A stretch of DNA of 64,000 nucleotides, from the IMG/VR virus record IMGVR_UViG_3300041411_000080, positions 256,859 to 320,858 of that record, one strand, 5' to 3'. The notes under the pieces are model-generated. The model saw only the letters and a list, made by a program, of their open reading frames with translations, was not told where the DNA came from and made no database searches. This document shows positions 1 through 64,000 of the stretch, in pieces. Positions within the stretch are counted from its first letter, which is position 1; each line of letters opens with the position of its first letter. Both the position numbers and the translations under genes were made by a program.

Positions 1-253
1 CCACCATCTGGGCTTGAACGGCATAAAGCACAGAGTACCCCACGGAGTCACCCATGAAGTACTGCTGTACGAATTCGCTATCGTCTAATGAGTGACATCC
101 ATTAAACCATTGATACTCAATATAAGCTATCATGGCGTCATTTATATCACTCACCGATAAACCAACACGATCACCTAATAGTTCAACCAGATGTAGTGAT
201 GGCCCGTATACCACTTCCGGGGACAGTCTGATCAGGATATTCTTTATCATCAT
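1..253 (-). CDS. hypothetical protein, truncated at window edge
   Basis: Manual translation MMIKNILIRLSPEVVYG... stays open to base 1; overlaps the end of the upstream gene. Confidence 0.6.
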   Translation of the reverse strand, partial: MMIKNILIRLSPEVVYGPSLHLVELLGDRVGLSVSDINDAMIAYIEYQWFNGCHSLDDSEFVQQYFMGDSVGYSVLYAVQAQMV

Positions 254-650
254 GATGTTTGATTATCAGATACAGGTCTTCATATTCAGGAGAGGTCACA
301 AAGGAGTGCAGAGCGAGTGTGCCATTGTCCGGCAGGTATGGACGTATCGCTTTATGACAGTCAAGCAGATAGGAGACAACGGCTTGTCGGTCATCATCGG
401 AGAGATCCTCTGGTGGTGGATGTTCTTCGTCTGGATCATCAAGCCTTCTACCAATAAGTTCCTCTGCTGTTTCAGTAATTGTTTCAACATACGTTTCGCC
501 GAGTTCTTTAACTGGGTTGATAACGGCAATCGTAGCGATCGCGTTTAGGAACTTACCACGGGGTCCGAAGAACCACGAGGCAGTAGCCCAGTGGTCGCTT
601 CCGAACGCTGTTGCATTCCAGTGATCTAATGCAATAAGGATGGTTTTCAT
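183..650 (-). CDS. hypothetical protein
   Basis: 155 aa ORF, coupled to the stop of 647..1705. Confidence 0.7.
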   Translation of the reverse strand: MKTILIALDHWNATAFGSDHWATASWFFGPRGKFLNAIATIAVINPVKELGETYVETITETAEELIGRRLDDPDEEHPPPEDLSDDDRQAVVSYLLDCHKAIRPYLPDNGTLALHSFVTSPEYEDLYLIIKHHDDKEYPDQTVPGSGIRAITTSG

Positions 651-1705
651 TGGCTAAGGTTAAGTACCTGTTGGGGACGCTCGATATATAGACGCTCCGC
701 GATTACCCGTTCTTTGTCCGGGAGATAGTCATTACGAATGAAAGCACGCAGTAGGTCTTCTTCATACTTTTCAGTCAGCGAGGTAAATTGTTTCTTGAAG
801 ATAGCCAAGATGTTGGTACCGCGATAGTATTCCAACGTATAGCTTTCGTCTTTCTTGATACTGCTACCCAGCCAACCCAGACCAAAGGCAATGATCAGTT
901 TCGATACCACATCAGATTGGAACTTCTCAAGATCATGGATGTTCAACATCTTAAGGAGAATACCACTCATCCGAGGTGCTGCTGTCTGAGCCAGTTCGAT
1001 CTGAGGGTTAACCTTGATCAGTGTGTCGCAGAAGATTCCAGAGATGAACTCCGATGGATCAGCAAAGAAGTCCGAGATAACCTTACGCCAGAACGGATCA
1101 ATCTCCACCATTGGGTTCTGTACGTGTGCCATCAGGGCAGCCATGTTACCACCGTAACGTAGTTTGAACTGATTGTACAGATAGTTGATCGGGTTGCAGC
1201 AGTTTACAGTTACCACCGCTTCGTCATCAGTACTCAGAGCTTTCGCTTCTTTGTGGTACTCGGTAATGCGATGGTCTTCACCTTCATGCAATGCAATCAG
1301 TGTACCTACCTTAACGGCATTCCAATCCGTCCAGCTACCCACAGTTACATACCGGTTGATCTGCAACCCGATTTCATAGACCGCACCTTGGAACAGGCTA
1401 TGACCTTTAATTTCACGGAACATGTCAGTATGAGCTTTAGTCAGCTTGTTCTTTGGGATACCCCAGAGAATAGACATGACCATCTCAGCGTTGGCTGGAT
1501 CACCGAGCTTGTGTTCCAGTAGCGCATCCAGCTCATCACGAACGACGAAGTAAAGGATGTTAGTAGCTTCACGTTGAGTGATTGTTTTCAGGCCAAGTTG
1601 TGGAGCCGTGAGTGCAAGGTGTTCCACGAGTTGTTTGATGACACCTGCTTGGTCTTGAATTTCAAGCACAATAAAACGTTTAGATCCAGACATTTCTTCT
1701 ACCAT
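647..1705 (-). CDS. hypothetical protein (probably conserved in phiKZ-like phages)
   Basis: 352 aa ORF, TAATG coupling to the upstream gene. Confidence 0.8.
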   Translation of the reverse strand: MVEEMSGSKRFIVLEIQDQAGVIKQLVEHLALTAPQLGLKTITQREATNILYFVVRDELDALLEHKLGDPANAEMVMSILWGIPKNKLTKAHTDMFREIKGHSLFQGAVYEIGLQINRYVTVGSWTDWNAVKVGTLIALHEGEDHRITEYHKEAKALSTDDEAVVTVNCCNPINYLYNQFKLRYGGNMAALMAHVQNPMVEIDPFWRKVISDFFADPSEFISGIFCDTLIKVNPQIELAQTAAPRMSGILLKMLNIHDLEKFQSDVVSKLIIAFGLGWLGSSIKKDESYTLEYYRGTNILAIFKKQFTSLTEKYEEDLLRAFIRNDYLPDKERVIAERLYIERPQQVLNLSQ

Positions 1706-2127
1706 TAATACTTAGGAACTGCGAGGAAGATCGTGTCATTAATCCGTTGATAATGAGCGTACATTCCTGCATGTTCGGGTTGGAATATAAGGCATCGGTA
1801 CAAAGCCGACCAAGCGAGATGACAAGTTTCGAATGCACGTTGCTCGTCATATGTGATATTTCTCAGGTTACGGTGAACCCAAGTATGTTCGAACGAATTG
1901 ATAGCCCGACAGATCAGGTCATCGATTACGTTCTCACGGTGCACTCGGATCTTTTGGTCTCCTATTGAACCTTGCTTAATAAGGAAGGCATGATCAGGGT
2001 TATGACCAATCTCCTTTAAGTATCGCGTCTGTGCGATATGGTTAATAAAGGATAGATCCAGCAGCGGTAATACGGGACGTATGTCGAAGGTCAACATTAC
2101 GTGGGGGAGAACAGGCTGGTTATACAT
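1705..2127 (-). CDS. hypothetical protein
   Basis: 140 aa; GAGGA SD upstream. Confidence 0.75.
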   Translation of the reverse strand: MYNQPVLPHVMLTFDIRPVLPLLDLSFINHIAQTRYLKEIGHNPDHAFLIKQGSIGDQKIRVHRENVIDDLICRAINSFEHTWVHRNLRNITYDEQRAFETCHLAWSALYRCLIFQPEHAGMYAHYQRINDTIFLAVPKY

Positions 2128-2154
2128 CAGTGATTCCTCAATTCGTACACCATC

Positions 2155-2181
2155 ATGATATAGATTCCAAATAAAATGTAT
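2155..2181 (-). promoter_or_regulatory. early promoter variant (TATATCAT)
   Basis: Near match to the phiKZ early TATATTAC motif with AT-rich upstream; oriented toward the 2127 gene. Confidence 0.4.
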
Positions 2182-2270
2182 TAAATGCTTCCCCTCGTAT
2201 AGTATACCCCTTGCGAGTATTGTTACACGGGCGGGAAGGCCTCTGAAATGCGATATAGGACGTTTTCGAC

Positions 2271-3101
2271 ATGAGCGCTATCCAATATGCGATTAACTAT
2301 ATCCGACCCCGTATTCCGCGTCAGATTCTGGAACAGGTTTTTGTTAGTAGTAACAACGCTGACCAGAATGCGATGCTTGCACCTCTAACAGGATGTGGTG
2401 CAAACGTCTCTATGGAATACCGGATTCGTGAAGCAGTTATCGAGTCACGTATTAAACCTGATCTGGAGATCATCGGGGGTACGAAGACATTCATTCCTCT
2501 GGACTATCCGGTTCGTGCACAATACGTCGATCCGTATACCACTATCTACTACGTCCCAGACGAGTATACCCAAGGTCGTCCGATCGTACAGCTTTACAGT
2601 ATCCACTTTGGGGTACTGGGTTATCAGAACTCTGGCTATGCCATGCACTTTAACGAGTCGTCTATGAACTCTGCTACTCGTCAAGTGTTGGATGCAGCTA
2701 AGAAGGTTCCTGTGGCACAGACCAGTTACTTGGGTTTGATTAACCACAACTCTTTTATGGTTCGCTTTATCTTCATGCCTTCGGCTACTGCTTTCCTAAG
2801 CTGTCGTCTAGGTAACGATGAAGAACTGAACAACATTCGTCAACCTAGTTACCCAGCGTTTGCTAAGCTGGTGGAATACGCTGTTCAAGCACACTGCTAC
2901 AATGAGATGTTCATCAGTATGGGTGAGGCTCAATTGAGTGGTGGTCAAGAACTCGGTGTGTTCCGTGATAAGATCTACGAGTGGGCTGATGCTAACGAGA
3001 AATACGATGAACAACTAAGACGTGTTCAGAAGATCCTTCGTTGCTTTAATGATCCAGAGGGTAACCGCTCTCATATTCGGACCATCACTGCGAGTCAGTA
3101 A
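2271..3101 (+). CDS. conserved phiKZ-like hypothetical/virion protein
   Basis: 276 aa, AGGA SD, followed by a terminator; lies in the conserved block near phuZ. Confidence 0.75.
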
Positions 3102-3118
3102 AAAAGAAAGGTCATATT

Positions 3119-3148
3119 GCCCAGCCATCACGGCTGGGCTTTATGCTG
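3119..3148. terminator. bidirectional stem-loop terminator
   Basis: GCCCAGCC-atcac-GGCTGGGC then TTTATGCTG, between convergent genes. Confidence 0.8.
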
Positions 3149-3397
3149 TTACTTGACTTCTACGCATTTACGGACAGTGGATACCGTAGACCAACCCATT
3201 TTGGAATGCTGAATGATAGCAGTCTCATCAAGGCGTGTACTCTCGGTTAACGCCCTTGAAGAGTCAGGGTTATTTTGAAGGTGATCGATGTACTTAATAC
3301 AATCAGCCATCTTACCGGGAACAACTGTCTCAGTGAGGGTAGCCGATTGCATACCGAATATACCAAACGCCATGGTTACGGTTTTAAGCCAGATCAT
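3149..3397 (-). CDS. small exported protein with two Cys
   Basis: Hydrophobic N-terminus, Cys pair. Confidence 0.65.
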   Translation of the reverse strand: MIWLKTVTMAFGIFGMQSATLTETVVPGKMADCIKYIDHLQNNPDSSRALTESTRLDETAIIQHSKMGWSTVSTVRKCVEVK

Positions 3398-3624
3398 AGT
3401 CCTCTCCCCGCCACTTTATTACAAGCCATGATTTGTTCAGGGGTAGCTGTACCATGTTCACCAGCCACGGTAGTAATGCAGAACCGGAAAGCAAACTCCG
3501 GTGTAGCCTGCCATGCTTTTAACTCAAGTTGCTCTTGCTTCTTAGCATCGAACTCTTTGCTACTGCAATTGGCGATCGAAGCGATAGCAACAATTGCGAA
3601 GGCCCATGGCCAACTAAATTTCAT
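3394..3624 (-). CDS. small membrane protein or lipoprotein, paralog of 3614..3838
   Basis: Signal-like N-terminus ending IANC; CI..AG..G....EQI.AC motif. Confidence 0.7.
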   Translation of the reverse strand: MKFSWPWAFAIVAIASIANCSSKEFDAKKQEQLELKAWQATPEFAFRFCITTVAGEHGTATPEQIMACNKVAGRGL

Positions 3625-3838
3625 ATCCAGTTTCCTTTTGACAAGCTTGCATTTGGTCCAGTGAAGTTACTCCAACTGATCCAGCTTTAGCGCGGATACA
3701 TCCTCGATAGTTAAGCTCGATTTGGGTTGGTACCGATTTATGTTCAACAGGCTTATGCCGGATGTCGTATGACAATTTCCCGAAGTACACTGTTGCCCCA
3801 ATGGCTACCGCTAATGCTAACCCGGTTGTTACTTTCAT
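3614..3838 (-). CDS. small membrane-anchored protein, paralog of 3394..3624
   Basis: N-terminal TM segment; CI..AG..G....DQM.AC motif. Confidence 0.7.
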   Translation of the reverse strand: MKVTTGLALAVAIGATVYFGKLSYDIRHKPVEHKSVPTQIELNYRGCIRAKAGSVGVTSLDQMQACQKETGYEI

Positions 3839-3919
3839 TCTGCTTGGTTCTCTTACTTATCTCGAGGAGCAGCTCATAAGCGTCAAACTTAACTTGCTCA
3901 ATGAGCGCTTTGGTATCCA

Positions 3920-4198
3920 TTAGTTAGACTCTACAGCTTTCTCTAGCCCGAACAAGATCAGCGACAAGATCGGGGTACTACAGTTAGGGATCACCATACC
4001 GTTCAACGTACCATCTTTCTCCAGCATAGCGAAGCCTAGATCGATGCTCTGACCTTTGACCTTATGCGTCAATCGAATACGTTCGTTATGCCGCTTAACA
4101 TTGAGGCTATTGAATTGATCCAACGACGTGCAAGTCTCAGGTAGATCCAGATCCAACCAGTCTCGCATGTTCTTGTGCAGCTGTTCTTTGCGATGCAT
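3920..4198 (-). CDS. hypothetical protein
   Basis: 92 aa, GAGGA SD. Confidence 0.7.
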   Translation of the reverse strand: MHRKEQLHKNMRDWLDLDLPETCTSLDQFNSLNVKRHNERIRLTHKVKGQSIDLGFAMLEKDGTLNGMVIPNCSTPILSLILFGLEKAVESN

Positions 4199-4207
4199 GC
4201 TAAGTCC

Positions 4208-4585
4208 TCACTCGTACCAGATATCTTTCATGGCTTTAACAGCCAGATCAAAACAGTTTGACATAATGTTTTCATTGTCATCACTTGGTGTATCGAGCAA
4301 GCGGACTACACCTTCATCATCGATGAGTTGCGAAAGCTCAATTCTGAGACCGCTGCCATCCAGTGGGGTACGTACTACATACACCACTTTGTCACCATTA
4401 AGGGCTTCGAAGGTATAGCGTAGGAACAGGTCACCATTCTCACCGTCGAGATCCAGACGTTCAAAGGACATTTTCCCCAGAGAACCTTTGTCTACGGTCA
4501 AGCCATCGAAGTGGTTACCGTTAACCAAATGGATCTCGATCAATGAGGTAAACAGATCATCCCAAAACTTGAGCTTATAGTTCAT
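4208..4585 (-). CDS. hypothetical protein
   Basis: 125 aa in a tightly packed minus-strand operon. Confidence 0.7.
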   Translation of the reverse strand: MNYKLKFWDDLFTSLIEIHLVNGNHFDGLTVDKGSLGKMSFERLDLDGENGDLFLRYTFEALNGDKVVYVVRTPLDGSGLRIELSQLIDDEGVVRLLDTPSDDNENIMSNCFDLAVKAMKDIWYE

Positions 4586-5030
4586 ATTGAATTTTCCTAC
4601 GATGGAATAGAAGAGGTTTGGCCCTAAGACCCATGACTAGTTCAGGTACAACCATTGAAGTTACACATTGCGTGAGATTGCCGGTCTCGAATGGCAGGCG
4701 TCTATCAAACTCGGATACCGATTTCAGTTTGATCGGAGTGAGTGTATGACCACATGCCACGTAATAGCGTTTATAGAACTTCTTATTCAGTCGCTCCTCA
4801 ATAACAGGATGCGACTGGAACTTAGGTAACTTGATTCGCATCCCATTAATTTCACGCCAGAGTGGTAGCAGATCGTAATGGACTATTTCTCCGACTTCAT
4901 AAGCGAAGAGTAATGCCAGTACAGGATCTGGGTTCTCGGCAATCTCCCGTATCGTTGTGGTATGGGTTGAAAGTACAAGACCTAAGTCCCCTGCAACGGC
5001 ACTATCTATCCGTGCTTTGGACTTAGACAT
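4575..5030 (-). CDS. hypothetical protein
   Basis: 151 aa, GAGGTG SD. Confidence 0.7.
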   Translation of the reverse strand: MSKSKARIDSAVAGDLGLVLSTHTTTIREIAENPDPVLALLFAYEVGEIVHYDLLPLWREINGMRIKLPKFQSHPVIEERLNKKFYKRYYVACGHTLTPIKLKSVSEFDRRLPFETGNLTQCVTSMVVPELVMGLRAKPLLFHRRKIQYEL

Positions 5031-5039
5031 ACTACACCT

Positions 5040-5198
5040 CTAAAGAGCTGACCCTAGCATCGTTGCTATGGTACATACAACAAAGGACCACTGCCATTTA
5101 CAGGTAGGGTCGCCCTCCACCCAACATCCGAACCAACAGATGGCGGTGAAGATCATTCCAATGATTCCCCAGAAAGAGAGGAAATAGGCTAGTGTCAT
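5040..5198 (-). CDS. small two-TM membrane protein
   Basis: Manual translation MTLAYFLSFWGIIGMIFTAICW...GSAL (52 aa), ATGA overlap; below the ORF-track cutoff. Confidence 0.6.
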   Translation of the reverse strand: MTLAYFLSFWGIIGMIFTAICWFGCWVEGDPTCKWQWSFVVCTIATMLGSAL

Positions 5199-5395
5199 GC
5201 TAAACCTTCTGGAAGGATGGCCGGTACAACGTCTTCATTAGTACGGGCTGGATTGTTCTTCTCTTTCTCCAGACGCACAGCAAAGTCGCGTTCTACGTTG
5301 TGGTAAGCAGCAGACATCTTTTTCATCTGACGCTTGGTCAAACGAGTGTCACCTACGATCTGTGCATTGGTACCTTTGAACTTGGTCTTCTTCAT
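5195..5395 (-). CDS. small basic hypothetical protein
   Basis: 66 aa, ATGA coupling. Confidence 0.65.
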   Translation of the reverse strand: MKKTKFKGTNAQIVGDTRLTKRQMKKMSAAYHNVERDFAVRLEKEKNNPARTNEDVVPAILPEGLA

Positions 5396-5853
5396 TTGTT
5401 AGCATCCTGTAGGCGTTGTTGAATTTGTGGATGATCAAAGATCGCCCGTTTCAAAGTATAGTAGACGTGAGTATTATGCGCATCAAAGAAACCCACGGTG
5501 TAGTTCAACGAGAAGTCTCGTTTGTACCCAAGGTAGTCAATCATGAACTTTGCACACGCTGGACTACGTGATACACCTGCGGCACAGTGCACCATAATGT
5601 CTTCACCCGGATACTTATCCAAGAAGGTGAGGATCTTTATAGCATCGATATAATCGAATACACGATAGCTATTGTCTGGCGCTTCGGTGACGTCATCACA
5701 GAAGATTCGTTGCACGTCTTTGTGGTGGGTACCGAGAGGATAAGTGTGTCGCTCGTTAGGAGCTAAGCCGTTCCACTCGTTGAAGCTGACCACTGGCACC
5801 GGAGGTTCATACGTCTCGGCTGCCCAACAGTTAAGGACAGTTACTTTAGCCAT
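5392..5853 (-). CDS. Cys-dependent (PTP/dual-specificity-like) phosphatase
   Basis: HCAAGVSRS = HCX5RS active-site loop. Confidence 0.85.
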   Translation of the reverse strand: MAKVTVLNCWAAETYEPPVPVVSFNEWNGLAPNERHTYPLGTHHKDVQRIFCDDVTEAPDNSYRVFDYIDAIKILTFLDKYPGEDIMVHCAAGVSRSPACAKFMIDYLGYKRDFSLNYTVGFFDAHNTHVYYTLKRAIFDHPQIQQRLQDANK

Positions 5854-5855
5854 GA

Positions 5856-6173
5856 CTACCTCGCATAGTTTACATTTGGAAGCATTACCAGAGTTTGTTC
5901 GTCATCACGGATAATGATATCGAAATTATTATATTGATGACCACTGAACAAAGGTAGCTTGAGGGATAACATTACGTTATCAGTGCCTTCGAACTTATGC
6001 ATGGTGAAATCATCATCGACTCCCCTACCGCCAATAGTGGCATGTCCACGGACGACTACTTCACCATCGCCGAGCAGAACGATTGTGTACCGAAGACCCT
6101 TCTGGAGGGTAGGTGCTTCAAATACATCAGGGTTGATGTAGTAAAACCCTTCGCCTCTTTTACAGTTAGACAT
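5856..6173 (-). CDS. hypothetical protein
   Basis: 105 aa, GAGGT SD. Confidence 0.7.
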   Translation of the reverse strand: MSNCKRGEGFYYINPDVFEAPTLQKGLRYTIVLLGDGEVVVRGHATIGGRGVDDDFTMHKFEGTDNVMLSLKLPLFSGHQYNNFDIIIRDDEQTLVMLPNVNYAR

Positions 6174-6191
6174 AGAAACCTCAAATACGGA

Positions 6192-6223
6192 ATAAAGCCC
6201 TACCCGAAGGTAGGGCGTTTTAT
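6192..6223 (-). terminator. terminator after phuZ
   Basis: GCCCTACC-UUCG-GGTAGGGC on the minus strand followed by TTTATT. Confidence 0.85.
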
Positions 6224-7198
6224 TTAGACTACCATGCCATCGTCATCGATGCTGTCGTCTGGATCGAGCAGCGGGTTACGCTGTACGAACATTGCTTGCT
6301 TACGGACTTGTTCGGTGCGGGTATCAGCGATACCCTTCATGATTTCCACAACGCCTACGGAGTTGATCACGAAGTGCATTTGGTCATCAGTCACATCGGT
6401 ATCATCAGCTTTCATAATACCGGCAGTGCGAACGATAGGGTTACCGAAAGCGTATTCCTTGGACTCATCCAGATACAGGCTGGCTGTAGCGATTGGTTCA
6501 GGGATTGCTTCAGCATCTTTACGGCTGGTCTCGATATGCAGCTCACATACCTGAGGAGCCAGTTCCTTATGCTTGTCAGTGAACCGTACCCAGTTCGATA
6601 CGTCATGCACATCAAGACGTACATGATTACCGTTGGTCAGGCATACCACACGACGGATGTTCTCTGCGACGCTACGGTTAATAGCATCGAAGGTAATACC
6701 GTTTACGTTCGGGGTGTAGTTAACAACGATCGGCAACTTCATACGCATGGAAATGGCTTCAAGCGATTTCATGGTATCGATATCGTTTTGCAGAACCTCA
6801 GGAGATTCGGTTGCACCGATTACGAAGCTTACGAACGAAGCACCGCGTTGAGCCAATTGGTTGGTGATCAATGGAGCAAGAGTAGAGCCCGAGCCACCAC
6901 CCAACGAATAACCGAGGATGTAGAAGTCAGCTTCTGGCAGGGTTGCCATGAAGTCCTTGATCTGATCACGGATCAGAGGCAGGATGTACTTACGGTTCTT
7001 ACCAGCACCACGAGTACCCTTAGTCAGGAACACGTTGGTTTTCTTGTGAGCGTCAACCAGGTTCTTGTCGCAGGTATCAACACAGTGGACGTTAGGCAAG
7101 TCCACCAAATGGGTAGCGATGTTAAGACCAGCACCACCAGCAAAGATCAAGCAGGTTTTTACTGGATCAGTGGATTTTTCAAAATCGTAAGGTGTCAT
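6224..7198 (-). CDS. phuZ: phage tubulin PhuZ (TubZ family)
   Basis: GGAGLNI, GAGKNR and GGGSGS tubulin motifs; acidic C-terminal tail ...DDDGMVV typical of Pseudomonas jumbo phage PhuZ. Confidence 0.97.
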   Translation of the reverse strand: MTPYDFEKSTDPVKTCLIFAGGAGLNIATHLVDLPNVHCVDTCDKNLVDAHKKTNVFLTKGTRGAGKNRKYILPLIRDQIKDFMATLPEADFYILGYSLGGGSGSTLAPLITNQLAQRGASFVSFVIGATESPEVLQNDIDTMKSLEAISMRMKLPIVVNYTPNVNGITFDAINRSVAENIRRVVCLTNGNHVRLDVHDVSNWVRFTDKHKELAPQVCELHIETSRKDAEAIPEPIATASLYLDESKEYAFGNPIVRTAGIMKADDTDVTDDQMHFVINSVGVVEIMKGIADTRTEQVRKQAMFVQRNPLLDPDDSIDDDGMVV

Positions 7199-7255
7199 CT
7201 AGTAAAGCTCCGAGCAATTGATTAGTGAAACATATGGTTCTACAACTGAGTAGAC

Positions 7256-7546
7256 TTAAGCCAACAGGTCTACGATTTCAGATCCGTTACGATCTTTCAG
7301 GAAACTGGCAAGGTACTCTGCATCGTCCTTCGCCAATGCACCCAGCTGCCACTTATGTTCTTCGCCCTCGACGATGACTGCACCGCTCTCCGGGCCAGCA
7401 TTACGAACAATAGCAAGCGCTAGGTTATTAAAACCCTTCAGCGTATTCACGCCAGTTTCTTTCATCAGCGTATCGATCGATTCCCGATTGAAGCACACTA
7501 CGGTGTTACGGGAGAAAGCATACTTAATTGGAGATGGAGTAGTCAC
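7256..7546 (-). CDS. hypothetical protein
   Basis: 96 aa, GTGA overlap. Confidence 0.7.
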   Translation of the reverse strand: MTTPSPIKYAFSRNTVVCFNRESIDTLMKETGVNTLKGFNNLALAIVRNAGPESGAVIVEGEEHKWQLGALAKDDAEYLASFLKDRNGSEIVDLLA

Positions 7547-8046
7547 GCAGATAGATCCTCGGGGAAGAATTCATAACGAGATTTTACCTTACCATTCATA
7601 CGTAAGGTGAAGGTCAGTACACGGTGGTTATTGAAACGCTCATAGCTGCCGCCATCACGGATGTGAGATTCGATCAGGCTATACATCAACTTAATTTCAA
7701 TACGGTCTTTATGGTAACCGATATCGTTAAACCAATGTTGAATCACAGACCGTGAAGGGATCTTACGGGTAGGATCAATCTCCGGGAGAGTTAGGTTGAT
7801 GTTGTGCGTAACCAACCCTTCCGAAGTATAGAACGTGAAGACCGTACCTTTACCGAACAGCTTGTTGTTCATGGTGTAGAAACCCTTAAGGTCAATACAC
7901 TCACGAGAGATTCGTTCGATCTCACGAGCTTGATGGTTAGTCAATGGAATACCATCTAGATGACATGCTTCCAACAACTGGCCCATATCAATCACTGTGG
8001 TCATTGCACCCAAAGCTTCAACCATTACATCTGGTTTAACGGACAT
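7543..8046 (-). CDS. hypothetical protein
   Basis: Start refined to MSVKPD, preceded by GAGGAG. Confidence 0.7.
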   Translation of the reverse strand: MSVKPDVMVEALGAMTTVIDMGQLLEACHLDGIPLTNHQAREIERISRECIDLKGFYTMNNKLFGKGTVFTFYTSEGLVTHNINLTLPEIDPTRKIPSRSVIQHWFNDIGYHKDRIEIKLMYSLIESHIRDGGSYERFNNHRVLTFTLRMNGKVKSRYEFFPEDLSA

Positions 8047-8174
8047 CCGTAGTCTCCTCTTCTTTAGGGGTTTCGATCGACAGTCGGGAGAACTTAGTGC
8101 CCACGGTAAGGACCACTTGCTTACCCGCGTCAATAGCGTCTTGCAGATCGGCGTTCAGATTACTATGCTTTTGA

Positions 8175-8462
8175 TTAGTTTTGAAAGTTGGCACGGCATG
8201 AATTTCCTTGATTAAAGAATGGGTCGCTAGCGATTTGAAGTGCGATGGTTTGCAAAGGATTCTTAACTAGGCCGCCGGTGGTATGGGCAGCGTAACTAAC
8301 CGATTGACTGCGTGCAGTTACAATGGCTTCAATCTTGGCTTTGAGAGCGAGTAACTCGTCAGTGCGTAGAAGACCGAGTGAAGAATCACTGTAACTCTGT
8401 TTACCACACGTGCAAGGATTATCCCAGCACGCACCACAGTTACCTAAAGACAAGTTACTCAT
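8175..8462 (-). CDS. hypothetical protein with N-terminal Cys cluster (CGACWDNPCTC)
   Basis: GAGGT SD; four Cys, possible metal site. Confidence 0.65.
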   Translation of the reverse strand: MSNLSLGNCGACWDNPCTCGKQSYSDSSLGLLRTDELLALKAKIEAIVTARSQSVSYAAHTTGGLVKNPLQTIALQIASDPFFNQGNSCRANFQN

Positions 8463-8473
8463 GTTAATACCTC

Positions 8474-10225
8474 TTAATGCATTTCGATATTGAAGAAGCC
8501 TTTGTTGAAACGAACTGTAGCCAAAGGACGATAGCCACCACGTGCCTGGCGCAGTACACGGAAGACATTAGCTTCAGCAGCATCGACCATGAATGAACGA
8601 CGCACACCTTGATACTCGAGATGTGGAGTCAACACAGCACCGATTTGAGAACCGATAGCACACCGGTTAGCAGCGTAGATCTTGTCGAAGTGGTCACGGT
8701 CATACGCGGATGGAGTAACAGTGTTCAACTGCTCTTCATCACAACGTGCCAAGAACTGAAGAAACTTATCGTGAATGTTGTGAACATCACAATCAATCAC
8801 GAGACGGCTTTCTTTCGCACGTCTTGCCTCAGCAAAGATTTTCGAAAAGGTTGGCCAGATCTCACCATTGACTAGCGCTGGTTCCGACACAGTAGCTTCT
8901 TCTACTTCAGTCGCTTCAGGTTTATCGCCAGTGGCGAGTTCTTCAAGACCGATCAATGCTGCTTCAAGATGACCTTTACTAAACTTCAACGAATCCACAA
9001 TACGTTGCAACTCAGGTGGGACAATGTCCTTAGCCGATTTGACGTAGTTAGGGATCAACGTCGCGATGATCTCGTCGTATTGATCCAGAGGGAAGTTCTT
9101 CTTAACGAATTGAATCAATCGTTGAGTGATCTCTTCATCGCTCTTACCGGTATTGGAACCTTTCAAGATAACACCTTTGATGGTTGGTACTCCGATTGCA
9201 GGTTCAGCGACCGGGTAAGTCGCAATCGAGTAATCACCCTCATTGCTATTACGGATAACGGTTTTGGTTTTACCGTCCTCATTGTAGAAGTACTTAACTG
9301 TTTCCTTGAAGTTAGGACTACGGCTAATATTCGCAGTACGGCTAGCCTCAAACAGGAAGTCCTCGACTTTACCGATGTTACCATCTTCCAGCCACAGCTC
9401 GTAAGCGGTTTTCTCTTGCACAGGTGGGTTCACATTGGTCCTCAGCATTTGCCAATCTTTACCGAACATGTTAGTACAGATTTGATTGATGATCTCTAGA
9501 GATTTACTTTTAGCCAGAAAGTAATCCTCGTACTTTGGAATTCTAAGTTTCATGGAGAGTCCACTGTTAGGTAATGGTACAGTAATGCCAACCTCTTCAG
9601 GGGTCTTCACAGTTTGTGGTTCCAGCGCTTCACTGAATGTGTCTACGCGCTTAGCGATAACTGGATCAGCTGATCGAGCTAACTGCATACGACGACTACG
9701 TTCATCCAGTGCATCGGTATCAACGACCTGCTTACCATCAACTACCTTAACGATCTCTGGTAAGACTTGTGGATTAGCATCCTTAGGATGATATCCGATA
9801 TTGGCTTGATCAGTTCCACGTACAGGGAAGAATAGATCAGCAAAGACTCTATGGAGCATTGGAGATTCAGACACTTTACATTTATCCTTGGGGAATAGGG
9901 ATGGAATGATTACGTTGTTATAGTAATCTTGATGTAACTGCGTTCGTGAACGTAATTGCTCACGATAGTCAGGTAACGCTGTTTGGTACAGCTTATTGAC
10001 TGCAAGAGTAATCTCTTCTACGTTGTCTGCATTCATCGATAGTAATAACCAATCGATGGTAGCTTTCACATCACTTGGAATATGGAGTCGCTGTAGCACT
10101 CCACGACCATTTACTTCACCAATCAGATCGTCCCCATACTCAGCTACGACCTTATCCCAGTCACAGTAAGTGTGTAATGTAGATACACGACCATTTGCAC
10201 GCTTAACGCGATAGTAGTGCTGCAT
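8474..10225 (-). CDS. large hypothetical protein
   Basis: Start refined to MQHYY after GGAGGGG; 583 aa. Confidence 0.8.
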   Translation of the reverse strand: MQHYYRVKRANGRVSTLHTYCDWDKVVAEYGDDLIGEVNGRGVLQRLHIPSDVKATIDWLLLSMNADNVEEITLAVNKLYQTALPDYREQLRSRTQLHQDYYNNVIIPSLFPKDKCKVSESPMLHRVFADLFFPVRGTDQANIGYHPKDANPQVLPEIVKVVDGKQVVDTDALDERSRRMQLARSADPVIAKRVDTFSEALEPQTVKTPEEVGITVPLPNSGLSMKLRIPKYEDYFLAKSKSLEIINQICTNMFGKDWQMLRTNVNPPVQEKTAYELWLEDGNIGKVEDFLFEASRTANISRSPNFKETVKYFYNEDGKTKTVIRNSNEGDYSIATYPVAEPAIGVPTIKGVILKGSNTGKSDEEITQRLIQFVKKNFPLDQYDEIIATLIPNYVKSAKDIVPPELQRIVDSLKFSKGHLEAALIGLEELATGDKPEATEVEEATVSEPALVNGEIWPTFSKIFAEARRAKESRLVIDCDVHNIHDKFLQFLARCDEEQLNTVTPSAYDRDHFDKIYAANRCAIGSQIGAVLTPHLEYQGVRRSFMVDAAEANVFRVLRQARGGYRPLATVRFNKGFFNIEMH

Positions 10226-10411
10226 ATCCCCTCCATAGGGCATATTCGTGCAGACATAGTCTACACTAAGAATAAGGAATATTATTCGAGGGCCCCTACG
10301 GCCCCCTCTCATAATATACTATTTATATCTAAGTAATTCATTTAAAAAGCAAATTACAAAAGCTCTTTAGTAAACAAGTTTACTGTTGTAAATTGCTTCT
10401 CCTAGAATTAC

Positions 10412-11005
10412 TTATGCGGCGGGCGGGGTCACCAGCATCCCGCTGACCAGCCGATCGAATTTCTCGTCATCGAATACATCAAGCGTTTTGGGACAGGTCT
10501 CGGCGATGTCGAGATCCTTTATGCATTCAAGGCTACCTTTGGCGTATATCCTACCCGATGCACTATGCTCATGATTAAAGCCGCCACATGGAACACGGTA
10601 AAAATCAGCTTCAATGTCATAAGCAATGATCTTACCGGGTAGACCCTCCAATTTAGGCTTATCGCGCATGATGGTCAGATGAACTGGGTTATCTAGAGTC
10701 TCGATCGAAATGAATGTCTCTACGTCAAACTCAGTATCTAGCTTACGACAACCATCATAGTAACCTTTGTTCGGACGCTCATACAGGTAAGGGCTTGCCA
10801 GATGCTCGTCCATCCTCTTTCTGAACCGAGCTACACGATCAACTACCTTTGGATCTTCCATTTGAATAAGCCACTTATTTACAGTAGCTTTAAATTCTGG
10901 AGACGGTTCAAAGAACCAGAAGGTAGCATTACGGAATGAAATGATATTCCAAACGTCGTACAGAGCCCACAGGTGCTTTAACTTACCTTTGCTGATGCGT
11001 GACAT
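10412..11005 (-). CDS. hypothetical protein, SKGK N-terminal motif family
   Basis: MSRISKGKLKHL; GAGGA SD. Confidence 0.75.
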   Translation of the reverse strand: MSRISKGKLKHLWALYDVWNIISFRNATFWFFEPSPEFKATVNKWLIQMEDPKVVDRVARFRKRMDEHLASPYLYERPNKGYYDGCRKLDTEFDVETFISIETLDNPVHLTIMRDKPKLEGLPGKIIAYDIEADFYRVPCGGFNHEHSASGRIYAKGSLECIKDLDIAETCPKTLDVFDDEKFDRLVSGMLVTPPAA

Positions 11006-11174
11006 TCAATACGTCCTCAATGAGCTTACGATGCGTTGGAAGGTCTTCTGACGCTACACCTGGAGTCACCGATAGTAAAGCTAGTCCGGCAAAGTACCGA
11101 ACCCGCATATCCTGAACGGTATTGGCTGTAGACTGATATGGAAACGACAAACTAATGGCTGGAAGATTAGACAT
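10983..11174 (-). CDS. small hypothetical protein
   Basis: Start refined to MSNLPA; overlaps both neighbours in operon fashion. Confidence 0.55.
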   Translation of the reverse strand: MSNLPAISLSFPYQSTANTVQDMRVRYFAGLALLSVTPGVASEDLPTHRKLIEDVLNVTHQQR

Positions 11175-11499
11175 CGGTCGGACCCTTCTCAGTGAATAGT
11201 GTAACCATAGGTAACCCATGACGAGGTTGTCCAGTACTCTTGTCGACCTCAACCACACGTTGTCGTCTAACTGGAACATCCAACGCTAGGTAAGATTCAG
11301 GTATACCCATTTCAACCATGAGCTTATTAGCATTCTCAGTTAACCTGCGGCGAAAATCCAACCGTTTGGCATTTAAAGCTTTAAGCTGTGAATGCGTAAG
11401 AACTGGTTGGCTGAACACCTCACGGAGTTTACCGAGTTGCATCAGACCACGGTATACCTGAACTAGATACTGACGCTTACCCTTGGATACTCTGGCCAT
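11167..11499 (-). CDS. hypothetical protein, SKGK family
   Basis: MARVSKGKRQYL; GAGGGG SD. Confidence 0.75.
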   Translation of the reverse strand: MARVSKGKRQYLVQVYRGLMQLGKLREVFSQPVLTHSQLKALNAKRLDFRRRLTENANKLMVEMGIPESYLALDVPVRRQRVVEVDKSTGQPRHGLPMVTLFTEKGPTDV

Positions 11500-11743
11500 T
11501 AGACTGGTACCCCTCTAATATTTCATTTCTGATCTTTTGGAGAATTGCTTCTGTTGCAGCAGATGGTTTAACGAAAGGTTTAATTTCTACATTTCGTGAA
11601 TTAGTGCAGAGTGTGGTACTTAAGCTCTGTGCCTTCGCAGCTAAAGCAAAAAGATCTATTTTACCGTTACGGATAAACTTGTCACGAAATACCATAGCGG
11701 CAATATGGTCAACCAGAAACTTTCTTTTACCTTTACTAATCAT
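11477..11743 (-). CDS. hypothetical protein, SKGK family
   Basis: MISKGKRKFL; GAGGA SD. Confidence 0.75.
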   Translation of the reverse strand: MISKGKRKFLVDHIAAMVFRDKFIRNGKIDLFALAAKAQSLSTTLCTNSRNVEIKPFVKPSAATEAILQKIRNEILEGYQSNGQSIQG

Positions 11744-12119
11744 CTATCCAGTCCTCATCGTCTAGTGACGGGTTAACACAATTTTCAGAACGTTTGCGGT
11801 GCCACGCATTATCTCGGATGGCAGCTTCTTCGAAGAAGGTTGTGTAACCACCTACCCCTTCGTAATCACGTTCCCCGGCCTTACCCCATAGGTTCATTCC
11901 GGTACGACGATATTCAGCAGCGTCTTCATGACCACCCACCTCAGTACGGCGATCAGATTCAACTGGATCATTACGTGCCACGGTCTCATCACGGAAGTAG
12001 TTATGTGACCATTCACACCCCATTCCGTTAGATGCTGTTCTTACTTGTTCGTAACACCGATATTTGTAGCGCTTGAGACCTCGGTTAAGCCCCCGGAAGA
12101 GAGTTACTGATGATGACAT
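11736..12119 (-). CDS. hypothetical protein
   Basis: Start refined to MSSSVT after AGGAG. Confidence 0.7.
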   Translation of the reverse strand: MSSSVTLFRGLNRGLKRYKYRCYEQVRTASNGMGCEWSHNYFRDETVARNDPVESDRRTEVGGHEDAAEYRRTGMNLWGKAGERDYEGVGGYTTFFEEAAIRDNAWHRKRSENCVNPSLDDEDWIDD

Positions 12120-12273
12120 AGCACGCTCCTGTGTAAACCACCGCTGAGGCAATGTAGAGTACCCGGCGATCTTTAGCATCCCAGTTAGGACTCAGACTAC
12201 CCAACATGAAAACGTAGCTGGCAAGAACAACACTAATGGTCAAGCAAACAATACCGATAATAACCCAAGGCAT
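12085..12273 (-). CDS. small two-TM membrane protein
   Basis: Two hydrophobic segments; AAGGA SD. Confidence 0.65.
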   Translation of the reverse strand: MPWVIIGIVCLTISVVLASYVFMLGSLSPNWDAKDRRVLYIASAVVYTGACYVIISNSLPGA

Positions 12274-12283
12274 GATCTAATCC

Positions 12284-12499
12284 TTATTTGCAGAAACTGA
12301 AGAGTTGGCCGAGCGATGGAGTAGCTGGCTTTGGAGCAGGTTCATCTGGTTGGTAATTAAGCATCCCATTACTATCGGTAAGCTTAAAACCTTTAACCTC
12401 ATTAGCCTTGGCAGCTTCTTGTTTGAGTGCGTACTGACGATTGTGTTCGGCGGTTGCTGCAATCTTACGGATACGGTGGAAACTATTCTTTTTAGCCAT
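12284..12499 (-). CDS. small basic hypothetical protein
   Basis: 71 aa; GAGG SD. Confidence 0.65.
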   Translation of the reverse strand: MAKKNSFHRIRKIAATAEHNRQYALKQEAAKANEVKGFKLTDSNGMLNYQPDEPAPKPATPSLGQLFSFCK

Positions 12500-12500
12500 G

Positions 12501-12710
12501 TTACGCCTCGAAGTGATAATTAATTGTTACGGTGGCACCTGTAACATCATAGGGTTTATTTTCACAACCTACCGGATACATGTTCGTGTACATCTTACCA
12601 CGGTGATATCCAGTGAGAAGACCAGTCTTGAGATTTTCACACAATACAAAATCACTGTAACCGAATAGGTCACGGAGATAACGGAACTTACCTTTAGATA
12701 TTCGTGCCAT
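12501..12710 (-). CDS. hypothetical protein, SKGK family
   Basis: MARISKGKFRYL; TAATG coupling. Confidence 0.75.
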   Translation of the reverse strand: MARISKGKFRYLRDLFGYSDFVLCENLKTGLLTGYHRGKMYTNMYPVGCENKPYDVTGATVTINYHFEA

Positions 12711-13015
12711 TAGTTTCCACCATGGTCGTTATTAGGATGCCAGCGATCCCGAGTGTTGGAGTTAGATCGAGCATCACCACGGAACCAAAGATTTGTTTCA
12801 GCATTGGGACTAGCTTCAAGGACCAAGATGTTACCATCGGTACCACGTCTCACCCGTCCTGCATACCAACAACATTCTGCATCTCTTTCTTCTCGATAAT
12901 GCAAAACAGCTTGACGATTAGTATACATAACGAAACGACTTGGATCTCGTCCCATCATAACTCCATCACGCTGTCCGTGGTAACTAGCAGTTTTTAAATC
13001 ATGACGTACGCCCAT
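12710..13015 (-). CDS. hypothetical protein
   Basis: Start refined to MGVRHD after GAGG, downstream of the terminator. Confidence 0.65.
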   Translation of the reverse strand: MGVRHDLKTASYHGQRDGVMMGRDPSRFVMYTNRQAVLHYREERDAECCWYAGRVRRGTDGNILVLEASPNAETNLWFRGDARSNSNTRDRWHPNNDHGGN

Positions 13016-13074
13016 GTGAGCCTCGTTAATGAAGATACCCAACCATGATATAAATTTGAAATAAATTGTGTTGA

Positions 13075-13109
13075 CGACATAAACCCCTACCCGAAGGTAG
13101 GGGCTATTA
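13075..13109 (-). terminator. terminator
   Basis: CCCCTACC-UUCG-GGTAGGGG then TTTATGTCG on the minus strand. Confidence 0.85.
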
Positions 13110-13469
13110 TTACGCTGCGGGGAGCCACACACTCAAGTCATACACACCGGGCTGCGCTTTAAAGATGTAGGCTGTTACAGATTCAGCATCTGTACCTTCA
13201 CCTGGCCGCAGACCGATTACAACGGTATCTTCCCCATTCAACAGTAGACGTTGTGTACGTACTGTCTCAAGGCTAACACCGTCGGCGTCGACGACTGGAG
13301 TAAACGCTTTAGATTCTTCAACGAAATGAATCTTGTCTGGGATCGTAGTAAACGGAGCCATGTTAAACAGCTTCATAACCAAACGCTTCATTACAGCAAG
13401 GGGAAGCATTTTAGCAGTAGCTACAGCAGCTAAGTCATACTCGAATTTGTCAGCAATTGAAAAAGCCAT
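13110..13469 (-). CDS. hypothetical protein
   Basis: Start refined to MAFSIAD after AAGGA. Confidence 0.7.
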   Translation of the reverse strand: MAFSIADKFEYDLAAVATAKMLPLAVMKRLVMKLFNMAPFTTIPDKIHFVEESKAFTPVVDADGVSLETVRTQRLLLNGEDTVVIGLRPGEGTDAESVTAYIFKAQPGVYDLSVWLPAA

Positions 13470-14298
13470 TCTGTGGTCCTTTCGTAGTAAAGTACGTGTG
13501 GTATGCGCGAAGGATTGGGTTATCCAAATCCATCTCCTGATAACGGATGCGTACCTCAGTATCAGTGGAGTGGTCACGGTAGGCAACCCCTACAATCGTG
13601 AACCGTTTCAGGTCTTCAAGTTCTTCGTTTTCAATGCGAAGGAACTTAACCCCGATCTTACGGAAGCGCTTCAACAGTACATCTGTACCATAGGCCACTT
13701 TCGAAACGATATCGGGAAGTTGGATAGGCATGTCGCTATAGAAATCATTCCATTGATCTTTCGTCATCGGTTCAGCATGACGGAATGTCGGTAGGTAATC
13801 GGTTTGGAATACGATAACCCCCAGATCTTCTTGTATGGGTTTGTGAATCACATGAGACTTCATCGGTACACGAGACAACTTGTACAATGTAGTCGTATTC
13901 GTTTCTTCCATGGCCTCTAGGAGGTCCTCCATGGCACGATTAACGCCACGGTTATACACGAGTTCTCTGAAGCGCCAATCGCGCTCAAAAGCTTGCTCAG
14001 GAGATTCCTTGGTGAATTCCTTAGTCACACTGTATTCGATTGTTTCGCCAGTAATGTTATCAGTCACAATGAACGCATAAGTCATTGCATCTATACCGGT
14101 CCACTGAACTTTGAATTGTTCAGGCTTGCATGGTACTACACCTGCACGCTCGTCTTTCAAATAGACAAACATATCTTTCAGGTGAGCCCAAGTGTCACAA
14201 GGGCATCCGAGATACTCAAACGGAATGTTTGAATCTGGGACTCCTCTAGGGTTGCAACAACTCATGGTTACAGACCTCGATAAAGTTATTGGATACAA
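13450..14298 (-). CDS. hypothetical protein with Cys-rich N-terminus
   Basis: 282 aa; true start may be MSCCNP after GAGG. Confidence 0.75.
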   Translation of the reverse strand: MYPITLSRSVTMSCCNPRGVPDSNIPFEYLGCPCDTWAHLKDMFVYLKDERAGVVPCKPEQFKVQWTGIDAMTYAFIVTDNITGETIEYSVTKEFTKESPEQAFERDWRFRELVYNRGVNRAMEDLLEAMEETNTTTLYKLSRVPMKSHVIHKPIQEDLGVIVFQTDYLPTFRHAEPMTKDQWNDFYSDMPIQLPDIVSKVAYGTDVLLKRFRKIGVKFLRIENEELEDLKRFTIVGVAYRDHSTDTEVRIRYQEMDLDNPILRAYHTYFTTKGPQNGFFNC

Positions 14299-14304
14299 AT
14301 GATA

Positions 14305-14350
14305 AAAGAAAAAAGAAAGCTAACCCCCTCCATTACGGAGGGGGCTATTA
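14305..14350 (-). terminator. intrinsic terminator
   Basis: CCCCCTCC/GGAGGGGG stem followed by a U-rich tract on the minus strand. Confidence 0.85.
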
Positions 14351-15067
14351 TTACGCGGCTTCTTTCTTACGTTCGGATACGATGTTACGGATCTTGTAAA
14401 TCATCTCCGAAGGGCAACGCAGTGTTGGAGTACCTTCTGGTACCCGTTGCGCAACCCACTCCTCGACCATGTCCCATTGCACCAACCCACTAGTAGGGTT
14501 AATGTACAGAACCTTCACGCCGTTAATGACGTGAATCAGAGGAGATACCCAGAGTTGATATTTGGCAATAGTGCCGATCATCTTCGATGGACCACCCGTG
14601 TCCTGCTTGTAAGTCCAACCTTCTTTAACGACTTCGTCATACAGACGATGAACTTCGTAGCTGGAGTTGATCTGCACTACCAGATCTACCGAACTGTAGT
14701 CCTTACCGTCTTCTGGACTTTCAATGCGGATGACCTCCTCAGGTAATGCTTCGTAACCGATCGGCATACCGAGCAACCAGCGAAGAGCGGCATTGATTTG
14801 ACTGGGCAGATCCTTTTGTGGAAACACCGACTCCAGCACCTTGGCTTCACCGAGGTAGAAAGCCAGCTGCATGTTGACGTGTTGTACACTTACTTCTACC
14901 CAGCGATCACCCAGCTTGTATACCAAGCAACGATCACCGATATTGGTGAGGATAGTGTGGTAAACATCCATACCGTCGATATCTACCTTCTTTGCCGTAC
15001 GGACGAAACGGTCATGGAACGCCATTACTTCTGCCATTACAACCGAACCATCAACTAAAAGTGCCAT
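14351..15067 (-). CDS. hypothetical protein
   Basis: 238 aa; AAGGA SD. Confidence 0.75.
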   Translation of the reverse strand: MALLVDGSVVMAEVMAFHDRFVRTAKKVDIDGMDVYHTILTNIGDRCLVYKLGDRWVEVSVQHVNMQLAFYLGEAKVLESVFPQKDLPSQINAALRWLLGMPIGYEALPEEVIRIESPEDGKDYSSVDLVVQINSSYEVHRLYDEVVKEGWTYKQDTGGPSKMIGTIAKYQLWVSPLIHVINGVKVLYINPTSGLVQWDMVEEWVAQRVPEGTPTLRCPSEMIYKIRNIVSERKKEAA

Positions 15068-15090
15068 GTTTGTATTCCTTACAGTAAGAG

Positions 15091-15540
15091 TTATTGTTTA
15101 TCGAATTCTGAATAGTCCAAGCGAGCGATGCCCACTTGATCCAGTTGTGCGTGACGTACTTCATCGGGTGTACCTGGAACCTTCGCCACCGCTTCTTGTT
15201 GAAGCTTCTTCCGACTTGCCTCATAAAGAGCTTCACGCTCCAACAAGGTAAGTGGTCGGGCGATAAAACTATGGACGATGAACTTTGCAGCTCGCTCAAC
15301 TTCCTTGGTCCTCATCGGATAAACCGCGTGACCATACGCCGTCGTGACGCTAACACTAATGCCATCGTTATTAGCTTCCAGGCGGATCGTCCGGGCCATA
15401 TTGGCGCGCCTGTAACTAATACCGTTCGCCACGTGATAAGCGTCGAGGTCAAAATCCATTGACCCCATCAATTCAACAACCCGTTCAGAAACAACTTGAA
15501 CGGCCATGTTCACGGTATGATAAGTAACCTTACCCATCAT
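15091..15540 (-). CDS. hypothetical protein
   Basis: 149 aa; ATGA coupling. Confidence 0.7.
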   Translation of the reverse strand: MMGKVTYHTVNMAVQVVSERVVELMGSMDFDLDAYHVANGISYRRANMARTIRLEANNDGISVSVTTAYGHAVYPMRTKEVERAAKFIVHSFIARPLTLLEREALYEASRKKLQQEAVAKVPGTPDEVRHAQLDQVGIARLDYSEFDKQ

Positions 15541-15875
15541 ACCACCTCTTCGATTACAGATGGATCAAAGCTATCTTCCAGAAAGCCGATAATCTCATCA
15601 GTGATCTGCTTCAGGTCTTTACGGTCGTAGTCTTTATACGTAATGACCGCATCCTTGGTAGCGTTGTTGACGTAAGTAACCCGCGCTAAGCCACCCTTGA
15701 TGTGTCGTACCGTAATTTCTTTAAAGCGTGCCATGGTGTTGAAGGCCAACCCATCTTCGATGATGTCTACGAACACCCGCTTGTACGGCATATCGTTACA
15801 GCTACCTTCATGGTTGAGGGCGGCCAACAATTGTTCGTTGAAGCTGAATACGGGAGACGGCATGAATCTTAACAT
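15537..15875 (-). CDS. hypothetical protein
   Basis: 112 aa; AAGGA SD. Confidence 0.7.
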   Translation of the reverse strand: MLRFMPSPVFSFNEQLLAALNHEGSCNDMPYKRVFVDIIEDGLAFNTMARFKEITVRHIKGGLARVTYVNNATKDAVITYKDYDRKDLKQITDEIIGFLEDSFDPSVIEEVV

Positions 15876-15892
15876 TTCAAAGTCCTTTAGGT

Positions 15893-16582
15893 TTATTGGA
15901 ATACGCCACGAGCAACTGGTTCTTCGATCGATTCACCATACATCAGCTCGAAGGTTACAGCGTTGACTTGCGGAGCATAGGTAGTCTTACCACCGGACTT
16001 CGGATCTTCGATAACAACGATCACGTCATCCAGTTCGGTAAATACAGACAACACCTCGTCTTCGCCAACCGTTGCATTGCGAGTAGCCAGATAGGCGTAA
16101 ACCGCATTGGTGCTGATGTGGGGTGCCGGAAGAACCTTCGGAGTGATCTCCAGAATGTACATCCGATTTGCTACATACAACGTTTGGGTGATAGGGTGGA
16201 TGAAGTAGCGACTTTCCGGTGTAGTCGGATTAGTAGCGTACTTGTTACCGGGACCACCGGGACGAACGATCTTTGCAATGACCTTTTGGGCCGTATGCAG
16301 GAAGGTAGTCCACTCGGGGTATTCCTTACCGAACTCTAGCGCTTCGATGGAGGTGATCTCTTTCATCTCACGACGATCGATCTGGCCATGGATGCGATAG
16401 ATCAGCGAATGCGTATCCGCAGCACCATCGGTTGGGATCAGGTTAACCCAGTCCTTGATCTGATACATACGGAACTTGGAGAATCGACCACCGATCCCAC
16501 AATCCATAAACGCCTGAGCGAAGATCTTGAGGGTACCTTTAGAAAAGGCATTCAGTGCAGTTTTAGAAACGGTAGCTTCCAT
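15893..16582 (-). CDS. hypothetical early protein
   Basis: 229 aa; AAGGA SD. Confidence 0.75.
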   Translation of the reverse strand: MEATVSKTALNAFSKGTLKIFAQAFMDCGIGGRFSKFRMYQIKDWVNLIPTDGAADTHSLIYRIHGQIDRREMKEITSIEALEFGKEYPEWTTFLHTAQKVIAKIVRPGGPGNKYATNPTTPESRYFIHPITQTLYVANRMYILEITPKVLPAPHISTNAVYAYLATRNATVGEDEVLSVFTELDDVIVVIEDPKSGGKTTYAPQVNAVTFELMYGESIEEPVARGVFQ

Positions 16583-16607
16583 GGTTAAATTCCTTTAAGG
16601 ATAAGGG

Positions 16608-16817
16608 TTAGAGGCCGAGGGATTTAGAAGCAAAACCTACAGCGTCACGTACAATCTCAGTCAGGTCAGGTTGACGAGTGAGTTCGCCAGCGGTATAAGC
16701 ACGGTTATGCTCACGGGCCAGCATACGCTTGCGTTCTTTGTTGGACATAGGTGGGAGATAATCGACATCTTCGATGATGTCATGATGTGCTTCTTTTGGG
16801 ATTGCATTCGGGTTCAT
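16608..16817 (-). CDS. small early protein
   Basis: Start refined to MNPNAI after AAGGA; first gene behind an early promoter. Confidence 0.7.
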   Translation of the reverse strand: MNPNAIPKEAHHDIIEDVDYLPPMSNKERKRMLAREHNRAYTAGELTRQPDLTEIVRDAVGFASKSLGL

Positions 16818-16852
16818 TGGAACGTCCTTTAGAGTTGGGCTAATACACAGAT

Positions 16853-16879
16853 GTAATATACTCCTTAAACGCCTTCTAA
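16853..16879 (-). promoter_or_regulatory. phiKZ-type early promoter
   Basis: TTAGAAGGCGTTTAAGGAG-TATATTAC on the minus strand. Confidence 0.75.
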
Positions 16880-16925
16880 TAATACATCTATACCCAATCA
16901 TCTGATTAATCAAGAGGCTATAGCC

Positions 16926-18170
16926 ATGGCTAAACAAACAATGCGGGAGGTAATGGATGAACATTTCAAAGATGTTAAATTCGATACAGCCCTATGCAAA
17001 CGGATTATCGAGTATTCGATTCGTTTCATGAACCGTAACGAAGACCACTCTGCTTTCTTCGGTGGTGTGCTGATGGGTGTGAACCCTGTCTACTTCTACG
17101 ACACAGACCGAGAGATTTGGTTTGATGACGTATTGAAGGTTGACGAAGATCTACTGCAACACGACTTCCAGAAAGCTGAAGGCGTAGACCCTAAGAACCA
17201 GAAGGTAGCATCAGACGTGATGAACTACACTCCTGGTTACGTAGCTATGCGACTGATGAAGCAAGACGACATTCCCCTCAAAACGCGCGAGGAGGCGTGC
17301 AAGCATGCGTTCCAGGTCCTACACTACAAGTACATCACATCGTTGCTTGTACGACGTTTCAAGTACCCTGCTCGCCGTGAAGTAGCTGAAGCTTCTTTCG
17401 CTGCACTGAATTACAAGTTCGATATCAAGACAATCGGTAGTTGGGGTGCTCTAGTACGTGATCGTGCTGAAGGTATCATGTCACGGGAATCGATCTATCA
17501 TGACGTACTGACAGAGAAACCCGGTGTTGATTACGACTACTGGACTCGTCGGATTGTAACCGATACTCAGACTCGTATTCGTGAGCTGATCAACAAGTAC
17601 TACTCCGTATACATCGCTACCCTTAATGCTGGCCACACTATCCGTACAACTTCGGATATCATGGTTAACACTGATGGTGAGATGGCACTGCGAGATAAGG
17701 TGAATGGTTATCGTACCTACCTGACTTACATGCACGCTGTGTGTACTAACAAGGATAACCTGATTAAGCTTGAGCTGTTACCGATTGTTAGTTCTGCTAT
17801 GCACACCATGCCAGAAGAACAACTGATTAAGTCTCTGGAGTTCTTGGCTCGTAACTTTAACCAGCCTAAGTCTAAGGACCTGACCAAGTTTGTGGATGAG
17901 TCGTTGCTTTACTGCTTCGAATATATGCAGTCGATTAAACAGTCTGTTGCACGTCAGAACGATCTTAAAGAACTGGTAACCCGTTTGCGTCTACTGTTGA
18001 TGGCTCCTAAGTCTTCTGACCCACGAGTGTTGTTGATTCGCGATATGGGCGACCAGATTGTTAAGAATGCCACTAACTCTCGACATGCTGGTCAAATCGC
18101 AGCTACTCGTACAGGCTTGGTCCTTTACCTGATTCTTCGGGCAATGACGAAACAGTACTATACGAGATAA
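16926..18170 (+). CDS. conserved phiKZ-like protein (gp32-like position, probably virion-associated)
   Basis: 414 aa, GAGG SD; synteny next to tail tube and sheath. Confidence 0.65.
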   Translation: MAKQTMREVMDEHFKDVKFDTALCKRIIEYSIRFMNRNEDHSAFFGGVLMGVNPVYFYDTDREIWFDDVLKVDEDLLQHDFQKAEGVDPKNQKVASDVMNYTPGYVAMRLMKQDDIPLKTREEACKHAFQVLHYKYITSLLVRRFKYPARREVAEASFAALNYKFDIKTIGSWGALVRDRAEGIMSRESIYHDVLTEKPGVDYDYWTRRIVTDTQTRIRELINKYYSVYIATLNAGHTIRTTSDIMVNTDGEMALRDKVNGYRTYLTYMHAVCTNKDNLIKLELLPIVSSAMHTMPEEQLIKSLEFLARNFNQPKSKDLTKFVDESLLYCFEYMQSIKQSVARQNDLKELVTRLRLLLMAPKSSDPRVLLIRDMGDQIVKNATNSRHAGQIAATRTGLVLYLILRAMTKQYYTR

Positions 18171-18228
18171 TACTCAGCGGGACATGATGTGTAGCAATAT
18201 CGCTACACTACTACTAGAAGGCAATAAG

Positions 18229-18789
18229 ATGTACTCTATCAAAATCATGTCCCGTGAGAATATGCCAGACGCTGATGTCGGCAAAGGTTTTAAAATGATC
18301 CTTGTTGACGCAGGGGATACATTTGAGTTCGGTCATAATGACCAAGGTGAACCGATTGTTACCGTCAGTGTTAACAAGGGTGAAGAGAGTAGCTGTATTG
18401 AATATCCAGTTACAGGCAATGCCTACGTAATGAGTGAGACAGGTAAGACTGTAGCATCATTCTGGGCGCGTAACAAACAGACCGTTCGAGTTACCATTGA
18501 TCCACGTGATCCTGAACCAGAACGAACCGTAAGTGCTATTCAAGCCGTCGTACGTGAATATAGCGCTGACGGTAAATCGGCATCGCTTGGTCCAGTCGGT
18601 CGGGATTCGTATCAAGTTGCAGTCGATCGATTTACTGTTGCCGATGAGGCGATCACTGACACTACCGATGTAACGACATACAACGCCGAACAACGGTGTA
18701 TGATCTACCGTACTCGTGTAGGTGTACGTATGAGAAACGGTGCAACGCAGGCAGAAGCCATGGCTGCTGAGGCACGTTGGATTCAATAA
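18229..18789 (+). CDS. hypothetical protein
   Basis: Start refined to MYSIKI after GAAGG. Confidence 0.7.
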   Translation: MYSIKIMSRENMPDADVGKGFKMILVDAGDTFEFGHNDQGEPIVTVSVNKGEESSCIEYPVTGNAYVMSETGKTVASFWARNKQTVRVTIDPRDPEPERTVSAIQAVVREYSADGKSASLGPVGRDSYQVAVDRFTVADEAITDTTDVTTYNAEQRCMIYRTRVGVRMRNGATQAEAMAAEARWIQ

Positions 18790-18795
18790 AACGCA

Positions 18796-18833
18796 GCATA
18801 AAGCCCCGGCCTTTCGGTCGGGGTCTTATGTTG
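18796..18833. terminator. bidirectional terminator
   Basis: CCCCGGCC/GGTCGGGG stem with ATAAAG and TTATG flanks between convergent genes. Confidence 0.85.
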
Positions 18834-18836
18834 TCT

Positions 18837-19070
18837 TTAAGCGTAAGCGCTGTTGGCTTCGACTGGTCGAGACCGAACACCGTCTGGCTCGTAACTATCA
18901 CTGGTGACTGCACTGGCAGACTGGTTGAGTTGATAGAACAACCCAACGTCTTCACCTGCGGCTTGGAAGCCTAGCATATTTTTGTATGCGTCAGCTTGAT
19001 CCGTAACCGCCGATGGAGACTTACCTGTGTATTGGGTTTGCACCCTTTGCAGCGGATACGTATTAGCCAT
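18837..19070 (-). CDS. small protein co-translated with the tail tube
   Basis: 77 aa; TAATG coupling. Confidence 0.7.
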   Translation of the reverse strand: MANTYPLQRVQTQYTGKSPSAVTDQADAYKNMLGFQAAGEDVGLFYQLNQSASAVTSDSYEPDGVRSRPVEANSAYA

Positions 19071-19945
19071 TAGTCAACCCCGTTGTAAGTCACACGGTTA
19101 GTAGCAGAACGCTCAAGTTGTTGCTTGAGGCCGATGTTCGCAGCATTAACGTTGGCACTGATGCCTTCGGTCCAAGTGCGTTGATCGTTAGGGTTCATAC
19201 CACGGATGTTCATACGCTGGAACAGTTCACGAGCATACATGATCACGCCTTCCGATACGTCAGTCATAGCAGCGAACTCAATAGAGAGGTCGAGGTTCTG
19301 ACCAATCTGGGAAGCATCCTTACGGGACTCCCATGGACCGGTAGACATTGGGAACATGTTAGTGCAGAGATATGCACTAGTTACGTCTTGGAAGGTTGGG
19401 TCCGGTTCGATGAACAGTACAGTAGCACCGTAGAAGGTGGCATCGTACTTCTCTACTGGAACGTTACCTTCAGCAACGATACGTGGAACTTTGGTGTTCT
19501 CGTCAGCGATACCGTAGGTGATCCACCAGCGAAGGAAACGCTGAATGGCACGACCTTGCAGTTCCCAGCAACCCAGCGAAGGGTTAGAACGTGCACGGGT
19601 AACGTTGGTAGCTACCTGAATAGCTTCACCCGAACCACCCCAAGGGGCGTCCGCGGTATCAACCTGAATGGTTTGTTGCAGACCATCAATAGTCCGAACG
19701 TGGTTTTCAATCAGGGCTTTGAGAGAACGAACCAGTTGCTTTGGATCTTTCGCATATTGGAAGAACCGAGGTGCCTCCAACAGGAAAGGAATAACGTTCC
19801 GACTTACGTACGGAGTGTTACTCGCAAGGTTAGCCAGGTCTGGACGGAATACGTCTGTACCTGCCTGACTCAAGTTAATGGTGTTCTTCGCCCCACCCGC
19901 GCCGTAACCAGTGACGGGCGCCATTGGATCATTATAGCGTTTCAT
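19070..19945 (-). CDS. tail tube protein (phiKZ gp30-like)
   Basis: 291 aa directly downstream of the sheath; FIEPDPT...AYLCTNMFP motif of jumbo phage tubes. Confidence 0.85.
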
Positions 19946-19985
19946 TCTTTATTCCTCTAGTAGAGTGCTGTGAGGGAGTTGCCAC

Positions 19986-22094
19986 TTATACAGTGGCAAC
20001 AGTACCTTCAGTAGCAGCTTCACGACGAACAGTTTCCAGCTTGAAGTTCATGACCGTACGTGGGTTGTTAGCCGCTACGGTTACGGTGCAAGTCCAGCTG
20101 AAGCCGTTGTTGTCATCGGTTGGGGTGATCTCAGTACGAGGAGTGATATCTACACGACCGCCGAAGAGGTCACGGGTGATATCCAGAATCTCCTGGTCGC
20201 AGCGCTCTACAAGTTGTTCTTTAGTCAGGGAAGCGTTACCCGAGAACTTGGCGTGGATTCTGTGGATCAGGCGCATGATTACGCAGCAGATGTTCACAGT
20301 AACCGGCGAGAGCAATACCGAAGTATCGTCAAGCATAACCGAGCGGTGGCAAGCGTAGTACTGACGACGCTTATTGTAGGTAGTCGATGTGGTTGCACCG
20401 TTAACCCACAGGTTCGAAGCAACACGAGCATTGAAGAACGGAACGTTCAACGACTTAACGAAGTTAACCTCGTTATTCGGAGATTGGTCCATTTCCATAC
20501 CCGGACGCAGGATACCGTTACCAGCACCAGCATACTTAGCCCAAGCCATTGCAACGTCAAGCACTTGTGGAACACGCTTGTTATAGTTGCTACCCATCAA
20601 CTTACCAGATTGCAGAACAATAGATGCCCGGCAAACAGGGGTACCGTAAAGGGTCGACTCAGGGAAAGCTTTCAGACGAGTCATGATCGCGATGCAACGA
20701 GAAACTTCGTCACTGGTGGACAGGCCACGGGTGTCGGTTTCAACGAAGCTGGTGAACATGCAGTACAGGTCACGACGTGCGCCCAGAACTTGCATCATCT
20801 TGTACTTGGATGCCAGAGGCAAACCGGTATCGTAGATGAAGCCGAACTGATAACGCGCGATGTCTTCGTACTGATCTTCCAGTTGACCGAAGTTGGTGTT
20901 CTCCAGGTCAGTCAGGGCGACATAGTTCTCGAAGCTAGTAGTACCATCGGAACCGCCGGTTGCAAACACAGTAGCGTTCTTACCAAGCAGTACACCGCCA
21001 TCCAGAGCGCCCAGCAGTTGGACGGTCATGTACGGATCACCATCCAGATTCAGCATGGTCAGGAAGTCGATTTGACCCGGACCTTTAACCTGATCACCGA
21101 AAGCTGGGTTAGCCAGCAATTCCGAATCCCAGACAAGCTGTTGAACCATGGAGATGTTTTCGCGATAAACGAAAACTTGGCTGAAAGGCGAGAACATAGG
21201 AGTCAAGCCGTTTTCGATACCGTCATCTTCGTACTGAGCAATCAACACTTCGTCGATGGTCAGGTCACGGTCAGTAGACTCAGAGTAAACGCCTTCATCG
21301 AAGGATACGTTAACGTAGTCTTCACCCAGTGCAGTCTTGATGATCTGCGGGGTGTTCAAACCGTTCATCAGTTCTACGAACTGAACGCGATACATACGGG
21401 TATCGAACTGGTCGGTAGCTTGTTCATCGTAGCCTTCGATATCCAGAGCAGTAGGTGCCCAGATACGCATACCAAGGTTATTACCCAGAGCACCGAAGAA
21501 ACTGGTTGGCAGTTCCATCAGAGGATACATAGTCGACTGAGTGCCATCGATACTCGAAACCATGGTACCAGGCAGAACGCGCTGCATACCGATCTCGGTG
21601 TCGTTGTCTTCAATCAAAACGATACGAGCTTTCAGACCTTCTACAGTGACGTCAGCCAGTGTGCTTACGCCACCGCTACCAGCCAGAGTAGTTGTTTCAG
21701 GATACAGGAAACCGCTCAGGCGAGTTACAGCCTTAGGTACCATATCACGAACGATGTCGATTGCCAGAATCAAACGTGCCGAGTTACCAGCATCTTCTGG
21801 ACGCAGACGTTTTACATAGAAACCATTACCCTGACCCAAGAGGTTCAGAGCAAGAAGCGATTGTTGGTTAAAGTACTTGCTACGTGGATCGAGCGACATC
21901 TGACCATAGATGCCAGCAAAGCCATCATCGGTATCGCCAACGTAAGTGGTGGCGGTCGGACCAGTCTCAGTGAAGAGACGCAGCAAGGGGGTGTGTTGAG
22001 CGTAGGTTTCATCTGGACGAATCAACGCCCGACGACTACGATCGCGAATCCCGTTAAATACTACACGCGGGACCGCATTAGTGAAAGTTGCCAT
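19986..22094 (-). CDS. tail sheath protein (phiKZ gp29-like)
   Basis: 702 aa; N-terminus [18 protein letters not shown] and YDTG motifs of contractile sheaths. Confidence 0.92.
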
Positions 22095-22224
22095 CTTTTG
22101 GTTCTCCCAAGTATGGAGCTTTGAACTCGATGTTATGAGTGTTAACTAACAGTCAATCATATTTATTAAACACGATTGATCACACTAGTTAAATTTTACG
22201 ACCTTCAATAAAGGAGATTCGGTA

Positions 22225-23166
22225 ATGCACACGCTACCGTATCAGACTAAAATCTGTAGCATTTATCCACAAAGTCAGCAGGATAAACTTCGACGTGAAG
22301 TGAACAAGGCTGCCCTTAGTGTTCCATTCCCTCAGGTAAAGACCACAGCTCAATACCTGCTTAAGAATTGCCATTTCGTTACTCCGTTGCCAGAACACGA
22401 AGACATCCCTATGTTCACCCAGTATATTGATATTGGGACTCCTGGGGAACCTAAGTTGCTGGTCGACGGACGACAGTTCATGAAGTATGAACCACGCTCT
22501 GGTACATATCGTCTGGTAGCAAACAATGACTGGACTTTCCAATGCATTCGAATGGCTTTGAATACTCGGTTGCTGAAAGGCGACGAGACGATGTTCAGTC
22601 GTTTGGGTGACATGCCAGCTAAGGTATTTAACCGCTGGGTGAGTGGTCCGGTAATCTCTAAGTTTGGTCTGCCAATCGAATCGCAGATGGCGCTTTACGT
22701 AATTACCGCCTACTACTATTACGCAATGTGCATGCCTGAATTGCAAGAAACCGATATCGAGAGCCGTACTGAATTCGCTCCGGTCATTTCTCGTATTACT
22801 GGTGTACCACCTGATTTCGTTATTAACGTTATTGCAGATGTAGGTCCGCTGCGTAATGCTGAAGATCTGGCAGAAGCCATGTCGACTAAGTCTTATCAGG
22901 AACGTACTGGTAAACTGAAGTTCCAAGACATCTACATTCTGTTGGCTAACTCGTGGTTCGGTGTACACGCACGTGAGAACGTTGGCGTTGCATTGGAACA
23001 CTTGCCTACGTACGTTGCAATGCTCTACATGGCGATTGCTGACCGTAGTTATCGTAAGACTGTTATTACCCAGCGTGCGGACACAGTTGCTCGTCCACAC
23101 GAACTGAAAACCTTTACGGATCTTGTGTTCCGTCAAGTGAGCGAGCAATACGAAAACTTTGAGTAA
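22225..23166 (+). CDS. virion structural protein (phiKZ gp28-like)
   Basis: 313 aa; divergent from the sheath as in phiKZ-like synteny; AAGGAG SD. Confidence 0.7.
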   Translation: MHTLPYQTKICSIYPQSQQDKLRREVNKAALSVPFPQVKTTAQYLLKNCHFVTPLPEHEDIPMFTQYIDIGTPGEPKLLVDGRQFMKYEPRSGTYRLVANNDWTFQCIRMALNTRLLKGDETMFSRLGDMPAKVFNRWVSGPVISKFGLPIESQMALYVITAYYYYAMCMPELQETDIESRTEFAPVISRITGVPPDFVINVIADVGPLRNAEDLAEAMSTKSYQERTGKLKFQDIYILLANSWFGVHARENVGVALEHLPTYVAMLYMAIADRSYRKTVITQRADTVARPHELKTFTDLVFRQVSEQYENFE

Positions 23167-23178
23167 GGGTGTGACCAA

Positions 23179-25821
23179 ATGGATAACTATCTCTTGCGCT
23201 ACGCAATTGATAATGTCTGGTGTAACCCAACGCAAGATAAGCAGTTCACGTACGCTCTACAGAAACTTACCCCGCGCTACGGCATCCGGGGTAATTACGT
23301 TGTAGAGCAGACTCGGTATTTCATGCCGACGAACAACAACCGTGACTACTATCATATCTTCCAGATTGGCCAAGTGATCCCAGCGAATATCGGCATGCCG
23401 AAGACGAAGGACACTTGGTTTAACCTGACGACACTTGCGAAGGATCATCTGACATTAGCCCACGTATACCCAGTCAATGGTGTACGTTACAGCATGTCTG
23501 AAACATACGTGATGGTTACCTCTCGGCAGAACCTTTTGGTTGCTGTTAAGATTAACGATCGTTTCCCTGATTTGGAAGACCAACCGATCTTTATGCACCT
23601 TTACCATAATGCCTTCTATGACTCAGAACGCAGTGGTGCAGTTAATCGTCGTTGGCTACATGCTGAATCTATCGTGGCTGCTAACACAGAAGCCATTCGT
23701 CAGTTCCAAATCCGCAACGCTGACCGTATTGCCGCTGATGGCGGAGTCGGTATGTATTTCGTTAACGGTAAACCAGTTAATGAGATTAGTGTTGTAACAG
23801 CTGTACCCGGAGATCACTGTGATTTCATCTTGGACCCAACCATTAAGAAAGTGGTTGACTTTAAGATCCAAGATCTCCAAACGTTTAACAGTACTCTAGA
23901 CACCGAACGTAAATACATCCTGCACTATCCGGGACAAACAGACGTAATCGATTTCTATGATGACTGCACAGCATTGTTGGTTAAGCGCGGCCCTACCCCT
24001 GATCAATTCAAGGGACTTACGTACCACCACAACAAAGGTACTTGGCTGAGACAACTGACCCACAAGGATTACAGTATCTCGGTAAGTAACATCCAGGAGT
24101 TTATTGCAATGACTCCTGAGTGGTCTGGTCTGGATGACATGTACGTTAAGTTGTACATTCGGGATGGTGGCTATAACCGACCTCTGGTTGCAGACTCTCA
24201 TCGGATCTGGGAACTGTATCGACTGACCTCTGCTCAAATCCTTCAGAACATGACGGGTGTTGATGCCACTAACCCATTGTGGCGTGCAGAGAACCTTGAA
24301 CGTTCTTATTACGTTCAGTTCATGTCAGCTCAACCTAGCTTTGTGTATCCAATCACCTACAACGATCCGGCACTTAATAGTGAGGGTAAAGTAGAAGCAC
24401 AAAACTTTGCAGCAGAAGTCTTCGGTTATCACGAATGTGCTAAGCTCATGAACGATAACCCTGCTAAGGTCGTCGTAGACCCCAATACGGGCGTTCGTAT
24501 GGCACAACTGGCGTTCTACTACTGGCGCAATGCAACGTGCTTTGAATACGACGATAAGGGCGTTCTGTTGGAATACCATTATCACGTAGGTGGTAAGGTG
24601 TATGTCCCTAAGAATCCTAATTGCGCAATGGTTGAATGCGTAACCGGTAAAGGTTCTGATAACTTGAACGGTTATTACGGTAACAACGAAGTAGCCTTGA
24701 AGTATGGCTATAACTTCCGCGTTTACGTAACAAAGGTTTGGGGTGGGGTTCCATCGAGTGAATGGCAAGACATTACCGATCTACCGAACCGTGGTGATTG
24801 GGGTTACTTCGTAGACGATCTGTATGCTCCTAAGTGGGTATGGACTGTTCCTGAATCTCAGTGGATGGGTTACCTGCGTACCGATGAATATTTCTACCTT
24901 AAGGAATTCGTCTTCAATGACGATCCGGGTGTTATTCGGTTAGCAATCTCTGCATGGGAACAACAAGGTGGTCAACTGGTTAACAAAACCATGGAGATCC
25001 CTTTTGGTCAGCTCGATACGTTCTTTAACTATCGACCTATTATCCAAGGGCTGGATTATCTCATCGACGGTGAGTTGGTTGGTATCCATAACCTCGAGTA
25101 CCGTGAAAACGGATTGCAAAAGGTTCTGTTGCGGGGTACTGGGTTCTGTTCTCCAGACATGAAACGGTACGATCCAGCTGAGTTTGGTTTCGTTGAATAC
25201 GGGGTGCTGTCTAACGATTCGGACTACCATATCCACTCGCACAAAATGCAGCGGATTATCGTAGATGGTCACTACAAAGACTATCGCGATGTGGTATTCG
25301 AAGAAGACCGTAATGGACGGGTAGTTGAGGGCGAACGTAATGGTTCACCTTATCAGATTCAAACACCACAGGTAACTTTGAAGACCGTCTTTAAAGACGA
25401 TAAGAAAGCCCGCGTGGAAGATGACCTGAGAGATCAACAAACTAGTGAAGCTATGGGTTTCTATTTCCCTAAACGGGATCGACCTAACCCGGACGTGTTC
25501 ACTAACCATTACCATGTCTATTCCGCGTTCTCGAACAAAGTCGTGCAGGATATGCTGAAGGGGCGACTGAAACCTCCTTTTACAAATGGTCGCTACACTG
25601 ACATGGATATCGTGAACACAATGAAGTCGTACGAGTGGCTACAACCACTTGACATCCTTAATCACGATTACAACACCAACCATGTGAAAGTATATCCACA
25701 TTGGAACTCTAGTCCCATCGGGCTGACGCAGGATCAATACGACTTCTATCGTCGTGTTCTGAAACTGTATCTACGCCAAGATATGGAACTGTCTCCATTC
25801 TTCTTCATCACGGGGGCTTAA
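23179..25821 (+). CDS. virion structural protein (phiKZ gp27-like)
   Basis: 880 aa; NVWCNPTQD N-terminus; synteny. Confidence 0.75.
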   Translation: MDNYLLRYAIDNVWCNPTQDKQFTYALQKLTPRYGIRGNYVVEQTRYFMPTNNNRDYYHIFQIGQVIPANIGMPKTKDTWFNLTTLAKDHLTLAHVYPVNGVRYSMSETYVMVTSRQNLLVAVKINDRFPDLEDQPIFMHLYHNAFYDSERSGAVNRRWLHAESIVAANTEAIRQFQIRNADRIAADGGVGMYFVNGKPVNEISVVTAVPGDHCDFILDPTIKKVVDFKIQDLQTFNSTLDTERKYILHYPGQTDVIDFYDDCTALLVKRGPTPDQFKGLTYHHNKGTWLRQLTHKDYSISVSNIQEFIAMTPEWSGLDDMYVKLYIRDGGYNRPLVADSHRIWELYRLTSAQILQNMTGVDATNPLWRAENLERSYYVQFMSAQPSFVYPITYNDPALNSEGKVEAQNFAAEVFGYHECAKLMNDNPAKVVVDPNTGVRMAQLAFYYWRNATCFEYDDKGVLLEYHYHVGGKVYVPKNPNCAMVECVTGKGSDNLNGYYGNNEVALKYGYNFRVYVTKVWGGVPSSEWQDITDLPNRGDWGYFVDDLYAPKWVWTVPESQWMGYLRTDEYFYLKEFVFNDDPGVIRLAISAWEQQGGQLVNKTMEIPFGQLDTFFNYRPIIQGLDYLIDGELVGIHNLEYRENGLQKVLLRGTGFCSPDMKRYDPAEFGFVEYGVLSNDSDYHIHSHKMQRIIVDGHYKDYRDVVFEEDRNGRVVEGERNGSPYQIQTPQVTLKTVFKDDKKARVEDDLRDQQTSEAMGFYFPKRDRPNPDVFTNHYHVYSAFSNKVVQDMLKGRLKPPFTNGRYTDMDIVNTMKSYEWLQPLDILNHDYNTNHVKVYPHWNSSPIGLTQDQYDFYRRVLKLYLRQDMELSPFFFITGA

Positions 25822-25825
25822 CACA

Positions 25826-27487
25826 ATGGCTGATTTTGACAACTCGAACTTTTATAACCCGGATCGAGGTTTTCGTACTTGGCTCAAATCGGATATCCTG
25901 CTTGAAGCAGGGCAAACGAATAAATGGGTTGCCAACGTCAATGACTTGGTAATCAACTACGACAAAGGTTTCGAACGTGTAATCGATGTCGAGTTCGGTA
26001 CATGGGTTCCTACCCTTGAGGATTGGGAACCTAAGAAACACACTGATCCAGACGGTGAAGAAAACGTACTGGTTGGAGTTGGCCCAGGCTATAGCTCCGA
26101 GTCGTATCGTTGCTTTATCGACACTTCCGTTACCCCACACGTTCTTGCACCCGATGCACGTCTCCATTTCTATGGTTCGATGATTGCCTCGTATGCGGTG
26201 TTTAAAGGTAGTGACATTGACAGAGACACTGGGGAAATGATTTCGGCCTTCTACGACCCCTCTGGGAACTTCGTAGGGCCATTCATTCCCGTTGAGTCCG
26301 CTACTATCACAGGTCAGGTAGTTTCGACTATCAAATCTCCGATGGTTGGCTTCTCTACAGTTGACTTGGAAGATGGCGAACGTGTAACACTGGTTGCTTA
26401 CGACAGTAAAGAAGGCGTGGTTAGCTACGCTCAATTGCTGGTCATGAACACTCAGGTATTGCGTCAGACTGACCAATCGAAACGTTACGTTGAAGGTATT
26501 CAGATTGATACTCCTTTCCTCTCGGCTTCTGATCCTAAGGTTATTGAATTCCCATTGAACGTAATGGTGAAGTCTCTGCCGATGCAAGGGTTGGTCAAGT
26601 ATCGTGGTGGTAAGCAGGTGCGTCTGGACGTAGGTATCCCACCAATGAGTATTCTTGGGTTGGAGAACTACGTAGCTACAGCAGAGGGCCAAGAGTTCCC
26701 AATGACTCTTCGCTACCAACTTGCAGCTGACGAGATCAGTTACAAGAACGTACCTACTGTCGACCGTGCTATTACCGAAGAGTATATCGCTCGAACCGTA
26801 CCAGCAGACAATGCTTATAGCTGCCGTCTGTTTGTATACCCTACTTGGGTCAACGCAGCCATTGGCTACCGTCTGGAGTTCTGGCTGTACAACTTGGATC
26901 GTCAACGCTACTACAACGTTACACCTTACGTTGAACTGGGTGTTAACTCCGCTCCATATCGTCCACGTGCTTACGGTGAGCTTCAAACGCTGACCTACGC
27001 TATCAACCTGAATAAGGTAGATGGTCGATTTGCACCATTCCGGTATGTGAGTGAATTCCAGATTGCATTGCTTAACTCCGGTGAAGGTAACGCTAACTGG
27101 GAAGTCTACCCACGTCCTAACGTTGATGCTGCTTATGGCCGGGATCTGAAAGCAGATGTCGATTACGTAGCTACCAACATGTGGGATCTTCGTTTGGCTA
27201 ACGGTGCACAGTCTAAGACTCAGTGGCTGCAACGTATGTACTACAATGCAGAACCTTTGGTCAATACTGAGGTAGAAGAGTTCCCTCCTGAGCCTACCCA
27301 CTTCATCCTGCACTTCTTGCATAACCAATACAAGTTCAGTGTAGATCAGTGGCAAGACATTCTGCGAGTGAACAACGATTTGAACAACGGTGAACTCATG
27401 GGTATCCAATGGGTTCGTGAAATGTTCGATACCGATCTTCAACTGGCTTACACGGGAGTACCAATCTTCCGTCGTTCTAATCCGTAA
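25826..27487 (+). CDS. virion structural protein (phiKZ gp26-like, putative baseplate)
   Basis: 553 aa beta-rich; synteny between gp27-like gene and terminase. Confidence 0.72.
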   Translation: MADFDNSNFYNPDRGFRTWLKSDILLEAGQTNKWVANVNDLVINYDKGFERVIDVEFGTWVPTLEDWEPKKHTDPDGEENVLVGVGPGYSSESYRCFIDTSVTPHVLAPDARLHFYGSMIASYAVFKGSDIDRDTGEMISAFYDPSGNFVGPFIPVESATITGQVVSTIKSPMVGFSTVDLEDGERVTLVAYDSKEGVVSYAQLLVMNTQVLRQTDQSKRYVEGIQIDTPFLSASDPKVIEFPLNVMVKSLPMQGLVKYRGGKQVRLDVGIPPMSILGLENYVATAEGQEFPMTLRYQLAADEISYKNVPTVDRAITEEYIARTVPADNAYSCRLFVYPTWVNAAIGYRLEFWLYNLDRQRYYNVTPYVELGVNSAPYRPRAYGELQTLTYAINLNKVDGRFAPFRYVSEFQIALLNSGEGNANWEVYPRPNVDAAYGRDLKADVDYVATNMWDLRLANGAQSKTQWLQRMYYNAEPLVNTEVEEFPPEPTHFILHFLHNQYKFSVDQWQDILRVNNDLNNGELMGIQWVREMFDTDLQLAYTGVPIFRRSNP

Positions 27488-27505
27488 GAACGCAAAAAAA
27501 AATAA

Positions 27506-27543
27506 GGCATAAGCCCTCTCCAATCGGAGAGGGCGTTATGTCG
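27506..27543. terminator. bidirectional terminator
   Basis: GCCCTCTCC-aatc-GGAGAGGGC, flanked by GGCATAA and TTATGTCG. Confidence 0.85.
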
Positions 27544-27544
27544 T

Positions 27545-27712
27545 TTAGCAGTAGATCGACATGTAAGCTCGATTCTGTCGGTCCATGAATCCTGACAGAT
27601 GAAGTTGACGTGCTCGGATGATAGCACGACGAGTGATAGCCATATCTTGCGCAGCCTCACCCACGATACGAATCAGATACTTCCGCTTATTTTTATTAAG
27701 CTTATTTGCCAT
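27545..27712 (-). CDS. small basic protein, distant SKGK-family member
   Basis: Manual translation MANKLNKNKRKYLIRIVG...(55 aa); GAGGA SD; below the ORF-track cutoff. Confidence 0.7.
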   Translation of the reverse strand: MANKLNKNKRKYLIRIVGEAAQDMAITRRAIIRARQLHLSGFMDRQNRAYMSIYC

Positions 27713-27728
27713 CTTTTAAATCCTCAGG

Positions 27729-28070
27729 CTAATACGGTTGTTGATATTGCAGCTCACGCTTGAAGTACGGTTGATACTCAGCCATCAACGATACGAGTCG
27801 GTTGTGCCGAGAACGAACTACAGCTGCATGACGTTTTGACCCTTGGCTCACTGCGCGATCTAGATCACAGAAGCTCAGAAGAAATGTGGAATAAACGACG
27901 TCATTCTCATCCTTCTTAAATAAGCGATTGATCACCCGACGTTTCCGATAGTACTCCAGTCGCTTTAACCAGATCCCACCTGTCTCAGGGAAGAATTTAA
28001 TAATACCCAGTGCAACGATAAGAGCGAACGCAGTTAAAGCAATCAGGTGGTAGGGGATGGTTCCGAGCAC
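27729..28070 (-). CDS. membrane-anchored hypothetical protein
   Basis: N-terminal TM segment. Confidence 0.65.
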   Translation of the reverse strand: MLGTIPYHLIALTAFALIVALGIIKFFPETGGIWLKRLEYYRKRRVINRLFKKDENDVVYSTFLLSFCDLDRAVSQGSKRHAAVVRSRHNRLVSLMAEYQPYFKRELQYQQPY

Positions 28071-28312
28071 GGCAGTGGTTCCGAATAGATGTGAAGTTCA
28101 GGTGAACCCGAATCGCTTTCACGAAAAGAGAATTGACCTTGTTCCAAACCGAGATGCATAACGACCATAACCATCTCGGCCATATCAAGTTTACGTGGTA
28201 ATCCGATACGCCACTCACGACGATTACCAGTAGCTACGGGATTCCATTCAAGTGAATCAATGGAGACACGTAGTTTACTAATGAGGTCGGGGTGATCAGA
28301 GAGCATACCCAT
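28043..28312 (-). CDS. hypothetical protein
   Basis: Start refined to MGMLSD. Confidence 0.55.
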   Translation of the reverse strand: MGMLSDHPDLISKLRVSIDSLEWNPVATGNRREWRIGLPRKLDMAEMVMVVMHLGLEQGQFSFRESDSGSPELHIYSEPLPCSEPSPTT

Positions 28313-28313
28313 A

Positions 28314-28805
28314 TTAATCCACCGGCAGATTGATGCGCGAAATAACAGTGAAAGCCCTTTGAAGGATTTCACGCTGGAGACCTTTTTCAGACAAAGAGTA
28401 CAGTTGATCCAACCGTGCCACATCTGCCCATTCGGTGATTACTCGACCACTAACCTTCATCACCTGAACCGAACTAGCCGCTTGGTAGACCCGCACATTG
28501 ATTTTTTCGGGCTGGCGGCTGATCTGGTTATCGTGCATGAAGTCAAACGAATCGACCTGCTCAATAAGATCTGATTCACCATCTTCCCACTGCAAACTGA
28601 TCGCGTTGGCGTAGGGGTAGACCTTCTTAGTAACTGAAGTATCCACAGTCACAGACATTTTGAAGTTACGCATCGCGGTTGCAAAGTCTGGTACATGTAC
28701 AGAGACTGTAGGCTGGTTGCCAGGGAACGCATCGAACAAAGCCACGTGTGGCAGCAAATTGCAGTCAAGTTTAGGTGTAATCAAAATGAGATAATCTTTT
28801 TCCAT
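28314..28805 (-). CDS. hypothetical protein
   Basis: Start refined to MEKDYL, just after the upstream stop. Confidence 0.65.
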   Translation of the reverse strand: MEKDYLILITPKLDCNLLPHVALFDAFPGNQPTVSVHVPDFATAMRNFKMSVTVDTSVTKKVYPYANAISLQWEDGESDLIEQVDSFDFMHDNQISRQPEKINVRVYQAASSVQVMKVSGRVITEWADVARLDQLYSLSEKGLQREILQRAFTVISRINLPVD

Positions 28806-28806
28806 G

Positions 28807-29211
28807 TCAGATATCGCCTTCAGCTTTGTAATAGTCTTTTGGGGCATCATGTTGATTCATGTAAGCGTAGTGCTCAATCATGTTACGATGATTCTTGGTG
28901 TACTCGGAGCAGAACGATTCTGTAATACCACGCATGTCTTCAGCCCACTTATCGTAGCTGATCTCACCCGGCTTAATCCCCGAAAGGATCTCATTCAATC
29001 GAGGGATGATTTCCGAGACATATTCACATTTAATGAACGGTAACCATGGAAGATCATCGTACAGCTGGGTGATCATGTTCATGGACGCTTCTAAGCTGTA
29101 CTCTTCAGCATCGAATACACTCACAAGACCAGCATAGCAACTACCATGACGATCGAACGACACCAGTGCGAAGTCACGCCTTATTTTGAACGAGTCTACT
29201 TTAATCGACAT
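28807..29211 (-). CDS. hypothetical protein
   Basis: Start refined to MSIKVD after AAGGGA. Confidence 0.65.
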   Translation of the reverse strand: MSIKVDSFKIRRDFALVSFDRHGSCYAGLVSVFDAEEYSLEASMNMITQLYDDLPWLPFIKCEYVSEIIPRLNEILSGIKPGEISYDKWAEDMRGITESFCSEYTKNHRNMIEHYAYMNQHDAPKDYYKAEGDI

Positions 29212-29221
29212 TGCATGTCCC

Positions 29222-29473
29222 TTAGTGCTGATATTGATAGTGCATGATACGCGGTTCAGTTTCGGCTTCGAAAGCGTCACCGATGCAATGCCATTCCCAG
29301 TCATTGTCACGAGGGTCCATCTCAATCGGGCAACCGCCGCCATCACGGAGAGCCTGATCTTGATTGAACCCATGCATGAGTTGTTCACACTTACTTTGAG
29401 TTGGGGCACACATGAGAACCATGGTCACCATACCCGAACTTTGGTCATCACGTTTAGCGAGAAACAATCTCAT
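29222..29473 (-). CDS. hypothetical protein
   Basis: 83 aa; AAGGA SD. Confidence 0.7.
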   Translation of the reverse strand: MRLFLAKRDDQSSGMVTMVLMCAPTQSKCEQLMHGFNQDQALRDGGGCPIEMDPRDNDWEWHCIGDAFEAETEPRIMHYQYQH

Positions 29474-29483
29474 TATTGAATCC

Positions 29484-29690
29484 TTAGTTATTATGATCGA
29501 GTGCAGCCAGAACCATCTGACGACCTACGTGTGCACCGGCTTGATACATGCCATCACACCATGCCTTGTCAAACGGATTAGTAATTTTGTGCAGTCCCAT
29601 GTAATCATAGAACTGTTGACCCCAACGAGTACCGAGCGCCTTGTCATAGACGAATCGATAGTACGTTGAGGCCGGGACAGTCATCGCCAC
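29484..29690 (-). CDS. hypothetical protein
   Basis: 68 aa; AAGGAG SD, GTG start. Confidence 0.65.
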   Translation of the reverse strand: MAMTVPASTYYRFVYDKALGTRWGQQFYDYMGLHKITNPFDKAWCDGMYQAGAHVGRQMVLAALDHNN

Positions 29691-29700
29691 TTTTAACTCC

Positions 29701-29952
29701 TTAGAAGTAGAAACCTACACGGTTATCGCGGATGGTGACATTCTTCCAGCCAGCCAGAATGATCATCTCTTTAACCAACTCTACTTCTCTTGAATCGAGG
29801 TGAACTACCAGATTAGTAATCACCTCATCACCCTGATCGAACTCAAGGTCCGTCAGACGGGTAAGGCGAATCGACCGATTGATCTCTTCGAGTGCAGTCT
29901 TGCAATCGGCGGTCAACAGTTGTTCCAGTTTCTGGTTACGTTGAATAAGCAT
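29701..29952 (-). CDS. hypothetical protein
   Basis: 83 aa; TAATG coupling. Confidence 0.7.
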   Translation of the reverse strand: MLIQRNQKLEQLLTADCKTALEEINRSIRLTRLTDLEFDQGDEVITNLVVHLDSREVELVKEMIILAGWKNVTIRDNRVGFYF

Positions 29953-30164
29953 TAGCGGATAGCCTCGTATTGAGTGATAGCTTTGTGACCGTGACGTTTT
30001 ACTTTGCGTTCGAGTTCATGGCTAGAACAGCCCACGACCCAGAACTCACCGTCACGACAGTCGTCCATATTTACGTTGAAGCCTTGTTGCATCAACTGAG
30101 TGATGGTGCAACCCAGTAGTTTAACGCGCCAGCTAAAGTTCATGTTCCTACTCCTTATTTGCAA
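29952..30164 (-). CDS. hypothetical protein
   Basis: True start probably MNFSWR after AAGGAG. Confidence 0.6.
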   Translation of the reverse strand: MQIRSRNMNFSWRVKLLGCTITQLMQQGFNVNMDDCRDGEFWVVGCSSHELERKVKRHGHKAITQYEAIR

Positions 30165-30343
30165 TATTTTTGATAGAGGGTGTCAACTTCACGAGCGTAC
30201 CACTCATGAACGATTTCTCGCTCACGAGTCATCAGCCCACGCCGGTTATTTACCCAGCGTTCTTGCGACACCTTTCTAAGACGACGTTCATACTCGCGGC
30301 GAAGCCAGTAGCTTAGCCAAGCGTACTGCAACTCTTTCCACAT
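30155..30343 (-). CDS. small basic hypothetical protein
   Basis: 62 aa; AAGGAG SD. Confidence 0.6.
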   Translation of the reverse strand: MWKELQYAWLSYWLRREYERRLRKVSQERWVNNRRGLMTREREIVHEWYAREVDTLYQKYCK

Positions 30344-30600
30344 TTCTTTTTCTCCTTGAGCGAATCACGATAAGCTTTTTGATGATCACGAATGTTCATG
30401 CAAACCATGCCCAACGCCACGATGATGATACCCGGAGACAATACGGCTCCGAGCAAGGCGTACTCCAGCTCAATACCCACGAGGTCACCCCGGATAATGG
30501 GAGTGACTTTGAACAGCAGGGTATTGAGGTTGAGGAGGCTGGCCAACATACAGAAGGCGAAACCCGCGGTAAACCAAGCTTCTTTCCAAGACGTTTTCAT
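30313..30600 (-). CDS. two-TM membrane protein
   Basis: Two hydrophobic helices. Confidence 0.65.
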   Translation of the reverse strand: MKTSWKEAWFTAGFAFCMLASLLNLNTLLFKVTPIIRGDLVGIELEYALLGAVLSPGIIIVALGMVCMNIRDHQKAYRDSLKEKKKCGKSCSTLG

Positions 30601-30605
30601 GTAAC

Positions 30606-31403
30606 TTAACCCTTCGCTGCGGTCATCGATACATCGAAGGCTTTACTGGCCTCTTCGTTCGATTTATAACCATCGTTGACCATCTGGTTGAACTCGACGT
30701 CAGTCAAGTCATCGTTATGTTTAATACGTTCACGAATGGTCTCCATGGATTCCTCGTGAACTACCATACCGTCTTTGAAGACAGTCTTGAGTCCAGACGT
30801 ATCGCAATTCACACCAACCCCAGATGCCTTAACGGCGTGTAAACTGTGGTCCAGCGTATAATCACGATAGCCCTCACTCATGAACGACTGGAGTTCTTCA
30901 ACAGCAGTGGGTACATCAACTTCAGTCACTGGTTCCTTTGCCATTGCTTCACGCAGGTAGTCAGCGAGGGTTTTATCAGCGGCAACATCAGCGCACACGG
31001 ACTGTGCATCGTCCATTGCATGGTTATCACCATTCGCCTGATCAGCGACCATCTGGTTCCAACGTTCCCCTTCAAGATCATGATCTTCGAAAGGGATTTC
31101 GTCAGCACGCCGACGACCTTCTTCAGCGATCATTGCGATGTCCCAGGAGTCCATCAGGTCTTCTTCCAGATCACGATCGAACACATCCATAACGCGATGT
31201 CCCGTTACTGTCCAATCTTGATACTCTGTATCGGAATACCACGATTCACGGAAAGGCGCATGTGCAATCACGCAATAGTTGATCGTGTCATCTTCTTCGA
31301 TTACACGGTAGGTACCTTCGGCCGAACGAGTCTTACTCTGGTAGAACTCCAGGTAATTCAGTTCAGCGATGAAGTTAGACAGCGGAAGCTTTTTGTTAGT
31401 CAT
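30606..31403 (-). CDS. acidic hypothetical protein
   Basis: 265 aa, D/E-rich; GAGGA SD. Confidence 0.75.
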   Translation of the reverse strand: MTNKKLPLSNFIAELNYLEFYQSKTRSAEGTYRVIEEDDTINYCVIAHAPFRESWYSDTEYQDWTVTGHRVMDVFDRDLEEDLMDSWDIAMIAEEGRRRADEIPFEDHDLEGERWNQMVADQANGDNHAMDDAQSVCADVAADKTLADYLREAMAKEPVTEVDVPTAVEELQSFMSEGYRDYTLDHSLHAVKASGVGVNCDTSGLKTVFKDGMVVHEESMETIRERIKHNDDLTDVEFNQMVNDGYKSNEEASKAFDVSMTAAKG

Positions 31404-31430
31404 TTTAAGATCCTCTAATTAACGCGGGGG

Positions 31431-31670
31431 TTATTGGAATTTGATGCACTCTACAGTGCGTTCAACGTTTGCAGTGTTAACCTTCTTGGTACTCACCGTA
31501 GCGCCACCAGCAACAACTGGATTGCTGAGGGACATTACAGTTTTAGCCCGATCACACTCAATGTGTGATTGTGGGCCTTCGAACCAGATATGCATCTGAT
31601 CCACATTGACAACCGAACCCCCGTTAACAGGCGCGCCAGCTAACAGGGTAGAGATCAACAAAGCTTTCAT
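31431..31670 (-). CDS. small exported protein with two Cys
   Basis: Signal-like N-terminus; Cys pair. Confidence 0.65.
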   Translation of the reverse strand: MKALLISTLLAGAPVNGGSVVNVDQMHIWFEGPQSHIECDRAKTVMSLSNPVVAGGATVSTKKVNTANVERTVECIKFQ

Positions 31671-32374
31671 CGGGCTTTACCTACAGATGTGCTGAGTTTG
31701 ATTACATGTTTCTCGACATTACTGTGCATGTCGACTTCTGAGATCTCCCAGAATTCCAGCGATTGAGCTTTAGGGTAAACCTTAACGCCCCAACGACTAT
31801 TGTTGTTGTCTTTCACGGTGGTGCGATAAACATCTTCGCCCATCTTTTCAAACAACTTCGAACTACCCAGTTCAACCACCATTGCGATTGCGTCCTGAAG
31901 CACAGAGTTAACACCCTGTTCAATCTCGGTAGCAATGCCTCGCTTATCCTGATTAATCCGCGTAACCAGTTTGTTGATGTTGTTGAGGTCACTCCCTTCC
32001 TTATTACGGCCAGTTACTGGATTCTCTTGGAACCAAGTATAGGCCTGATGCAAACTACGAAGATCACCGACCATAACACCATGTTGCCGGATGAAGTTAT
32101 GTTCTGTCATCAGGGTCAACATCGGGCGAACTTCGATCTTGCCGGGCAACTCGATGATAGGACCGAGGGTATCAGTATTCACATCGTGATACTGAGAGAA
32201 ATTAGCCCAGTCTTCCTGACCCAGTGTTACATCGACATCACCGGTACTGGTGTTGAGACCATGTACTACCATGGCGGTACCGAAGGTGAGGAACCAACGG
32301 TCTACAGGAATACCATAGACGGTTGCCAACGATTCAATGATGTTACGGACTTTAGGGCGGTTGTAATGTTGCAT
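31667..32374 (-). CDS. putative nucleotidyltransferase-fold protein
   Basis: FGTAMVVHG...TGDVDV resembles the pol-beta superfamily hG[GS]..A....G....T.D.D motif. Confidence 0.55.
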   Translation of the reverse strand: MQHYNRPKVRNIIESLATVYGIPVDRWFLTFGTAMVVHGLNTSTGDVDVTLGQEDWANFSQYHDVNTDTLGPIIELPGKIEVRPMLTLMTEHNFIRQHGVMVGDLRSLHQAYTWFQENPVTGRNKEGSDLNNINKLVTRINQDKRGIATEIEQGVNSVLQDAIAMVVELGSSKLFEKMGEDVYRTTVKDNNNSRWGVKVYPKAQSLEFWEISEVDMHSNVEKHVIKLSTSVGKAR

Positions 32375-32383
32375 GATAAAACC

Positions 32384-32779
32384 TTATTCGGTAGGGTAGA
32401 CGATTTTGTTGCCTTCGGAATCGTAGGTACAGAGCAGTTCAGAAACCACGGTGAGCATGTCTGCCAACAATGGTGCTGTTACCAGGTGTTCGTTGTACTG
32501 GATGGTAAGACGATCAACAAAGTTATCTTGTGTTCCATCGTAACATTTATTGCGACCGAATTTCACCATCCAGCTGAAAGGACCTTTGTATTCAATGGTC
32601 CAATCACCCTCAGATTTACTGATCACAAAAAATCCGTTAGGTAGAGGAATTTCTTTACCCACGAGCTTTTCGAGACAGTCGGTGTAACCGTCATCAAACA
32701 GACGGCTAAATACTGCCCGGTGGATGTCGTTCAGAATCCATTGTTTCTTACGGCTAATTGCTTCAGCTTTGGTATTCAT
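32384..32779 (-). CDS. hypothetical protein
   Basis: Start refined to MNTKAE after AAGGAG. Confidence 0.7.
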   Translation of the reverse strand: MNTKAEAISRKKQWILNDIHRAVFSRLFDDGYTDCLEKLVGKEIPLPNGFFVISKSEGDWTIEYKGPFSWMVKFGRNKCYDGTQDNFVDRLTIQYNEHLVTAPLLADMLTVVSELLCTYDSEGNKIVYPTE

Positions 32780-32789
32780 AGTTAACTCC

Positions 32790-33395
32790 TTAGTTTTTAA
32801 TGTAGACCCACCAGGTGTCCCAGATACCGTGCCAACGGATATGGTCAGCATGGAAGAGTTTATCCACCGCAGAAACACGACGGAAGTGTGTATCCAGGTA
32901 TTCATGGAACTTGTCGCAACCAGTGCAACCGCCGTCCCCTTCACCCTGATAGATCAGACGTTGACCAGAAACCATTTTACGAGCAACTCGGTATGCGAGG
33001 TTCTCGTTATAGTTAGGCCACGTCATTACGATACAGTCAGCTTTCTTAAGGTTAACGTTAAAGCAACCTTTACGAGTGAACCCGTAGTTAGGACGCTTAG
33101 TACGTGCCCAATGAGAACGGCATGGATCGTAAGCGCGATAGTTGCGACCCAACCCGGAAGCTTCACGGAGATGGGAGGCGATATAACCCGTGCCAGCGAA
33201 TACTTCAATGACGGTATTGAACTGCTGTAGGAATCGACCAATACGTTTAGCTGTTTCCTCAGTGAGGATACACCACGCGTGTTCTTGAACATGATCCCTT
33301 CGGGCCGTCCAAGAACATTCCCAATCCCTTTCTTTAAAGCGTCTTTCCCATACTGCTTTTGACTCTAGTGCTGGAGCGATATTACCCAAACGCAT
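32790..33395 (-). CDS. putative class I SAM-dependent methyltransferase
   Basis: VIEVFAGTGYIA motif I, AYD motif II, MTWP and YQGE..GGCTG segments. Confidence 0.7.
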   Translation of the reverse strand: MRLGNIAPALESKAVWERRFKERDWECSWTARRDHVQEHAWCILTEETAKRIGRFLQQFNTVIEVFAGTGYIASHLREASGLGRNYRAYDPCRSHWARTKRPNYGFTRKGCFNVNLKKADCIVMTWPNYNENLAYRVARKMVSGQRLIYQGEGDGGCTGCDKFHEYLDTHFRRVSAVDKLFHADHIRWHGIWDTWWVYIKN

Positions 33396-33412
33396 ACTAA
33401 ATTCCCTATTAC

Positions 33413-33532
33413 TTATTCAGAAGCCCAGCTGAGAAAATTCCATACGCATACAACAACGACTACTGCTAGGACTACACCGCATACCACTTCAGTAGTTGAT
33501 TGTTCGCGACCAAGTTCTTCATTGTAGTACAT
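33413..33532 (-). CDS. 39 aa single-TM protein
   Basis: Manual translation MYYNEELG...VVCGVVLAVVVVCVW...; AAGGA SD; first gene after an early promoter. Confidence 0.6.
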   Translation of the reverse strand: MYYNEELGREQSTTEVVCGVVLAVVVVVCVWNFLSWASE

Positions 33533-33566
33533 TTTAAATTCCTTTAAAGAGATTAGATTCATGTAA

Positions 33567-33593
33567 GTAATATAGGCTTATATTAGCTTCTAA
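33567..33593 (-). promoter_or_regulatory. phiKZ-type early promoter
   Basis: TTAGAAGCTAATATAAGCC-TATATTAC. Confidence 0.75.
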
Positions 33594-33639
33594 TACTTAC
33601 CCTATGAGACTATACTTCAATAACCATAGGTAATTTTCA

Positions 33640-35835
33640 ATGGATATGCTGCTTTTTGCTTCTGACTGGGACAGGTTCCATACCGCCCGAGCAGACTTTA
33701 ATACGAAGAACACAACCTTCTTAAAACTCGCTCACTTGTATCGTGACGAACTTAAGATTAAGAATTGGAAGTTCCATCTGGCTCTGATGCAACCTGAACT
33801 ATCGGGTGTCGATCCTTATGATGAGACCTTAGATATCACAACGAAAGCTAAGATTGCTTTTGAATGTAAATGGAACCCATGGTATTACTTCCGTGAGGTA
33901 TCCCGTATTCCCCAAGTCGGTTCGGTACCATCCCCGTTCTTGGCTAACCGTGGTAACATCGCGTTGTACTGGAGTTTCTTTAACCACATTAACTTCGGTC
34001 TACTGCAACCACGTCAAACTGGTAAGTCTGTATCAACGGACGTTCTGATGGTTGGCCTGATGTTCATCTGGGGCTTCAAGACAACTATTAACTTGATCAC
34101 TAAAGACTCGAAACTGCGAGACGCCAACATTGAGCGACTCAAGGAGATGAGGGAACTCTTACCTGACTATATCGACATGGTTGACCGTAACGATGCGGAC
34201 AACTCTGAGATGATGACTTGCACTCGTTTGGGTAACCGTTATAAAACTTCGGTAGCTCGTAACGATAAGATCGCTGCGGATAAACTCGGTCGTGGTTTGA
34301 CCGTACCTATCATGCAGTTCGACGAATTTGCATACATCAGTCGTATTGAGACTTCCCTGCCGGTAGCACTAGCTGCCGGATCTGCTGCCCGTGATAACGC
34401 CCGTAAAGCTAAACAGTTCTTCGGTAACATCTTCACTACAACTGCTGGTGACATTACTACCCGAGATGGTAAGTACGCGCACGGCTTCATGACAGGTGGA
34501 GCTATCTGGTCTGAGACTTACTTTGACCTTCCTACTCAAGCTGCGGTTGAACTCGTGGTAGAGAAAGGGACTACAGGTAAGACGCCTCTGATCTACGGTG
34601 CATTTAACCACCGTCAGCTGGGCCGTGACGATCTATGGTTGTTCCGTACGCTGCGTGAATCTAGTTCCTTTGGTGAGATTGCTGACCGAGACTTCTTTAA
34701 TATCTGGACTGTGGGTGGTGAAGGTTCTCCTCTGACACTTGAACAGAAGAAGATCCTTAAAGAAGGTATGCGTGAGCCTAAGCACATCGAACAAAACGAT
34801 GATGGTTACATCATGCGTTGGTACATCCCACAAAACGAGATCGCTTCTCGTATGGCTAACTGCCGTGTGGTAATGGGTTGTGACCCTAGTGAACTCCTCG
34901 GCGAAGATAACGACGCCACAGGTCTAGTAGGTATCGATACTGAAACTCACGAGATTCTGTTTGCTGGTCGTTATAATGAAACCAACGTAGCTACTCTGGC
35001 TAACTACATTGCTGACATCATTCTCAAGTATCCGGGTGTAACATGGGTACCAGAACGTAAGTCTACCGGTATTAGCTTGATCGACATCGTGATCCTGATT
35101 CTGCACTCAAGAGGCATCGACCCATTTCGTCGTATCTTCAACCGTGTAGTCGACGAAGCACAACTCATGGAATCGGAATACGAAACTATCCGGGCAACTC
35201 CGGTTACTCAACGTACTCCACAGTTCTACGATCGATTCAAACGTCACTTCGGATTCAACACCGCAGGTAGTGGTCGTTACTCGCGTAATGCTCTCTACAA
35301 AGATTCGCTGGGTAGTTCCGTGGATCTTGGTGGTCGGACTATGAACGACAAACAACTCATTACTGAGATGCTCGCCCTTACGATTAAGAACGGTCGTATT
35401 GACCACAACAACGACGCACACGACGACATGTGTGTATCGATGCTGTTGGCTCACTGGGTATGTATCCGTGGTGAGAACTTGGACTTCTACGGTATCAACT
35501 CTAAGACGATCTTCTCTCGGGCTACTACACGAGATGTTGAGCAGACTAACGTTGAGATCTATCGTGACTCGCAATCACGTAAGTATAAAGAAGAGTTCGA
35601 TATGCTGGTCGAGAAGCTTAAAGGTGAATCCAACAAAATGGTTATCACCAAACTCGAAATGCGTATCCGTGCTATTTCTCGTTGGATTGATGTGTCTGAT
35701 GCTGGCGGCGTTGGTATCGATGCCTTGATTCGACAGGTCCATGATGAACGTGTTCGTAAGGTTCGTTCTAACCGCTTCGGTGACGTAGTGCGTGAACAGA
35801 ACCAACGCTTCCGTGGTAACGCTGTAATGATGTAA
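33640..35835 (+). CDS. terL: terminase large subunit (phiKZ gp25-like)
   Basis: Walker A QPRQTGKS, Walker B IMQFDE, coupling motif TTT, nuclease MGCDPS and HDD. Confidence 0.95.
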   Translation: MDMLLFASDWDRFHTARADFNTKNTTFLKLAHLYRDELKIKNWKFHLALMQPELSGVDPYDETLDITTKAKIAFECKWNPWYYFREVSRIPQVGSVPSPFLANRGNIALYWSFFNHINFGLLQPRQTGKSVSTDVLMVGLMFIWGFKTTINLITKDSKLRDANIERLKEMRELLPDYIDMVDRNDADNSEMMTCTRLGNRYKTSVARNDKIAADKLGRGLTVPIMQFDEFAYISRIETSLPVALAAGSAARDNARKAKQFFGNIFTTTAGDITTRDGKYAHGFMTGGAIWSETYFDLPTQAAVELVVEKGTTGKTPLIYGAFNHRQLGRDDLWLFRTLRESSSFGEIADRDFFNIWTVGGEGSPLTLEQKKILKEGMREPKHIEQNDDGYIMRWYIPQNEIASRMANCRVVMGCDPSELLGEDNDATGLVGIDTETHEILFAGRYNETNVATLANYIADIILKYPGVTWVPERKSTGISLIDIVILILHSRGIDPFRRIFNRVVDEAQLMESEYETIRATPVTQRTPQFYDRFKRHFGFNTAGSGRYSRNALYKDSLGSSVDLGGRTMNDKQLITEMLALTIKNGRIDHNNDAHDDMCVSMLLAHWVCIRGENLDFYGINSKTIFSRATTRDVEQTNVEIYRDSQSRKYKEEFDMLVEKLKGESNKMVITKLEMRIRAISRWIDVSDAGGVGIDALIRQVHDERVRKVRSNRFGDVVREQNQRFRGNAVMM

Positions 35836-35844
35836 AAAAGAAAC

Positions 35845-35883
35845 AGCATAAAGCCCCTGCGATTAAGCAGGGGCGATATGTCG
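35845..35883. terminator. bidirectional terminator
   Basis: GCCCCTGC-gattaa-GCAGGGGC between convergent genes. Confidence 0.85.
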
Positions 35884-36339
35884 TTAAAGGTTGTACTCTC
35901 GGGTGAGGAGATCTTTGATCGCAGCAGGAGAGGGCTTTGTAGGCTGTTTGACCAGACGGTACAGAGTAACTCCAATCTCAATAGCTTTACGACGTGCAGG
36001 ATTAACCCCAGCAACTTTCATTGACTCAAAGAAGATCTCATCGACCTCTTTACGATTCAACTTCCGTTTGGTAGTTTCCCAAGTCTCACAAAGCTTATCG
36101 TGAACGACAGCACATTGACCATGTTTACCCCAGACTGGAATCAACCACTGTAGGAACTTAGGTACACTAGCACCATCTGACAGATAACCTCTTGGGATGA
36201 TAACCTTTTCAGTGTGGTCGTTATCCAAGTAATATTCAAACCCCGGATCAACCCACTTATAGTCACCACCTAAAATCTTAGAGGCTTCGTCAGCGTCGTG
36301 TGTTTGGAGTTCCCCTGAGAACCGCGTGAATGAAGACAT
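35884..36339 (-). CDS. DUF1353-like protein
   Basis: IPRGYLSDGASVP...AVVHDKLC...DEIFFESM pattern. Confidence 0.75.
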   Translation of the reverse strand: MSSFTRFSGELQTHDADEASKILGGDYKWVDPGFEYYLDNDHTEKVIIPRGYLSDGASVPKFLQWLIPVWGKHGQCAVVHDKLCETWETTKRKLNRKEVDEIFFESMKVAGVNPARRKAIEIGVTLYRLVKQPTKPSPAAIKDLLTREYNL

Positions 36340-36389
36340 GATGCATTCCTTAGTTGGTTAGATACGAGAGAGCCTAAGCCCTCAACATA

Positions 36390-36953
36390 TCATTTCCGCT
36401 TAAGGTGGAAGAACTCAAACAGTTCATTACCAGTTTCACCATCAAGACACGGCCAAGACTCCTTGACTTCCCAAGGAGGAATTACGGTATCGTGATGAGT
36501 GTAGGTCTCGAAGTTATAATCGAAATAAACCTTTTGATCTTCTGGGGTTGTGTTGTTATCACTAAGAGTACACCAGTTCATCTCGGACAGGTATACTTCA
36601 TCTACGATCTTAACAGCTTCTTCGTAGATAGCCTTACCACCAATGAAGATCAGCTCTTCAACCCCGTGTAGCTTACACCATTCTACTGCATCTGTAATGC
36701 TGGGTGAAACACAAGCTACACCATCCATACACTCAGTAGCGAGGTTTTGAGGGTTAGCCGTGATAACGATGTTCATCCGATTAGGGAGCGGTTTCTTAGG
36801 AAGAGATTCCCAAGTCTTCCGGCCCATTGCTATCGCCTTACCTTTAGTGATATCTTTGAAGTTGACCAGATCAGCTGGACACTTCCATGGGAGTTCATTG
36901 TTAATCCCAATGACGTTATCCATAGAACGAGCCAAGATCATACTAAGCTTCAT
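36390..36953 (-). CDS. folA: dihydrofolate reductase
   Basis: VIGINNELPW, DL..FK, MGRKTWESLP..PLPNR, IGG..IY; start refined to MKLS. Confidence 0.95.
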   Translation of the reverse strand: MKLSMILARSMDNVIGINNELPWKCPADLVNFKDITKGKAIAMGRKTWESLPKKPLPNRMNIVITANPQNLATECMDGVACVSPSITDAVEWCKLHGVEELIFIGGKAIYEEAVKIVDEVYLSEMNWCTLSDNNTTPEDQKVYFDYNFETYTHHDTVIPPWEVKESWPCLDGETGNELFEFFHLKRK

Positions 36954-37497
36954 TCGATGCACCCTCATGGCTGTGCAGGGTGTAGCCAGTAGGACTATAG
37001 GTGAAGGTGTAGGACATATCGAACGTACCAGCTACGTCTTTGAACTCTGGACGCTGACCAGAGATAACTCGACTCAAGCTGAACTGCTGAATGAAATCGA
37101 ACCCACCCAATGCAAAGGTGAACTCCTTATCCACACTACCCTCACGACGCAGAACGCCTTCTAGACGTACTGTACGAGCTTGGTGAAGTACGCTGATGCT
37201 GTACTCGATAACAGCCCAACCATCCAGACCCATAGTTACCAGATCATCGATCCCATAAGCAGTTACGAGGTATTGGAGTGGAGTGATGTGAGGAGTTTCA
37301 CGTTTGAGGTCAAGGATATTAACCAGACCATCCATCTGCTCAAAGGTAACGTCATGGATAACACCTTCTTCAGTCACCACTTTAAACGAACGTCTCAGCA
37401 ACGTCTCGTTAGGGTTCTCAGAAGGGATCAGCAGATCACGGGCGATGTCATTCAGGATCTCAGAGTCGGCTACAACTGGTTTGGTAATCAGGGTCAT
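36943..37497 (-). CDS. candidate nuclear-shell-associated protein ChmB (gp2-like)
   Basis: 184 aa; lies next to DHFR between nrdA and the terminase, where gp2 sits in Pseudomonas jumbo phages; synteny only. Confidence 0.45.
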   Translation of the reverse strand: MTLITKPVVADSEILNDIARDLLIPSENPNETLLRRSFKVVTEEGVIHDVTFEQMDGLVNILDLKRETPHITPLQYLVTAYGIDDLVTMGLDGWAVIEYSISVLHQARTVRLEGVLRREGSVDKEFTFALGGFDFIQQFSLSRVISGQRPEFKDVAGTFDMSYTFTYSPTGYTLHSHEGASNEA

Positions 37498-37856
37498 GCG
37501 ATGGGTTCCTTGTATGGGCCATAAAAGAATTCGAAGAGTTGTTGCTTATACACACTATACCCGAGGATACGTCCATTCTCACGGTAGTGAGTTACAATGT
37601 AATCTCCCGGACATACTTCACGGTCAGTGTCAGTTGGATGGTAGTAAACTGTACTGTTAATCATCCCATGCTCACCCATGTGTTTACTACAGATGGGACA
37701 TACCAGCAGTGAGTCACTATGCGGTTTAAAGGTAGGATGACGCTGTACTATGCGTCCTGTGTTGATACGGTTGATTGTACGGTCTTCTGGATGGTCTCCA
37801 TTACGGAACCATTGGTTAGCTTCCATTACTGGAAGTAAAGCGGAATAAAGAGCCAC
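37494..37856 (-). CDS. hypothetical protein with CxxC..H
   Basis: EANQWFRNGDHP, CPICSKH and VCPGDYIV motifs. Confidence 0.7.
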   Translation of the reverse strand: MALYSALLPVMEANQWFRNGDHPEDRTINRINTGRIVQRHPTFKPHSDSLLVCPICSKHMGEHGMINSTVYYHPTDTDREVCPGDYIVTHYRENGRILGYSVYKQQLFEFFYGPYKEPIA

Positions 37857-37910
37857 CTAGCGATACTCCAAAAATATCATTACATAAACTTAGTACAGCT
37901 GGGTATTCTG

Positions 37911-38504
37911 TTATTTCATTGGAGAGTAACTATCGAACGTTACAACCGTCTTACTCGCAATGTTATCGCCTGAACCATGATGTTCTTGAATCACAGTACC
38001 AGCACCGAAGACTTGGTCATGAACAGCTTGCTGAAGATTAGTACGAATACCATCTTTAATAATATCCATCATCTCACCAGCTAACTTCTTAGCCGCCTGT
38101 TCACATTCAGCCAGCTCCTTAGCGTAGTCCTTAGTGAAGATCTCTTGGATCATATCAGGCATGTGATCCATATTGCCCTCAAGATCCAACCAGCTCACGA
38201 TAGGGGCTTTAGTCTCATCATCCCACTTAACCCCCAGACCCATCACTTGGAAGAGCTTGGCTGCAAGTGTATAGCGTTCAACAGTTTCAGGAGGCGTCTT
38301 ACGAAGACTATCCATGATCATGTCGTACATGAGCATCGTTTGACCACTATTGCGGGGATAAACGTTACCGAGATGAAACGACTGGAGTGAACCACCGTTC
38401 AGACGTTCATCGGTTATGAACTTACCTGAAGGAATATCGAGCAATGCTCCAGCATTGAATTTAGGAGCTAGATGCTTTACGTGTTTCGCCAATTCTTTAT
38501 TCAT
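37911..38504 (-). CDS. hypothetical early protein
   Basis: 197 aa; GGAG SD; behind an early promoter. Confidence 0.75.
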   Translation of the reverse strand: MNKELAKHVKHLAPKFNAGALLDIPSGKFITDERLNGGSLQSFHLGNVYPRNSGQTMLMYDMIMDSLRKTPPETVERYTLAAKLFQVMGLGVKWDDETKAPIVSWLDLEGNMDHMPDMIQEIFTKDYAKELAECEQAAKKLAGEMMDIIKDGIRTNLQQAVHDQVFGAGTVIQEHHGSGDNIASKTVVTFDSYSPMK

Positions 38505-38541
38505 GATAACTCCAAAGTCATATTAAGGGAACTACACCAGT

Positions 38542-38568
38542 GTAATATAAATCTCAAATAAAATCTGC
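38542..38568 (-). promoter_or_regulatory. phiKZ-type early promoter
   Basis: TTTTATTTGAGATT-TATATTAC. Confidence 0.65.
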
Positions 38569-38674
38569 TAAACCTTATGCAAGAGGAAAGGATTCTAAAA
38601 TATACTGACTGTTCAAAGACTATGTTAGAATCTATTTCAATCAAAACCATCAACACTAAAACTGGAAGTAAGAA

Positions 38675-40966
38675 ATGATCGAAACCATTATCAAACTGGA
38701 CGGAACCGAAGAAGCCTTCAACGCCGCCAAGCCTAACCGCTGGATGGAATGGGGGGCTGAGAAACTTAAGGATAAGGTGGATTGGACTTCCATCGTAATG
38801 GAGGTAGCGGGTTCCTCCCCTAAGAAAGTAACTTCGCAAGTATTCCAGATGTCTTTGATCGAACGTACATTGGCTGGTCGCACGTGGTCTCACTACATGT
38901 TGGCGGGTAAACTGTACGCAGCGTGGATTCACAAACACCTGTATGGTTCTGACGGCATCCCTACCGTTAAAGCGTTGCACACTCGCATGCAACAAGACCG
39001 CTTGATGGTGAAACTGAATTACACCACCCAAGACTACATGAAGATCCAGAAGTTCATTAACCATGACCTGGACTTTGATCAACCACACTTCGCTCTTCAC
39101 CAGATCCGCAAGAAATATGCTCTGGGTAACCGAGTTACAGGTAAAGAATATGAGTCGCCTCAATTTACGTACATGCGCATGGCAATGGCGCTTGCTGAGA
39201 ACGAGCCTAAAGCAAACCGCATCCAAGTGGTTCGTGACTACTACGAACTCTTTGCGCACAAGATGCTATCGGCACCTACCCCTAACTATATCAACCTCGG
39301 TACTGTACATCGGGGCTTCGCTAGCTGCTGCCTATTCGCATCTGGCGATAACGGTACTTCTCTGGCGATCGGGAACTTCATCGGCGACAAAATGACCCAG
39401 ATGTCTGCGGGCATCGGCGTTAACATCATGACCCGATCCGTAGGCGATGCTGTACGTAACGGTCTGTTCCTGCACCACGGTAAGAAGAAGTATTACGATG
39501 CAATGGGTAAATCCATTGTGGCCAACATTCAAGCTGGTCGTGGTGGTGCTGTTACTTGCTTCTTTGAAGCATTCGATCAAGAAGTTGAGTTGATCCAAGC
39601 CCTGCGTAACCCACGTTCGACCGAAGACCGTCGTAACCGTGATATGCACTTCGCTATGCTGGCTAACCGTCTGTTCGCTAAGAAAGCAGCTAAGGGTGAA
39701 GATATCTTCGCATTCAACCCGTACACTGCACCTGATCTGCACGAAGCCTTCTACGGTAAAGACGTAGAACTGTTCGAAACACTTTACGCTAAATACGAAG
39801 CAGACGAGAAGTTCGTTAAGCATTACGCTTCGGCTCGTGAAGTTCTGAAGACCATGCTGAAAGAAGCTCAGGAAACTGGCGTAGCTTACGTGGGTCAGAT
39901 TGACGAGATGAACCGTCACACCCCGTTCAAAGATCCTATCCGCAGTTCTAACCTGTGCATGGAAATCGCTGAGCCTACCGCTCCGTACTACGAGATGCCT
40001 GACCTGTTCTCTTCGGAAGACCATGGTCGTGGTGAGATCGCTACTTGTTCGCTTGCAGCTGTATCGGTTGAGAACATCCCAGATCTGGCTACCTATAAGA
40101 AGGTTTGCTACTACGCTCTGAAGATGATCGACTACTGCATCCTGAATAGCTCTTACGTGTTCCCTCACTTGGAGTTCACCGCTAAGCAACGTATGAGTGC
40201 TGGCGTCGGTATCATGGGTCTGGCTACTCACCTGGCTAAGAATGGTCTGAACTATACTTCGGACGCTGGTAAAGATGAGATGCACTTCATTGCTGAACGT
40301 CACATGTTCTGCTTGATCGAAGCTTCCCTGAAGATTTCGAAAGAACGTGGTCTGGCTCCATGGATGCATAAGACTCGCTGGCCTGAAGGTTGGTTGCCAA
40401 TCGACACCTACAAGAAAGCTGTTGATACCATTAAGTCTGACGGTACTACATTCAGCAACCTGTTCAAGTGGGAAGACCTGCGCGCCCAGATCATCGAGAA
40501 CGGCGGTATTGGTCACTCCGTACTGGCAGCTTACATGCCGGGTGAATCCAGCTCTAAAGCGCTTGGAGGAGCTAACAGCATCTATCCTGTACGTCGTCTG
40601 ACTCTGTCTAAGAACGATCAGAACAATCACCTGTACTGGGCTGCTCCGTATGGTGATGATCCTGAAGTTAAGTACCAGTTCGCTTGGGATATTCCAACCA
40701 AGGACATGATCGACTGCTACGCTATCTTCCAGAAGTTCACAGACCAAGCAATCTCTGCTGACCTGTATCGTCGTATCGTGGGTAACACCCAGATCGATAT
40801 TAACGAACTGCTGAAAGAATACTTCTACATGGTTAAGATGGGGATGAAGTCTCGTTACTACTACAACACTGAAACCTCGTTGAACCTGTCGTTGGAAGCT
40901 ATGGAATCTGCACACAGTAACATTACCGAAGACACTGACTGCGGTAGTGGTGCCTGCAAGATGTAA
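38675..40966 (+). CDS. nrdA: ribonucleotide reductase class Ia alpha subunit
   Basis: PTP, ASCC, GRGGA, SNLCMEI active site, CSLAA, YYY, C-terminal CGSGAC. Confidence 0.96.
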   Translation: MIETIIKLDGTEEAFNAAKPNRWMEWGAEKLKDKVDWTSIVMEVAGSSPKKVTSQVFQMSLIERTLAGRTWSHYMLAGKLYAAWIHKHLYGSDGIPTVKALHTRMQQDRLMVKLNYTTQDYMKIQKFINHDLDFDQPHFALHQIRKKYALGNRVTGKEYESPQFTYMRMAMALAENEPKANRIQVVRDYYELFAHKMLSAPTPNYINLGTVHRGFASCCLFASGDNGTSLAIGNFIGDKMTQMSAGIGVNIMTRSVGDAVRNGLFLHHGKKKYYDAMGKSIVANIQAGRGGAVTCFFEAFDQEVELIQALRNPRSTEDRRNRDMHFAMLANRLFAKKAAKGEDIFAFNPYTAPDLHEAFYGKDVELFETLYAKYEADEKFVKHYASAREVLKTMLKEAQETGVAYVGQIDEMNRHTPFKDPIRSSNLCMEIAEPTAPYYEMPDLFSSEDHGRGEIATCSLAAVSVENIPDLATYKKVCYYALKMIDYCILNSSYVFPHLEFTAKQRMSAGVGIMGLATHLAKNGLNYTSDAGKDEMHFIAERHMFCLIEASLKISKERGLAPWMHKTRWPEGWLPIDTYKKAVDTIKSDGTTFSNLFKWEDLRAQIIENGGIGHSVLAAYMPGESSSKALGGANSIYPVRRLTLSKNDQNNHLYWAAPYGDDPEVKYQFAWDIPTKDMIDCYAIFQKFTDQAISADLYRRIVGNTQIDINELLKEYFYMVKMGMKSRYYYNTETSLNLSLEAMESAHSNITEDTDCGSGACKM

Positions 40967-40982
40967 ACAAAAAAAGAAACAA

Positions 40983-41019
40983 CATAAGACCCCTACCCGA
41001 AGGTAGGGGCTTTATGCCG
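40983..41019. terminator. bidirectional terminator
   Basis: CCCCTACC-cgaa-GGTAGGGG then TTTATGCCG. Confidence 0.85.
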
Positions 41020-41025
41020 TATCAG

Positions 41026-41457
41026 TTATTCAACAATGCGGAGACTATCCTTATTGTTTTTGATCAGCATCCCGATCATCTGATCGAATGCCCCGACCAC
41101 CATGGCACGTTCCATGATGAATGGTGTAACGCCACGCGCCAGCAGCGGAGCCACTTCTTTAAAGTAGTGCTCGGTGCCATCGACTTCAGCCAGCTCAGCT
41201 ACGAGCTTGGTGAATTCACCGGTGGTATCGTATTCGTTGAAAGGACTTTCCCGGTTGGCCTTCATCAAGATGGCATGCCATGTTGGATAGTCAGGCTTTT
41301 CCTTGACCATTTCGATCATGGAGTCGTACATGTCCGCACTGATTTGGCGCAGTGTACGGACGAGCGGAAGATCCTTTTCATCAAGGGCTTTCTGAATCAG
41401 CTTAGCACCGATGGCGCTTGCACGGTTGTTCAGATCGGCGAAGGCTTGAGCAGACAT
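41026..41457 (-). CDS. helical early protein, paralog family
   Basis: AGGAG SD; own early promoter. Confidence 0.75.
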   Translation of the reverse strand: MSAQAFADLNNRASAIGAKLIQKALDEKDLPLVRTLRQISADMYDSMIEMVKEKPDYPTWHAILMKANRESPFNEYDTTGEFTKLVAELAEVDGTEHYFKEVAPLLARGVTPFIMERAMVVGAFDQMIGMLIKNNKDSLRIVE

Positions 41458-41510
41458 TGTGTAACTCCTGTAGATAAAGTTGAGGTGATATCCGTTTGAA
41501 TATCACCTTT

Positions 41511-41537
41511 GTAATATAGCGTTTAAAACGATTCTAA
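41511..41537 (-). promoter_or_regulatory. phiKZ-type early promoter
   Basis: TTAGAATCGTTTTAAACGC-TATATTAC. Confidence 0.78.
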
Positions 41538-41545
41538 TGCAAGCT

Positions 41546-41998
41546 TTATTTCTGAGCGCGCTCACGCATCAGTTCGATAGCCTGATCCAGATTGTTCAGC
41601 TCATTGATGTAATGGGCACGTACTTCATCTACCGATACCACACCGTAGAAAGGTGTCACGTAGGTGTCGTAGTACTTCTGTCCATCAAACTTAGCGAGCA
41701 TATCCATAACCTGCAACAACACGCCAGTCTGATCGAACTTCAACAATTCGATCTGGTGATTGGTGTAGTTACTGAAGCTGAACCACGTCAGGTAATCGTA
41801 ACGCTTGCCGAGGATCTCCACGAGAGCATCACGGGAAGTTACCACGTCTGCACGCAGCGCTTCCATGAAAGCTACATCGTTTGCACGGATAGCGGTATCC
41901 GACATCTCGGTACTGAAATGCATAACGAAGGACATCGCGTCCATGTAGTTGTGAATGTCAGCAACGTTGGTAACTGGGGTATCGGTGAATTTGAACAT
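41546..41998 (-). CDS. helical early protein, paralog family
   Basis: Start refined to MFKFTD after AGGAG. Confidence 0.75.
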   Translation of the reverse strand: MFKFTDTPVTNVADIHNYMDAMSFVMHFSTEMSDTAIRANDVAFMEALRADVVTSRDALVEILGKRYDYLTWFSFSNYTNHQIELLKFDQTGVLLQVMDMLAKFDGQKYYDTYVTPFYGVVSVDEVRAHYINELNNLDQAIELMRERAQK

Positions 41999-42085
41999 GT
42001 TGTAACTCCTGTAGATAACATTGACGGTAGCACTCACCATTGAGCACTACCTTTTAGTTACAGCGTTTTAGGCTGTGGGCGTAGT

Positions 42086-42550
42086 TTACTGCTTTTCTTC
42101 TGGTACCGCAATACCTTTTTCTTTGTCTTCCTCGGCCCAGATCTCACACATCATTACATGCTGTTCCGCCAGCTCGAGGACGTCTTTATCCAGTTGTTCT
42201 AGGTTGAGGTACGGAACTACGATGGTATCGAAATACTCATGTAGGTCCAGATTGCTCAATTCGGTGTGCAGTGCCATCAACGCTGCCAGTTCGGATTCAC
42301 TGAAGAATTCCTTACCACCGATGTTGGCACTGACGTCCAGGAAGTAATCGCGCCATGCATCAAAGGTAATACCTTCTTTGACCATATCACGAATCTTGGC
42401 AACAACCTCACTACCACGAGTCATGGCGGCGAGCATGAAATCACGCTCTTTATCGGTGCCCATCAGTTCAGCCATTTTAGAGCCGAAGATGTGACCGGAC
42501 GCAGCACAGATTTCATTAACGCGTTGAGCAGTCATGTAACTTTCCTTCAA
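42086..42550 (-). CDS. helical early protein, paralog family
   Basis: True start probably MTAQRV after AAGGA. Confidence 0.75.
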   Translation of the reverse strand: MKESYMTAQRVNEICAASGHIFGSKMAELMGTDKERDFMLAAMTRGSEVVAKIRDMVKEGITFDAWRDYFLDVSANIGGKEFFSESELAALMALHTELSNLDLHEYFDTIVVPYLNLEQLDKDVLELAEQHVMMCEIWAEEDKEKGIAVPEEKQ

Positions 42551-42555
42551 GGAGA

Positions 42556-42915
42556 TTAAATTGTGGTTTCGCCTTCGGTCATTGCTTGACCAAAGTACAT
42601 CAACATCAGGCCGCCAGCAATAGCCAGTTCGTCACGATTGCAATCACCGAATGCGTAACTGCGCACACCATTGAGATTAGTCAGCGAACGAATGGAACAC
42701 CATTCGAAAGACAGACTTTTCTTACCGACGCGCATGTCGATCTTGTACTGACCTTTCTCACGATCGATTGGAATGACTTCGATCTGACGATCGTTTTCCC
42801 AGATGTTCATGGCTGGGATATCTTTACCGCATTCAACCCAGACTTCACCCATCAGTTCGTTGATGATGGTCATGAGACCCTTTTCCATTGCATCTGTTAC
42901 CGGACATATCGACAT
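42556..42915 (-). CDS. hypothetical protein
   Basis: 119 aa in an operon. Confidence 0.7.
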   Translation of the reverse strand: MSICPVTDAMEKGLMTIINELMGEVWVECGKDIPAMNIWENDRQIEVIPIDREKGQYKIDMRVGKKSLSFEWCSIRSLTNLNGVRSYAFGDCNRDELAIAGGLMLMYFGQAMTEGETTI

Positions 42916-42917
42916 TT

Positions 42918-43352
42918 TTAAAACTCGTATTTAGCTTTGATCCATGGGAAGTATTGATCGTAGGTACGGATAGGACCGACGACCGTAATAGCTTGAATGT
43001 TCTGACGACGACTGAGACGACTTACCGCCGCAACCGTACGTTGATCACGACGAATGATCCGAGCTGGAATGGCATGATAACCACTGACTGGCCAGCTCAC
43101 GAACATGTCATTGTTTGCATCCACCTGAAAAGTGAAGAACGTGAACTTCTCAGGACTTTTAAGCTGTGCTCGACGTTTAGCCAGGAAACCAGCGATGCTA
43201 TCGACGTAAGCTTTCATTGGCTCTTCGAGAATGACCTCTGCATTGCAGTCAGTATCGACTGGCATTTGATCATCAGGGATAACCTGAACGGCCACGCCCT
43301 TACCGACCAGAGTCGTATCAAGGTGCAGACGATAATCAGGATCAAGTTGCAT
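42918..43352 (-). CDS. hypothetical protein
   Basis: 144 aa; AAGGAG SD. Confidence 0.75.
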   Translation of the reverse strand: MQLDPDYRLHLDTTLVGKGVAVQVIPDDQMPVDTDCNAEVILEEPMKAYVDSIAGFLAKRRAQLKSPEKFTFFTFQVDANNDMFVSWPVSGYHAIPARIIRRDQRTVAAVSRLSRRQNIQAITVVGPIRTYDQYFPWIKAKYEF

Positions 43353-43363
43353 GGTGCTACTCC

Positions 43364-43729
43364 TTATTTACAGAGATCGATTACACGGTCGACGTTAACG
43401 ATCTTCGCTACACGCCACAGTTTGAAGTATTCACGAATGTGCTTCTTGGTGCAGTGGATCAGACCACCAAAGTGGACATCACCTACAATCACCACATTAC
43501 AATTCTCACCGTCGCGCAATACCAGCTCCGAGAAGTTATCATCTTCATCAAAGCGCAGTTCGAATTGCGGACGAACCAACTGTTCGAATTCAAAGATGAT
43601 GTCGCCAGCGTTGGCACGTTCGACCATGTGGTTAATAATCCCTACGGCGTAGAGTGCAGCCTCATGGCTTTGCTTACCAGTGAACAGATCACGGGTAATA
43701 CGTTTGATATCGAGTTTCTTCAGTTTCAT
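43364..43729 (-). CDS. hypothetical early protein
   Basis: 121 aa; AAGGA SD; first gene after a promoter. Confidence 0.75.
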   Translation of the reverse strand: MKLKKLDIKRITRDLFTGKQSHEAALYAVGIINHMVERANAGDIIFEFEQLVRPQFELRFDEDDNFSELVLRDGENCNVVIVGDVHFGGLIHCTKKHIREYFKLWRVAKIVNVDRVIDLCK

Positions 43730-43763
43730 TACAAAAGTCCTTTAAGGGTTATGATTCACAAAA

Positions 43764-43790
43764 GTAATATAGGCTTTAAACGGGTTCTAA
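43764..43790 (-). promoter_or_regulatory. phiKZ-type early promoter
   Basis: TTAGAACCCGTTTAAAGCC-TATATTAC. Confidence 0.78.
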
Positions 43791-43852
43791 TACAAAGATT
43801 ACTCTGCAAGCGTATGTATTGTAGACAAACACACATCACTTAAAGGTCCATC

Positions 43853-45016
43853 ATGTCCAAAGTAGATCTCCCGATTAAAATCTTCAATGCTAACAAAACC
43901 GACTACGACTCCAAAGAGATCATTCTGGGTCAAGAACCGGGGCTGTTCGATTCGATCAACAATCACCACCCCGTACTCTTCAACCTTTATAAGCGTTTGA
44001 AGATGATGGACTGGGATGAGAACGAATTCCCTTATGCTGACTGCCTGCATGAGTTTGAGACTTGTGACCGTACGTCTTACGAGATGATGATCAAGACTCT
44101 GGCTTGGCAATGGGAAGCTGACGCTACTGCTTCACGTTCGATCATTAACGTGTTGGCTCCAGTACTAACTGACTCGCGTGTATTCGCGGGCTACAGTCTG
44201 ATCACCAGTAACGAATGTCTGCATGCTCTGACTTATTCGGAGATCGTGCGTAACTCGTTTAAGAATCCTCAAGTGATTCTGGATGAGATCCTGAAAGTAC
44301 AAGAAGCTCAAGAGCGTCTGGTAACTGTAGCTAAGGTAATGGGTGAAGCACACGACGCTTCTCATGCTTACGCTTGCGGCACTATCCCGAATGATCAAGC
44401 TCTGTACAACAAGATCTTCAAGTTCCTGCTGGCTCTGTACTACCTTGAGCGTGTTCAGTTCATGGCATCGTTTGCTGTGACCTTCGCCTTCGGTAAGATG
44501 GGTCGCTTCCAACCGATCGTAATGGGCGTTCAGAAGATCGCTATCGACGAGTTCGAAGTACACGCTCAGTTCGGTCAAGAAGTTATCAAGGCTCTGCTGA
44601 AAACAGAACGTGGCCGTCTGGCTTACGAACAAACCAAAGAAGAAGGCACTAAGCTGTTCTGGGAAGTTCTGATGTCGGAAGTTCGCTGGTTGATGTACCT
44701 GTTCTCTGAAGGTCGTGAGCTGCCGGGTGTAACGCTGAAGAAGATGATCCAATGGGTCCTGTTCAACGGTAATGCTGCTGGTACCTTCACTGGCCACAAA
44801 GACATGCTGACTGAAGAGCATGCCGCTGAGTTCTTGGCGATCACTGGTTTCGAACTGGAATGGCCTGAGAAGAACCCACTCCCGTACATGACCGAATACC
44901 TCGATCTTGCTGCAAACCAAACCAGTCCTCAAGAAGTAGACAATAACCAGTACATGGTTAACGCTCTGGACACTTCCAACGAACAAGCAGAATTCGAAGT
45001 CGACTTCCTCGATTAA
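43853..45016 (+). CDS. nrdB: ribonucleotide reductase class Ia beta subunit
   Basis: W in MMDWD, EAD, ECLHALTY (ExxH plus radical Tyr), YLE..QF..SF, DEFEVH. Confidence 0.95.
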   Translation: MSKVDLPIKIFNANKTDYDSKEIILGQEPGLFDSINNHHPVLFNLYKRLKMMDWDENEFPYADCLHEFETCDRTSYEMMIKTLAWQWEADATASRSIINVLAPVLTDSRVFAGYSLITSNECLHALTYSEIVRNSFKNPQVILDEILKVQEAQERLVTVAKVMGEAHDASHAYACGTIPNDQALYNKIFKFLLALYYLERVQFMASFAVTFAFGKMGRFQPIVMGVQKIAIDEFEVHAQFGQEVIKALLKTERGRLAYEQTKEEGTKLFWEVLMSEVRWLMYLFSEGRELPGVTLKKMIQWVLFNGNAAGTFTGHKDMLTEEHAAEFLAITGFELEWPEKNPLPYMTEYLDLAANQTSPQEVDNNQYMVNALDTSNEQAEFEVDFLD

Positions 45017-45017
45017 C

Positions 45018-45040
45018 ATACTTTCTTGTAATAGTATGTA
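45018..45040 (+). promoter_or_regulatory. ATACT-N8-ATAGTATG promoter-like element
   Basis: Contains the phiKZ late-type TATG; shared with three other ncRNA units. Confidence 0.55.
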
Positions 45041-45150
45041 ACGGAAGCGATAACGTTACTCCATTAGCTCCCTTGTGGAATGCATGATGGTTCTCCTTTA
45101 GTGTTGGTTTGTGGGTTGGTAAAGTTCCTCCCTTCGGGGAGGACTTTATT
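45038..45150 (+). ncRNA. candidate small RNA with anti-SD/anti-start segment
   Basis: Promoter, about 110 nt with no + strand ORF, then a terminator; CATGATGGTTCTCCTTTAGTG segment. Confidence 0.45.
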
Positions 45151-45151
45151 T
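45121..45151 (+). terminator. terminator
   Basis: TCCTCCC-UUCG-GGGAGGA followed by CTTTATTT. Confidence 0.85.
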
Positions 45152-45176
45152 TGCCTCGAGCTTTAAGGATTCAAAA

Positions 45177-45401
45177 ATGATTGTTATTAGCGAAGACCGA
45201 TTAGCCCTACAGCAAGGAATCTATGACGATGTATTGTCAGATATCCTACCTGTGGTTAAGGCTAAGTGTAAAGGTGTTGCTCGGATCATAGTAGTCAAGC
45301 GAAAGCTTACTCCTACTGAAACTGAGTTCACTTGGATATTCAAAGGCACCAACAACGAAACCGAAGTTTACCATACATTCACAATTGAAGGAATGCAATA
45401 A
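45177..45401 (+). CDS. hypothetical protein
   Basis: 74 aa; AAGGA SD. Confidence 0.7.
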   Translation: MIVISEDRLALQQGIYDDVLSDILPVVKAKCKGVARIIVVKRKLTPTETEFTWIFKGTNNETEVYHTFTIEGMQ

Positions 45402-45652
45402 TGACCCGTAATGAACAACTGATTAATACCATCCGTGACCTGCTGGGTGATGCCGACATTACATGGCAGGAACTGTTGCAGAAGATCCACACCAGCCACA
45501 GTGATATCAAACATGTCTATGGTATCCGTGACCATCAGGCAGATATCTTGTCGTTGTCTATTAAGTGCAATGATCGTACCTTGATTACCTGTAACTTTGT
45601 ACGTGAACCAATCGAACCGCCTCAAAGCTGGACGCTACCAGTCGAGCTGTAA
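45401..45652 (+). CDS. hypothetical protein
   Basis: 83 aa; TAATG coupling. Confidence 0.7.
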   Translation: MTRNEQLINTIRDLLGDADITWQELLQKIHTSHSDIKHVYGIRDHQADILSLSIKCNDRTLITCNFVREPIEPPQSWTLPVEL

Positions 45653-45658
45653 GACGAA

Positions 45659-45692
45659 ATAAACCCCTCCCGTTAAGGAGGGGCTTTATGAC
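45659..45692. terminator. bidirectional terminator
   Basis: CCCCTCC-cgttaa-GGAGGGG; same stem-loop as at 60103. Confidence 0.85.
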
Positions 45693-45693
45693 G

Positions 45694-46929
45694 TTATGGA
45701 ACGAGTTCCAATACTGGACGCCAACCGTAACCGGAAGTCGGAGGAGTTGTATCACTAATAGCCCACGAAGTCTGGATACTAGTAAACCCTCGGGTCGTAC
45801 CACCGTAAACATGCGTGAGAACACCTGGTCGTACAGCACCATTTGCAACGCATAGGTCAGTGTTATTATAAGCTGCCCAGAAGTTGGTGTTAACAACAAC
45901 GGTAGAGTTATCGTAAACCGAGTACATGTAACGGTTCCACTCGGCATCCGTCATCAGACGGCACTTGTAGTTCTTACCTCCGATAGTAACCAACTTACCA
46001 TCCGCTGTGTTACTGATACCAGCAGCGTTAAGTACCGAGCGGTTAATACCATCGCGGAAACTCTTCTGCGCGATGTAGAGTTCTTTACCGTTCTCTACAA
46101 ACTTCATCCACGCGCCAGCGCCGGATACTACAGTACCGACAGTCACGCCAGCTAAGGTCGACAGATCAGCTACGTTGATCAGTTCCTCGGGTTGTACCAG
46201 TCCTTTATACGGGGTTACTGGAACTGGCGGCGTGGTACCTTTCTCAACCAACATCGGACGCCAACCGTAGTACATCTCGGTATTGTTGTCACTAGTGTAC
46301 CAAACACCCATGACGTTAGGAACGTTGTTAGTGATAGGGTAGCACAAACCACGAACAGCGTGTCCAGTATTGGTGACAATTTCCTTCATGTAGGACATGC
46401 CACCCGGTGGGAAAGTATTGATCGCCTGAGTTTCTGAGATAAGTGGGATACCCAACATCTTCTCAGTATAACTACCCCAGTTCTCACGAGTAGCTGGAAG
46501 TTGGTTAGCCCGTTCACCAGCATAAACGTTGTAGATGTAACGATCCCAAGCACCGCCACCGTTAGCATTGGATGCAGCTAGGTTATTAGCTTTCATACCA
46601 GTCATGAATTCAACGAGGAATGTCTTCCCACCGATAATGATTTCTTTACCAGTCTGAGCTGTGTTAATAGCTGGCCATGTTAATGCAGCGCGTAGCGGTT
46701 TCTTGGCGATGTAGATATTGTATCCGTTGTCTTCAACAAAGTGTAGCCACCCGGCATCACTGTTAATAGATACACCAGCGGTTAAACCTATTTGGCTTGC
46801 TAACTGCGAACCGGTAATGAAGTTCTTAGCGCTCACCACCCCTTTAAATGGCGTCCCAGCCGGAAAGGGTAAATTACTGTCATCCGAAGCGGGGGCCTGA
46901 TTTCCAGACACTAAGAGTTGTTCTAGCAT
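45694..46929 (-). CDS. putative virion protein with two GWRP(V/M)L-terminated domains
   Basis: Internal duplication (PFKGVV.../PYKGLV...; YGWRPMLVE / YGWRPVLELVP); paralogous to the 51665 and 52314 genes. Confidence 0.7.
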   Translation of the reverse strand: MLEQLLVSGNQAPASDDSNLPFPAGTPFKGVVSAKNFITGSQLASQIGLTAGVSINSDAGWLHFVEDNGYNIYIAKKPLRAALTWPAINTAQTGKEIIIGGKTFLVEFMTGMKANNLAASNANGGGAWDRYIYNVYAGERANQLPATRENWGSYTEKMLGIPLISETQAINTFPPGGMSYMKEIVTNTGHAVRGLCYPITNNVPNVMGVWYTSDNNTEMYYGWRPMLVEKGTTPPVPVTPYKGLVQPEELINVADLSTLAGVTVGTVVSGAGAWMKFVENGKELYIAQKSFRDGINRSVLNAAGISNTADGKLVTIGGKNYKCRLMTDAEWNRYMYSVYDNSTVVVNTNFWAAYNNTDLCVANGAVRPGVLTHVYGGTTRGFTSIQTSWAISDTTPPTSGYGWRPVLELVP

Positions 46930-47019
46930 GATAGGTTTCCTGAGGATATTTATATAAGCATAGGATTAAGCCAATACCTACCCGATTATGATATGTTTAA
47001 GATTATCTTTGGAGCGAGT

Positions 47020-49362
47020 ATGAATTCGCTAGACCTTTTGATCCGTCGAATTAAAGACCGGATAACCGTTTCTAATGAAGATGCGGTTGATATAGTAAAG
47101 CAGTACTGGGATGACGCCGTAGATACAGTTAAGGGTTACTGGCAGGACGTTGACGAGGCGATCGTAGAAGAAACGGGCATTCCCCGAGCTTCTCTATCAC
47201 AGCTCTTAGACGACAACCGGCAAGCTCATAGCTATGCTAACGTTGGCGGTAACTCAGGGGTAGCCAGTTACGATCTTGGAGATGATTGGTTTCTAGTGAA
47301 CTTCACAACTGGTTCTCGATACCTCTACACCACCAAGTCTGCTACACGCGAACAGATTGAAGAAATGAAACGGTATGCTAATGATGGTAAAGGTCTGAAC
47401 TCCTACATCATGCGTACTCTTAAAACCAATTATGCTGGACGAAACGTTAAAGGAGAGATCCTCATTAAACCGGGGATGGAACATTACTCTCGCCATGCAT
47501 TTAAACGAATCGAACTATTAGAGGCATACCGAAGTACCATGAACACACAAGTCGTAAGTACTGAAGGGTTGATTGCCGATATTAAGAAATTCTTCGGAGT
47601 ATCGAACAAATCCGCTAGAAAACTCTTTATTGACAACACTTTCGGCTGGAGTGTAATAGAACACATTGAGCGCGATATCCTGAGACCAGAATGGTTGAAA
47701 GACCAAACCTACAACAAAGGTGAGGTTAGTGGTAAGAGCGTTCTGAAGTATATAGGTAAAAACGGTAAGGTTGATATCACTGGTGCAAATAAACAATTGG
47801 ATGCTTTCCTTGCGGCGCGCATACGAGTTAAGAAAGCTACCGATGACTGGCGCCGTAAAACTAAGCCAGTTGCCGATATACTGATGCAAAACGCTAGAAA
47901 GCTAACGCCTGAAGTCTATGCCAGTGCCAAAGCAGCCATGGATAAAATCCCAGTCGAGAAATATGACGTGAACTATCCAACTACCCCAGTGGTGGGTAAT
48001 GGTAAACGTCATGAGAATCCTAAGCGGGTAGATTTTGTTTACACACCAGTTGACCAGCCGATACCGGCACTCGATGAGGGTGAGGCTCTTAAATTAGCTG
48101 CGGATATCCAACGGTCGATTGACGAGTTTAAGAAAAACATGACGGGTGCACCAGATGAATGGCCCGATATCATGCATGCCATGGTTTATACCATGCAACC
48201 CAAGAACTACGGTGGTGTTCCTTACGACGATTGGAATTCTCTTATTTGGGATATCCTTAGCCCAGACACTAACGAGACAACTCACTATAGCGGCATGATC
48301 GCAAACCGACTGTACTGGGATGCAATCGTGGGGTTAGTTCGATATCTTGATGTATCAATCAAAGGGGACACTATTATTTCTGGTGAAAATTACACACCTT
48401 CGAATGTTAAAGAGGCTAATATGCATCGCACGCTGCTAAGATATAAAGACCAAATTAGTAAGGCCGGCCAAGACGGTCTTGATCCGGTGGCCAGACAGTT
48501 TATGTCGGTAGGTCTTGAGTCATTGGGTGGTGAACCATTGTCAACCCATGGTACCAATGCTCCAACCAATAGCTCTGAAGCGTTTAATGACCCAATGGTC
48601 CCCTCTATGGAAGACCTGCTTGGATCAATTAAGAAGTTCTTCACTAAAGGTAAGGACACCGCTATCTACGATACCGTAGGTAAAGGCTTCCTTCAAGATC
48701 TCGTGCACGAAGTGAAGAAGTATACCGATCCTAACTGGGTTAAGACCCTAGGTGTAGTAGAACCTCAGAAAGTAAGCGTGGATGGTGCTAACCTTATTGC
48801 CGATTTTGACAAAGTCGTTCCAGAGTTTATTAAAGCCTGTCAAGCCAACCGCGTGGAACACCACAAAGTGACCGAGCAAGCATTCAGTAACATGGAAACC
48901 GTGATGGACATGGTCAAACGTAAACAGCTTGATAACTCAACTAACGTTGAGAAAGCCATTACGATCATGAAAGCTACTCGTCAACTGAAAGCTCCTAAGG
49001 TAGAAGTACCTAAGGTGACTATGCAGAAAGGTGAAGTCAAGACCTTGAACGCTGAACAGATTGTTGATCACGCTAAGAAGGTACATGCCTTGTTCGATGT
49101 TCTGGGTGCCGATCTGACATTCGTTAAAAGGTGGAATGATAACTTCATTAACACCCATGCTTGGATGGATTGGAAGTACGTAGGTAAGTCCAACTACAGC
49201 GAGCTGTATCAACAAGTAAAAGATCCTAAGTTTACTGAACTGTATCAGAAGGCAATGGAAAATGTTTACGACATGCATCGTGTAGGCGTGGAGTTCCATA
49301 AACTACAGCCTTACATCATGGCCGTATTCCAACTGATTGAGAAATCGGTTAAAGACAAGTGA
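47020..49362 (+). CDS. multi-module internal head protein with N-terminal KTSC-like domain
   Basis: Start refined to MNSL after GGAG; SGVASYD...VNFTTGSRYLY...GKGLNSYI is KTSC-like; repeated S-x-E-(G/D)..IKKFF motifs. Confidence 0.65.
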   Translation: MNSLDLLIRRIKDRITVSNEDAVDIVKQYWDDAVDTVKGYWQDVDEAIVEETGIPRASLSQLLDDNRQAHSYANVGGNSGVASYDLGDDWFLVNFTTGSRYLYTTKSATREQIEEMKRYANDGKGLNSYIMRTLKTNYAGRNVKGEILIKPGMEHYSRHAFKRIELLEAYRSTMNTQVVSTEGLIADIKKFFGVSNKSARKLFIDNTFGWSVIEHIERDILRPEWLKDQTYNKGEVSGKSVLKYIGKNGKVDITGANKQLDAFLAARIRVKKATDDWRRKTKPVADILMQNARKLTPEVYASAKAAMDKIPVEKYDVNYPTTPVVGNGKRHENPKRVDFVYTPVDQPIPALDEGEALKLAADIQRSIDEFKKNMTGAPDEWPDIMHAMVYTMQPKNYGGVPYDDWNSLIWDILSPDTNETTHYSGMIANRLYWDAIVGLVRYLDVSIKGDTIISGENYTPSNVKEANMHRTLLRYKDQISKAGQDGLDPVARQFMSVGLESLGGEPLSTHGTNAPTNSSEAFNDPMVPSMEDLLGSIKKFFTKGKDTAIYDTVGKGFLQDLVHEVKKYTDPNWVKTLGVVEPQKVSVDGANLIADFDKVVPEFIKACQANRVEHHKVTEQAFSNMETVMDMVKRKQLDNSTNVEKAITIMKATRQLKAPKVEVPKVTMQKGEVKTLNAEQIVDHAKKVHALFDVLGADLTFVKRWNDNFINTHAWMDWKYVGKSNYSELYQQVKDPKFTELYQKAMENVYDMHRVGVEFHKLQPYIMAVFQLIEKSVKDK

Positions 49363-49456
49363 GGTTAGCATGTCTATCACTACCCTAACGAAATACAAAG
49401 ACCAAATTAGTAAGGCTGGTCAAGATGGTCTTGATCCAGTGGCATGTCAGTTCATG
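48444..49456 (+). repeat. duplicated segment of about 60 bp encoding YKDQISKAGQDGLDPVA.QFM
   Basis: 48445-48503 versus 49397-49455; mostly synonymous differences. Confidence 0.85.
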
Positions 49457-50359
49457 CAAGCTGGTTTGGAGTCAATGTGTAATGTGTTGACAACATCATT
49501 GGAACATCAGGATGACAGTACCGCTACGCAGCGACTAGAAGCGATCGTTGACAAACAACTGGTGTCTAATGAAGGCATCTTCGATAACATCAAGAAATTG
49601 TTTGGCGGTAAACCAAAGCCTAAGGACGATGGTCCTGTTCCAGAAGCAGCTATCGAAATTAGTTCTGTCGATAAAGCTGAAGCATTTGTTAAGTCTACAG
49701 ATACTGAAATCCCAGCCAAGACGGTAAGTAAAGGTTATAGTGCCTTGTTCCTTAAAGGCGGTAACTATAATCCTAATTGGCTTAAAGACCTAACCAAGGA
49801 TTTGACTGAGTATGAGAAACTCATCCGCGCAACCGTTAACTATGAAAAGGTAATGAAGCGTTGGCACGACAAATATAAATCGCAGCTGGACAACTTCGTT
49901 GGTGACACTGAGCGTCAACCAGAATTCCTGGCCGTACTTAAACAATACGTGAAAGATCAACCCAAGCCATGGATCGAACTTTATCCATCAAATCACGACT
50001 ACCTGATCTTCGGTAAACAGTTGGACGATGGTGAGGACTTCGATCGGGATGTTCCTGGGTCCGCTGGAACCACCGCCGTAGATATTCCAGAACAATCAGC
50101 TACCCAAGTAAGGCAGGTCGTTAACAAAGTTGTGACGGTTTACAATGATCTTTACAACGTGATCTACGATATGGGTTACTATGGTGCAGACTTCACCGAT
50201 GCTCCTTTCCGTGGCTATGCGTTCGATGAGGAAGTGGTCGAGGAACTTAATAAGCTTCGCATTCACGCACATGCTAACAATAACCCAGTTGATTGCGCCA
50301 GTTCGATCGATAGTCGCCTGAGTACTATTCTCTCGTGCTTAGGTAACTATGTGAGTTAA
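49370..50359 (+). CDS. internal head protein paralog
   Basis: Start refined to MSITT after GAGG; propeptide-like N-terminus and VSNEGIFDNIKKLFG. Confidence 0.7.
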   Translation: MSITTLTKYKDQISKAGQDGLDPVACQFMQAGLESMCNVLTTSLEHQDDSTATQRLEAIVDKQLVSNEGIFDNIKKLFGGKPKPKDDGPVPEAAIEISSVDKAEAFVKSTDTEIPAKTVSKGYSALFLKGGNYNPNWLKDLTKDLTEYEKLIRATVNYEKVMKRWHDKYKSQLDNFVGDTERQPEFLAVLKQYVKDQPKPWIELYPSNHDYLIFGKQLDDGEDFDRDVPGSAGTTAVDIPEQSATQVRQVVNKVVTVYNDLYNVIYDMGYYGADFTDAPFRGYAFDEEVVEELNKLRIHAHANNNPVDCASSIDSRLSTILSCLGNYVS

Positions 50360-50364
50360 CTTAA

Positions 50365-50392
50365 CGCCTCCCTTCGGGGAGGCTTTATGTCG
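50365..50392 (+). terminator. terminator
   Basis: GCCTCCC-UUCG-GGGAGGC then TTTATGTCG. Confidence 0.85.
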
Positions 50393-50479
50393 TCAAGGAT
50401 TACTGACCTGTGAAATCGTACGTAGCAATCCCGCTACATTAACTGATACCAAATCCCATTGGGGAACAGGATACAGAAA

Positions 50480-51334
50480 ATGATGAAGCTAAAAGAAGCA
50501 GAACCCGTTGACGAAGTTGTACACTATAACCCACACCACCTGATCGAAGGTGATGCTGCGGAATATGATCCGAACTCTAAAGCTCGGAACGCGGGTCAAT
50601 ATAAATACCAACTGCTTGATGCACTATACCACTACTTCGATCCAGAGCCACACGGCGATAATGACGATCCAAAACCAGATACTGAAGGTGAGAGACCAGA
50701 CTCATTGGTAGGTCACTCGGAAGCTATCGCAAAACTATTGGGCGGTGGGTTCTACCTAGACGCAGGTGATGATCCGCTGAATGCGTGTGCCCTCAGAACA
50801 GAAGTAGGTTTTACTCAGTTTCGAGATAGTACCACATTTATTGGTGGTGAGATCACCCGTGGACACCTACCTCAAATCCGACGTTGGTGCTACGCTCATC
50901 TCGGTAATGCCATTTATCTCGATGCAACTGGTTATTCGGATGAATGGGAAGTAGGTAAAGAGCAATCAGCATTTGAACAATTGATGTCTCTAGCTGGTCG
51001 TACCAAGGAAGTCATTGACGATGGGATCTGCAAGAACTGGCCAACGAATTCCAAAGCTGTGATGAACTTCATCAATGCTAACCAGACTGATCCGATCTAC
51101 AGTATCAACCGCATCTACGAAGAGAGTGAACAGGTCGAAACGAAATGGCTTATCGAAGGGCGGTTCTTGGCAGAAGAACTAATCAAGATCCCAGGGTTCC
51201 AACAGAACTTTAACAAGCTGGTTATCTTCGGCGCGATGCGTTATATCCTCGCAGGTGAGATAAACCTGAACAAGCTCTACCGCTTGATGGCTAAGCTTGG
51301 CCGTATCAATACCAAACTTTACTTCGTAGGTTAA
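50480..51334 (+). CDS. hypothetical protein
   Basis: Start refined to MMKL after AGGA. Confidence 0.75.
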   Translation: MMKLKEAEPVDEVVHYNPHHLIEGDAAEYDPNSKARNAGQYKYQLLDALYHYFDPEPHGDNDDPKPDTEGERPDSLVGHSEAIAKLLGGGFYLDAGDDPLNACALRTEVGFTQFRDSTTFIGGEITRGHLPQIRRWCYAHLGNAIYLDATGYSDEWEVGKEQSAFEQLMSLAGRTKEVIDDGICKNWPTNSKAVMNFINANQTDPIYSINRIYEESEQVETKWLIEGRFLAEELIKIPGFQQNFNKLVIFGAMRYILAGEINLNKLYRLMAKLGRINTKLYFVG

Positions 51335-51336
51335 TC

Positions 51337-51597
51337 ATGATCCCAGTATTGGACTTAAAGAAACTTCGCGCAGCTGTTGAGAACCAATCTCCAGAAGAGC
51401 GTCGACGTAATCGACAACAGTCGCAAGAACTACTCAAAGCTGCTATTCGCTCGATTGATGAGTGCAAGCGAATCTGTGAAGAGAAAGGCATCCCCTACGT
51501 ACCTTGCGTAGCTGCTGATCCATACGGGTCAACTTACTTCACTGGTGCAACTCGTCGACCAACTCAGGTTCGACTAGGCGATATCTGGAATAAGTGA
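51337..51597 (+). CDS. hypothetical protein
   Basis: 86 aa in an operon. Confidence 0.7.
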   Translation: MIPVLDLKKLRAAVENQSPEERRRNRQQSQELLKAAIRSIDECKRICEEKGIPYVPCVAADPYGSTYFTGATRRPTQVRLGDIWNK

Positions 51598-51599
51598 TA

Positions 51600-51632
51600 A
51601 TAGCCCCTACCTTCGGGTAGGGGCTTATGTCG
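51600..51632 (+). terminator. terminator
   Basis: AGCCCCTACC-UUCG-GGTAGGGGCT then TATGTCG. Confidence 0.85.
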
Positions 51633-51664
51633 CAATGTTATAGACTTTCAAACTGGTGAGTGTT

Positions 51665-52306
51665 ATGATCGAACTATTAATAGTTGAGGAAAAGATAGTA
51701 ACTGGTCCTATTCCAGGTACTCCCACGCTTTTAGCGGGTAACGATCAACTAGGTTGGTATGGTGAAGTGCCAGTAACAGATTTTATAAATGGTCCAGATC
51801 TAGCTACACGCGTGGGTCTAACTTTGGGTACTAGTCAAAACCCAACCGGAGCATGGCTAAAGTTTGCCTATCAAGGTAAAATACTTTTTATTGCTAAGCA
51901 AACATATCGCCACTCTATATCGATGGATGCTTTCCTCAATGCACAGATTGCAACTGGCAATAGAACTGTAACCATAGGTGGTCGAACCTACCGGATAAGA
52001 TTGATGACCGGTACTGACGGTGCAGGTGAACTGGTAACCGGTGGGGAATGGAATGCACTGATGTATCGCGTAGCTGCCGGTACACAAATTCCCGCTGAAG
52101 ATAAGTGGGCGAACTACACCACATCTGAAATGAGTTATGGTTCAGGCGGCAATGGCTATATTACCTGGTGTCGTGAAGTTAGAGCCTCAGCAGGCGCTAT
52201 ATACGCCACACGTGGTAACGGCAGTATAACAGCCATCCATGGCTATACCAAAGCCACCGCATCTTTTCAATATGGTTGGCGACCAGTACTTGAGTTAGTT
52301 CCATGA
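51665..52306 (+). CDS. putative virion protein, GWRPVLE family
   Basis: MIELL start; GWYGEV..DFI; WLKF; EWN.L.Y; YGWRPVLELVP. Confidence 0.7.
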   Translation: MIELLIVEEKIVTGPIPGTPTLLAGNDQLGWYGEVPVTDFINGPDLATRVGLTLGTSQNPTGAWLKFAYQGKILFIAKQTYRHSISMDAFLNAQIATGNRTVTIGGRTYRIRLMTGTDGAGELVTGGEWNALMYRVAAGTQIPAEDKWANYTTSEMSYGSGGNGYITWCREVRASAGAIYATRGNGSITAIHGYTKATASFQYGWRPVLELVP

Positions 52307-52313
52307 GGTTACT

Positions 52314-53021
52314 ATGATTGAATTAATGTTAACGGTCCCTAAGCCAGTGGTCAACCCTTGGCCGGCAGGTATCCCTGGACCGCAGACCATAGCTACAGGT
52401 GATCAGAATATCGGTTTCTTTGGTGAAGTGTCGGGTACTGATTTTATTACTTACCCTGATCTACAAACCGCAGTTGGCTTTACAACTGGCAACGCGATGA
52501 ACCCGACTGGTGGATGGCTAAAACTAGCTTATAAAGGGAACGTCCAGTTCATCTCTAAACTTAGTGTTAGGAACAACGTTTCTTGGGCAGCTATGAATAC
52601 GCTGGGTATTGTATCAGCCGCTCAGAATAAATTGATTACTATTAAAGGTAAGGTTTACCGTCTACGCCTGATAAATGGTGTCAATGTCGACCCGTATCCA
52701 GTTAACGCCGATGATGCCACTGGTGGACCATACACAACTGGTACTGAATGGAACCATCTTATCTATGGATTGCTATCAACCGCAGTTGGTGCACAGAACC
52801 TAGAGGGTCCGGCGTTGGCCACCTACGGTACTACTGATTTGGGACTGTCTCCATTTGGCAACGGTACGAGTATCCTTGTTAAGGAACTGGGTCCGGGTCC
52901 AGTGTCTATGGTTCGTGGTAACGCTAGTGGTGCTGTGCGTGGACTTTATCGTTATGCAGCGCTAGCTAACGCGGATACGATCCGTGGATGGAAACCTGTG
53001 CTGGAATACGTCAGCGGTTAA
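52314..53021 (+). CDS. putative virion protein, GWRPVLE family
   Basis: MIELM start; GFFGEV..DFI; WLKL; EWN.L.Y; GWKPVLEYV. Confidence 0.7.
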   Translation: MIELMLTVPKPVVNPWPAGIPGPQTIATGDQNIGFFGEVSGTDFITYPDLQTAVGFTTGNAMNPTGGWLKLAYKGNVQFISKLSVRNNVSWAAMNTLGIVSAAQNKLITIKGKVYRLRLINGVNVDPYPVNADDATGGPYTTGTEWNHLIYGLLSTAVGAQNLEGPALATYGTTDLGLSPFGNGTSILVKELGPGPVSMVRGNASGAVRGLYRYAALANADTIRGWKPVLEYVSG

Positions 53022-53024
53022 ATA

Positions 53025-53047
53025 ATACTTTTGTTGCAATAGTATGT
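53025..53047 (+). promoter_or_regulatory. ATACT-N9-ATAGTATG promoter-like element of the tRNA cluster
   Basis: Same signature as 45018, 56179 and 63245. Confidence 0.6.
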
Positions 53048-53120
53048 AGGACTATGAATCCTCAACGATTTCAGGAAGTTAGTAGATTGCTTAAATGTGA
53101 TTAAAAGCTTCCGCTTATTT

Positions 53121-53207
53121 GGAGAGGTTCCCGAGCGGCTCAAAGGGACCAGACTGTAAATCTGGCGTCTATCGACTTCCAAGGTTCAAATCCTTGTCTC
53201 TCCACCA
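53121..53207 (+). tRNA. tRNA-Tyr (GTA)
   Basis: GGAGAGG/TCTCTCC acceptor, CCAGA-CT-GTA-AA-TCTGG, long variable arm, GTTCAAATC, encoded CCA. Confidence 0.96.
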
Positions 53208-53225
53208 AATACAGAGGTGTTTGAT

Positions 53226-53390
53226 ATGAAGGTTAAAATTAATCCCCGCCCATTAGTCAACCATGGTCCAGCTGATTGTCGCTGTTGCTCACGGTTGAAC
53301 TGGAAGGATCTTAAACTTGATAAGCAAATTCTCAAAGAAGCTGTAAACGATGCTGACTACGCCCTCAGCAAACGTGAACAGCGTGCATAG
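53226..53390 (+). CDS. 54 aa protein inside the tRNA cluster
   Basis: GAGGTG SD; MKVKINPRPLVNHGPADCRCCSRLNW...QRA. Confidence 0.6.
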   Translation: MKVKINPRPLVNHGPADCRCCSRLNWKDLKLDKQILKEAVNDADYALSKREQRA

Positions 53391-53474
53391 TTACATGATT
53401 CTTGCAGCGGCTGCGCCTGAGTAAATGCTGTCTTAACTTAACGTTACGGCGTTAGGAGAATCACCCAGTTACAT

Positions 53475-53550
53475 TCCATGATAGCTCAGTTGGTAGAGCC
53501 CACCGCTGTTAACGGTGTTGTCCCTGGTTCGAGTCCAGGTCATGGAGCCA
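53475..53550 (+). tRNA. tRNA-Asn (GTT)
   Basis: TCCATGA/TCATGGA acceptor, CACCG-CT-GTT-AA-CGGTG, GTTCGAGTC, CCA. Confidence 0.96.
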
Positions 53551-53554
53551 ATTT

Positions 53555-53580
53555 AAAAGAGAACTTCGGTTCTCTTTTAT
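53555..53580 (+). terminator. UUCG hairpin between tRNAs (terminator or processing signal)
   Basis: AAAAGAGAAC-TTCG-GTTCTCTTTT. Confidence 0.65.
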
Positions 53581-53590
53581 TCAGTGTTAC

Positions 53591-53666
53591 ACATGCCTAG
53601 CTCAATTGGCAGAGCAGCTGCCTCCAAAGCAGTTGGTTCCAAGTTCGATTCTTGGGGTGTGTGCCA
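53591..53666 (+). tRNA. tRNA-Trp (CCA)
   Basis: ACATGCC/GGTGTGT acceptor with two G.U pairs, GCTGC-CT-CCA-AA-GCAGT, GTTCGATTC, CCA. Confidence 0.92.
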
Positions 53667-53668
53667 AA

Positions 53669-53766
53669 TTGAATGTAATGTAGAACTCGGGTTCAACTCC
53701 TGAGATTTGGACGGCCCGCCTAACAGGGCTATTAGCTTAAGCTGGTTAAAGCGGCATTACATTCGA
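53669..53766 (+). ncRNA. circularly permuted tRNA mimic (YrlA/Y-RNA-like topology)
   Basis: 13-bp terminal stem, T-arm, closed acceptor-like hairpin and D-arm, in that order; no anticodon loop. Confidence 0.75.
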
Positions 53767-53787
53767 CTTAATCCCTGTGCACGGGGA

Positions 53788-53895
53788 TACAATGTTCATG
53801 TGGATTACGATAGTGTGAGCGCCTCGTAAGCGTGAGAAGACCCTAGGCCTCAGGACAGAGGGAAAAGACCCGTAGCCACCGGAGAGAACATTGTA
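53788..53895 (+). ncRNA. unknown structured RNA
   Basis: Perfect 10-bp TACAATGTTC/GAACATTGTA closing stem continued by GTGG/CCAC and TACG/CGTA. Confidence 0.5.
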
Positions 53896-53958
53896 GTGCG
53901 TATACTTGGACGTCCCTCCATCGAACTGAAGCGTAGTTGGGAAACCAGTGTGATATTT

Positions 53959-53986
53959 GAGAGTCCTTCGGGACTCTCTTATGTCG
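53959..53986 (+). terminator. terminator of the tRNA/ncRNA cluster
   Basis: GAGAGTCC-UUCG-GGACTCTC then TTATGTCG. Confidence 0.85.
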
Positions 53987-54038
53987 TCTCAAGGATTACC
54001 AGACGGTATAGATGTATAGTTAACTAATCGAGGTGAGT

Positions 54039-54209
54039 ATGATTACAGATAACCTGTTCGATAAAATCCTAGCTCAGATCGCCCCAACTCGGGAAGAACG
54101 CCTAGCTCAGGCAGCTGACCGTAGTCGAGTAATCAACGAGCGTCTAGCTAAACAACACGAAGCACAGCGAGTAACTCCCGAGCTATTAGCCAAGCGGTGT
54201 ACGCTATGA
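54039..54209 (+). CDS. 56 aa hypothetical protein
   Basis: Manual translation MITDNLFDK...KRCTL; GAGGTG SD; ATGA overlap with the next gene. Confidence 0.65.
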   Translation: MITDNLFDKILAQIAPTREERLAQAADRSRVINERLAKQHEAQRVTPELLAKRCTL

Positions 54210-54442
54210 ATCTATTCAGCTTACTGGGTGTGACCAAAGACGAAGTTGCAAAAATTACATCTAAGCGTTTGAACGCAATGCGGGAAATATTGACTAAGTC
54301 CAATAAAGGTTACGTTAGCCACTCACGTGTAGATCAAGAGACCTGTCCACACTCCGAGTGGGCTCCCGAAACGAAAGAAAACAACTGGCGCAGCTTCTGC
54401 CTTAAATGTGGCGTTAAAGCTCAGGGTAGTTGCCAAGCGTAA
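54206..54442 (+). CDS. small protein with C-x-H...CxxC
   Basis: Start refined to MNLFSL; probable Zn site. Confidence 0.65.
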   Translation: MNLFSLLGVTKDEVAKITSKRLNAMREILTKSNKGYVSHSRVDQETCPHSEWAPETKENNWRSFCLKCGVKAQGSCQA

Positions 54443-54459
54443 TCCAAGGAATATTCAAT

Positions 54460-54717
54460 ATGTGCCAACCATGCTGTGATAACACGTACCAGAAATACAT
54501 TACCGAAACCGGTGATGTGACAGAGACTTTCCTCCAACAGAACTACGGCGATAATGCTAAAGTGGTTGCAGTTGAAGATACTACCTCCGAATTAGGTAAA
54601 TGGATCTATAGTCGTGAACAACGTTATCCGGTCTACCATCACGTCGAGGTAGGTACAGCTAAAAGAAAGATCTGTATGTGCGATTGCCATAAAGTCGGAT
54701 CTAATATAATGCATTGA
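54460..54717 (+). CDS. small Cys-rich protein
   Basis: MCQPCC...CMCDCH; AAGGA SD. Confidence 0.7.
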   Translation: MCQPCCDNTYQKYITETGDVTETFLQQNYGDNAKVVAVEDTTSELGKWIYSREQRYPVYHHVEVGTAKRKICMCDCHKVGSNIMH

Positions 54718-54724
54718 GGCGAGT

Positions 54725-54958
54725 ATGCAAGATTATCATCGGACAATGGACCGTATCATAGCACGTGAGTTTCCTAGGCTATCGTCTAAGAAGCGCGTTT
54801 ATATTCGGCACCGTGTTTGTCGCTACATCAAGAATTTCAAGAATGATAACTACCACGTAGTAATCGGTGCTAATCCAGTATCTGCTGGACACTACACCAA
54901 CGACGATATCATCTACGTCGGTTCAACTAAAATCTACATCAGCATATTGGTGGACTAA
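54725..54958 (+). CDS. hypothetical protein
   Basis: 77 aa; GAGG SD. Confidence 0.65.
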   Translation: MQDYHRTMDRIIAREFPRLSSKKRVYIRHRVCRYIKNFKNDNYHVVIGANPVSAGHYTNDDIIYVGSTKIYISILVD

Positions 54959-55479
54959 TGTCAGCCCTAAACCTTATCAAACGCTATACCGCCAAAGCTG
55001 CGGGTATCATTGTAGACCGTCACGCTCCAGCACCAACTGGGAAGCTCACAGAGGACCCACAAGGCGAATGGATGAAGTGGAACGACCTCGCTATCCTTTA
55101 CAACAAAGGCATCCTGATCGAGAAGACAGAGGCCTTGGATGATCTGGTAGCTGATGGGCATGCTCAACGTGCTTTCATCCGTGATGCTACTGCAATAGGT
55201 TATACTGACTTCGATGAGATCATGCGTGTCCTTAAAGAATGTCGTGATCATGTTTTGGTTGAACGTGAGTTTGAGATCTGGTCTGTCGGTTACCGGGATA
55301 ATGGTAACCATACGCCACCTTTCTTGCTGGGTAAAGCTAAAGCCATGAGTTTCAACGAAGCATGCGTCAAACTAAAAGCTGAACTGGGCCCACAAAAGAC
55401 TGATGATTGGAAAGTGGATCAGTACGGACGGCACAGCGATTGGTGCGGTTACCTCAGAGCATCTGAGAAGCTCAACTAG
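54958..55479 (+). CDS. hypothetical protein
   Basis: 173 aa; TAATG coupling. Confidence 0.7.
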   Translation: MSALNLIKRYTAKAAGIIVDRHAPAPTGKLTEDPQGEWMKWNDLAILYNKGILIEKTEALDDLVADGHAQRAFIRDATAIGYTDFDEIMRVLKECRDHVLVEREFEIWSVGYRDNGNHTPPFLLGKAKAMSFNEACVKLKAELGPQKTDDWKVDQYGRHSDWCGYLRASEKLN

Positions 55480-55558
55480 CCCTGTGATAAAATACCCAGT
55501 CACATCATCTAATGAAGTCGGGTGAGACACACTACGACACTTCTAAAGAGAAATCAAA

Positions 55559-56176
55559 ATGCACGTAAATGAAGGCGATATCGCCAAGTACATACAAGAA
55601 CACGATGACCTGTACACCTGCACCATCGACGGTAAGAAACAAGTACTGGTTGCTAAAGACAGTCACACGCTGGTCGTGAAAGACATTGAAGGCTACTTCA
55701 TGTCGTTCGATTCGAATAAGGCACTGTTTGTTACAACTATGACTGGGGGAACGGTTCAAGTTGAAGTAGATGCAGTTTTCCCGTCTGAGTTGATAAAGGC
55801 TATTAAAGACGAAGCACTAGATAAAGCTATCCGTCATAGCCTCGAACGACTGCTCCCAGCTGCGGAAGAGATGATCAAGCATTACACTGCATTCGATAAG
55901 GCTCTACCCATAGCTCGCATGAAGACATATCTCCGTGTGTATGTCCTTAAAGATGCCGACTTCAGTCAAGCAGGTAAAGGTTCTGTGGTGATCTGTCCCA
56001 CTGACAATGATCCGACAGGTCAGGATCGTGACATCATTAAAGGGTACGTTTACTGTAGCGAACATGACAGCATCAAGTTCGAGACCGTTCAAGCTTGGCG
56101 CTATCGTCGGGTAAGCGCAAGTAGTATCTTCACTTGTAAGTACGATACGAGCTGGATCTCATTGATGTCAGCGTAA
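55559..56176 (+). CDS. hypothetical protein
   Basis: 205 aa. Confidence 0.75.
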   Translation: MHVNEGDIAKYIQEHDDLYTCTIDGKKQVLVAKDSHTLVVKDIEGYFMSFDSNKALFVTTMTGGTVQVEVDAVFPSELIKAIKDEALDKAIRHSLERLLPAAEEMIKHYTAFDKALPIARMKTYLRVYVLKDADFSQAGKGSVVICPTDNDPTGQDRDIIKGYVYCSEHDSIKFETVQAWRYRRVSASSIFTCKYDTSWISLMSA

Positions 56177-56178
56177 TA

Positions 56179-56201
56179 ATACTCGTTGGTAGATAGTATG
56201 T
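56179..56201 (+). promoter_or_regulatory. ATACT-N9-ATAGTATG promoter-like element
   Basis: Same signature as the tRNA-cluster promoter. Confidence 0.6.
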
Positions 56202-56460
56202 AAGACTAACAGTCTCACTCGTCCAACTACCTGCCCCTAATCCCCTCAGACTAGGGCCACAGACTGTAGGTAGTTGTGATTAAAAGTATCCCGTGACGCT
56301 CTCTGACAAGTCGGAATAAGAGAGTATCAGGAAAGTCGAAGGCCCGCACCCCTAATAGGCTGAACATCTGACGACTCAGGTACTAGGTCCGTCCGCTCAA
56401 CGTGCAGAGCACCCTTCCCCAAGGTATCATGGGCTGAAGCGAAACAGTAAACTCGTCCTT
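56200..56460 (+). ncRNA. unknown structured ncRNA of about 260 nt
   Basis: No + strand ORF of 60 aa or more; multiple stems; bounded by a promoter signature and a UUCG terminator. Confidence 0.6.
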
Positions 56461-56490
56461 TAGACCCTACCTTCGGGTAGGGTTCTATTC
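56461..56490 (+). terminator. terminator
   Basis: ACCCTACC-UUCG-GGTAGGGT. Confidence 0.8.
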
Positions 56491-56513
56491 CGCAAAATGA
56501 GAAGATTACAAAT

Positions 56514-56774
56514 ATGCAAAATGTCAAAGATCGAGTGGATGAATTAATCACTCTATACACTGGACCTGAGTTCAAAGGTTGCACGGCTGCCGCACGTGGG
56601 TATCATCTGGTACGAGCATTGGACTACGAAGTCTACTGCCAACTGTTCTCACCTTGGAAACCTACAATCGACTACAAACAAGCAGGTCCCCATGAAATCA
56701 CAGTAACCATAACCGGTTATTCTCCACAGGCTTGGTCTATCAATATTAAGGACTCAGACAATGAGAAAACTTGA
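56514..56774 (+). CDS. hypothetical protein
   Basis: 86 aa. Confidence 0.65.
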   Translation: MQNVKDRVDELITLYTGPEFKGCTAAARGYHLVRALDYEVYCQLFSPWKPTIDYKQAGPHEITVTITGYSPQAWSINIKDSDNEKT

Positions 56775-57168
56775 GGTAATGCGTAACAACATCCAACGCT
56801 TTAAAGCTCAACGCGAACAAAGATTAACTGATGAAAAACCGATCCATCCAGAAATTCTATCACGCCCTATAGGCGAGGATTATTCACTAAGTGATCGAGT
56901 ATTAGCCCCACCATATAACCTGATCTATTGCTACTATAGTAACACCCATGAGTTCGCCAAGCAACATATCCTAGGGGATAGTAGTCTTACACGAGAACAA
57001 CAGCGTGATATGTTAGAAGAACACTTACTGGGTCTTTGGAAAGCACAAAAGACGAGCGAGGCGTTGGGGTGCTCAAATAGATATAGTGATTGGAAACCAT
57101 CTGTTAAATGTGGAATGGCTGGACTCGAAATTTATCTAAATCGTACGCTAGTGATGTCACTGAGCTGA
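56761..57168 (+). CDS. hypothetical protein
   Basis: 135 aa; AAGGA SD. Confidence 0.7.
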   Translation: MRKLEVMRNNIQRFKAQREQRLTDEKPIHPEILSRPIGEDYSLSDRVLAPPYNLIYCYYSNTHEFAKQHILGDSSLTREQQRDMLEEHLLGLWKAQKTSEALGCSNRYSDWKPSVKCGMAGLEIYLNRTLVMSLS

Positions 57169-57187
57169 AAAAAAAATAAGGCATATA

Positions 57188-57217
57188 CCAGCTCCCGAAG
57201 GAGCTGGCTTTATGTCG
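57188..57217. terminator. bidirectional terminator
   Basis: CCAGCTCC-cgaa-GGAGCTGG then CTTTATGTCG. Confidence 0.85.
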
Positions 57218-57742
57218 TCATTTGACAATATGCTTCACCTTCAGAACCTTTACGGTCTTACCGACTGACTGGTCACATTTAGTACCAGCGTACAGCTGAT
57301 AATACTCACGATCAGAGAAGTCAGGGAACTGACGTTGCATCCATTCGTAGGAGGCTTCTTTAGGCCACTCACGCATGTTTGCAAGAGCATCTGGATCAAC
57401 TACCATGTGGTAGGCAACCCAACCGGCACGGTCACCCGGATTAGCCAAAGCGGCTTCGGACAACTTCACGCTGATCTCAGTATCATCAGCACCTTTGTCC
57501 ATCATGCCTTTAATGAAGCCGGCAGTCTGGGTTACAGCATCGCAAACTTCCGGGGTGATCTTAGCATCCTTCTTAGGAAGCTTATACAACACCTCGTAAC
57601 GATCATTAAGCATTTCGTTACCGAAGGCAGGTCGTGACATTGTCATGGAGAAAGCCATGATAAAGCAGAACACACCAACAGCTAACATTACGCCAAAGAA
57701 AGCGTAGCCTACAGTTTCAACATTATTGCGTCGGGACATCAT
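57218..57742 (-). CDS. membrane-anchored or periplasmic early protein
   Basis: N-terminal TM segment, two downstream Cys; monocistronic behind an early promoter. Confidence 0.75.
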   Translation of the reverse strand: MMSRRNNVETVGYAFFGVMLAVGVFCFIMAFSMTMSRPAFGNEMLNDRYEVLYKLPKKDAKITPEVCDAVTQTAGFIKGMMDKGADDTEISVKLSEAALANPGDRAGWVAYHMVVDPDALANMREWPKEASYEWMQRQFPDFSDREYYQLYAGTKCDQSVGKTVKVLKVKHIVK

Positions 57743-57774
57743 GAAATTCCTTTTTGAGGTTAATATTCACATGT

Positions 57775-57801
57775 GTAATATAGGGCTCAAAAGGCTTACA
57801 A
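57775..57801 (-). promoter_or_regulatory. phiKZ-type early promoter
   Basis: TTGTAAGCCTTTTGAGCCC-TATATTAC. Confidence 0.72.
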
Positions 57802-57850
57802 TAAATACTAGCGAGGTAGATAGTGTAGACAACAACTACACGAGGTTCTT

Positions 57851-58504
57851 ATGCACTGTCCAGACTTCATCACCCATATGCATGTCAAAAGTCGCTTTAA
57901 TGACCAAGTCGATGATTGGGTTAAAACTATATCCGATGCTATTTCATTAGTGGTTAAACGTAACCTGTCGGCTACCCGTAATCAACTCATTAACATCGTC
58001 AAAGCTGATTTGAATTACCAGTTCGAATCGCAGACTATCCCACCGTCTATCTGGGTGAGTGACAAAGGTGAGCGGCATATCAATATCATCGTTACGCTGT
58101 TTGATATCGGTAAGATGAAGTTTAAGGTAATCGTACCTTCACTGCGTACACCTGAAGAGATTCAAAAGAAAGCACGCTATGACCTAGGTTGCCTGATTGG
58201 TGATCTATCGCAAGACGTTTACGAGTGCAGCTATAATGACTTCGACGTATACGTTGGATGGAAAAGCAAGACACTCAATTCCTATTGGTCAGGGATGTCT
58301 GAATCCTTTAAGGACAATCTTCGTACACCGCACAACCGTCAGCTGTTCATCGAGTATTGCAATAAACCCGGCTGGGACTGGGAAGCACTGCTTGATGGAC
58401 TTTACGAGAAAGCTCAAGGCTGGCCTACTGATTGGCTAGACTCCTACAAAACACCGGATGAACTTTCAACCTTACCCTATTACCAGTATACAGAGGCAGC
58501 ATAA
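57851..58504 (+). CDS. hypothetical protein
   Basis: 217 aa; GAGG SD; coupled to the radical SAM gene. Confidence 0.75.
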   Translation: MHCPDFITHMHVKSRFNDQVDDWVKTISDAISLVVKRNLSATRNQLINIVKADLNYQFESQTIPPSIWVSDKGERHINIIVTLFDIGKMKFKVIVPSLRTPEEIQKKARYDLGCLIGDLSQDVYECSYNDFDVYVGWKSKTLNSYWSGMSESFKDNLRTPHNRQLFIEYCNKPGWDWEALLDGLYEKAQGWPTDWLDSYKTPDELSTLPYYQYTEAA

Positions 58505-59409
58505 TGACTCAGTTGATCTTCAAAGAGCACCATTCGCAATTAGACCGATCAGTTAACTTCGAACATGTCTTTGAAGATCATAAGGGGCGATTGGAGGCAC
58601 GTTACGTACAAAGGGTAGACGATTACTTTATCGTGTATCTTTCGTCTCAGACGGGATGTAAGCAGGCTTGCCGGATGTGCTGGTTGACAGCAACTGGTCA
58701 AACCGATTCACGTGATGTGACAGTACAGGAATACTTCGAACAAGCTGAGCGTGTATTCGATCATTATATCGACATGATCCGTAATAACCGGAGTGGTAGT
58801 GCTGCTACTAAAGTACACTTTAACTTCATGGCTCGTGGTGAGCCTTTGGCAAATAAACATTTCGTTGAAAATGCTGACGAGATCTTACGGGGTCTTAAGC
58901 GTATGGCCGAACAATGGGGTCTAGAAGCTAAGTTCCTGATCTCCACAATAATGCCTAAAGAGTTTGATACATACGAACTAACGGATGTGTTCAAAGATCC
59001 AAGTGTAAGACCTGAGATCTATTACTCACTGTATTCAACCAATCCTCGCTTCCGTAAGAAATGGTTACCTAAAGCAATTGACCCCGGCATTGCTCTTACG
59101 TTACTCACTCGCTGGAACCGCTCAACGGGCAAAGTTCCAAAGATCCATTACGCTTTCATTGAAAACGAAAACGATACACTGCACGATGTGAAAGAAATCA
59201 TCGATCTGATCGATCATTACGGATTAGACGTTAACTGGAACATCGTTCGCTACAATCCTCCAACCGGGCACTGGTCACGTGAACCATCTGAGAAACAGAT
59301 TGATTATCTATACCAGTACATCCAGAAGCGCTTGCCTGAAGCACGCGTTAAACTAATCCCACGTGTCGGTACAGATGTGCAGGCTTCTTGTGGGACATTC
59401 CTTAAATAG
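58504..59409 (+). CDS. RlmN/Cfr-like radical SAM enzyme
   Basis: SSQTGCKQACRMC (CxxxCxxC), MARGEP (cf. MGMGEP), IST, SLY, NEND, YNP, DVQASCG (cf. DIDAACG). Confidence 0.85.
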   Translation: MTQLIFKEHHSQLDRSVNFEHVFEDHKGRLEARYVQRVDDYFIVYLSSQTGCKQACRMCWLTATGQTDSRDVTVQEYFEQAERVFDHYIDMIRNNRSGSAATKVHFNFMARGEPLANKHFVENADEILRGLKRMAEQWGLEAKFLISTIMPKEFDTYELTDVFKDPSVRPEIYYSLYSTNPRFRKKWLPKAIDPGIALTLLTRWNRSTGKVPKIHYAFIENENDTLHDVKEIIDLIDHYGLDVNWNIVRYNPPTGHWSREPSEKQIDYLYQYIQKRLPEARVKLIPRVGTDVQASCGTFLK

Positions 59410-59416
59410 GTGTAAC

Positions 59417-59791
59417 ATGAAACTCCCGCAATTCAAAATAGAGAAACTCGTAAACAAACCCGGTAATGAAATGTGGCGCATCGGTGGAGGCTTCCATGCT
59501 TACCGTGGCTACTTCCGTATCGACATAGGTACTGTGGGTTATCGCATTACTCGTGACTTCGATTACACTGCTGATTTTAATCGTCTGTATAACCAGCTTA
59601 CTGATGAGAACCAGAACACCGTGATGCGCCATATGGATACCCTGATGGCAGAAGCCCGTGAGAACCCAAGTATCGAAACCATAGATATTTGCCGTGGCGG
59701 TAACTGCATCGTTCGTGAACGTGTTGACTTGTGGCAGAAGATGTGGGCACGCACTCGTGAACTGCTCCGCGCCCAGAGGACTATGAAATGA
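59417..59791 (+). CDS. hypothetical protein
   Basis: Start refined to MKLPQF after AGGTG. Confidence 0.7.
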   Translation: MKLPQFKIEKLVNKPGNEMWRIGGGFHAYRGYFRIDIGTVGYRITRDFDYTADFNRLYNQLTDENQNTVMRHMDTLMAEARENPSIETIDICRGGNCIVRERVDLWQKMWARTRELLRAQRTMK

Positions 59792-60093
59792 GTGTACCTT
59801 TCGATGAGATCAAAAACGCTGTAGGGTCAGATCCTAGCTATGCATGGAGTTGGCACTGTAACTTGGCAATGTCGGCTTTAGATGCATCTAAGGGGACGAT
59901 TGACCATACCACAGCTAACGTTATCGCTGCTGGTCAAATGCGACATCTGTTCCAGTACGATATCACCGTACTGCAAGAGTATAAAGATGTAGTTGCGTCA
60001 GGTGATGCTATGGCTTTGGATGATGACGATCCAGATCAAGAGTCTACGTTGCAACTGATCCTCAATCTCTTGCGTAAGATCGCAAAAAAATAA
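59788..60093 (+). CDS. hypothetical protein
   Basis: 101 aa; YAWSWHCNLAM motif; ATGA coupling. Confidence 0.7.
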   Translation: MSVPFDEIKNAVGSDPSYAWSWHCNLAMSALDASKGTIDHTTANVIAAGQMRHLFQYDITVLQEYKDVVASGDAMALDDDDPDQESTLQLILNLLRKIAKK

Positions 60094-60094
60094 A

Positions 60095-60132
60095 GCATAA
60101 GACCCCTCCCGTTAAGGAGGGGCTTTATGCCG
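60095..60132. terminator. bidirectional terminator
   Basis: CCCCTCC-cgttaa-GGAGGGG then CTTTATGCCG. Confidence 0.85.
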
Positions 60133-60134
60133 TC

Positions 60135-60476
60135 TTATCGTGAACGCAGCTTCTTTAGATCGTACGCTGTTATCTCAACAGCCTCGATAGTCTTTCGACC
60201 TTCTTTCAAAGCCTTGTATGCACGATGAAACCCATCAAGTGTTTTGAGCGTACCATCTGCATCTCGAGTCACAATGATAGGGAAACCATCGATGACTATA
60301 TTAGCTAATCGTTTCTTACTAATACGGTCATGTGGATACTGCCAACGGAGTTCTTCTAGATCAACCGTTATTACAGGTTTATCCTTGGCATACTCTATTA
60401 GTTCATCCACAGTATAGCTCCCATGAGCCTCCTGAGCGATCGATTTGCAGAACTGCATGAGGTTTACTCGTGCCAT
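60135..60476 (-). CDS. stand-alone ParB/Srx N-terminal-like domain protein
   Basis: PIIV......LDGFHRAYKA. Confidence 0.7.
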   Translation of the reverse strand: MARVNLMQFCKSIAQEAHGSYTVDELIEYAKDKPVITVDLEELRWQYPHDRISKKRLANIVIDGFPIIVTRDADGTLKTLDGFHRAYKALKEGRKTIEAVEITAYDLKKLRSR

Positions 60477-60478
60477 TG

Positions 60479-60898
60479 TTATCGCACTCCTGGGCGACGC
60501 TTAGAACTCTGACGAGACTCTACGGTAACCACCGGGGTAGTCGCCTGTTTGAGGAACTCGACCTTTTCCTGCAAAGCCAATTTCTGGTCAGCAGACAAGA
60601 TCAAATGCTCGTCAGGTGGAATGCCCTTTTGACCGTTACATTGCCAGTCGTAATCTCTCGGATGACATACGCCATCAGGATGTCCTAAGCGAACTACTGG
60701 CTTGATACCAGTGTCGCCTAGACGCGGTACAGCCTTCCCGTGAGCAATGATGATATCTGCTTCATCAATGGCTTCTGGATCGTCTGTAACGCTCACACCC
60801 AGATCTTCTACGAACTGGGTGATATCGTTGTAGTACTCTAAGGCTAAGTCAGTCTTGACGAACCTTGGACCACCTTTAAGCAACACGGCTCTCAACAT
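60479..60898 (-). CDS. hypothetical protein (small alpha/beta fold)
   Basis: 139 aa; AGGAG SD; ADIIIAHG. Confidence 0.7.
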   Translation of the reverse strand: MLRAVLLKGGPRFVKTDLALEYYNDITQFVEDLGVSVTDDPEAIDEADIIIAHGKAVPRLGDTGIKPVVRLGHPDGVCHPRDYDWQCNGQKGIPPDEHLILSADQKLALQEKVEFLKQATTPVVTVESRQSSKRRPGVR

Positions 60899-61385
60899 GA
60901 CCGTCTCCTATATTAGTTTCATAGGATTGGGTCACTTTGGCCGCGAGCGCTTTCCACCAGACACTGGCTTCAGCACGATTGCGGAACCGTGGGGAACGGA
61001 ACATCACCGTGATATGAGAGATCTTACCAGAAATCTCGATCTCACGTGGTAAGGACTTCGAACGGATTTCAATGGTTGGTTGGGAAGCCCGAGAAGTAAT
61101 GTCACGTACAGTCGACAACTCCGAGAGCAGATCGTTCATCATAAACGGATTGTCGCAGATGAACTGAATGAAGCCATTAGATACGTCTTCACCGATACCA
61201 CTGTGAGACATAGCTACAACCGAACCCAGATTGCGGTTCCAGATATAGTTAACGAAGGTCAACATATCGGTGTTGTACTTGTCCCAACGCCCACCATCTT
61301 GCTTAGTGGCGAAGTGATCGTACAAAGCTTCATGTGACAGGTTCTTGCAGTTTACAGCTACGGAGGGAAGTGTTGGCAGACCCAT
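60876..61385 (-). CDS. hypothetical protein, paralog of 61387..61872
   Basis: Shares G[FY]I.[FW]I and R...F.N......WWK.L. Confidence 0.7.
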   Translation of the reverse strand: MGLPTLPSVAVNCKNLSHEALYDHFATKQDGGRWDKYNTDMLTFVNYIWNRNLGSVVAMSHSGIGEDVSNGFIQFICDNPFMMNDLLSELSTVRDITSRASQPTIEIRSKSLPREIEISGKISHITVMFRSPRFRNRAEASVWWKALAAKVTQSYETNIGDGHVESRVA

Positions 61386-61386
61386 A

Positions 61387-61872
61387 TCAAAATCCTTTTG
61401 TGTGATTAGTAACAGTGGTGATAGCGTCCAGTAGATCTTTCCACCAGCGAGCTTTAATGCGTTCGTTATGGAATGCCATCGTCCGAAGAGTCAGAGAGTG
61501 CATACCCATGGTGTCGTAAGTGTTGGTATCGTGATACAGTGGGTTAGCATCCACATCAAACATCAGATGGGCCTTCTCGTTGTGCAGTCGCATCCAAGTC
61601 TGTGCTTGGTTCAGGATCGCTAAGAAAGCAATGTGGGTAGCAGCATCCTTAAAGATCCAGGTGATGTAACCCTTGTTAAGATTGCGGTCAGGATGACCTT
61701 CACAACTGAATACACTCACAGCACCGTGATTCACCATCGCGTACTTGATGACCGGCATGATCAGTGGATCGACGTCCTCGCCTTGCCCATGGACCGTATC
61801 GATCAGTTCATTGTACTTACGCTCAAAGAAAGCAGCGTGACCGTCACTACCATATCCCCAGAAACCACTCAT
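61387..61872 (-). CDS. hypothetical protein with SCEGH motif
   Basis: VDPLIMPV...SVFSCEGH, weakly reminiscent of TYW3-like folds. Confidence 0.7.
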   Translation of the reverse strand: MSGFWGYGSDGHAAFFERKYNELIDTVHGQGEDVDPLIMPVIKYAMVNHGAVSVFSCEGHPDRNLNKGYITWIFKDAATHIAFLAILNQAQTWMRLHNEKAHLMFDVDANPLYHDTNTYDTMGMHSLTLRTMAFHNERIKARWWKDLLDAITTVTNHTKGF

Positions 61873-62018
61873 ACCGAAACTCCTTTGACCAATTCCATTA
61901 ATAGAAACGACATAGAACCACCGAGCACCAACCCGATGGTAAGATTGAATACTGCTTGCTTCTGACGCTTTGTACGAGCCCGTTTAGCACGGGTTAATGG
62001 ATCATCAAACCCCAACAT
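61869..62018 (-). CDS. 49 aa basic single-TM protein
   Basis: Manual translation MLGFDDPLTRAKRAR...; AAGGAG SD; ATGA overlap. Confidence 0.6.
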   Translation of the reverse strand: MLGFDDPLTRAKRARTKRQKQAVFNLTIGLVLGGSMSFLLMELVKGVSV

Positions 62019-62039
62019 CGTTTTACTCCTTATTATTGC

Positions 62040-62537
62040 TTAGAACCAACCAGAGACCTTCCACGAACGTGGATACTTCTCCCAGTTGACTTTAAAACCT
62101 TTTATACTCAACCAGTCTGCCTGAGCGTTATTAAGGCAGTATTGATTATCTGGATTTGGTTCGTCATCTAGATCTCGGAATTCAACTTCGGATTCCTTTG
62201 CAGCGATGGCTTCATTAATACGTGCCAACTGTCCCTTCATCGTCCCGTCATTGATCAGCATATCGCGGATCTCTTGACAGTGATTCAGGTCGTCAAAGAA
62301 ATCGGCGAATGTAGCAAACGCGAGTGAGACAAAGCGGTACTCTTTATCGGGGTAGATACACACGACGTAAGGGTACGTACTAGGTTCATCATTAACGCCG
62401 CGAACGCTGGCCTTGGAACCGAGTTCTTCTTTTTCGATGACCAGATCAATAACCGACTGTAGCTCACCTTCGCTTTCAATCCGAAAGCGATACATGTCTG
62501 ATGAGCCGATAGCTTCATTACGTACTAACTCTTTCAT
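62040..62537 (-). CDS. hypothetical protein
   Basis: 165 aa; AAGGA SD. Confidence 0.75.
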   Translation of the reverse strand: MKELVRNEAIGSSDMYRFRIESEGELQSVIDLVIEKEELGSKASVRGVNDEPSTYPYVVCIYPDKEYRFVSLAFATFADFFDDLNHCQEIRDMLINDGTMKGQLARINEAIAAKESEVEFRDLDDEPNPDNQYCLNNAQADWLSIKGFKVNWEKYPRSWKVSGWF

Positions 62538-62546
62538 AGCAAGTCC

Positions 62547-62741
62547 TTAGTCGATATAGTAACGGTAAGCCAGTCGGTCCACAGTGGTGATAAACCCAAT
62601 ACCGGGTTGACCTTCAGTTTGAGACATGTTGAATCTGGCGATGCCTACCAGACGTAACTGTACTGGATGACGCCGGTAATTTTGGAAGAGCGGGTTCCTT
62701 ACCGTACGGTAAAGCTTTTCGAGTTCATCTTGCAATGTCAT
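62547..62741 (-). CDS. hypothetical protein
   Basis: 64 aa; AAGGAG SD. Confidence 0.7.
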   Translation of the reverse strand: MTLQDELEKLYRTVRNPLFQNYRRHPVQLRLVGIARFNMSQTEGQPGIGFITTVDRLAYRYYID

Positions 62742-62756
62742 ACTTGCTCCTTAAGA

Positions 62757-62790
62757 CGAAATAAAGCCCCCGCCAGATGGCAGGGGGCTT
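62757..62790 (-). terminator. terminator of the large ncRNA
   Basis: AAGCCCCC.GCCA/TGGCGGGGGCTT followed by TATTTCG on the minus strand. Confidence 0.8.
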
Positions 62791-63224
62791 GGGCTATAAT
62801 CTAACTACTACGTGCTGGCCAGCGCAACCCCCAGCGTATGCAGAGGTATCGCAGTTGTCAGTCGCTACTACTTACCACCCACAAACGCGTATGGTTTCGT
62901 AACTTCGCTATCCACAGTGAGTACCAATCAAAGGGATAACGCTTCGGTTCGACCATTGGTGATGGTCACTATGTTCTTCACAAGACAATATCCGAATATG
63001 GGTATTGCTTCACGTATACCGAAAGTTCAGTTATGCTAGGCGGAGTTCGATCAAGGCACCCAAGTTGTTGCTTATGGTGACGGGGACCCTACTTGGGGAG
63101 ATGACCCTTGAGAACTCCTTTACTGTTAGGATCACTGCCAAAGCAATGTTCCGAAAGTTGGAGCCCGCGATCTGGGGTGTTGCCAATGGAAGGCATGATG
63201 ATCACGGGAGGAGCATTCACTCCT
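62791..63224 (-). ncRNA. unknown structured ncRNA of about 440 nt
   Basis: Long gap with no minus-strand ORF; nested stems with G.U pairs that work only on the minus strand; bounded by promoter and terminator. Confidence 0.65.
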
Positions 63225-63245
63225 ATACTATTACACTGAGAGTAT
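63224..63245 (-). promoter_or_regulatory. ATACT-N9-ATAGTATA promoter-like element
   Basis: Same signature as the tRNA-cluster promoter. Confidence 0.55.
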
Positions 63246-63632
63246 TTATTTATTCAACAACTCATTGTATCGTTTGAGTCGAGCACGGGCACGTTGCAAG
63301 ACACCGAAGAGAAACCACTCTACGCAAACAACCAACGCAAGGTATGCGGCGAGCAACCACTTCAACAAAATGTGGTCTTCGATCCTTGGAACAATCATGA
63401 TCTTAATCAGATCAGGAAAGATGTTTGGTGGGATACAGACAGCGACGTAGAACATATACGTGATCACCATAAAGATGAACAACATGCTCGCCCAGCGTTT
63501 AGCTTCAAGCTTTACCGTTTCCCACTTACTCAAGTCTTTTGTGGTCTGCAAGGTTAATCTCCAACCATTCAAAGGATTCAACATTCTTAGCTTCTTCGAT
63601 TTTAAGCTTGACCTTGGTAGTCCGACCTTCAT
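63246..63632 (-). CDS. two-TM membrane protein (start uncertain)
   Basis: Two hydrophobic helices; the annotated start overlaps the upstream gene by over 100 nt, so the true start is probably later. Confidence 0.55.
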   Translation of the reverse strand: MKVGLPRSSLKSKKLRMLNPLNGWRLTLQTTKDLSKWETVKLEAKRWASMLFIFMVITYMFYVAVCIPPNIFPDLIKIMIVPRIEDHILLKWLLAAYLALVVCVEWFLFGVLQRARARLKRYNELLNK

Positions 63633-63912
63633 GGTTAACTTGGCTAGTGCGACACCCTACACCGATGGCAAACTTCTTCACAGTTTCATGAATCAGATCA
63701 TGCACTGGATTCCGTTCACCTTCAGCTTTGGGTTTCGACTCAACTTCGTTCCACAACACGATTACAGAGAAGTCTTCCGTCCCCTCGTATTCAACTGGTT
63801 GGTTAACCAAGGACAAGGTGAAATGCTCAAGGTCCTTACTAGCGAACCTTGAGTTGTTTCCGAGCGTATGCCAGTTACGTACTAGGTCGATAATAAGGAT
63901 CTGAGAGTTCAT
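63526..63912 (-). CDS. hypothetical protein
   Basis: 128 aa; GAGG SD. Confidence 0.7.
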   Translation of the reverse strand: MNSQILIIDLVRNWHTLGNNSRFASKDLEHFTLSLVNQPVEYEGTEDFSVIVLWNEVESKPKAEGERNPVHDLIHETVKKFAIGVGCRTSQVNHEGRTTKVKLKIEEAKNVESFEWLEINLADHKRLE

Positions 63913-64000
63913 GCTTAGCCTCGTTTGCTACGATTGCGTGGGACCGTTTGGATTTCGCTGAACCGGATGGACAGATCAGCACCGAAGGTATCAGGGAACA

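Follow-up and report, generated by a model that had tools for sequence, protein, structure and literature searches.

A phage-borne RlmN/Cfr-like radical SAM family with tyrosine at the position of the resolving cysteine

The locus and its genes

The window, the whole stretch of 64,000 nucleotides analysed here (positions 256,859 to 320,858 of IMG/VR record IMGVR_UViG_3300041411_000080), belongs to a 320.9-kb relative of Pseudomonas phage 201phi2-1, a jumbo phage, and carries a radical SAM gene within a four-gene plus strand unit. The features of the locus are as follows.

53121..53666 (+), tRNA-Tyr(GTA), tRNA-Asn(GTT) and tRNA-Trp(CCA), the only tRNA genes of the phage, 4.8 kb upstream of the radical SAM gene and given as context only
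57851..58504 (+), upstream gene (217 aa, no known domain), first gene of the unit
58504..59409 (+), radical SAM gene (301 aa), ortholog of 201phi2-1 gp434
58636..58638 (+), codon of Tyr45, at the position of RlmN Cys118 / Cfr Cys105, the resolving Cys
58657..58680 (+), CX3CX2C motif (Cys52, Cys56, Cys59) for the radical SAM [4Fe-4S] cluster
58825..58845 (+), FMARGEP, the family's version of the RlmN MMGMGEP (GGE-type SAM-binding) motif
59020..59037 (+), YYSLYS strand (Tyr173, Tyr174, Ser175, Tyr177), replacing RlmN AISLHA
59362..59400 (+), C-terminal loop RVGTDVQASCGTF with Cys296 (59389-59391), the equivalent of the methyl-carrier Cys355 of RlmN / Cys338 of Cfr
59417..60093 (+), two downstream genes of the same unit (124 aa, homolog of 201phi2-1 gp430 / Phabio_441; 101 aa), both without known domains
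60102..60123 (strand not assigned), G+C-rich hairpin with T runs on both sides between the convergent plus and minus gene blocks, a likely terminator ending the unit

The radical SAM ORF translates without stops, an AGAGG ribosome-binding site lies 8 nt upstream, and its start overlaps the stop of the upstream gene as TAATG, by which the two genes are translationally coupled. The upstream gene is partly similar to 201phi2-1 gp435 and is not conserved outside the clade; the small flanking genes are conserved only within the 201phi2-1-like clade.

The preliminary description placed the gene about 5 kb from the tRNA cluster and between two large ncRNAs. The ncRNAs could not be confirmed as such, as no Rfam family matches there at E<=1 and Rfam detected nothing but tRNAs near the gene. 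Yet the two flanking intergenic gaps, 56177-56513 and 62742-63245, fold better than shuffled sequences (z -2.7 and -3.0), and the second is conserved at the DNA level in 201phi2-1.

Sequence and predicted fold of the radical SAM protein

The preliminary description had noted an RlmN-like enzyme that keeps the methyl-carrier Cys, has Tyr in place of the resolving Cys and MARGEP in place of MGMGEP, and lacks the N-terminal helical domain, and our analysis confirms this observation. The stretch IVYLSSQTGCKQACRMC aligns without gaps, through the following SSQxGC motif, to RlmN LCVSSQVGCALECKFC, in HMMER alignments to PDB chains 4pl1/3rf9 (RlmN), 6fz6 and 9p0p (Cfr) as well as in three MAFFT alignments. 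In these alignments Tyr45 corresponds to RlmN Cys118, Cys52/56/59 to Cys125/129/132, and Cys296 to Cys355, its loop aligning with RlmN GDDIDAACGQL. Another Cys at the 118 site, which had been named beforehand as refuting the observation, is excluded, since the protein has exactly four Cys and no other Cys column is conserved in the family. The match to the RlmN model starts at model position 74-79 of 355 and no RlmN_N domain (PF21016) was detected in Pfam, indicating that the N-terminal helical domain is missing, and the protein ends 5 residues after Cys296.

The protein is 78% identical to gp434 and matches PHROG 27142 ('Fe-S-cluster redox domain-containing', function unknown) over its full length (E 8.9e-160, residues 1-301 on profile positions 1-300). 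RlmN and Cfr are the only significant PDB sequence matches, yet the scores are far below the curated cutoffs, 56.1 bits against 290 for RlmN (TIGR00048) and 42.3 against 530 for CfrAB (NF000424). The AF2 model has a pLDDT of 92, and the top 11 Foldseek matches are all RlmN-type or Cfr (E 3e-16 to 6e-10, TMq up to 0.79), whereas every other radical SAM family scores 7e-8 or weaker. Glycyl-radical enzyme activases (PFL-AE / NrdG) are not the closest family: PFL-AE ranks 17th to 20th (E about 5e-7 to 1e-6), far behind RlmN, with no family-model hit. The Cys296 loop has low pLDDT in the model; the equivalent loop of RlmN is described as remaining flexible (PMC9692996). A search with the PADLOC models of anti-phage defence proteins gave no hit for the protein; only the neighbouring gene of bacterial members matches AbiEii.

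A tyrosine at the resolving position is a family trait

Tyr45 is present in 265 of 266 homologs and Cys296 in 264 of 266, and 54 members have only four Cys. Cys52/56/59 are found in 266/266 members, Met109 in 264/266 and Gly297 in 265/266. The tyrosine co-occurs with other family-specific changes: Ala110-Arg111, replacing Gly-Met in the GGE motif (Arg111 in 260/266), Tyr173 (253/266), Tyr174 (263/266), Tyr177 (265/266) and His215. The Tyr type forms a clade with 99% SH-aLRT support on a long stem, about 75% viral, of at least several hundred sequence clusters, and its members are found in phages, plasmids, Planctomycetota, Myxococcota, Actinomycetota and CPR bacteria. Roughly 2000 contigs carry the gene, and cultured carriers include 201phi2-1, Psa21, Phabio (Phabio_444) and CcrColossus.

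All six residues named as the Cfr/RlmN 5'-deoxyadenosine pocket (PMC12887959) are conserved or conservatively replaced. In contrast, all RlmN/Cfr residues within 5 A of the target adenine are replaced, by V35, R37, Y41, I43, Y45, V104, H105, N107, R287 and V288, which are strongly conserved within the family. Of the residues lining the adenine in RlmN (I109, E111, R114, T116, T171, N172, V174, K345-R347; PMC12887959), replaced by V35, R37, Y41, I43, V104, H105, N107, P286, R287 and V288, most of the replacements are >=90% conserved within the family.

Compared with E. coli RlmN (PDB 3RFA, 5HR7), the class A radical SAM methylase forming m2A2503 of 23S rRNA and m2A37 of tRNA, the protein shares the predicted fold (Foldseek E about 3e-15, TMq 0.73-0.76), the CX3CX2C motif, the Met176 equivalent, the 5'-dA pocket, the C-terminal GxDxxAxCG loop, the beta-extension with the SxxDxS/T motif and the equivalents of Glu105, Arg242, Asn286-Asp287 and Asn312. 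It is about 20% identical to RlmN, has no N-terminal domain and no C-terminal tail, Cys118 and His235 are Tyr, the GGE motif reads M-A-R-G-E, and every adenine-pocket residue differs. Cfr of S. aureus (PDB 9P0P), the m8A2503 methylase, is the best PDB sequence match (E 1.4e-8) and has the same core and the same two-step methyl carrier architecture at the C-terminus, yet Cfr Cys105 is Tyr here and the Cfr specificity residues (Y97, W101, S103, S151, Q329, F330; PMC12887959) are not shared. The best structural match is 6FZ6, an RlmN-type radical SAM methyltransferase of Sphaerobacter thermophilus (E 2.7e-16, TMq 0.79), which keeps Cys at the 118 position in the HMMER alignment (TVCVSCQVGC) and is longer at the N-terminus.

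A sister short RlmN-like family of large phages, also uncharacterised (118 proteins, e.g., Tunturiibacter phage Tunturi_5 gp170), is of the Cys type. It too lacks the RlmN N-terminal domain, shares His215, Trp187, Ser295 and Phe299 with the Tyr type and lies in similar replication/repair neighbourhoods. It keeps both Cys (102/108 at the resolving and 106/108 at the methyl-carrier position), the G-x-G of the GGE motif and, as does RlmN, His at position 177; it is 26-28% identical and falls outside the Tyr-type clade. The N-terminal extensions of some members (P0259, P0242 and others) have no Pfam or PDB match. Full-text literature searches found no paper that characterises the Tyr-type family.

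Genomic neighbourhoods

In 28 representative viral loci the immediate neighbours are mainly DNA replication, repair and dNMP-metabolism genes: SbcD-SbcC, NAD-dependent ligase, ATP-dependent ligase, DnaB and DnaG-PolA, D5 primase, gp32-UvsX/UvsY, DnaQ-type exonuclease, DHH and Nmad5, with dCMP deaminase in 4 lineages and ThyX 1.1 kb away in one locus (L164). In a PHROG census of the 56 flanking genes, every named family shown but one is DNA or nucleotide metabolism, and none of the named immediate neighbours is a translation gene. No conserved protein partner was found in phages, as no neighbour cluster spans more than 4 of 27 lineages.

In the clade of this phage, in contrast, the immediate neighbours are tRNA genes and RtcB. 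In D6, Psa21-like and related IMG/VR contigs the gene starts 400-1500 nt after a tRNA array and RtcB follows within 1-2 kb. In another viral locus (L136) a tRNA gene starts 4 nt after its stop, and in L136 and two further loci (L130 and L145) the gene lies inside tRNA arrays. However, tRNAs lie within 10 kb in only 24 of 62 viral loci, 12 of which belong to one clade, and 201phi2-1 shows none within 8 kb of the gene. CcrColossus has a CCA-adding enzyme 1.7 kb downstream and PTH2 lies near the gene in the LigA lineages.

In bacteria the gene is rare and lies in sporadic islands, beside an AbiEii-type nucleotidyltransferase, a family whose studied members act on tRNA, in a cassette with divergent AbiEii-LRR-sulfotransferase genes; an alphaproteobacterial copy lies between miaB-ybeY and FtsJ/RsmB genes. 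All 5 bacterial carriers tested have a canonical RlmN above cutoff, and thus functional replacement of RlmN is rejected.

Discussion

The preliminary description offered three readings, a different chemistry or substrate, a different resolving residue, or a protein that crosslinks to RNA, and was partly supported: the first two are supported by our data, whereas the third is disfavoured. The link to tRNA and ncRNA that it pointed to holds only for the 201phi2-1-like clade. As a simple loss of function at the site would let the residue drift, the fixed Tyr argues against a mere loss and favours Tyr as the new resolving residue, or altered chemistry.

What the comparisons establish is a single-domain radical SAM protein of a distinct, mainly phage-borne sister family of RlmN/Cfr that keeps the cluster motif, the SAM / 5'-deoxyadenosine pocket and the C-terminal Cys loop of the class A methylases, has lost the N-terminal RNA-binding domain, has an entirely different base pocket conserved within the family, and carries a nearly invariant Tyr where the resolving Cys sits. 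The catalytic activity, the mechanism and the substrate are inferred, with no biochemical data for any member, and the proximity of Tyr45, Cys296, Arg111 and SAM is inferred from homology to RlmN. The enzyme probably does related radical chemistry on a different nucleic-acid or nucleotide target.

We tentatively propose that one SAM would methylate Cys296, a second SAM would be cleaved and its 5'-deoxyadenosyl radical would abstract H from S-methyl-Cys296, and the thiomethylene radical would add to an sp2 carbon of a nucleobase. Tyr45 would then do the job of Cys118, as a tyrosinate base, possibly helped by the co-substituted Arg111, Asn107 or His105, and/or as a proton-coupled radical sink for the Cys296 thiyl radical, releasing the methylated base without a disulfide. 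As a phenol is a poorer base than a thiolate and is about 4 A longer, the geometry must differ from that of RlmN. The inferred substrate is not A2503 or A37; the neighbourhoods in most viral lineages point to a DNA base or a deoxynucleoside monophosphate in the replication and nucleotide-metabolism module, that is, a C-methyl DNA modification, and DNA or deoxynucleotide is slightly favoured over RNA. Replication modules of large phages also carry unrelated auxiliary genes and hence adjacency is only suggestive, and to our knowledge no C-methyladenine or similar DNA modification has been reported in 201phi2-1-like phages. In its furthest-reaching form, which is doubtful, the family would make a previously unknown C-methylated (or otherwise radical-modified) base in phage DNA or in the deoxynucleotide pool, using a Cys-Tyr pair instead of the Cys-Cys pair of RlmN/Cfr; this would be a new branch of radical SAM methylase chemistry and a new kind of phage DNA modification spread through jumbo phages, megaplasmids and rare bacterial islands.

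Class A methylases are defined by 'two conserved cysteine residues' (PMC9692996), and mutating the second kills turnover. That a large family, mostly in large phages, has fixed a tyrosine at this site while keeping the rest of the methyl-carrier machinery points to a different way of resolving the covalent adduct, or to new chemistry, and, in phage biology, to an unknown nucleic-acid or nucleotide modification encoded next to replication, repair, dNMP-metabolism or tRNA genes. Current labels such as 'RlmN', 'rRNA methyltransferase' or 'Fe-S redox domain' in phage records are unsupported.

A less likely possibility, although a live alternative for this phage clade, is that the same Tyr-resolved methyl transfer acts on RNA, on a purine in a phage or host tRNA, for example in the anticodon loop, or in rRNA, where it might protect or tune translation during infection, possibly alongside RtcB-type repair of cleaved tRNA. 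The only characterised relatives, RlmN and Cfr, act on tRNA A37 and 23S A2503 (PMC9692996), and the tRNA arrays, RtcB, the CCA-adding enzyme, PTH2, the AbiEii neighbours and the alphaproteobacterial context favour RNA. In contrast, the changes to all adenine-pocket residues, the minority of viral loci with nearby tRNAs, the lack of translation genes among the named immediate neighbours and the presence of only three tRNAs in the phage speak against it.

It is unlikely, yet conceivable, that the fold and the Cys loop are kept but the chemistry is no longer methylation. The 5'-deoxyadenosyl radical would attack the substrate directly and Cys296 with Tyr45 (and Tyr173/174/177) would form a hydrogen-atom relay, as Cys141 and Tyr99/Tyr97 do in spore photoproduct lyase, a radical SAM DNA repair enzyme, making this a radical repair or rearrangement enzyme acting on damaged DNA or RNA. 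Five family-specific, nearly invariant tyrosines (45, 173, 174, 177, 250) accompany a single non-cluster Cys, and the recurrence of three non-homologous ligases (NAD-dependent, ATP-dependent, RtcB), SbcCD, exonucleases and UvsX/UvsY as neighbours fits a repair role. However, the loop that places Cys next to the SAM methyl / 5'-dA in RlmN/Cfr is conserved almost residue for residue (D291, A294, C296, G297), as is Met109, which is what methyl carriage needs, and the Cys-type sister family, with both Cys, occupies similar genomic contexts. The similarity to spore photoproduct lyase is only a mechanistic analogy: that enzyme is absent from the 50 best fold matches listed, its Cys sits in a different element and it uses SAM catalytically.

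A suicide crosslinker, lacking the resolving Cys and stalled as a covalent protein-nucleic acid adduct like RlmN C118A and so inactivating a host RNA or acting as a toxin in bacterial islands, is very unlikely. In its favour, RlmN C118 and Cfr C105 mutants trap the covalent adduct (PMC9692996), the protein has no other Cys and bacterial copies lie next to an AbiEii toxin-type gene. Against it, loss of function would not fix one residue across such diverse carriers, the change is part of a co-ordinated remodelling of the active site, the gene sits on bacterial chromosomes that keep a normal RlmN, and a stoichiometric weapon against abundant tRNA or rRNA would need very high expression.

A role as an alternative thymidylate synthase, suggested by the adjacent dCMP deaminases, is rejected, as 4 of 5 carrier phage records, including both complete ones, encode ThyX. 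A housekeeping role in Planctomycetota is likewise rejected, as the gene was found in 1 of 151 genomes sampled, the query genome itself. No useful RNA run was found among the sequencing runs, whereas the phage is present in rhizosphere, plant and soil DNA metagenomes.

The radical SAM gene and its alignment to RlmN

The gene lies in the last 64 kb of a 320,858-bp phage genome with direct terminal repeats, which is related to Pseudomonas phage 201phi2-1, and near-identical DNA occurs in rhizosphere, plant and soil metagenomes. The gene and the hairpin that ends its unit are:

58504-59409 (+), intact open reading frame of 301 aa, radical SAM gene
60102-60123, hairpin at which the four-gene + strand unit ends

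The radical SAM gene is the second gene of this unit. It has an AGAGG ribosome-binding site and its ATG overlaps the stop of the upstream 217-aa gene as TAATG. None of the flanking proteins has a Pfam domain. The ortholog in 201phi2-1 is gp434, at 78% identity, annotated 'Fe-S-cluster redox domain-containing', whereas other phage records call it 'RlmN' or 'RNA methyltransferase'.

A Pfam search of the protein gave only a sub-threshold Radical_SAM match, and the best NCBIfam models were RlmN (56 bits against a cutoff of 290) and Cfr (42 bits against a cutoff of 530). In contrast, PHROG 27142 matches end to end (E 9e-160). Against PDB sequences the only significant hits were Cfr (9p0p, 1.4e-8) and RlmN (6fz6, 4pl1, 3rf9). 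The residues correspond as follows in those HMMER alignments and in three independent MAFFT alignments.

Residues of the phage protein and their RlmN equivalents
YLSSQTGC-x3-C-x2-C: CVSSQVGC-x3-C-x2-C (no gaps)
Tyr45: Cys118
Cys52/56/59: Cys125/129/132
FMARGEP: MMGMGEP
Cys296 (RVGTDVQASCGTF): Cys355

As the alignment begins near RlmN residue 80-88, the N-terminal helical domain is missing, and the protein stops five residues after Cys296. The preliminary description had reported an RlmN-like enzyme that keeps the methyl-carrier Cys, lacks the resolving Cys and the N-terminal domain, and carries an altered MGMGEP motif, and every element of this observation is correct. Another Cys at the 118 site, named there as a finding that would overturn it, was looked for and is absent, since the protein contains exactly four Cys.

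An AlphaFold2 model built on 35 homologs is confident (pLDDT 92, pTM 0.90), with low confidence only in the C-terminal Cys loop; the equivalent loop of RlmN is stated to remain flexible even with SAM bound (PMC9692996). A Foldseek search with the predicted fold ranked eleven RlmN-type or Cfr chains first (E 3e-16 to 6e-10, TMq up to 0.79), whereas every other radical SAM family scored 7e-8 or weaker.

Tyr45 is fixed in a large family

A word-indexed search found 2089 proteins with E <= 0.001, and an exhaustive search of 50%-identity representatives found 973 clusters at E <= 0.001, 318 of them below 1e-30. In an alignment of 266 members Tyr45 is present in 265, the exception (protein P0217) having Cys, while Cys296 is present in 264 and the cluster Cys in all 266. 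Fifty-four members have only these four Cys. All 80 bacterial and 62 motif-identified viral loci retrieved subsequently also read Y-[LIV]-S-x at this place.

A second, separate family of short RlmN-like proteins of large phages, also lacking the N-terminal domain and also uncharacterised, keeps both catalytic Cys. This is the type of Tunturi_5 gp170 (locus L085, 5977-6975), with 118 proteins (P0270-P0383 among our sequences), of which 102/108 have Cys at position 45 and 106/108 at position 296. It also keeps the G-x-G of the SAM-binding motif and His at position 177, as RlmN does, and lies near SbcD, exonuclease, DnaB or DNA methyltransferase genes. Thus, the N-terminal domain is missing from both short families, while Tyr45 is specific to the Tyr type, which differs by a coordinated set of changes: Tyr45, Ala110-Arg111, Tyr173, Tyr174, Tyr177, Arg33, Arg37, Asn107, Arg287 and Val288. 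In a maximum-likelihood tree the Tyr type is one clade (SH-aLRT 99) on a long stem, and RlmN, the Tunturi type, an archaeal relative with Cys (locus L084) and the type of Klebsiella phage 05F01 fall outside it. The 05F01 protein (gene_104; locus L086, 5863-6792), a more distant short relative, has Val at the 118-equivalent position but a Cys three residues later (LVLSCSHGC), and its gene lies between an ADP-ribosylation gene and the anaerobic ribonucleotide reductase.

The 5'-deoxyadenosine pocket is kept and the base pocket is replaced

We compared the active site using the residue lists of the 2026 Cfr structure paper (PMC12887959). The pocket for 5'-deoxyadenosine, which in Cfr is F118, C119, M155, I290, C338 and G339, is conserved in this family as M/F58, C59, M109, V/I248, C296 and G297. 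In contrast, all residues within 5 A of the target adenine are replaced, and most of the replacements are at least 90% conserved within the family.

Residues within 5 A of the target adenine in RlmN and their replacements in the Tyr-type family
I109: V35
E111: R37
R114: Y41
T116: I43
C118: Y45
T171: V104
N172: H105
V174: N107
K345: P286
T346: R287
R347: V288

Class A is defined by two conserved cysteines; Cys118 is described as the base that deprotonates the adduct, pointing straight at C2 of the adenine, and the Cys355 thiyl radical must then be reduced, possibly through a transient Cys118-Cys355 species (PMC9692996).

Distribution of the family

ESM Atlas clusters of the family are about 75% viral. 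The named phages with the Tyr type are the 201phi2-1-like and Psa21/Phabio/D6/RVTF4 Pseudomonas jumbo phages, Caulobacter phages CcrColossus and CcrPW, and eight Brevundimonas phages. As a search of the phage records found no Tyr-type copy in any other named phage, the gene is not universal among the relatives of 201phi2-1.

A pattern scan of one genome per species of 185,579 prokaryote species confirmed 81 loci, which fall in Planctomycetota, Myxococcota, Pseudomonas megaplasmids of about 1 Mb, a Paracoccus plasmid, scattered Alphaproteobacteria and Actinomycetota, and CPR contigs. Among 151 sampled Planctomycetota only the genome used as query has it, and five of five carriers also have a canonical RlmN. 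In three unrelated bacteria (Kofleriaceae, Acetobacter, Nocardia) tmRNA genes lie within 8 kb of the radical SAM gene (L007 11499-11854, L057 958-1388, L060 12243-12610, in locus coordinates), and tRNA-Ser genes lie near the CPR copies, suggesting islands integrated at ssrA or tRNA genes; that the tmRNA gene is a classic island integration site is our inference. Phage copies group in the tree with copies from host-related bacteria or plasmids. The gene is thus an accessory, mobile one, additional to RlmN.

Genomic context

In about 40 Planctomycetota and Myxococcota loci (within L004-L059; e.g. L041 4123-7837, L007 2759-7836) the gene is divergently adjacent to a conserved AbiEii-type nucleotidyltransferase and a leucine-rich-repeat protein of about 550 aa. 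A sulfotransferase is also present in about 23 of these loci, sometimes with a sulfatase, and in one locus (L029) the order is rearranged but the genes are still linked. These loci form one clade of the tree, and only the AbiEii gene of this uncharacterised accessory cassette has a PADLOC match. None of these genes occurs in the phage loci of the Tyr type. However, in a 240-kb phage contig (L180, 5644-8363) a Cys-type short RlmN-like gene is flanked by a CTP_transf_like nucleotidyltransferase, an ANT-domain gene and an overlapping sulfotransferase, which echoes the nucleotidyltransferase and sulfotransferase company of the bacterial Tyr-type genes. Elsewhere, an abundant alphaproteobacterial chromosome (L094, 3175-17523) carries the gene between the miaB-phoH-ybeY-corC-lnt operon and IMPDH, FtsJ and RsmB genes, preceded by an HTH_3 regulator.

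In 80 IMG/VR loci (27 lineages at 60% identity) no neighbour is shared by more than four lineages, and yet the functions recur.

Recurrent neighbours of the gene in IMG/VR loci
SbcD-SbcC, directly upstream
NAD-dependent DNA ligase, directly upstream
ATP-dependent DNA ligase, directly upstream
DnaB upstream with DnaG-PolA downstream
D5-type primase, downstream
gp32-UvsX upstream with UvsY downstream
a DnaQ-type exonuclease, a DHH phosphoesterase, Nmad5 and a kinase-like P-loop protein
dCMP deaminase in four lineages, confirmed as deoxycytidylate deaminase by PDB matches, with ThyX 1.1 kb away in one locus (L164)

In a census of the 56 immediate neighbours of 28 representative loci, every named PHROG family shown except one tail chaperone belongs to DNA replication, repair or nucleotide metabolism. 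A fold search seeded from the nearest ESM Atlas cluster listed a 491-aa Bacillota cluster carrying a dCMP/cytidine deaminase domain, with TM 0.85 over the radical SAM part, which may be a fusion of this fold with a deaminase.

Against the recurrent DNA and nucleotide functions of these neighbours, in the clade of the present phage the gene follows a tRNA array and precedes RtcB by 1-2 kb; in the D6, RVTF4 and Psa21-like relatives RtcB lies 1-2 kb downstream of the gene. In the present phage the three tRNAs are 4.8 kb upstream, whereas an RtcB ligase and a LigA-like NAD-dependent ligase are encoded outside the window at G000:C1:35525-36679 (-) and about 42268-43743 (-) of the phage genome, about 41-48 kb from the gene across the genome ends, RtcB being about 41 kb away. 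In three viral loci (L136, L130 and L145) the gene sits inside tRNA arrays, and CcrColossus has a CCA-adding enzyme nearby. The context therefore points to nucleic acid or nucleotide, with DNA and dNMP metabolism the commoner setting, although it does not settle the substrate.

Interpretation

The alignments, the family-wide conservation, the tree and the gene neighbourhoods are results of the analysis, whereas catalysis, substrate and the role of Tyr45 are inferred from them. The feature is real. It lacks two defining features of class A methylases, the second Cys and a score above the curated model cutoffs, and shares the radical SAM cluster motif, the closest fold and the C-terminal methyl-carrier Cys, so we regard it as a variant within the RlmN/Cfr group that differs from RlmN itself. 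No paper that characterises the family was found in our literature searches. We infer that the SAM-cleavage and methyl-carrier half of the mechanism is retained, that the substrate is different, and that Tyr45, on the same strand position and so with the same side-chain direction, takes over proton abstraction and/or acts as the radical sink. The interpretation offered in the preliminary description, namely different chemistry or substrate, a different resolving residue, or a protein that crosslinks to rRNA/tRNA, is partly supported.

We tentatively favor a Tyr-resolved methyl transfer to a base in DNA or a deoxynucleotide. Five invariant arginines in or near the pocket (33, 37, 111, 249, 287) and the loss of the N-terminal domain, which we take to bind RNA in RlmN and Cfr, would suit a nucleotide phosphate or a DNA backbone, although this too is inference. 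The same chemistry on tRNA or rRNA is only slightly less likely, and a non-methylating Cys/Tyr radical relay of a repair type is unlikely; together these readings do not exhaust the possibilities. A suicide crosslinker is very unlikely, the main argument against a simple loss that yields a crosslinking protein being that Tyr is invariant, rather than the site drifting.

The preliminary description also placed the gene between two large ncRNAs and about 5 kb from the tRNA cluster. Two long intergenic gaps flank the gene block:

56177-56513 (+), intergenic gap, folding as RNA better than shuffles (z -2.68)
62742-63245 (-), intergenic gap, folding as RNA better than shuffles (z -3.0)

Neither has an Rfam match, and they may be the large ncRNAs of that description. 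The second gap is 72% conserved at DNA level with the gp425/gp424 gap of 201phi2-1, although most neighbouring coding DNA does not align.

Follow-up and report, generated by a model that had tools for sequence, protein, structure and literature searches.

A large structured non-coding RNA of nucleus-forming Pseudomonas jumbo phages

Introduction

Chimalliviruses build a protein nucleus, bring their own RNA polymerases and must move RNA between compartments, yet their RNA biology is almost unexplored. The closest described counterpart of the RNA analyzed here comes from phage phiKZ, where Putzeys et al. (bioRxiv 10.1101/2023.10.13.562163; published as PMC10914365) list in their supplement a promoter, P130, classed as a 'middle promoter', with a transcription start site (TSS) mapped at position 263172, and an intrinsic terminator, T119, at 263292. 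These define TU198, a 120-nt unit holding no gene, accompanied by a read-through unit that reaches 264292 and covers PHIKZ289, while two upstream operons also end at T119. TU198 is tabulated as a '5'UTR-derived' ncRNA candidate, without a name, structure, conservation analysis or function. More generally, Putzeys et al. report two strict read-through modes for most such phiKZ 5'UTR terminators and interpret this arrangement as conditional termination. Large structured RNAs of other kinds are also known, including the phage-associated GOLLD and ROOL, of unknown function, as well as OLE, raiA and HEARO. New large RNAs whose folds are supported by covariation, including a tertiary contact, are rare, and most have led to new biochemistry.

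Here, we analyzed a 64,000-nt stretch of DNA (hereafter, the window) identical to part of the 320,858-bp IMG/VR contig 3300041411_000080. A sequence-only reading had proposed that the window carries an unrecognized structured RNA of about 440 nt on the minus strand, with its own promoter and terminator, possibly of an undescribed class. We find that this region holds a non-coding RNA gene of about 465 nt, homologous in its core to phiKZ TU198 and shared, in three size classes, by every Pseudomonas chimallivirus examined.

Results

Anatomy of the locus

The genes around the locus all lie on the minus strand, where a gap without a credible ORF separates the stop codon of a small hydrophobic protein gene (63248-63246) from the start of a 64-aa gene (62741). 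Two ORFs upstream of the gap, 63526-63912 (gp424 family) and 63246-63632, overlap by 107 nt; the second probably starts at an inner ATG and encodes a ~79-aa hydrophobic protein that is present in phage Viktualia but absent from 201phi2-1. Read on the minus strand, the features of the locus are as follows.

63224..63250 (-): conserved promoter element, AAATACT, then N7, then GTAATAGTATA; the transcript probably starts at the next base, about 63223
63209..63224 (-): P1, the 5'-terminal hairpin (A)GGAG/CUCC(U) with loop UGAAUG
63164..63208 (-): P2, a 9-bp stem enclosing a variable insert, found only in the longest form
63129..63152 (-): P3 hairpin, CAUUGC/GCAGUG plus outer GG/CC, found only in the longest form
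63042..63118 (-): P4, the universal core hairpin, with three stacked stems, an internal loop AUCUC (63102-63098) opposite UG, and an apical loop CCCGUC within 63090-63075
63028..63041 (-): conserved single-stranded linker after P4 (GCCUA...), corresponding to (A/G)CCUAUU in the short forms
62942..63024 (-): P5 three-way junction, closed by UUUCGGU (63024-63018) with ACCGAAG (62948-62942), enclosing P5a (63008-62985) and P5b (62967-62951, loop CACCA)
62906..62941 (-): P6 hairpin, CGUUAUCC/GGAUAGCG, with apical loop UUGGUAC, whose UGGU (62926-62923) pairs with ACCA (62960-62957) of the P5b loop as a kissing loop
62864..62905 (-): invariant GAAGUUA and the P7 hairpin (GUUAC...GUAGC) with a variable interior
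62801..62861 (-): P8 domain, with closing stem CUGAC/GUUAG, a variable hairpin and the conserved hairpin GCU-GGCC-AGC (62823-62814)
62759..62790 (-): intrinsic terminator, stem 62786-62767 followed by CUUUAUUU; the probable 3' end is near 62759
62547..62741 (-): first downstream ORF (64 aa, 201phi2-1 gp425 family)

Every stem proposed in the sequence-only reading is present, namely AGGAG/CUCCU (63224-63220 with 63213-63209), the 9-bp CCCGUGAUC/GAUCGCGGG stem (63208-63200 with 63172-63164), the long arm at 63118-63042, and GCAAUA/UAUUGU, GACCAU/AUGGUC and UUAUCC/GGAUAG. The 9-bp stem contains one G.U pair that would be A.C on the plus strand. The minus strand folds to -159.4 kcal/mol, better than all of 100 dinucleotide shuffles (z = -2.83, 0 of 100 as good), whereas the plus strand is unremarkable (z = -0.95, 16 of 100). 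Four points of that reading require correction. The RNA runs further 3', through the terminator stem and its U run, and by analogy with the mapped phiKZ homolog spans about 63223-62759, or ~465 nt rather than 440. Of the two occurrences of AACTTTCGG that were noted, the one at 63159-63151 is peculiar to this phage, since homologs have CUAUUCAGG there, and only the 3' copy (63027-63019) is conserved, as one strand of a helix. The inner UGCC/GGCA pairing lies in a part of the hairpin whose length and sequence vary. Lastly, the promoter is not sigma-70-like, as a sigma-70 scan found nothing upstream on the minus strand; it is a conserved phage-RNAP element.

The region matches no described RNA or protein family

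At gathering score, Rfam 15 identifies only three tRNAs elsewhere in the window, and at E<=10 it returns nothing but terminator-like noise in 62600-63400. Four homologs searched at E<=1 likewise gave no family, with the sole exception of a sub-threshold RsmY match at 1665-1773 of L013, a metagenome contig (24 bits against a gathering score of 57, E 0.011), which stems from a GUCAGGA motif plus the terminator and is not shared by other members. ARAGORN finds no tmRNA, only the three tRNAs at 53.1-53.7 kb. In six full-length homologs, each of the six frames carries at least four stops, variable columns are spread evenly over the three codon positions (0.54, 0.57, 0.57), and most indels are not multiples of three. 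None of the ORF pieces, including 62812-63039 and 63005-63277 on the plus strand, the minus-strand pieces and a 93-aa ORF annotated in Viktualia, matches a Pfam or PHROG family. The Viktualia record (PV037725) places two hypothetical CDSs of 93 and 29 aa (2507-2788 and 2868-2957) on top of the RNA; these are not conserved as ORFs and are probably mis-calls, while the other genomes leave a blank gap.

Homologs share one core hairpin and differ in size

A blastn search identified the region, at 72-73% identity, in Pseudomonas phages Viktualia and 201phi2-1, and part of it in Phabio. In 201phi2-1, it fills the unannotated gap between gp424 and gp425. Pattern scans added two IMG/VR contigs (L004 and L011) and the metagenome contig L013, together with one chance hit, a Marmoricola terminator; a further member, L016, was found through a neighboring protein. 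A tblastn search with the 64-aa downstream protein reached only 201phi2-1, and a pattern for the 3' domain in IMG/VR returned only known members plus chance hits in coding regions. The alignment shows blocks of invariant single-stranded letters separated by stems that differ in sequence, the signature of a structured RNA. RNAalifold predicts 116 pairs, of which 38 are kept through changes on both sides in only six full-length sequences. These include P2, where pairs 29-36 with 94-101 show AU/GC and UA/CG exchanges, P3, where pairs 117-122 with 127-132 show a UA/AU exchange, and the terminator stem, which varies with compensation. P1 is replaced by GGAAA/UUUCC in PhiPA3 and GGAC/GUCC in PS119XW.

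Covariance models of the long arm (R1 and R2) score window 63033-63121 (-) at 107.7 and 90.8 bits, respectively, and reveal a homologous ~80-nt hairpin at the syntenic position, co-oriented with and downstream of the gp423/phiKZ-gp287 and gp424 families, in every other Pseudomonas chimallivirus retrieved: phiKZ, PhiPA3, PS119XW, HPP-Temi, phiLBG22, RVTF4, D6 and Psa21, as well as in further IMG/VR contigs. In phiKZ, R2 scores 263186-263261 at 63.9 bits (E 1e-15), inside TU198, and this is the only hit in 277 kb; P4 also occurs once in the 64-kb window. In 20 sequences (19 distinct), 97.4% of P4 pair cells are standard pairs against 69.6% after shuffling, 19 of 23 pairs show changes on both sides, and the covariation score is 0.754 against 0.230 for shuffled alignments and at most 0.12 for partners slid by 1-3 columns. 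The alignment was, however, fitted to the model, and the sequences are related, representing perhaps 8-10 independent lineages. Notably, what never changes is unpaired: AUCUC opposite UG in the internal loop, CCCGUC in the apical loop, closed by a 3-4 bp stem that itself covaries, and an (A/G)CCUA tail.

The family occurs in three size classes. Short forms of about 120-150 nt, found in phiKZ, Phabio, RVTF4, D6, Psa21 and several contigs, have the promoter, P4 and terminator only. PhiPA3 and the PS119XW group have ~385-nt forms with a small 5' hairpin, P4 and a 3' domain. The longest forms, of 465-490 nt, occur in the window, L016, Viktualia, L011, 201phi2-1, L004 and L013, and add hairpins P2 and P3 before P4. 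Contig L045 (IMGVR_UViG_3300042009_000063, oriented 2380-2790) has the same promoter and P4 but a different ~260-nt 3' extension that keeps ACCGAAG-GAAGU.

The 3' domain has a covarying loop-loop contact

The 3' domain has the same architecture in both long-form clades, although the helices differ in sequence. P5 is invariant in 11 sequences and therefore says nothing for or against pairing, but it closes a three-way junction with P5a and P5b, which form in every sequence with different letters. The outer stem of P6 covaries across both clades (AU/GC; CG/GC/UA). An invariant GAAGUUA leads into P7, and P8 forms a second junction, whose architecture all 11 long forms share with different sequences; the stem of its GGCC hairpin covaries. 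Interestingly, the P5b loop (NCCA) and the P6 loop (UGGN') can pair, and the variable position changes in step, being A:U in six sequences, U:A in L013, and G:C in PhiPA3 and the PS119XW group. Such a covarying loop-loop contact is strong evidence for a compact three-dimensional fold.

Promoter, terminator and inferred transcript ends

The promoter element is conserved upstream of every homolog. In phiKZ, the mapped TSS of P130 is the base after TATG, and by alignment the window RNA should start at about 63223 and end at about 62759. The terminator is canonical, with 8 pairs of which 7 are G-C, and its tail fits the phiKZ terminator motif ...GGBYTTATKYYGT (PMC10914365). The RBS of the 64-aa gene lies ~10 nt after the terminator, so this gene can only be expressed by read-through.

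The promoter motif (AATACT, a spacer, GTAATAnTAT(G/A)) recurs on the plus strand of the window at 53017-53046, ~75 nt upstream of tRNA-Tyr (53121-53207), which is followed by a short ORF (about 53227-53391), tRNA-Asn and tRNA-Trp, the region extending to 53700. It recurs again at 45010-45038, within 45010-45160 (+), where a TSS near 45038 would be followed by a ~115-nt non-coding stretch and a phiKZ-type terminator just before ORF 45177-45401, making this a candidate leader-derived small RNA unrelated to P4. In phiKZ, the motif recurs before two tRNA groups, PHIKZ054 and the p40 leader. A regular expression for the motif is not enriched over shuffles in phiKZ (4 hits against a mean of 5.1), and only the near-exact instances are meaningful. 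Looser phiKZ matches, with 5 mismatches each, at about 212853 (+), 114922 (-) and 266394 (-) are at a level where shuffled genomes give as many hits; the one at 114922 lies upstream of the published p40 5'UTR ncRNA, and the one at 212853 precedes a GC-rich hairpin in the gap before PHIKZ204.

Downstream genes and possible targets

The gene immediately downstream differs between lineages, being of the gp425 family, a small membrane ORF, or of the gp289 family. The gp289-family protein (243 aa; 1330-2058 of L012, from phiKZ), which follows the RNA in phiKZ, RVTF4, Psa21, PhiPA3 and PS119XW, has a weak PHROG match to HslV-family peptidases (E 1.3e-5), and no homolog was detected in the window. 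The neighboring proteins are of unknown function, and none has a recognizable RNA-binding domain. A search of phiKZ and the window for antisense targets of the invariant loops found nothing above chance.

Discussion

Our analysis supports the sequence-only reading, both in its observation and in its interpretation as a strand-specific, non-coding structured RNA, with the qualification that one small member had already been seen as an anonymous transcript. The family itself, its conservation across at least seven chimallivirus lineages, its covariation-supported fold with a tertiary contact, and the ~385-490-nt forms appear undescribed; no paper among those searched names the leader of PHIKZ289 or describes a conserved RNA here. 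We place it among terminator-delimited, leader-type phage ncRNAs and do not consider it categorically new, because its mechanism is unknown.

Nothing in our data shows the function, and two readings fit the anatomy. The one we favor, with roughly even confidence, is a gene for a stable RNA that the phage's own RNA polymerase transcribes from a promoter of the phiKZ 'middle' type and that ends at the intrinsic terminator. In this reading, P4 is the functional core and a recognition module for a trans-acting partner, most likely a protein, with invariant loops held on stems that are free to covary. Some lineages have added a compactly folded 3' domain made of two three-way junctions locked by a kissing loop, and the 201phi2-1-like lineage has also added two 5' hairpins. 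We propose that the terminated transcript acts in trans as an RNP scaffold or decoy, whereas the fraction of polymerases that reads through carries the same RNA as the 5' leader of the downstream operon. The presence of a single P4 copy argues against a general transcription signal, and the variable downstream gene argues against a gene-specific leader; the elaborate 3' domain, the strong terminator, with no conserved alternative pairing seen on inspection of the alignments, and a promoter motif shared with tRNA genes also support this view. On the other hand, no partner is known, discrete expression has been measured only for the phiKZ member, and the RNA always sits 10-35 nt upstream of co-oriented ORFs that have no promoter of their own, so a purely cis role is not excluded. 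The main alternative, which we hold as possible but less likely, is a cis-acting leader in which P4, alone or with the added domains, acts on the transcribing polymerase or the nascent transcript to set read-through, as a processive-antitermination RNA or a factor-dependent attenuator, the abundant short RNA being a by-product. The order promoter, structured RNA, terminator, RBS holds in every member, phiKZ has both terminated and read-through forms, and P4 is conserved whichever gene follows it, as expected if its partner is the transcription machinery. However, P4 is single-copy per genome, a 465-nt fold with a kissing loop is far more than known put or nut elements need, and we saw no conserved antiterminator pairing between the RNA body and the terminator in the alignments inspected; a GGGGGUU match to the terminator's CCCCC in the window is absent from Viktualia and 201phi2-1. 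There is also no similarity to any Rfam leader or antiterminator.

The remaining readings appear unlikely. A riboswitch-like sensor of a metabolite, ion or tRNA would suit a long, tertiary-structured leader ending in a terminator just before an ORF, and the NCCA:UGGN' covariation superficially recalls the T-box contact with the tRNA acceptor end, but both partners lie inside the RNA, no conserved expression platform is visible by inspection, the short forms lack the whole 3' domain yet keep the same context, the downstream genes vary and have no known metabolic function, and no Rfam riboswitch or T-box matches. Size and tertiary complexity, phage carriage and the promoter type shared with tRNA genes would also fit a ribozyme or a self-assembling multimer in the manner of ROOL, GOLLD or OLE, and all window-clade, PhiPA3-type and PS119XW-type long forms carry a hairpin with a self-complementary GGCC loop. 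Yet the core P4 alone persists in many phages, no known ribozyme or large-RNA family matches even at E<=10, and in L045 the two halves of the GCUGGCCAGC palindrome (CACUGG...CCAGUG) are, as read by eye, separated by about 21 nt, which fits an ordinary intramolecular hairpin better than a dimerization site. Least likely is a protein-coding gene, a pseudogene or a DNA-level element such as an origin or binding-site array. The Viktualia annotation and the 75- and 90-aa plus-strand ORFs of the window support it, against broken frames in every homolog analyzed, strand-specific folding, compensatory changes that preserve RNA pairing and a mapped phiKZ transcript.

More speculatively, and with low confidence, the 465-nt RNA and its ~385-nt PhiPA3- and PS119XW-type relatives may form a new class of complex-folded RNA specific to nucleus-forming phages, in which P4 would bind the phage transcription, RNA-export or translation machinery and the accessory domain would have an activity of its own, such as ligand sensing, catalysis or higher-order assembly, making it an RNA-based regulator of the phage nucleus life cycle with no counterpart among known RNAs.

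Compared with described systems, the RNA falls in a size range similar to tmRNA, RNase P RNA, 6S RNA, and group I and II introns, which are also stable structured RNAs, but none of these is detected by ARAGORN or Rfam, and the flanking ORFs are separate, complete genes with homologs rather than a split host gene. Like HK022 put and lambda nut, it is a structured RNA right after a promoter and before a terminator that guards an operon, but it has no sequence or structural similarity to them, occurs once per genome, and the polymerase is a phage multisubunit enzyme. With transcription-attenuating riboswitches and T-box leaders, it shares a long structured leader ending in an intrinsic terminator next to an RBS and an NCCA/UGGN covarying contact, which here is intramolecular. 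GOLLD, ROOL, OLE, raiA and HEARO are likewise large non-coding RNAs with conserved multi-helix folds and tertiary contacts, but the helix layout is different, and this RNA is smaller, is modular around one small universal hairpin, and has so far been found only in Pseudomonas chimalliviruses, complete genomes of non-Pseudomonas chimalliviruses not having been scanned. Finally, phiKZ TU198 is homologous, with the same synteny, promoter motif and terminator type, but measures 120 nt against ~465 nt and consists of P4 only, without P1-P3 or the P5-P8 domain.
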